The notes: generated from the sequence alone by a model not told the origin. A stretch of DNA of 32,000 nt from Candidatus Saccharimonadota bacterium (GCF_023585745.1 NZ_CP097762.1:390001-422000); one strand, 5' to 3'; counted from the stretch's first letter, positions 1 to 32,000 are shown. Translations and numbers: made by a program.

Positions 1-59
1 AATTCTCTGTAGAAGCGCAAAAATTACTAGCTATTACTTTAGAACACAGTGTTGGTTAG
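1..59 (+). CDS. sufB: Fe-S cluster assembly scaffold SufB, 3' end only (partial at window start)
   Basis: Frame 3 reads FSVEAQKLLAITLEHSVG followed by TAG at 57-59. This matches the conserved SufB C-terminus as I recall it. It lies directly upstream of sufC, as in sufABCDSE. Confidence 0.85.
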   Translation, partial: FSVEAQKLLAITLEHSVG

Positions 60-102
60 TAAGTTTACTCTATGTTTATATATAATAATAAAGGATAATT
101 TA

Positions 103-843
103 ATGTTATTAATAAAAAATTTGGATGTTACAATTAACAACACTTCCATCTTAAAACAATTAAACTTAAAAATTAATTCCGGAGAAATACATATAATTAT
201 GGGACCAAACGGATCTGGAAAAAGCACATTATCCTCTGCTATATCTGGACATAAAGATTGTATTATCACTCATGGTGAAATTTTATTTAAAAACAAAAAC
301 TTATTAACATTAAAACCAGAAGAGAGAGCTGGAGAAGGAATTTTTATTGCATTTCAACATCCAGTAGATATACCAGGAATCAGTAACCAGTTATTTCTAT
401 ATACCGCAGTAAATGCTGTACGTGAATATCGTAAACAACCTCCTATAGACCGATTTGATTTTATTAAAATGGTTCAAAAAAAAATGACACTATTAAAAAT
501 GCCCTTTGATTTTTTAAACAGATCAATAAACGTCGGATTTTCCGGTGGTGAAAAAAAACGTAATGATATTCTGCAAATGATGTTATTAGAACCATTACTA
601 TGTGTTTTAGATGAAACTGACTCCGGATTAGATATAGATGCAATAAAAATTGTTTATGACAATCTAAAAACACTAAAAAATAAAACACGTTCATTTATTA
701 TTATTACACATTACCAAAGAATACTAGAATACATTCAGCCAGACTATGTTCACATATTATATAATGGACAAATAGTAAGATCTGGTGGAATTTCTTTAGC
801 AAAAAAACTTGAGGAAAAAGGCTATGGTTGGTTGTCCAAATAA
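103..843 (+). CDS. sufC: Fe-S cluster assembly ATPase SufC
   Basis: Walker A GPNGSGKST, signature FSGGEKKR and Walker B LCVLDETDSGLD are present. The protein is colinear with E. coli SufC over its full length. The start was trimmed from track position 49 to the ATG at 103 (MLLIKNLDV...), which has AAGGA 8 nt upstream. Confidence 0.95.
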   Translation: MLLIKNLDVTINNTSILKQLNLKINSGEIHIIMGPNGSGKSTLSSAISGHKDCIITHGEILFKNKNLLTLKPEERAGEGIFIAFQHPVDIPGISNQLFLYTAVNAVREYRKQPPIDRFDFIKMVQKKMTLLKMPFDFLNRSINVGFSGGEKKRNDILQMMLLEPLLCVLDETDSGLDIDAIKIVYDNLKTLKNKTRSFIIITHYQRILEYIQPDYVHILYNGQIVRSGGISLAKKLEEKGYGWLSK

Positions 844-2134
844 TGAAGACAGAGTATTAAATGAATGGTTTAAACTATTTAAACAAAAAAATCATACATA
901 TTCGGATATAGCACATAAATATTGGAACTATATCAAAACATCAAAGTTAAACACTCTTAATAATAAAAATTGGAAAACTAATATATTTAATGAATTACTT
1001 ACATATAATTTGGAATTTTCTAAAAATGAAAAAATAGACATAGCCCAATACAAAAAATTAAGTCTACCCATAGACGCTTATAAATTAGTGTTTATCAATG
1101 GAAAATTTTCATATGAACTAAGTAATAAAAATATTAAACCATGGATAATAAAAATAAATCATAATCCTAATCGCTATGAAGTCCATACTGCTATAAAACC
1201 AAATACCTTTCTATATTTAACACAATGCTTAAGTGATGCGACAATACATATAAATTTGCCCCCAAATAATGCTACAACAAAACCATTATATTTAATATAT
1301 ATTACTGAAGGATCTAATATAAAAAATCAACTTATAACATCACATTATAACCACTATATAGAAATAGATAATAACTCCAAAACACATATTATAGAACATT
1401 TTGTCAATACTAATTCAAATAGTCATTTTAGTGGCTCATACATATCTATGGTAGTTAAAAATAATGCTACATTAAATCATATCAAATTAATATTCGAGAA
1501 TCGTGCAAGCTATCATATATCTCATAACGATATAAATATCGGAAAAAATTCCCAAGTAAAAAGTAACACTTTCGTAATTCTTGGTCCTAAACTCACCTAT
1601 AATAATACTTATGTAAAACTTAATTATCCACACACCTCTGTATCACTGAATAACTTATTTTTCTTATCAAAAAAAGACATTGGCACTATAAACTCATATA
1701 TTGAACATAATAATCAAGGGTATTCTTTAAGTAGACAATTACATAAAATAATAGCCTGTGAAAAAAGCACCGGCATATTTAATGGATTAATAAAAGTACA
1801 ACCAAATTCCACTCAAACTGATGGAAAAATGACCAATAACAATTTATTACTTAATAATAATGCTACCATTAACAGCACACCTAAACTTGAAATTTATTCT
1901 GATAATGTAAAATGTAGTCATGGAGCAACAATAGGTCAAATTAATAACGACCATTTATTCTATTTAAGAACAAGAGGTATATCACAGAAAAATGCATTAA
2001 AAATGCTTATTTATGCATTTTCTGTTGAAGTCATAGAATTAATTAAAGATGATATGCTAAAAAGCATCATTATATCAAAAATAAATACAGCTTTAAAGGA
2101 ATGTACATATGACTACTACAATATATCCCATTAA
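824..2134 (+). CDS. sufD: Fe-S cluster assembly protein SufD
   Basis: The C-terminal motif KLEIYSDNVKCSHGATIGQI..FYLRTRGIS is typical of SufD. The N-terminus MVGCPNNEDRVLNEWFKLF parallels E. coli MAGLPNSSNALQQWHHLF, so I prefer the ATG at 824 over the TTG at 809. It overlaps the sufC stop by 20 nt. Confidence 0.9.
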   Translation: MVGCPNNEDRVLNEWFKLFKQKNHTYSDIAHKYWNYIKTSKLNTLNNKNWKTNIFNELLTYNLEFSKNEKIDIAQYKKLSLPIDAYKLVFINGKFSYELSNKNIKPWIIKINHNPNRYEVHTAIKPNTFLYLTQCLSDATIHINLPPNNATTKPLYLIYITEGSNIKNQLITSHYNHYIEIDNNSKTHIIEHFVNTNSNSHFSGSYISMVVKNNATLNHIKLIFENRASYHISHNDINIGKNSQVKSNTFVILGPKLTYNNTYVKLNYPHTSVSLNNLFFLSKKDIGTINSYIEHNNQGYSLSRQLHKIIACEKSTGIFNGLIKVQPNSTQTDGKMTNNNLLLNNNATINSTPKLEIYSDNVKCSHGATIGQINNDHLFYLRTRGISQKNALKMLIYAFSVEVIELIKDDMLKSIIISKINTALKECTYDYYNISH

Positions 2135-3341
2135 AAAAATTAGATCCGATTTTCCAATATTAAAAAAAATGATAAATCAGTACCCTTTAACTTATCTTGA
2201 TAACGCTGCTACCACTCAAAAACCCAATGTAGTTATAGATGCACAAACCAATTATTATTATAATAATAATGCCTCTGTACATAGAGGAGTACATACATTA
2301 AGTACTGTATCAACTAATCAAATGGAAAAAATTAGATTACACATTGCTAACTTTATTCATGCATCGCCAGAAGAGATAGTATTTGTTAAAAGCACTACTG
2401 AAGCGATTAACTTAGTTGCCTGTAGTTGGGGATATAATTTTATAAATTATAAAGATAATATTATTATTAGTGAAATGGAACATCATTCCAATATTCTTCC
2501 TTGGCAACAACTTTCAAAAAGAAAAAATATTTTATTACGTTATATTCCGATAGCTCCAAATGGGACATTAGATCTATCTAATTTATCAAAATTAGTAGAC
2601 CACAATACTAAATTATTAGCAATATCACACATGTCTAATGTATTAGGAACAATAAACCCTTTAAAAGAAATAATCAGCATAATAAGAAAAAAAAGTAATG
2701 CCTTAATATTAATAGATGGCGCACAAGGTATTGCGCACCAAACAGTAAATGTAAAAAAATTAGATTGTGATTTTTATATATTTTCTGGACACAAAATATA
2801 TGGGCCACCTGGAATTGGTATAATGTATGGAAAAAAAGAATTACTACAAAAAATGCCCCCATGGATTTTAGGAGGCGGTATAGTACAAGATGTTAGTTTA
2901 AAAAAAGAAGCAAAATTTATAGATGCCCCATGGAAATTTGAATCTGGATCTCCTAATATTATCGGCATCATAGGCCTAGGAGCATCTATTCAATATATTA
3001 ATGATATTGGTATTAAAAATATTAATAACTATGAACTTGAATTAACACACTATGCTATAGATAAATTAAAAAAAGTTCCAAATATAATTTTATACGGATT
3101 AAATACACAACAGACTAGCATTATTCCTTTCAACTTAAAAGGAAAAAACCCATATGACATCGGGATATTATTAAATCAATACAATATAGCAATACGCACT
3201 GGACATCATTGTGCAATACCCACAATGAATTATTTTAAAGTCTCAAGTATGTGTCGAGTATCACTTGCCATGTATACAAATAAAGATGACATAAATCACC
3301 TAACACAAAAATTAATAAAAATACAAAATATATTATTTTAA
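2109..3341 (+). CDS. sufS: cysteine desulfurase SufS (PLP-dependent)
   Basis: The PLP lysine motif FSGHKIYGP and the catalytic cysteine motif RTGHHCAIP are present. It is 410 aa versus about 406 aa in E. coli. It overlaps the sufD end by 26 nt. Confidence 0.95.
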   Translation: MTTTIYPIKKIRSDFPILKKMINQYPLTYLDNAATTQKPNVVIDAQTNYYYNNNASVHRGVHTLSTVSTNQMEKIRLHIANFIHASPEEIVFVKSTTEAINLVACSWGYNFINYKDNIIISEMEHHSNILPWQQLSKRKNILLRYIPIAPNGTLDLSNLSKLVDHNTKLLAISHMSNVLGTINPLKEIISIIRKKSNALILIDGAQGIAHQTVNVKKLDCDFYIFSGHKIYGPPGIGIMYGKKELLQKMPPWILGGGIVQDVSLKKEAKFIDAPWKFESGSPNIIGIIGLGASIQYINDIGIKNINNYELELTHYAIDKLKKVPNIILYGLNTQQTSIIPFNLKGKNPYDIGILLNQYNIAIRTGHHCAIPTMNYFKVSSMCRVSLAMYTNKDDINHLTQKLIKIQNILF

Positions 3342-3362
3342 TTTTGTAACCAAAAATATAAA

Positions 3363-3866
3363 ATGCAATATTTTCCAACAAAAGCTCAACTAATAAAAAA
3401 TTTTTCAATTTGTAATAATTGGGAAGAAAAATATATTTATATAATGGAATTAGGCAGATTATTACCTAAATTTCCCAATAATTTAAAACAACAAAAATAC
3501 CAAATATCTGGATGTCAAAATAAAACTTGGATAGCTTTAATTCTTACTAAACAAAATAACCGTATTCAAGATACTGCTATTCAAAATACACCATCAATAA
3601 AATTGTATGGAGATAGTGATTCTGCTATTGTCAAAGGAATTATTGCTATAATATTTAATCTATATAAAGGACGAAATTTAGAAGAAATTATTCACGTTGA
3701 TGTTACAACATTTTTAATTAACCAATTACAACTAAAGCAAAATCTAACTATATCCAGATCGCAAGGAATATTTTTAATACTACGTTCTATACATTCTCAA
3801 GCTGATGAGTTACTACATCAAAAAATCTATTCTTCAAATATTAAAGCTATACTGAAAATTATTTAA
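3363..3866 (+). CDS. sufE: sulfur acceptor SufE (with internal insertion and C-terminal extension)
   Basis: NWEEKYIYIMELG, the active-site ISGCQNKTW, GDSDSAIVKG and ISRSQG are colinear with E. coli SufE. It is 167 aa versus 138 aa. Confidence 0.9.
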   Translation: MQYFPTKAQLIKNFSICNNWEEKYIYIMELGRLLPKFPNNLKQQKYQISGCQNKTWIALILTKQNNRIQDTAIQNTPSIKLYGDSDSAIVKGIIAIIFNLYKGRNLEEIIHVDVTTFLINQLQLKQNLTISRSQGIFLILRSIHSQADELLHQKIYSSNIKAILKII

Positions 3867-4090
3867 ACACTAAATTTTGTTACATACCACATACGCACCT
3901 ATACATTATTGACAATCCCAACAATTCTCCAATTTTTTATATAAATAAAAAATTTTTGATATTTTAATGAAAATTATCTGTATATTATAAATATATATAA
4001 AAAATAACTAATAAAAACAACACACAATACAATATTTTCCGCATTAATATTATAATTAAATACTTATAATAAAAAATTATTTGATTATTT

Positions 4091-4299
4091 CTAAATCATT
4101 ATTAGCCAATCTGCTGTATGTTTAGTATTTTCTAATTCCAGACGTATAATTTTATCTACATTATTACTAACCTTCCAACTGTTTCATTTAAATCATGAAT
4201 TTCATCAGATATTACTTTAAATGGAACATGACTCACACAATTTAGAAATGTAAAATCACTTAAAATTATTGAAATACACACCAGAATATTATTCTGCAT
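4091..4299 (-). pseudogene. lpp: decayed Braun lipoprotein (lpp)-like gene, 47-aa ORF plus frameshifted continuation
   Basis: On the minus strand, the ATG at 4299 (AAGG 8 nt upstream) reads MQNNILVCISIILSDFTFLNCVSHVPFKVISDEIHDLNETVGRLVIM*. A 1-nt frame change near 4172-4176 continues it as KVSNNVDKIIRLELENTKHTADWLIMI*. An ungapped alignment to E. coli Lpp places Met1, Cys21 and L37-N38..V41..S45-N46-x-V48 at identical positions, about 15/69 identities. The position and strand match lpp next to sufE in E. coli. Confidence 0.45.
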
Positions 4300-4562
4300 A
4301 TAATATACCTTACGCTATAAAATTACAAAAAAATTTCTTCCAAAAAATTACCATTCTATACATTACCCTAACATGCAGTATTTATATATTGTGATATTAT
4401 CTTTCAAATAACTTCTAAAAATTATATCTAATATTTCCTAATATCATTTTATAGAGTAATTATGTTAATTTTACATTGTATTTCATAATAATAAAAATTA
4501 TCAACTAAAATATTAAAATTATCTATTTACCCATTTTGCACAAAAAATAATGAAATTATACA

Positions 4563-4595
4563 AGATATTTGTTATGTTAAACATAACAAATATCT
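4563..4595 (-). terminator. 15-bp perfect stem-loop abutting the tRNA-Val 3' end (terminator/processing hairpin)
   Basis: agatatttgttatgt (4563-4577), taa, acataacaaatatct (4581-4595) are exact reverse complements. On the minus strand the hairpin starts 1 nt after the tRNA discriminator base and is followed by T-rich sequence including a T6 run. Confidence 0.5.
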
Positions 4596-4596
4596 A

Positions 4597-4669
4597 TGCG
4601 TTCTAATGGATTTGAACCATCGCCCTCTACCATGTCATAGTAGCGCTCTACCATCTGAGCTAAGAACGC
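4597..4669 (-). tRNA. tRNA-Val (anticodon GAC), CCA not encoded
   Basis: The reverse complement GCGTTCTTAGCTCAGATGGTAGAGCGCTACTATGACATGGTAGAGGGCGATGGTTCAAATCCATTAGAACGCA folds as a 73-nt cloverleaf. Acceptor GCGTTCT/AGAACGC, D stem GCTC/GAGC, anticodon stem CTACT/GGTAG, loop AUGACAU, T stem GATGG/CCATT and T loop TTCAAAT. It resembles E. coli valV/valW, which map near ribC. Confidence 0.93.
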
Positions 4670-4933
4670 ATATATAATATATAATAATGTATTTTAATAC
4701 AAAAATATATAACTTACATAAATCAAAAAATACATTTAAATATGTACACTATTATCATACATAACAATATGTTACAAATACAATTATAATATATGTACAA
4801 AAACTTTTAAATAATATAAGATACCTATCTTCCAATTTAAATGTTTAACAAGTATTACTCAATATAATATATTATATGTTATACTACTTTATAAATAAAG
4901 TATCATGTTATTTATTAATAATATTTAGAACAT

Positions 4934-5543
4934 ATGTTTTCAGGTATTATACAAGCTGTTGTCCCCGTGCACGCTATTCACGAAAAAAACAATCTAAAAC
5001 AATTCTCAATTATTTTACCTAATTATTTACTTACCAACTTAAAAATTGGTTCTTCTATATCAAACAATGGATGTTGTTTAACAGTAATTTCCATTAAATC
5101 AAATTTAATTAGCTTTGAATTAATATACGAAACACTAAAATTAACTAATATGAATTTGTTAAGAATAGGAGATCTCATTAATATAGAAAGATCACTAAAT
5201 TACAATGCTGAAATTGGAGGACATTTGATGTCTGGGCACATTGATTGCACAGGAACAATTAAAAAAATAATCCAATCAACACACCAAAAAATATTTTGGT
5301 TTAATTTAAAAAACCAAACTTTTCAAAAGTATATTTTACCACATGGCTCAATAGGTATTGAGGGAGTTAGTCTTACAATAAATAAAATAATAAAAAATAA
5401 TATACGTATTTGCTTAACACCATATACTGCAATAAACACAACACTTGGAAAAAAAAATAGGTGATATAATAAATATTGAGATTGATATAATAACAAAATC
5501 TATTGTTAATAGCATTAACAGAACACTATCGATAATTGATTAA
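4934..5543 (+). CDS. ribE: riboflavin synthase (alpha chain), reading frame broken in an A9 tract at 5449-5457
   Basis: The 176-aa ORF (4934-5464) matches the first ~180 aa of E. coli riboflavin synthase (MFSGII.., NGCCLTV, EIGGHLMSGH, TTLGKK). The missing C-terminus IGDIINIEIDIITKSIVNSINRTLSIID* is present in the +1 frame at 5457-5543 (E. coli has LGARVNIEIDPQTQ..). Confidence 0.85.
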
Positions 5544-5678
5544 AAAAACAAAACCCGAACTATTAATTTTTTTAGATGAAAATATAGAAAATCTTCTAAA
5601 CTACACGCACAATAAAAACCTATTTAACCCGTTTATGCTAATAAACTATTAATAAAAAAATTAGCTATTATGATAAAT

Positions 5679-5996
5679 ATGAAAGATACAATAAAAAAAA
5701 TTGAAGATCAAATAAAAAAACACCCAGTAACTTTATACATGAAAGGTACGCCGGAGACTCCTAAATGCGGATTTTCTGCAAAAGCTGCTCAAATACTATC
5801 TATTTATACAAAAAATTTTTTTTATATAGATGTATTATCATATCCAGACATTAGGTCTACTTTACCAATTTTTTCCAATTGGCCTACTTTCCCGCAGCTG
5901 TGGATAAAAGAAAAATTAATAGGAGGCGTAGATATAATGCTGGAATTACACAATTCAGGAAAATTAAAAATCCTTATTAATTCAGCAACATTATAA
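5679..5996 (+). CDS. grxD: monothiol glutaredoxin Grx4
   Basis: The CGFS active site (PKCGFSA) and WPTFPQLW..GG.D are present. Starting at the ATG at 5679 gives the same N-terminal length as E. coli GrxD. An alternative ATG lies at 5670. Confidence 0.9.
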   Translation: MKDTIKKIEDQIKKHPVTLYMKGTPETPKCGFSAKAAQILSIYTKNFFYIDVLSYPDIRSTLPIFSNWPTFPQLWIKEKLIGGVDIMLELHNSGKLKILINSATL

Positions 5997-6101
5997 CATA
6001 CTACACAGTAACTTACTACAACATATATATTATGTGTAATCCACATCTTATTTAAAAAATTCACACGTATGTTATTACATAATCTACAATTGATACTGGA
6101 A

Positions 6102-6764
6102 TTAAGATACGATAATGTTGTGATGCTCTGATACTGGCCATCCACCAAGCCTTTTCCACTTATTAACTAATGCACAAAATAATACCGCTGTTCTTTCAGT
6201 GTCATATAAAGCAGAATGAGCCTTGCTTTTATCAAAAAATATACCTGCATAAGCACATGCTTTAGCTAATACTGTCTGACCAAAAACTAATCCACTTAAA
6301 GTAGCAGTATCAAAAGTAACAAAAGGATGAAATGGATTATTTTTCATAAAACTAACACGATCTACCGCTGCCATTAAAAAACTATGATCAAAAGAAGCAT
6401 TATGCGCTACGATAATAGCACGACTACATTCTTGAGCATCAAGACCTTGATGTACCATATTAAAAATTTTCCTTAATGCCTCTTTTTCAGTAACCGCAGA
6501 ACGCTTTGGGTCATTAGGATCAATTCTGTTAAACGCTAAAGACTCCGGTTGAATAATAGCTCCTGGAAAAGATTTAATATTAAAATGCAAAGAACTATCA
6601 ACAGATAACCAACCAAAATCATCCATTTTTACTGTAATAATAGCAATTTCTAACAAAGCATCAGTTTTAGCATTCAAACCGGCTGTTTCTACATCAATTA
6701 CTACCGGATAAAAACCACGAAACCGAGCCTTCAAAGTATTTTGATTAACTTTACAATAAATCAT
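6102..6764 (-). CDS. rnt: ribonuclease T (DEDDh 3'-5' exoribonuclease)
   Basis: [26 protein letters not shown] and [15 protein letters not shown] are present. It is 220 aa versus 215 aa in E. coli. Confidence 0.95.
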
Positions 6765-7203
6765 ATTTTTTATAAAATTATTTTATATCTTAACTAACAT
6801 CATAAAATTCTAACACGTTTATACTGTTATCCTATATTATAAATATAATTAACTAATTATACTAAAACAAATAATAATCTTTATTTAAAAATAAAAAATC
6901 TAAATAACACAATAATATTTACTAAATAAAACTATAACGTAATCATTAATTAATATTTGTATAAAATAAATTACTTATAAAATTAAACAAAAAATTAATT
7001 TAATTAAAAATTAACTAAAGAATCAATTAGAATCAATAATTATTATTGTACAATATATCTAACAATAAAAACGCCTAATTTATAAAATAATTGAAATATT
7101 AATTAATAATAAAATATTTTTTCTATAAACACTAAATACACACGCTTTAAAAAACTCAAATTTCATGTAAATTAAGAAAATGACAGTGATAAAAAATTTA
7201 TCA

Positions 7204-7232
7204 TTAGATAAATCTAAATTAAATTTAGATTT
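7204..7232. promoter_or_regulatory. overlapping TTAGAT/ATCTAA palindromes, candidate MarR/SlyA-type operator
   Basis: TTAGATaaATCTAA (7204-7217) is a perfect 14-bp palindrome. aaatctaaatt-a-aatttagattt (7210-7232) is a perfect 11-1-11 palindrome. The site lies about 220 bp upstream of slyA. The TTAG...CTAA half-sites resemble the reported SlyA consensus TTAGCAAGCTAA but with longer spacing. Confidence 0.25.
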
Positions 7233-7451
7233 AATAATTTATATACATATAATAAATATGTGTTTTAATTTAATAAATTAAAGTATATAATTATACATAT
7301 AATAATACTATATATTTACTATTTAATAGCTATAAATCTTTATAAAAAGATACATAAAAAATTTAAAATAAAATATTTTTTATAAAAACGCTTTCAAAAA
7401 CATATCTTCAAAAGAAGATAATTATTTATTAAAATATATAAGGAAAAACAA

Positions 7452-7886
7452 TTGGAATCGCCTTTAGGTACTGATTTAGCGCGCCTTGTAAGGATGTGGA
7501 GAACTTTGATAGATCATCGTTTAAAACCATTAAAACTTACGCAAACACATTGGGTTACACTACATAATATTTACCAATTACCTCCGGAACAATCTCAAAT
7601 TCAACTTGCAAAAGCTATAGGAATAGAACAACCGTCTTTAGTAAGAACATTAGATCAGCTTGAAGAAAAATCGTTAATAGTTAGACATATCTGTGTTAAC
7701 GATAGACGAGCCAAAAGAATAAGATTAACTGAAACAGCTAAACCTGTAATACACGCAGTAAACCAAGTTATACTTGCTACAAAAAACGAAATTTTTCACA
7801 ACTTCAGCTATGAAGAAATAACACTACTAAATAACATACTTTCTAAGTTAGAAAAAAACATCATAAATATTTACAATAAAAAATAA
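7452..7886 (+). CDS. slyA: MarR-family transcriptional regulator SlyA (TTG start)
   Basis: (M)[72 protein letters not shown] is near-identical to enterobacterial SlyA as I recall it. It is 144 aa. The only in-frame start that gives the full N-terminus is the TTG at 7452. Confidence 0.93.
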
Positions 7887-8132
7887 AAAAAATTGATAAA
7901 TATCATCGCAATAATATCCAATAAAAATATATAAACATATTAATTAAATTAAACACAACTATACTAATGAAATATTTTATCCAATAATAATCATTGCTAT
8001 TTATAAGTTATAAATAAATTTATTTTTATTGAATATACTTATTAAATTTTAAATATAAATTTTGTTTAAAGATTTATAAAAAATATTTTAATGCTGATTA
8101 ATATATAATTATTAATACTAATATACTGGTTA

Positions 8133-8783
8133 ATGATGAAAAAAATCGATATTTCTAATATTAGACGAGAATATACTCTAGGAGCAATAAACTACTCAGA
8201 TTTACCTGATAAACCTATAAAATTATTCTCAGCATGGTTAAAACAGGCATTTTCTTCTAAAATACCCGACCCAACTGCAATGTGCTTAGCTACAGTAGAT
8301 TATACTGGACAACCTTATCAACGTATAGTACTACTAAAAGACTTTTCTGAAACAACAATGACATTCTATACTAATCTTAATAGTCGTAAAGCTTTCCATT
8401 TAAATCATAATCCAAAAGTTAGTCTATGTTTTCCTTGGAATGTAATAGATAAACAAGTTACAGTAATTGGCGAAATTTCTAAACTAGCAGAAAATATAGT
8501 CTTAAAAAATTTTTACGCACGACCTAAAAATAATCAAATTAGCACATGGGTTTCTAAAAACCAATCCTCAACTATATCATTTACAACATTACTTGAAAAA
8601 AAATTTTTAGAATTAAAACAAAAATACTTATTCAAAGAAATACCATTTCCCAAATTCTGGGGTGGATATACAGTTCACATACATAGCATAGAATTTTGGC
8701 ATGGAAGAATATATAGACTACACGATAGATTTATATATAAAAAAAGCAACCACACATGGTGCATCTATAGATTGTCTCCATAA
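8133..8783 (+). CDS. pdxH: pyridoxamine/pyridoxine 5'-phosphate oxidase
   Basis: IRREYT, DPTAM.LATVD..GQPYQRIVLLK, FYTN..SRKA, EFWHGR..RLHDRF are present. It is 216 aa versus 218 aa. It lies upstream of tyrS, as in E. coli. Confidence 0.93.
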   Translation: MMKKIDISNIRREYTLGAINYSDLPDKPIKLFSAWLKQAFSSKIPDPTAMCLATVDYTGQPYQRIVLLKDFSETTMTFYTNLNSRKAFHLNHNPKVSLCFPWNVIDKQVTVIGEISKLAENIVLKNFYARPKNNQISTWVSKNQSSTISFTTLLEKKFLELKQKYLFKEIPFPKFWGGYTVHIHSIEFWHGRIYRLHDRFIYKKSNHTWCIYRLSP

Positions 8784-17530: not shown

Positions 17531-19285
17531 TTAAGAAAATTGCAACTTATATAAATTAGCGTATACTCCTTTACTATTCATTAATACTGAATGCACCCCA
17601 CGTTCTACAATACAACCATTTTCTACTACTAATATTTGATCTGCATTTTCAACTGTAGACAAACGATGAGCAATAATTAATAAAGTTCTATGTTTTTTTA
17701 ATGAAAAAATAGATCTTTTAATAAAATATTCTGATTTTAAATCTAAAGCAGATGTAGCTTCATCTAAAATTACAATAGGACAATTGCGTAACAAAGCACG
17801 TGCAATTGCAATACGTTGACACTGACCACTCGACAACAATACTCCATTTTCACCTATTACTGTATCTAAACCGTATTTCATTTTAGAAATAAAATCCATA
17901 GCATACGCCATGTGTGCTGCTGTCTCAATTGATTTTCTAGAATAGAAATTCTTACGTGCATATGCAATATTATTTGCAATAGTATCATTAAATAAATGCA
18001 CTTTTTGAGAAACTACAGCTATTTGATTACGTAAAGAAGATAATTTATAATCATTCAAATTAAAGCCATCTAATAAAATTCGGCCCTTATACATATCATA
18101 AAAACGAGTTAATAAATCTACTATAGTAGATTTACCTGAACCAGATCGTCCTACTAACGCAACAGTTTGTCCCGCTTTAATAGTAAAATTAATGTTAGAA
18201 AGTGACGGTGTGTTTCTTTCTGGATAAATAAAAGTAACATTATCGAATACAATATGTCCATTAACTCGTTTAATATCAATAAAACCATGATCTTTTTCAG
18301 TTTCTAAATCTAGAATAGAAAACAAAGTCTGACAGGCCGCCATACCTCGTTGAAATTGCGCGCTAACATTAGTTAGCGATTTTAATGGCTTCATTAATAC
18401 TATCATCGACGAAAAAATAACAGTTACAGTACCAGCCGTAAGAACTTCCATAACACCAGGAATACTAGCTGTATAAATCACACAAGCTAACGCTAATGAA
18501 GCTAAAAACTGAATTAACGGATCAAAAACAGATAATGTCTGTACCATTTTCATACTTTGCTGTCGTATTCTATTGCTCACGCAATTAAATCTAATTTTTT
18601 CTGTATGTTGTCCACCAAAAATTAATACCTCCTTATGTCCTTTTAGCATTTGTTCAGCGCTACTAGTTAACTGACCCATAACACTTTGCATTTTTTTACT
18701 AATCATTCTAAATCTATATGATACAAATTTAATTGATATAGATACTATTGGGGCAATGACAACTAGAATTAACGATAATTGCCAACTATAATAAAACATC
18801 ATTGTACACAAACCTATAATAGACGCTCCCTCTCTAATTACTGTAATTAATGCCCCAGACGAAGAAGAAGCAACTTGCTCAGAATCATAAGTAATTCTAG
18901 ATACCAATGTGCCAGTAGACTGTTTTACAAAAAAAGATACTGGCATATCCATGATATGCTTAAATAATTTACATCTAATCTGCATTACTACTTTTCCGGA
19001 TACCCAAGATATACAATAAGTAGATATAAAACTACTTATACCCCTAATCCCCATTAATCCAATAAGAGCTAAGGGCATCCATAAAAACACTTCTTTATCA
19101 GAGCGTCCAAACCCATCATCCAGTAAAGGTTTCAATAAAGATAACATAAACGCATCACTTGTCGCATTTACAACTAAAGTGATGGACGCAATGATTAAAC
19201 CTGCTCTAAACGGGAAAATTATAGGCCAAAGACGTCGGAAAGTACTCCAGGTAGAAGCGTGCTGCTGATCACTATACTGTAACAT
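17531..19285 (-). CDS. msbA: lipid A/LPS flippase ABC transporter MsbA
   Basis: An N-terminal six-TM domain is followed by Walker A GRSGSGKST, signature LSSGQCQR and Walker B IVILDEATSALD. It is 584 aa versus 582 aa. Confidence 0.96.
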   Translation of the reverse strand: MLQYSDQQHASTWSTFRRLWPIIFPFRAGLIIASITLVVNATSDAFMLSLLKPLLDDGFGRSDKEVFLWMPLALIGLMGIRGISSFISTYCISWVSGKVVMQIRCKLFKHIMDMPVSFFVKQSTGTLVSRITYDSEQVASSSSGALITVIREGASIIGLCTMMFYYSWQLSLILVVIAPIVSISIKFVSYRFRMISKKMQSVMGQLTSSAEQMLKGHKEVLIFGGQHTEKIRFNCVSNRIRQQSMKMVQTLSVFDPLIQFLASLALACVIYTASIPGVMEVLTAGTVTVIFSSMIVLMKPLKSLTNVSAQFQRGMAACQTLFSILDLETEKDHGFIDIKRVNGHIVFDNVTFIYPERNTPSLSNINFTIKAGQTVALVGRSGSGKSTIVDLLTRFYDMYKGRILLDGFNLNDYKLSSLRNQIAVVSQKVHLFNDTIANNIAYARKNFYSRKSIETAAHMAYAMDFISKMKYGLDTVIGENGVLLSSGQCQRIAIARALLRNCPIVILDEATSALDLKSEYFIKRSIFSLKKHRTLLIIAHRLSTVENADQILVVENGCIVERGVHSVLMNSKGVYANLYKLQFS

Positions 19286-19894
19286 TTATACCTTAGAATT
19301 AGATTTTGATGTTTGTATAAAAATTTAACACTAATTTTATAAATATAAAACTATATAAACTTATTTATATTTCAAGTATTTAATATGAGTTCTTACTCAA
19401 GATAACGATATTTTACAATAAACCCTGATTTTTTTATAACAAAAATATTTTATCAGAGCACCAAAAAAAATTAACTTTTTTATATTTTAGCATATTAACA
19501 TTCAAATAACATATACATTATTATATCTACTTATAATAGATATAATACTTGAATACTAATCACTATATATAAACATTTACTATACAAATAAAACATCTAT
19601 TTATTGCTGCGACATGATACTTAAAACTTAATTCTATTCAAATAATAAAATCAAAACTTTATAAAAATAAAAAGTATTTATACCAAATAACAAAACAATC
19701 AATAACACATCATCACCGATGATGACACATTTTTTTAAAAATAAACAAATTAATTATAAAATAATAAAATAAAAATATTGTAACATGAATATATTGTTTA
19801 TTCTGTCTACACAATTAAATATGACATAACTACGCATCTAATATAATAATATTACCCACTATAATGATAATATATAAAAACTTTATAACACATA

Positions 19895-21589
19895 TTACTC
19901 ATTTTTAGTTGCAGCTTTAAATGCTTCAACCATAACATTAGAAAAATGCCGATCTTTTTCCTGCTTATTACTACTAATAGAATGCGCCTCTGCTTTCTTA
20001 TTTAGTTCACATAAGTTATATTCAGACAAATTAATAATTCTATTTTTACGATCTACCCCGTCCAAAATAGCTTGAATTTCACTACCTACGATCCACGGTT
20101 TATCAAATTTATTATTCATAATACTATTATGTAATGATTCAGATAAGAACAAACGACCTAAAATAATATTCTTGTCTAACGTTACAGTAACACCTTTTTC
20201 ATCTATAGCAATAATCTCCCCAGACACAACACTTCCTTTTTTATGCGCTGATAAATAAATATTTAATGGGTCTTCAGTTAACTGCTTTATACCTAAAGAA
20301 ATACGTTCACGCTCTGAATCTACCTGTAAAACAACCGCCATGATATTATCACCCTTTTTATATGTCTTCATAACCTCTTCAGCTGATAAGTACCAAGATA
20401 CATCAGATAAATGCACCAAACCATCTATTCCTTCATCTAAACCTATGAAAATTCCAAAATCAGTAACAGACTTAATTTTTCCCGTAACTCGCGCTCCACG
20501 ATCATATATCTCTGAAAATCTCTGCCAAGGATTAACTGTACACTGCTTTAATCCTAAAGAAATTCTTCTACGCTCTTCATCAATATCTAAAATCATCACT
20601 TCTATTACATCTCCTACTGATACTACTTTAGAAGGGTGAATGTTTTTATTAGTCCAATCCATTTCAGACACATGCACCAATCCTTCTACACCCTCTTCAA
20701 TTTCAATAAAACATCCATAATCAGTTAAATTAGTGACTTTTCCGGTTAATTTTCCTCCTTCAGAATAACGTTGTACAATTGCTGACCAAGGATCTTCCTC
20801 CAATTGCTTTAATCCTAAAGACACCCTAACACGCTCTTTATCAAATTTTAACACTTTCACAACAATTTCATCACCAATACTGACTATATCGCTAGGATGT
20901 TTAACACGTTTCCAAGCCATATCAGTAATATGTAACAACCCATCTACACCTCCTAAATCAATAAAAGCACCATAATCTGTTAAATTTTTAACTACGCCCT
21001 TAATTTCTATGCCTTCATGTAATTGATGCAATAACTGATCACGTTCAAAACTATTTTCAGATTCAATTACAGCGCGACGTGATACTACAACGTTATTACG
21101 TTTATGATCTAATTTAATAACTTTAAACAAAAGCGATTGTCCTTCTAGCAAAAAAGAAGTATCACGTATCGGTTTCACATCTACTAAAGAACCCGGCAAA
21201 AACGCGCGAACCCCATTTAATTCAACAGTAAAACCACCTTTAACTTTACCGTTAATAATTCCTGTAACAGTAGTCATATCTCTATGCGCTTGCTCCAATA
21301 ACAACCAAGATTCATAACGTTTTGCTTTTTCACGAGATAAAACAGTCTCTCCAAAACCATCTTCCACTGCATCTAACGTCACATCTACACAATCACCTAC
21401 TGCAACTTCTAATTCTCCCTGAGCATTAAAAAATTGTTCAATAGGAATAGCAGATTCCGATTTTAATCCAGCATCTACTAACACTATCTCTTTAGATATA
21501 GAAACCACCACTCCTTTAATAATCGCACCAGGATAAATTTCTATTTCTTTTAAAGATTCTTCAAATAATTGAGCAAACGATTCTGTCAT
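19895..21589 (-). CDS. rpsA: 30S ribosomal protein S1
   Basis: [17 protein letters not shown] is followed by six S1 repeats, near-identical to E. coli through about aa 440. The track ORF starts 5 codons earlier (TTG at 21604, ATG at 21595). Homology favours the ATG at 21589. Confidence 0.95.
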
Positions 21590-21664
21590 TTTCATAATTT
21601 TCAATTTTTAATTAACTTCCATCATATATCCATTATTGATGGTCTATTAAGAAATATCTAATCA

Positions 21665-22390
21665 CTATCTTCCTTGATTATGAATGCAATTATATAATAC
21701 TCTCGGTGGTAACACCATAATACTTTCTTTGATATGCATAAGAACTATAGAATTTACTTCCTCTTCTGATAAATACGTAGAATCCAATACCAACGCATCA
21801 ATTGCAGGAACTAATGGCGCTAATCTACGATTAAAATCACGATCATCACGTTCTCTGATGTGAGATAAAAACTCTTTATAATTAACACTATTTTTTTTCT
21901 CCTTTAATTGATACAAACGCCGCTTTTCTCTTTCTTCACAAGAAGCATAAAGAAAAATTTTCAATAATGCGTTAGGAAATACCACTGTACCCATATCACG
22001 TCCATCAGCCACCAAACCAGGCCACTTACAAAAGGCACGTTGATATATTAATAAATTTTTACGCACTGTAGATAAAGCAGCAATTTTAGATGCATAATTC
22101 CCTATAGTTTCTGTATAAATATCTTGTGTAACTCTGATTCCATTAAATAATATAATAAAACTATCGTAACTTTTTACAAAATTAATTTTTATAACTTTAA
22201 TAAGTTCCAATATTTTTTCTTCATAATTTATATCAACTTTATATATCAACATTATTAATGCTAAAACTCGATAAATTATGCCAGAATCCAATAAATTCCA
22301 TCCAAGAATTTTTGCTAATTTTCTAGATAAAGTTCCTTTTCCTGATCCGCTAGGACCATCAATAGTAATGACTGGAAATACGTCACTCAC
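21665..22390 (-). CDS. cmk: cytidylate kinase (GTG start)
   Basis: VITIDGPSGSGKGT, DSGIIYR, ADGRDMGTVVFP, ERDDRD and APLVPA.DALVLDS are present. The GTG at 22390 gives the same N-terminal length as E. coli Cmk. Confidence 0.93.
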   Translation of the reverse strand: MSDVFPVITIDGPSGSGKGTLSRKLAKILGWNLLDSGIIYRVLALIMLIYKVDINYEEKILELIKVIKINFVKSYDSFIILFNGIRVTQDIYTETIGNYASKIAALSTVRKNLLIYQRAFCKWPGLVADGRDMGTVVFPNALLKIFLYASCEEREKRRLYQLKEKKNSVNYKEFLSHIRERDDRDFNRRLAPLVPAIDALVLDSTYLSEEEVNSIVLMHIKESIMVLPPRVLYNCIHNQGR

Positions 22391-22497
22391 AATTTCATCT
22401 CTAACATAAAATAATTATTATTTATTTAATACATTACTAATCATTTAGTTCAAATTTTATACATACAACACATTATAATCATAATTTATACTCTATA

Positions 22498-23799
22498 CTA
22501 TTGAAATATACTAATATTAGACAATTGCACAAAAAAATCTGGAAAAGTTTTATAAGTACATTTAGGATTATTAATTGTAATATGAGCATCAGATAATGCA
22601 GCTAGAGAGAAACACATTGCTATACGATGATCATCGTATGTATGTATACAGGACGATTTAACTTTAATAGGAGGAAAAATATATAAAAAATCCAACCCTT
22701 CTTTAACTATAGCGCCTAATTTTTGCAATTCAGTAGCCATAGCAGATAATCTATCACTTTCCTTAACTCTCCAATTGTAAATATTACGTAATATCATAGG
22801 TCCATCTCTGACAAATAGCGCCATAACAGCTAAAGTCATAGCTACATCCGGAATTTCATTCGCATCTAAATCAACAGCACTTAATTTATTTCCACGACTA
22901 CATTCAATATAATTCTCCCCCCATATTATTATAGCACCCATCTTCTCTAAGATATTAACAAAACCAATATCTCCTTGTATACTATCTCGACCAACTCCTA
23001 TGGTACGAACAGTACCCCCTTTAATAGCTGATGCTGCCAAAAAATAAGATGCACTAGAAGCATCACCTTCTACTAAATAAGAGCCAGGAGATTTATATAC
23101 TGAATTTCCTTTACAATAAAAAACACGATAATCTTCATGATCCACGTAAACTCCAAAACTCTTCATCACAGATAGAGTAATGTCAATATATGGTTTAGAT
23201 ACCAACATTCCTTCTATTTTTATACATGTATCTTTAGGAGCTAATGGAGCCATCATAAGTATAGAAGATAAAAATTGACTAGAAATATTCCCTTTAATTT
23301 TAATATTCCCTCCGCAATATCCACCATTTAATCGTATTGGAGGATATTGATCATGTTCCATATAATCAACATATGCTCCGCCTTGCCTTAAAGCCTCCAC
23401 TAAATGTGATATAGGTCTTTTCAACATACGAGCATTACCAGTAAGTATAATATCTTGTGGTTTAATAGACAATGCTGCTAATAAGGGGCGCATAACAGTA
23501 CCAGCATTTTCTACAGAAATAATTAATTTATTATAAATATTTCTTCCCTGCAAAGCACCGCCAACTCCATTAACTGTACAAATCTTTCTGTCCTTCGATA
23601 AGTGAAAAATCACTCCCAAATTGCACAAAGCATTCAACATACAACGCACATCACCACTATCTAACAAATTAATTAATCTTGTGGTACCTACAGATTGTGC
23701 AGCTAACAACAAAGCACGATTCGATATACTTTTAGAGCCTGGTAAATAAACAACGCCCTGAATTTTTTTAATAGGATCTAATTTAATAAAATCACTCAC
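22498..23799 (-). CDS. aroA: 3-phosphoshikimate 1-carboxyvinyltransferase (EPSP synthase; GTG start)
   Basis: [49 protein letters not shown] and [13 protein letters not shown] are present. It is 433 aa versus 427 aa. Confidence 0.95.
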
Positions 23800-23929
23800 A
23801 CAACACCAAATATTTTTATATGTATTAGATTTTAAAATCTGTCTCTTATCATAAATTTATATATTTATAACTACAAATCATTTAATAATAAACAATACAT
23901 TGTTATTTCTAAAAAATTAATAAATAATG

Positions 23930-25024
23930 CTAACTATATTTTTTAGAAAAAAAATTCATAAACTCAACTAATCTTTTTACTCCTCGCAGTGACATAGCAT
24001 TATATAATGACGCTCTTATGCCACCTACAGATCTATGACCTGATAATCCATATAATCCAAAACTAATAGACTCCTGTAAAAAAATATTAGTTAACTTTTT
24101 ATTTCTTAAAAAGAACGGAACATTTATACAAGAACGATTAACCCTATCAATATCATTATAATAAAAATCACTAGAATCAATAGCAGCATATAAAACTTTT
24201 GATTTTTCTAAATTATGTCTATTAATCATTTCTAACCCACCCTGATTTTTTAACCACCTCAACACTAAACTAGCAATATACCAAGAAATAGTAACAGGAG
24301 TATTAAACATAGAATAATTTTTAGCTAAAATTTTATAATTTAAAATAGATGGAACTTCTTCTCGAGAAACTTTTAGTAAATCCCTACGAATAATTACAAC
24401 TGTCAATCCAGATATACCAATATTCTTTTGCGAAGCCGCATAAATTATACCAAAACGACTCACATCAATAGGACATGTTAACAACATTGATGAACAATCT
24501 GCTACTACTATTTTATTAAAAAACTTTGGGGGGTGGTCATATACAGCTATTCCATCAATTGTTTCATTAGGGCAGTAATGAATATAAATACTATCTGATG
24601 AAATATCCCATGCATGTATTGATTGAATACTGCGTATTCCATTATTTTTAACTCTAACATCAATGACACGAGGGACACAATACTTTTTTGCTTCTAGAGC
24701 TGCGCTATATGACCAATATCCGGTATTTATATAATCAGCGTGTTTTGATGTCGTCTTACATAATAAATTCATAGGAATTGCAGAAAATTGACCGCGAGCT
24801 CCACCATGACAAAATAAAACTTCATAGTTTTCTGGAATATTAAGAAGTTCACAAAAGTCCTTTTTCATACTATGCATTAATTGTACAAATTCTTCACTAC
24901 GATGACTCACTTCCATCACTGATACACCCATATTATTCCAACTATGTAACTCTTCTTTAACTTGATGTAAAACTGAATGAGGTAACATTGCTGGACCGGC
25001 GCTAAAATTAAATATCATCTGCAT
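23930..25024 (-). CDS. serC: phosphoserine aminotransferase
   Basis: [41 protein letters not shown] and [16 protein letters not shown] are present. It is 364 aa versus 362 aa. Confidence 0.95.
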
Positions 25025-25400
25025 AATAAATACATACCAATTAGTAATAACACTGATTAAAAATAATGATTCTTATAAAAATAACACTGCAATCTTCATG
25101 GATTTTCAAAAATATACAAATTCATAGTCATTTTGCACCCTGTAAATATTTTTATAAAATATGGAACTAATAAAAATCTAATTAAATAATTAAATTTATA
25201 AATACTAAAAAATCAATAAAACAATAAATCAACAATTATTATACAATGTATGTATTATTATTACTCATAAAGATATATAAACCTCATCGCACCACTGACT
25301 AAAACACAACACATATTATATATTGTAAAGATTATCCAAATACTAATCCTTTGATAATCAAATATCATTATGAATAATTTATATATCTCTAGTAAAAATA

Positions 25401-26690
25401 TTAACTAATATAACTAGTACCATTCATATATGGTAATAATACTTGGGGTACTTCGATTCGTCCATCTTGTAATTGATAATTTTCCAAAACCGCGGCTAAA
25501 GCTCTCCCTACAGCTACTCCAGAAGCATTCAAAGTATGTAAAAATTTTGTTTTTTTACTTAATTTCTCTCTATATCGCGCTTTTATGCGACGTGCTTGAA
25601 AATCTCCTACATTTGAACAAGACGCAATTTCACAATAAGATTTTTGAGAAGGAAACCATACTTCTAAATCATACGTTTTGCATGCAGAAAAACCAATACT
25701 TCCTGTGCATAACAACATTTTTCTATATGGTAATTTAAGTTTCTGTAACACATGCTCTGAATGACCAGTAATTTCTTCCAACGTATATGTTGATTTATCT
25801 GGATGTACAAATTGCACCATTTCAACTTTATCAAATTGATGCATTCTAATTAATCCGCGAGTACTATGACCATATGATCCAGCTTCGGCTCGAAAACATG
25901 GAGTATGCGCAACCATTTTCATGGGTAATTCCCGTTCATCTATTATTATATTACGTACTAAATTTATTAAAGGAACTTCACCTGTTGATATCAACGTATA
26001 AAAATTCATAGAAGATGACTCTGTATTCTTTATATGAAATAAATCATTATAAAATTTTGGTAATTGACCCGCTCCATATAAAGACTCTTTATTCACCAAA
26101 TATGGTAAATAATACTCTTCATATCCATGATATTTGACATGAAAATCCATCATAAATTGAATTAAAGCACGATGCAAAGATGCTATCTTCCCTTTCATAA
26201 CGACAAAACGAGAACCAGTCAATTTTGCGGCACTAAAAAAATCTAAACCACCTATAGATTTACCTAAATCTATATGATCTTTTAATGGAAAACTACACCG
26301 TTGCGTATTACCCCAACGCATAATTTCTAAATTATCTTCATCCCCTAAACCATTAGGAATCTCATCATCGGGTATATTTGGTATGGATAACGCATATTCT
26401 GTCATATTGCATTGCAATGCTCTATATTTTAATTTTAAAGATGTTAATTCTTTCGCTAGAACATGTGCTTCTTGACACAAAGATTCCACATTTTTTCCAA
26501 TAGATTTCTCTTCACCTATAATTCTAGCCATATTTTTACGTTTAATACGCAAAACCTCTAGTTTTTTTTGCAAAAACTTACGTAAACTTTCCTGTTGAAG
26601 AAATCTATCGATATCAAAAATAAATTTTCTACGAGCTAGCTTTTTAGCAACTAAATTAATATTTTTACGTAACAAACTAGGACTCAACAT
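25401..26690 (-). CDS. serS: serine--tRNA ligase
   Basis: The class II motifs TPCFRAEAGSYG..TRGLIRMHQFDKVEMV and TLNASGVAVGRALAAVLENYQ are present. The start was trimmed to the ATG at 26690 (MLSPSLLRKN, compare E. coli MLDPNLLRNE). The track start at 26699 is a TTG. Confidence 0.94.
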   Translation of the reverse strand: MLSPSLLRKNINLVAKKLARRKFIFDIDRFLQQESLRKFLQKKLEVLRIKRKNMARIIGEEKSIGKNVESLCQEAHVLAKELTSLKLKYRALQCNMTEYALSIPNIPDDEIPNGLGDEDNLEIMRWGNTQRCSFPLKDHIDLGKSIGGLDFFSAAKLTGSRFVVMKGKIASLHRALIQFMMDFHVKYHGYEEYYLPYLVNKESLYGAGQLPKFYNDLFHIKNTESSSMNFYTLISTGEVPLINLVRNIIIDERELPMKMVAHTPCFRAEAGSYGHSTRGLIRMHQFDKVEMVQFVHPDKSTYTLEEITGHSEHVLQKLKLPYRKMLLCTGSIGFSACKTYDLEVWFPSQKSYCEIASCSNVGDFQARRIKARYREKLSKKTKFLHTLNASGVAVGRALAAVLENYQLQDGRIEVPQVLLPYMNGTSYIS

Positions 26691-27453
26691 ATATAACAAC
26701 TATTCCACATTTATAAAATTCCATTCTCAATTTAAAATTAAAAATAAATATATTTTATAAACTTATAATTTATATTTCTAATAATAATATATTGTACATT
26801 AATTACAATACAGATATAATATATCTGAACGCTACTTACATATTTATATTAATAATAATTTACATATATTTATCATAAATCATTAATATGTATCGTATGT
26901 ACGATACCAAATTAAAATTTCCATATACACATATTTATTTGCATAACAAATTAAAAATATAAACTTTAATATAAATATTTTTATACTATTAATAATAGTA
27001 AAAATCACTTAATTAATACTGCATTAATTTTTTATATGTTTTAACAACTATTTATTTTAACATACTTATATATAAAATCTCAATATATACACTGAAACGT
27101 ATATATGTGCACTATACACATAAAAACTCTAAACTTATATATTAATTTAAATAATAAAAAGATTACATAAAAATTTACATAAAGTTCTATATTTCAGAAT
27201 ATTATTTAATAATAACTAAAATTTATTAAAATACTTAATCAATACTTTAATACTCTGAAAGCATTACTTCTAAAAATTTATGTATAATATACTTATAATA
27301 ATAAGTATTACTATAAAAATAAAAACGCATTTATATCGCATAAAACAATTTTTACATGCAAACCCACATTATTTAATGTACTATTTAAATATAAAAAATT
27401 TTATTTTTTATAAAAAATAATATCTATTAATGTAAAATTCATATAGCCTATAC

Positions 27454-28110
27454 TTATCTTATATAAGACCATAGTCGTTGATCATCTAATTGAATTTCTT
27501 TATCAAGAAAAAAATAAAACTTATTAATATCTATTATATTACTAACTTGATTTAAAAAAATATAATTTATATATTGTCCTGATTTTTCAAAAACTCTAAA
27601 ACTTTTTAATACTCCAGACGCAGTAATTTCAATTACACATTTTTTAAAATTAAAATTATTGCATGTTGGTACTAAAATAAATACATCATCTTGATTTAAT
27701 ACATTAAAATGGTTCCATTTAGATAATTTATCATCAAAAAATAACAGAAAAAAAATATTGTCAGTAATATCTGTCAACCAATATGCAGTAACCTGTTTAA
27801 TCGCAGGAATATAAAACCAAAGCGTTATTCCATCAGATATCAAAAAATTCTCTTCCGGTCCTACTGTATGCCAATTAAATAAATTAGGACGTTTTACCCA
27901 AAATGTTCCATTATTTTCTAATAACACTTTATTATTAGAAGTCACTACTTGTTGCACAAACTTTGCATGAAAACTCTTTATTTTTCCAAGACGTTCATGC
28001 AAATCAACTACCGATAAATCATTGGCATATACTGATACTATCATCATAATTAGATAAAAAATAAACATTATCCACTTAATTATATTAAAACACCTACTCC
28101 TTACAATCAT
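27454..28110 (-). CDS. lolA: periplasmic outer-membrane lipoprotein carrier LolA
   Basis: A signal peptide ending VSVYA|ND is followed by FHAKFVQ, WVKRPNLFNWH, DG.TLWFY and LDDQR. It is about 218 aa versus 203 aa. The exact start (28110 or an internal Met at 28068) is uncertain. Confidence 0.88.
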   Translation of the reverse strand: MIVRSRCFNIIKWIMFIFYLIMMIVSVYANDLSVVDLHERLGKIKSFHAKFVQQVVTSNNKVLLENNGTFWVKRPNLFNWHTVGPEENFLISDGITLWFYIPAIKQVTAYWLTDITDNIFFLLFFDDKLSKWNHFNVLNQDDVFILVPTCNNFNFKKCVIEITASGVLKSFRVFEKSGQYINYIFLNQVSNIIDINKFYFFLDKEIQLDDQRLWSYIR

Positions 28111-28185
28111 ATAAAATATATTTATTACCTATACGAAATTTATAAAAACATTTTAAATATTTCCATAATAATTTACATATATGCA

Positions 28186-32000: not shown

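Follow-up and report, generated by a model that had tools for sequence, protein, structure and literature searches.

A gene whose reading frame is broken inside a run of adenines may be a pseudogene, a gene rescued by slippage of RNA polymerase or a product of sequencing error, and the question raised here is which of these applies to the riboflavin synthase gene (ribE; ribC in E. coli naming) in a 32,000-nucleotide stretch of bacterial DNA (the window). The initial annotation posed the same three-way choice, and it is supported by the evidence described below.

The ribE locus

The frame-0 ORF of ribE (4934-5464, plus strand), present in the ORF list and confirmed by translation, encodes a product of 176 amino acids that ends in ...TTLGKKNR and contains lumazine-binding barrel 1 in full and the greater part of barrel 2. 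Direct reading of the sequence places nine consecutive adenines (A9; 5449-5457, plus strand) inside the gene, in the context ...ACACTTGG-AAAAAAAAA-TAGGTGATATA..., and frame arithmetic together with the DNA of 12 orthologues marks this homopolymer as the frameshift site. Translation in frame 0 reaches a premature TGA (5462-5464, plus strand) two codons past the tract (...GKKNR-stop). The +1 frame is free of stops from 5445 to a TAA at 5541-5543 and reads (LEKK)IGDIINIEIDIITKSIVNSINRTLSIID, where IGDIINIEIDIITKSIVNSINRTLSIID begins at the last A of the tract. Translation, model match and alignment identify the latter as the last 28 codons of ribE, which with their TAA occupy 5457-5543 (plus strand) and encode two elements, the beta-strand with which barrel 2 ends and the C-terminal helix from which the coiled coil of the trimer is built; IGDIINIEIDIITK is a stretch of this +1-frame piece on the 3′ side of the tract. 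The initial annotation had placed the stop, the tract and the end of the +1 frame at exactly these coordinates.

The upstream neighbour of ribE is a tRNA-Val (GAC) gene on the opposite strand (4596-4670, minus strand; ARAGORN), so ribE starts its own transcription unit. A promoter-like sequence, TTAACA-17-TATATT (4845-4873, plus strand), lies about 60 nt 5′ of the ribE ATG, but the consensus scan that detected it does no better than chance in this AT-rich DNA (12 sites, versus 16 expected in shuffles), and scanning for promoters and terminators around ribE gave no signal that exceeded chance. The downstream gene is an intact grxD encoding a Grx4-family monothiol glutaredoxin (5670-5996, plus strand; TIGR00365, 131.7 bits against a cut-off of 117), and another intact neighbour is rnt, encoding ribonuclease T (6102-6764, minus strand; TIGR01298, 312 bits). 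The window contains seven more A/T runs of 9-10 nt (476-484, 12041-12050, 14303-14311, 29557-29565, 29577-29585, 29788-29796 and 29816-29824), none of which was flagged by the genome-wide frameshift screen described below.

Identity of the gene and consequence of the truncation

The truncated product matches Pfam Lum_binding (PF00677, E=4.5e-34) and scores above the cut-offs of both the NCBIfam equivalog PRK13020 (196.1 bits, cut-off 180; model positions 1-173 of 206) and TIGR00187 (179.1 bits, cut-off 156.6; model positions to 174). Joining the two frames adds 26 bits to the PRK13020 score, bringing it to 222.5 bits with coverage of model positions 1-199 of 206, and raises the TIGR00187 score to 207.5 bits; the second Lum_binding domain (residues 100-185) is complete in the joined protein only. 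The joined protein aligns with E. coli riboflavin synthase (1I8D) over residues 1-200 (E=3.6e-54) without a gap, with three residues at the tract, where the E. coli sequence is TTLGKKKLGARVNIEID. These matches bear out both the initial identification of the gene and the claim that an A11 message would have the E. coli spacing. No single frame holds two full barrels and a trimerization helix, the end of barrel 2 and the helix being in the +1 frame; judged by its sequence, the locus is a member of the riboflavin synthase family by descent, though not a single-frame gene.

In trimeric riboflavin synthase the active site is located where neighbouring subunits meet, and the chains build a triple coiled coil from their last ~20 residues (PMC13151069). 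With neither the last strand of barrel 2 nor the C-terminal helix on which trimer cohesion depends, the 176-amino-acid product is probably inactive. A split enzyme was also considered, in which this product would be complemented in trans by a TTG-initiated ORF of 32 amino acids (5445-5543), but it was rejected for want of a ribosome-binding motif and of any precedent.

The genome and the state of the site in relatives

The contig to which the window belongs is single, with a length of 746,321 bp and a G+C content of 27.4%. The genome collection holds 15 congeners, all of 0.7-0.8 Mb, and in a protein search the nearest RibE homologues bear Blochmannia names. The genome is that of a Blochmannia, a symbiont of carpenter ants, and is most likely the 'B. 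ocreatus' assembly. According to Manthey et al. 2022 (PMC9251289), this assembly of ~746 kbp was obtained from one Camponotus ocreatus worker by Illumina NovaSeq shotgun sequencing and MinYS (Minia + MindTheGap), and 'B. ocreatus' sits on a long branch of its own; neither 'frameshift' nor 'riboflavin' occurs in that paper.

An intact, single-frame ribE encoding ~202-214 amino acids, with three codons at the tract site, is present in 13 of the 15 congeners. In one of the others (G013), ribE is a remnant with eight stops, and in the second (G009) a search of the 15 congeners found no ribE; these two states agree with the published riboflavin losses of B. obliquus and B. turneri. Intact congeneric copies read TTLG-x-K-x-IG at the tract site, and the DNA of the 12 orthologues there is, for example, GGT GAA AAA AAA ATA GGC or GGA GAT AAA CAA ATA GGT. 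Because the orthologues hold three codons at this site, the A9 tract is either two nucleotides short of the ancestral in-frame A11 equivalent or one nucleotide over an in-frame A8. The initial prediction that eight adenines would give TLGKKIGD and eleven would give TLGKKKIGD is arithmetically sound, and the orthologues identify A11 as the ancestral spacing. Copies of this lysine-rich site are repeatedly A-rich across the genus, five relatives having runs of A7 to A9, and the site is therefore a natural hot spot for slippage.

The frameshift itself is absent from all 13 congeneric copies and was seen only in this genome, and the protein database contains ~30 more Blochmannia-like RibE sequences, which are of full length (201-242 amino acids). 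As no RibE relative in the protein search exceeds 72% identity, this comparison is among congeners and includes no conspecific strain; an exact-protein search with the truncated RibE and the adjacent GrxD found no other contig. In this comparison, made between species only, the lesion lacks the cross-species conservation of an ancient frameshift, and since every relative is free of it, there is no evidence that it has been maintained over the long term. The downstream piece of 28 residues is conserved as well as free of stops, just as first described: 22 of its 28 residues are identical to those of the nearest orthologue, compared to ~70% in the rest of the protein.

Other tract frameshifts and the quality of the assembly

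Frameshifts were sought genome-wide by tblastn of this genome (G000) against two congeners (G004 and G002), with inspection by eye and a second pass on C-terminally incomplete hits, a procedure that may miss short terminal pieces (the 28-residue piece of ribE is too short for a significant HSP). Five further genes were found to have one frameshift each in an A/T run of 9-11 nt, followed by a long, open and conserved downstream frame: hisH (A11, genome 516294-516304), trmD (A10, genome 192286-192295), coaE (A10, genome 157462-157471), ybeY (A9, genome 340507-340515) and ung (T10, a sense-strand poly(T) near the N-terminus, genome 611468-611477). The downstream frame of all five is at -1, such that one additional nucleotide in the mRNA restores each of them; ribE alone among the six has its downstream frame at +1 and needs the loss of one nucleotide or the gain of two, and one extra A in its message gives GKKK-TAG. 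The frameshift of hisH at A11, known as an 'ancient' Blochmannia frameshift (PMC5009743), is common to G000 and G004, and hisH is intact in G002. In trmD, which encodes tRNA m1G37 methyltransferase, 171+ downstream codons are open and conserved, and the lesion is found in G000 but not in G004 or G002. This gene is generally essential in bacteria, and loss of TrmD function raises +1 ribosomal frameshifting. The frameshifted trmD indicates that the organism lives with tract-frameshift alleles even in a generally essential gene.

Of 188 coding tracts of 9 nt or more, 182 lie in frame within conserved ORFs and 6 (~3%) are broken. Published Blochmannia genomes, some of them Sanger-sequenced, have 4-8 frameshifted genes among 114-153 long tracts (PMC4389277, PMC3017870), and the agreement argues against a generally error-prone assembly. 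This bears on the explanation that A9 is an artefact of the consensus or reflects length polymorphism within the host, the true or predominant tract being A8 or A11 and the ninth A a homopolymer error or a choice of path in the assembly graph. There is some reason to entertain it: the 'B. ocreatus' assembly comes from a single ant, with no polishing or manual curation of frameshifts described in the accessible portions of its publication (PMC9251289), homopolymers are known hot spots for indels, and a single colony sample can contain two genotypes (PMC3268670). Nevertheless, the explanation is improbable given that the share of out-of-frame tracts equals that of Sanger-sequenced, curated Blochmannia genomes, that the published and biologically real hisH frameshift is reproduced in both G000 and G004, and that A9 would have to differ by -2 or +1 from a plausible true length. 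A further point against an artefact is that the short-read consensus at 9-nt runs is usually reliable at deep coverage.

Several other sites in these genomes are of interest in their own right. An A16 run (G000:C1:96994-97009) and an A12 run (76295-76306, within an ORF of 608 amino acids at 75478-77304) lie in conserved ORFs whose frames are unbroken as assembled; tracts of such lengths should slip heavily during both replication and transcription. The frame of nuoA (NADH-quinone oxidoreductase subunit A) changes at an (AT)n repeat (G000:C1:550985-551031), with a downstream identity of ~45%. An erfK-like L,D-transpeptidase gene with the HGT...GCIRL motif (L058/L059, region of G004:C1:760924) is frameshifted at an A9 tract with its downstream frame at +1, the same configuration as in ribE; recurrent frameshifting of erfK in Blochmannia has been published.

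Tests for decay of ribE

Apart from the single frame change at A9, there is no stop or indel in either piece of ribE. Rates of protein evolution were compared by splitting the protein distances of 558 reciprocal-best orthologue triples (from G000; G004, 780,225 bp; and G002, 722,585 bp) onto three branches, synonymous sites being saturated at ~70% protein identity. The share of the G000 branch is 0.355 for ribE, which is the 73rd percentile of a distribution with a median of 0.323 and a 5-95% range of 0.235-0.418, in a test on three taxa that cannot detect a very recent loss of constraint. Residues unique to G000 are as frequent downstream of the tract (3/28, 10.7%) as upstream (19/176, 10.8%). 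The initial annotation had pointed to the other riboflavin genes as informative, and ribA, ribB, ribD and ribH proved to be intact, as did ribF: each is one open frame and scores above its Pfam cut-off. Four of these five partner genes evolved more slowly than the median on the G000 branch (ribA, 4th percentile; ribD, 9th; ribF, 12th; ribH, 33rd), the exception being ribB (84th).

With one lesion, an ordinary rate and intact partner genes, ribE does not have the profile of a decaying pseudogene. Such a profile is seen in pgm (phosphoglucomutase, G000:C1:350558-352189), which has decayed through at least two frameshifts and 11 stops to ~45% identity with its G004 counterpart; G002 (722,585 bp) likewise yielded no intact pgm ORF. 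Either the ribE lesion is recent in comparison with the long terminal branch or selection still acts on the gene; in a piece of only 28 downstream codons, freedom from further damage counts for little and does not separate the two. The initial suggestion of a recent event or an ongoing rescue agrees with the lack of a second lesion, the unaccelerated rate and the otherwise intact riboflavin pathway.

The same data bear on the explanation that ribE is a fresh pseudogene, killed recently and with negligible rescue; this lineage would have begun to give up riboflavin provisioning, independently and as the third in Blochmannia, the other rib genes not having had time to decay. Several observations fit this explanation. 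Riboflavin genes have been lost in two other lineages of the genus (PMC4389277; represented by G009 and G013), and the finding that ribA, ribB, ribC and ribD are all pseudogenes in B. obliquus is as expected if one initial hit leads to the collapse of the pathway (PMC4389277). Among the relatives searched, the lesion occurs in this genome only, and the genome is a smaller one (746 kb, versus 780 kb for G004) that does hold true pseudogenes such as pgm. The truncated RibE is without the coiled coil that builds the trimer, between the subunits of which the active site lies, and its repair needs the rarer -1/+2 correction, the commonest slippage product running into a stop. On the other hand, a fresh pseudogene requires a narrow window of time, for there is no second lesion in 610 nt and no rise in rate on a long terminal branch; its five partner genes are intact and slow-evolving; the real pseudogene pgm looks quite different; and single tract frameshifts are tolerated in genes that cannot be dispensable (trmD in this genome, ribF in G002). 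We regard a fresh pseudogene as a possible but doubtful explanation.

A proposed leaky, tolerated allele

The explanation that we prefer, with about an even chance of being correct, is that a genuine indel, specific to this lineage, shifted the frame within the poly(A) tract of a ribE that is intact in all other respects, and that the gene is leaky by virtue of polymerase slippage and is tolerated. The DNA as written would yield the 176-amino-acid, probably inactive RibE. In a minority of ribE messages, RNA polymerase would slip on the A9 tract to produce A8 or A11; the former would be translated as ...TLGKKIGD... and the latter, with the ancestral spacing, as ...TLGKKKIGD..., and both would give full-length enzyme. 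The remaining messages would give the 176-residue product or one truncated in a similar way, and hardly any out-of-frame residues would follow. A +1 shift of the ribosome on the lysine codons of the run would have the same effect and could contribute. The gene would then be a down-tuned allele, supporting a pathway that still works at a reduced level, with full-length enzyme in presumably sufficient amount.

Such behaviour has good precedents. RNA polymerase slips on runs of at least 9 A or T in bacteria, and 12-50% of the transcripts of frameshifted genes are corrected in Blochmannia and Buchnera (PMC5009743). Rescue by poly(A) slippage, which the initial annotation gave as reported for insect endosymbionts, is thus documented for Blochmannia itself (PMC4389277, PMC3017870, PMC5009743), and annotators of Blochmannia genomes count such tract-frameshifted genes as intact (PMC4389277, PMC3017870). 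The structure of ribE is that of the slippage class: a single indel in a run of at least about 9 nt, in a gene that is otherwise intact and not accelerated. Also in favour of leakiness, the same genome tolerates five like lesions (hisH, trmD, coaE, ybeY and ung), and the -1/+2 class has precedents in otherwise intact genes (ribF of G002 and the erfK-like gene of G004).

The direction of the required correction weighs against it. In transcriptomes of E. coli and Buchnera, most of the errors in homopolymer runs are insertions of one base, and few deletions fall in runs (PMC5574713). Because ribE needs the disfavoured -1/+2 change, its rescue should be less efficient, and all five of the other frameshifted genes, unlike ribE, need +1. 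A further point against leakiness is that some hosts do without riboflavin synthesis, as B. obliquus and B. turneri demonstrate (PMC4389277). The otherwise intact genes of the three genomes (G000, G004 and G002) hold 18 tract frameshifts, 13 in the +1 class and 5 in the -1/+2 class, as counted by an automated tblastn screen in which some cases were inspected; this bias would fit either insertion-biased slippage in transcription or deletion-biased slippage of DNA. The idea that the need for a -1/+2 correction excludes rescue was considered as well, but it is weakened by these 5 of 18 cases, one of which is the frameshifted and otherwise intact ribF of G002.

A variant of rescue, in which the lesion is real but the correction is mainly translational, would have ribosomes slide or shift by +1 on the lysine codons of A AAA AAA A. 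The downstream frame is at +1, as this would require, and tRNA-Lys can re-pair one base forward within the run. E. coli bypasses indels in homonucleotide repeats by means of the polymerase and/or the ribosome (PMC3812077), and correction at the level of translation in endosymbionts and organelles is mentioned in a review on recoding (PMC5009743). However, the site has no stimulatory feature, the frame-0 codon after the run being AAU, which puts neither a stop nor a rare codon in the A site at the slip position, and the mechanism documented in Blochmannia is transcriptional (PMC5009743). We consider predominantly translational rescue very unlikely.

Implications

Frameshifts in homopolymer tracts, their occurrence in this genus and the way in which annotators handle them have all been published, and ribE is a further lineage-specific case; for the field it is an incremental example of a published phenomenon. 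In PMC4389277, PMC3017870 and PMC9251289, neither ribE nor ribC is named as frameshifted. A tentative proposal is that the locus represents either a third independent loss of riboflavin synthesis at its very start, or an intermediate in which A9 serves as a slippage-buffered bridge as the tract shortens from A11 through A10 and A9 to A8; at A8 the gene may be in frame again, one lysine shorter. Either way, ribE would show how tract frameshifts of the unfavourable -1/+2 kind behave in comparison to the +1 class.

Riboflavin is one vitamin that the Blochmannia of Camponotus are thought to supply to the host. If A9 is real and poorly rescued, C. ocreatus would be a third host with a need to obtain riboflavin elsewhere, and the locus would date the first step in the collapse of the pathway. 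If the gene is rescued, it adds a case of -1/+2 correction and bears on how far the infidelity of polymerase buffers frameshifts. In addition, tables of gene presence and absence that are built from automatic annotation can score such genes as lost though they possibly still work.

Comparison with known systems

The riboflavin synthase of E. coli (RibC, 1I8D) is colinear with the joined product over residues 1-200 and has the same two lumazine-binding barrels and C-terminal helix, but it is encoded in one frame, whereas Blochmannia ribE changes frame at the equivalent of the KKK that precedes LGARVNIEID. The nearest parallels to the lesion are the slippage-rescued poly(A)-tract genes of Blochmannia and Buchnera, of which hisH is an example (Tamas et al. 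2008 and Wernegreen et al. 2010, as represented in PMC5009743, PMC3017870 and PMC4389277). Like ribE, these are otherwise intact and unaccelerated genes with a single indel in a long run of A, and they include genes of the same genus. The lesion in ribE differs in being confined to a single lineage rather than shared across species, in lying at the short end of the range of tract lengths (A9) and in being of the -1/+2 rather than the +1 class; furthermore, correction of those genes was seen in transcripts, while that of ribE is a prediction. Programmed transcriptional slippage at a coding A9 run is described for another bacterial gene, dnaX of Thermus thermophilus, whose mRNAs vary in length and are translated into products of two frames (PMC5009743). 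Slippage in dnaX is conserved and yields two functional products, however, and there is no sign of a use for the truncated RibE.

The ribF gene of B. vafer (Williams & Wernegreen 2010, PMC3017870) is also a flavin-pathway gene with a lineage-specific poly(A) frameshift, a downstream frame at +1 and a need for -1/+2 correction, and it was judged potentially functional by its authors, its rate not being accelerated (PMC3017870). Its break is near the N-terminus, in contrast to that of ribE, 28 codons from the end. All Blochmannia have kept ribF, a presumably indispensable gene, but two lineages have lost ribE. Those two, B. obliquus with its four rib pseudogenes and B. turneri, from which the genes are absent (Williams & Wernegreen 2015, PMC4389277), concern the same pathway in the same genus and show that ribE (there ribC) can be dispensable. 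In both of them the pathway has collapsed, through multiple lesions or the disappearance of genes; in the present genome, one lesion stands among five intact partner genes.
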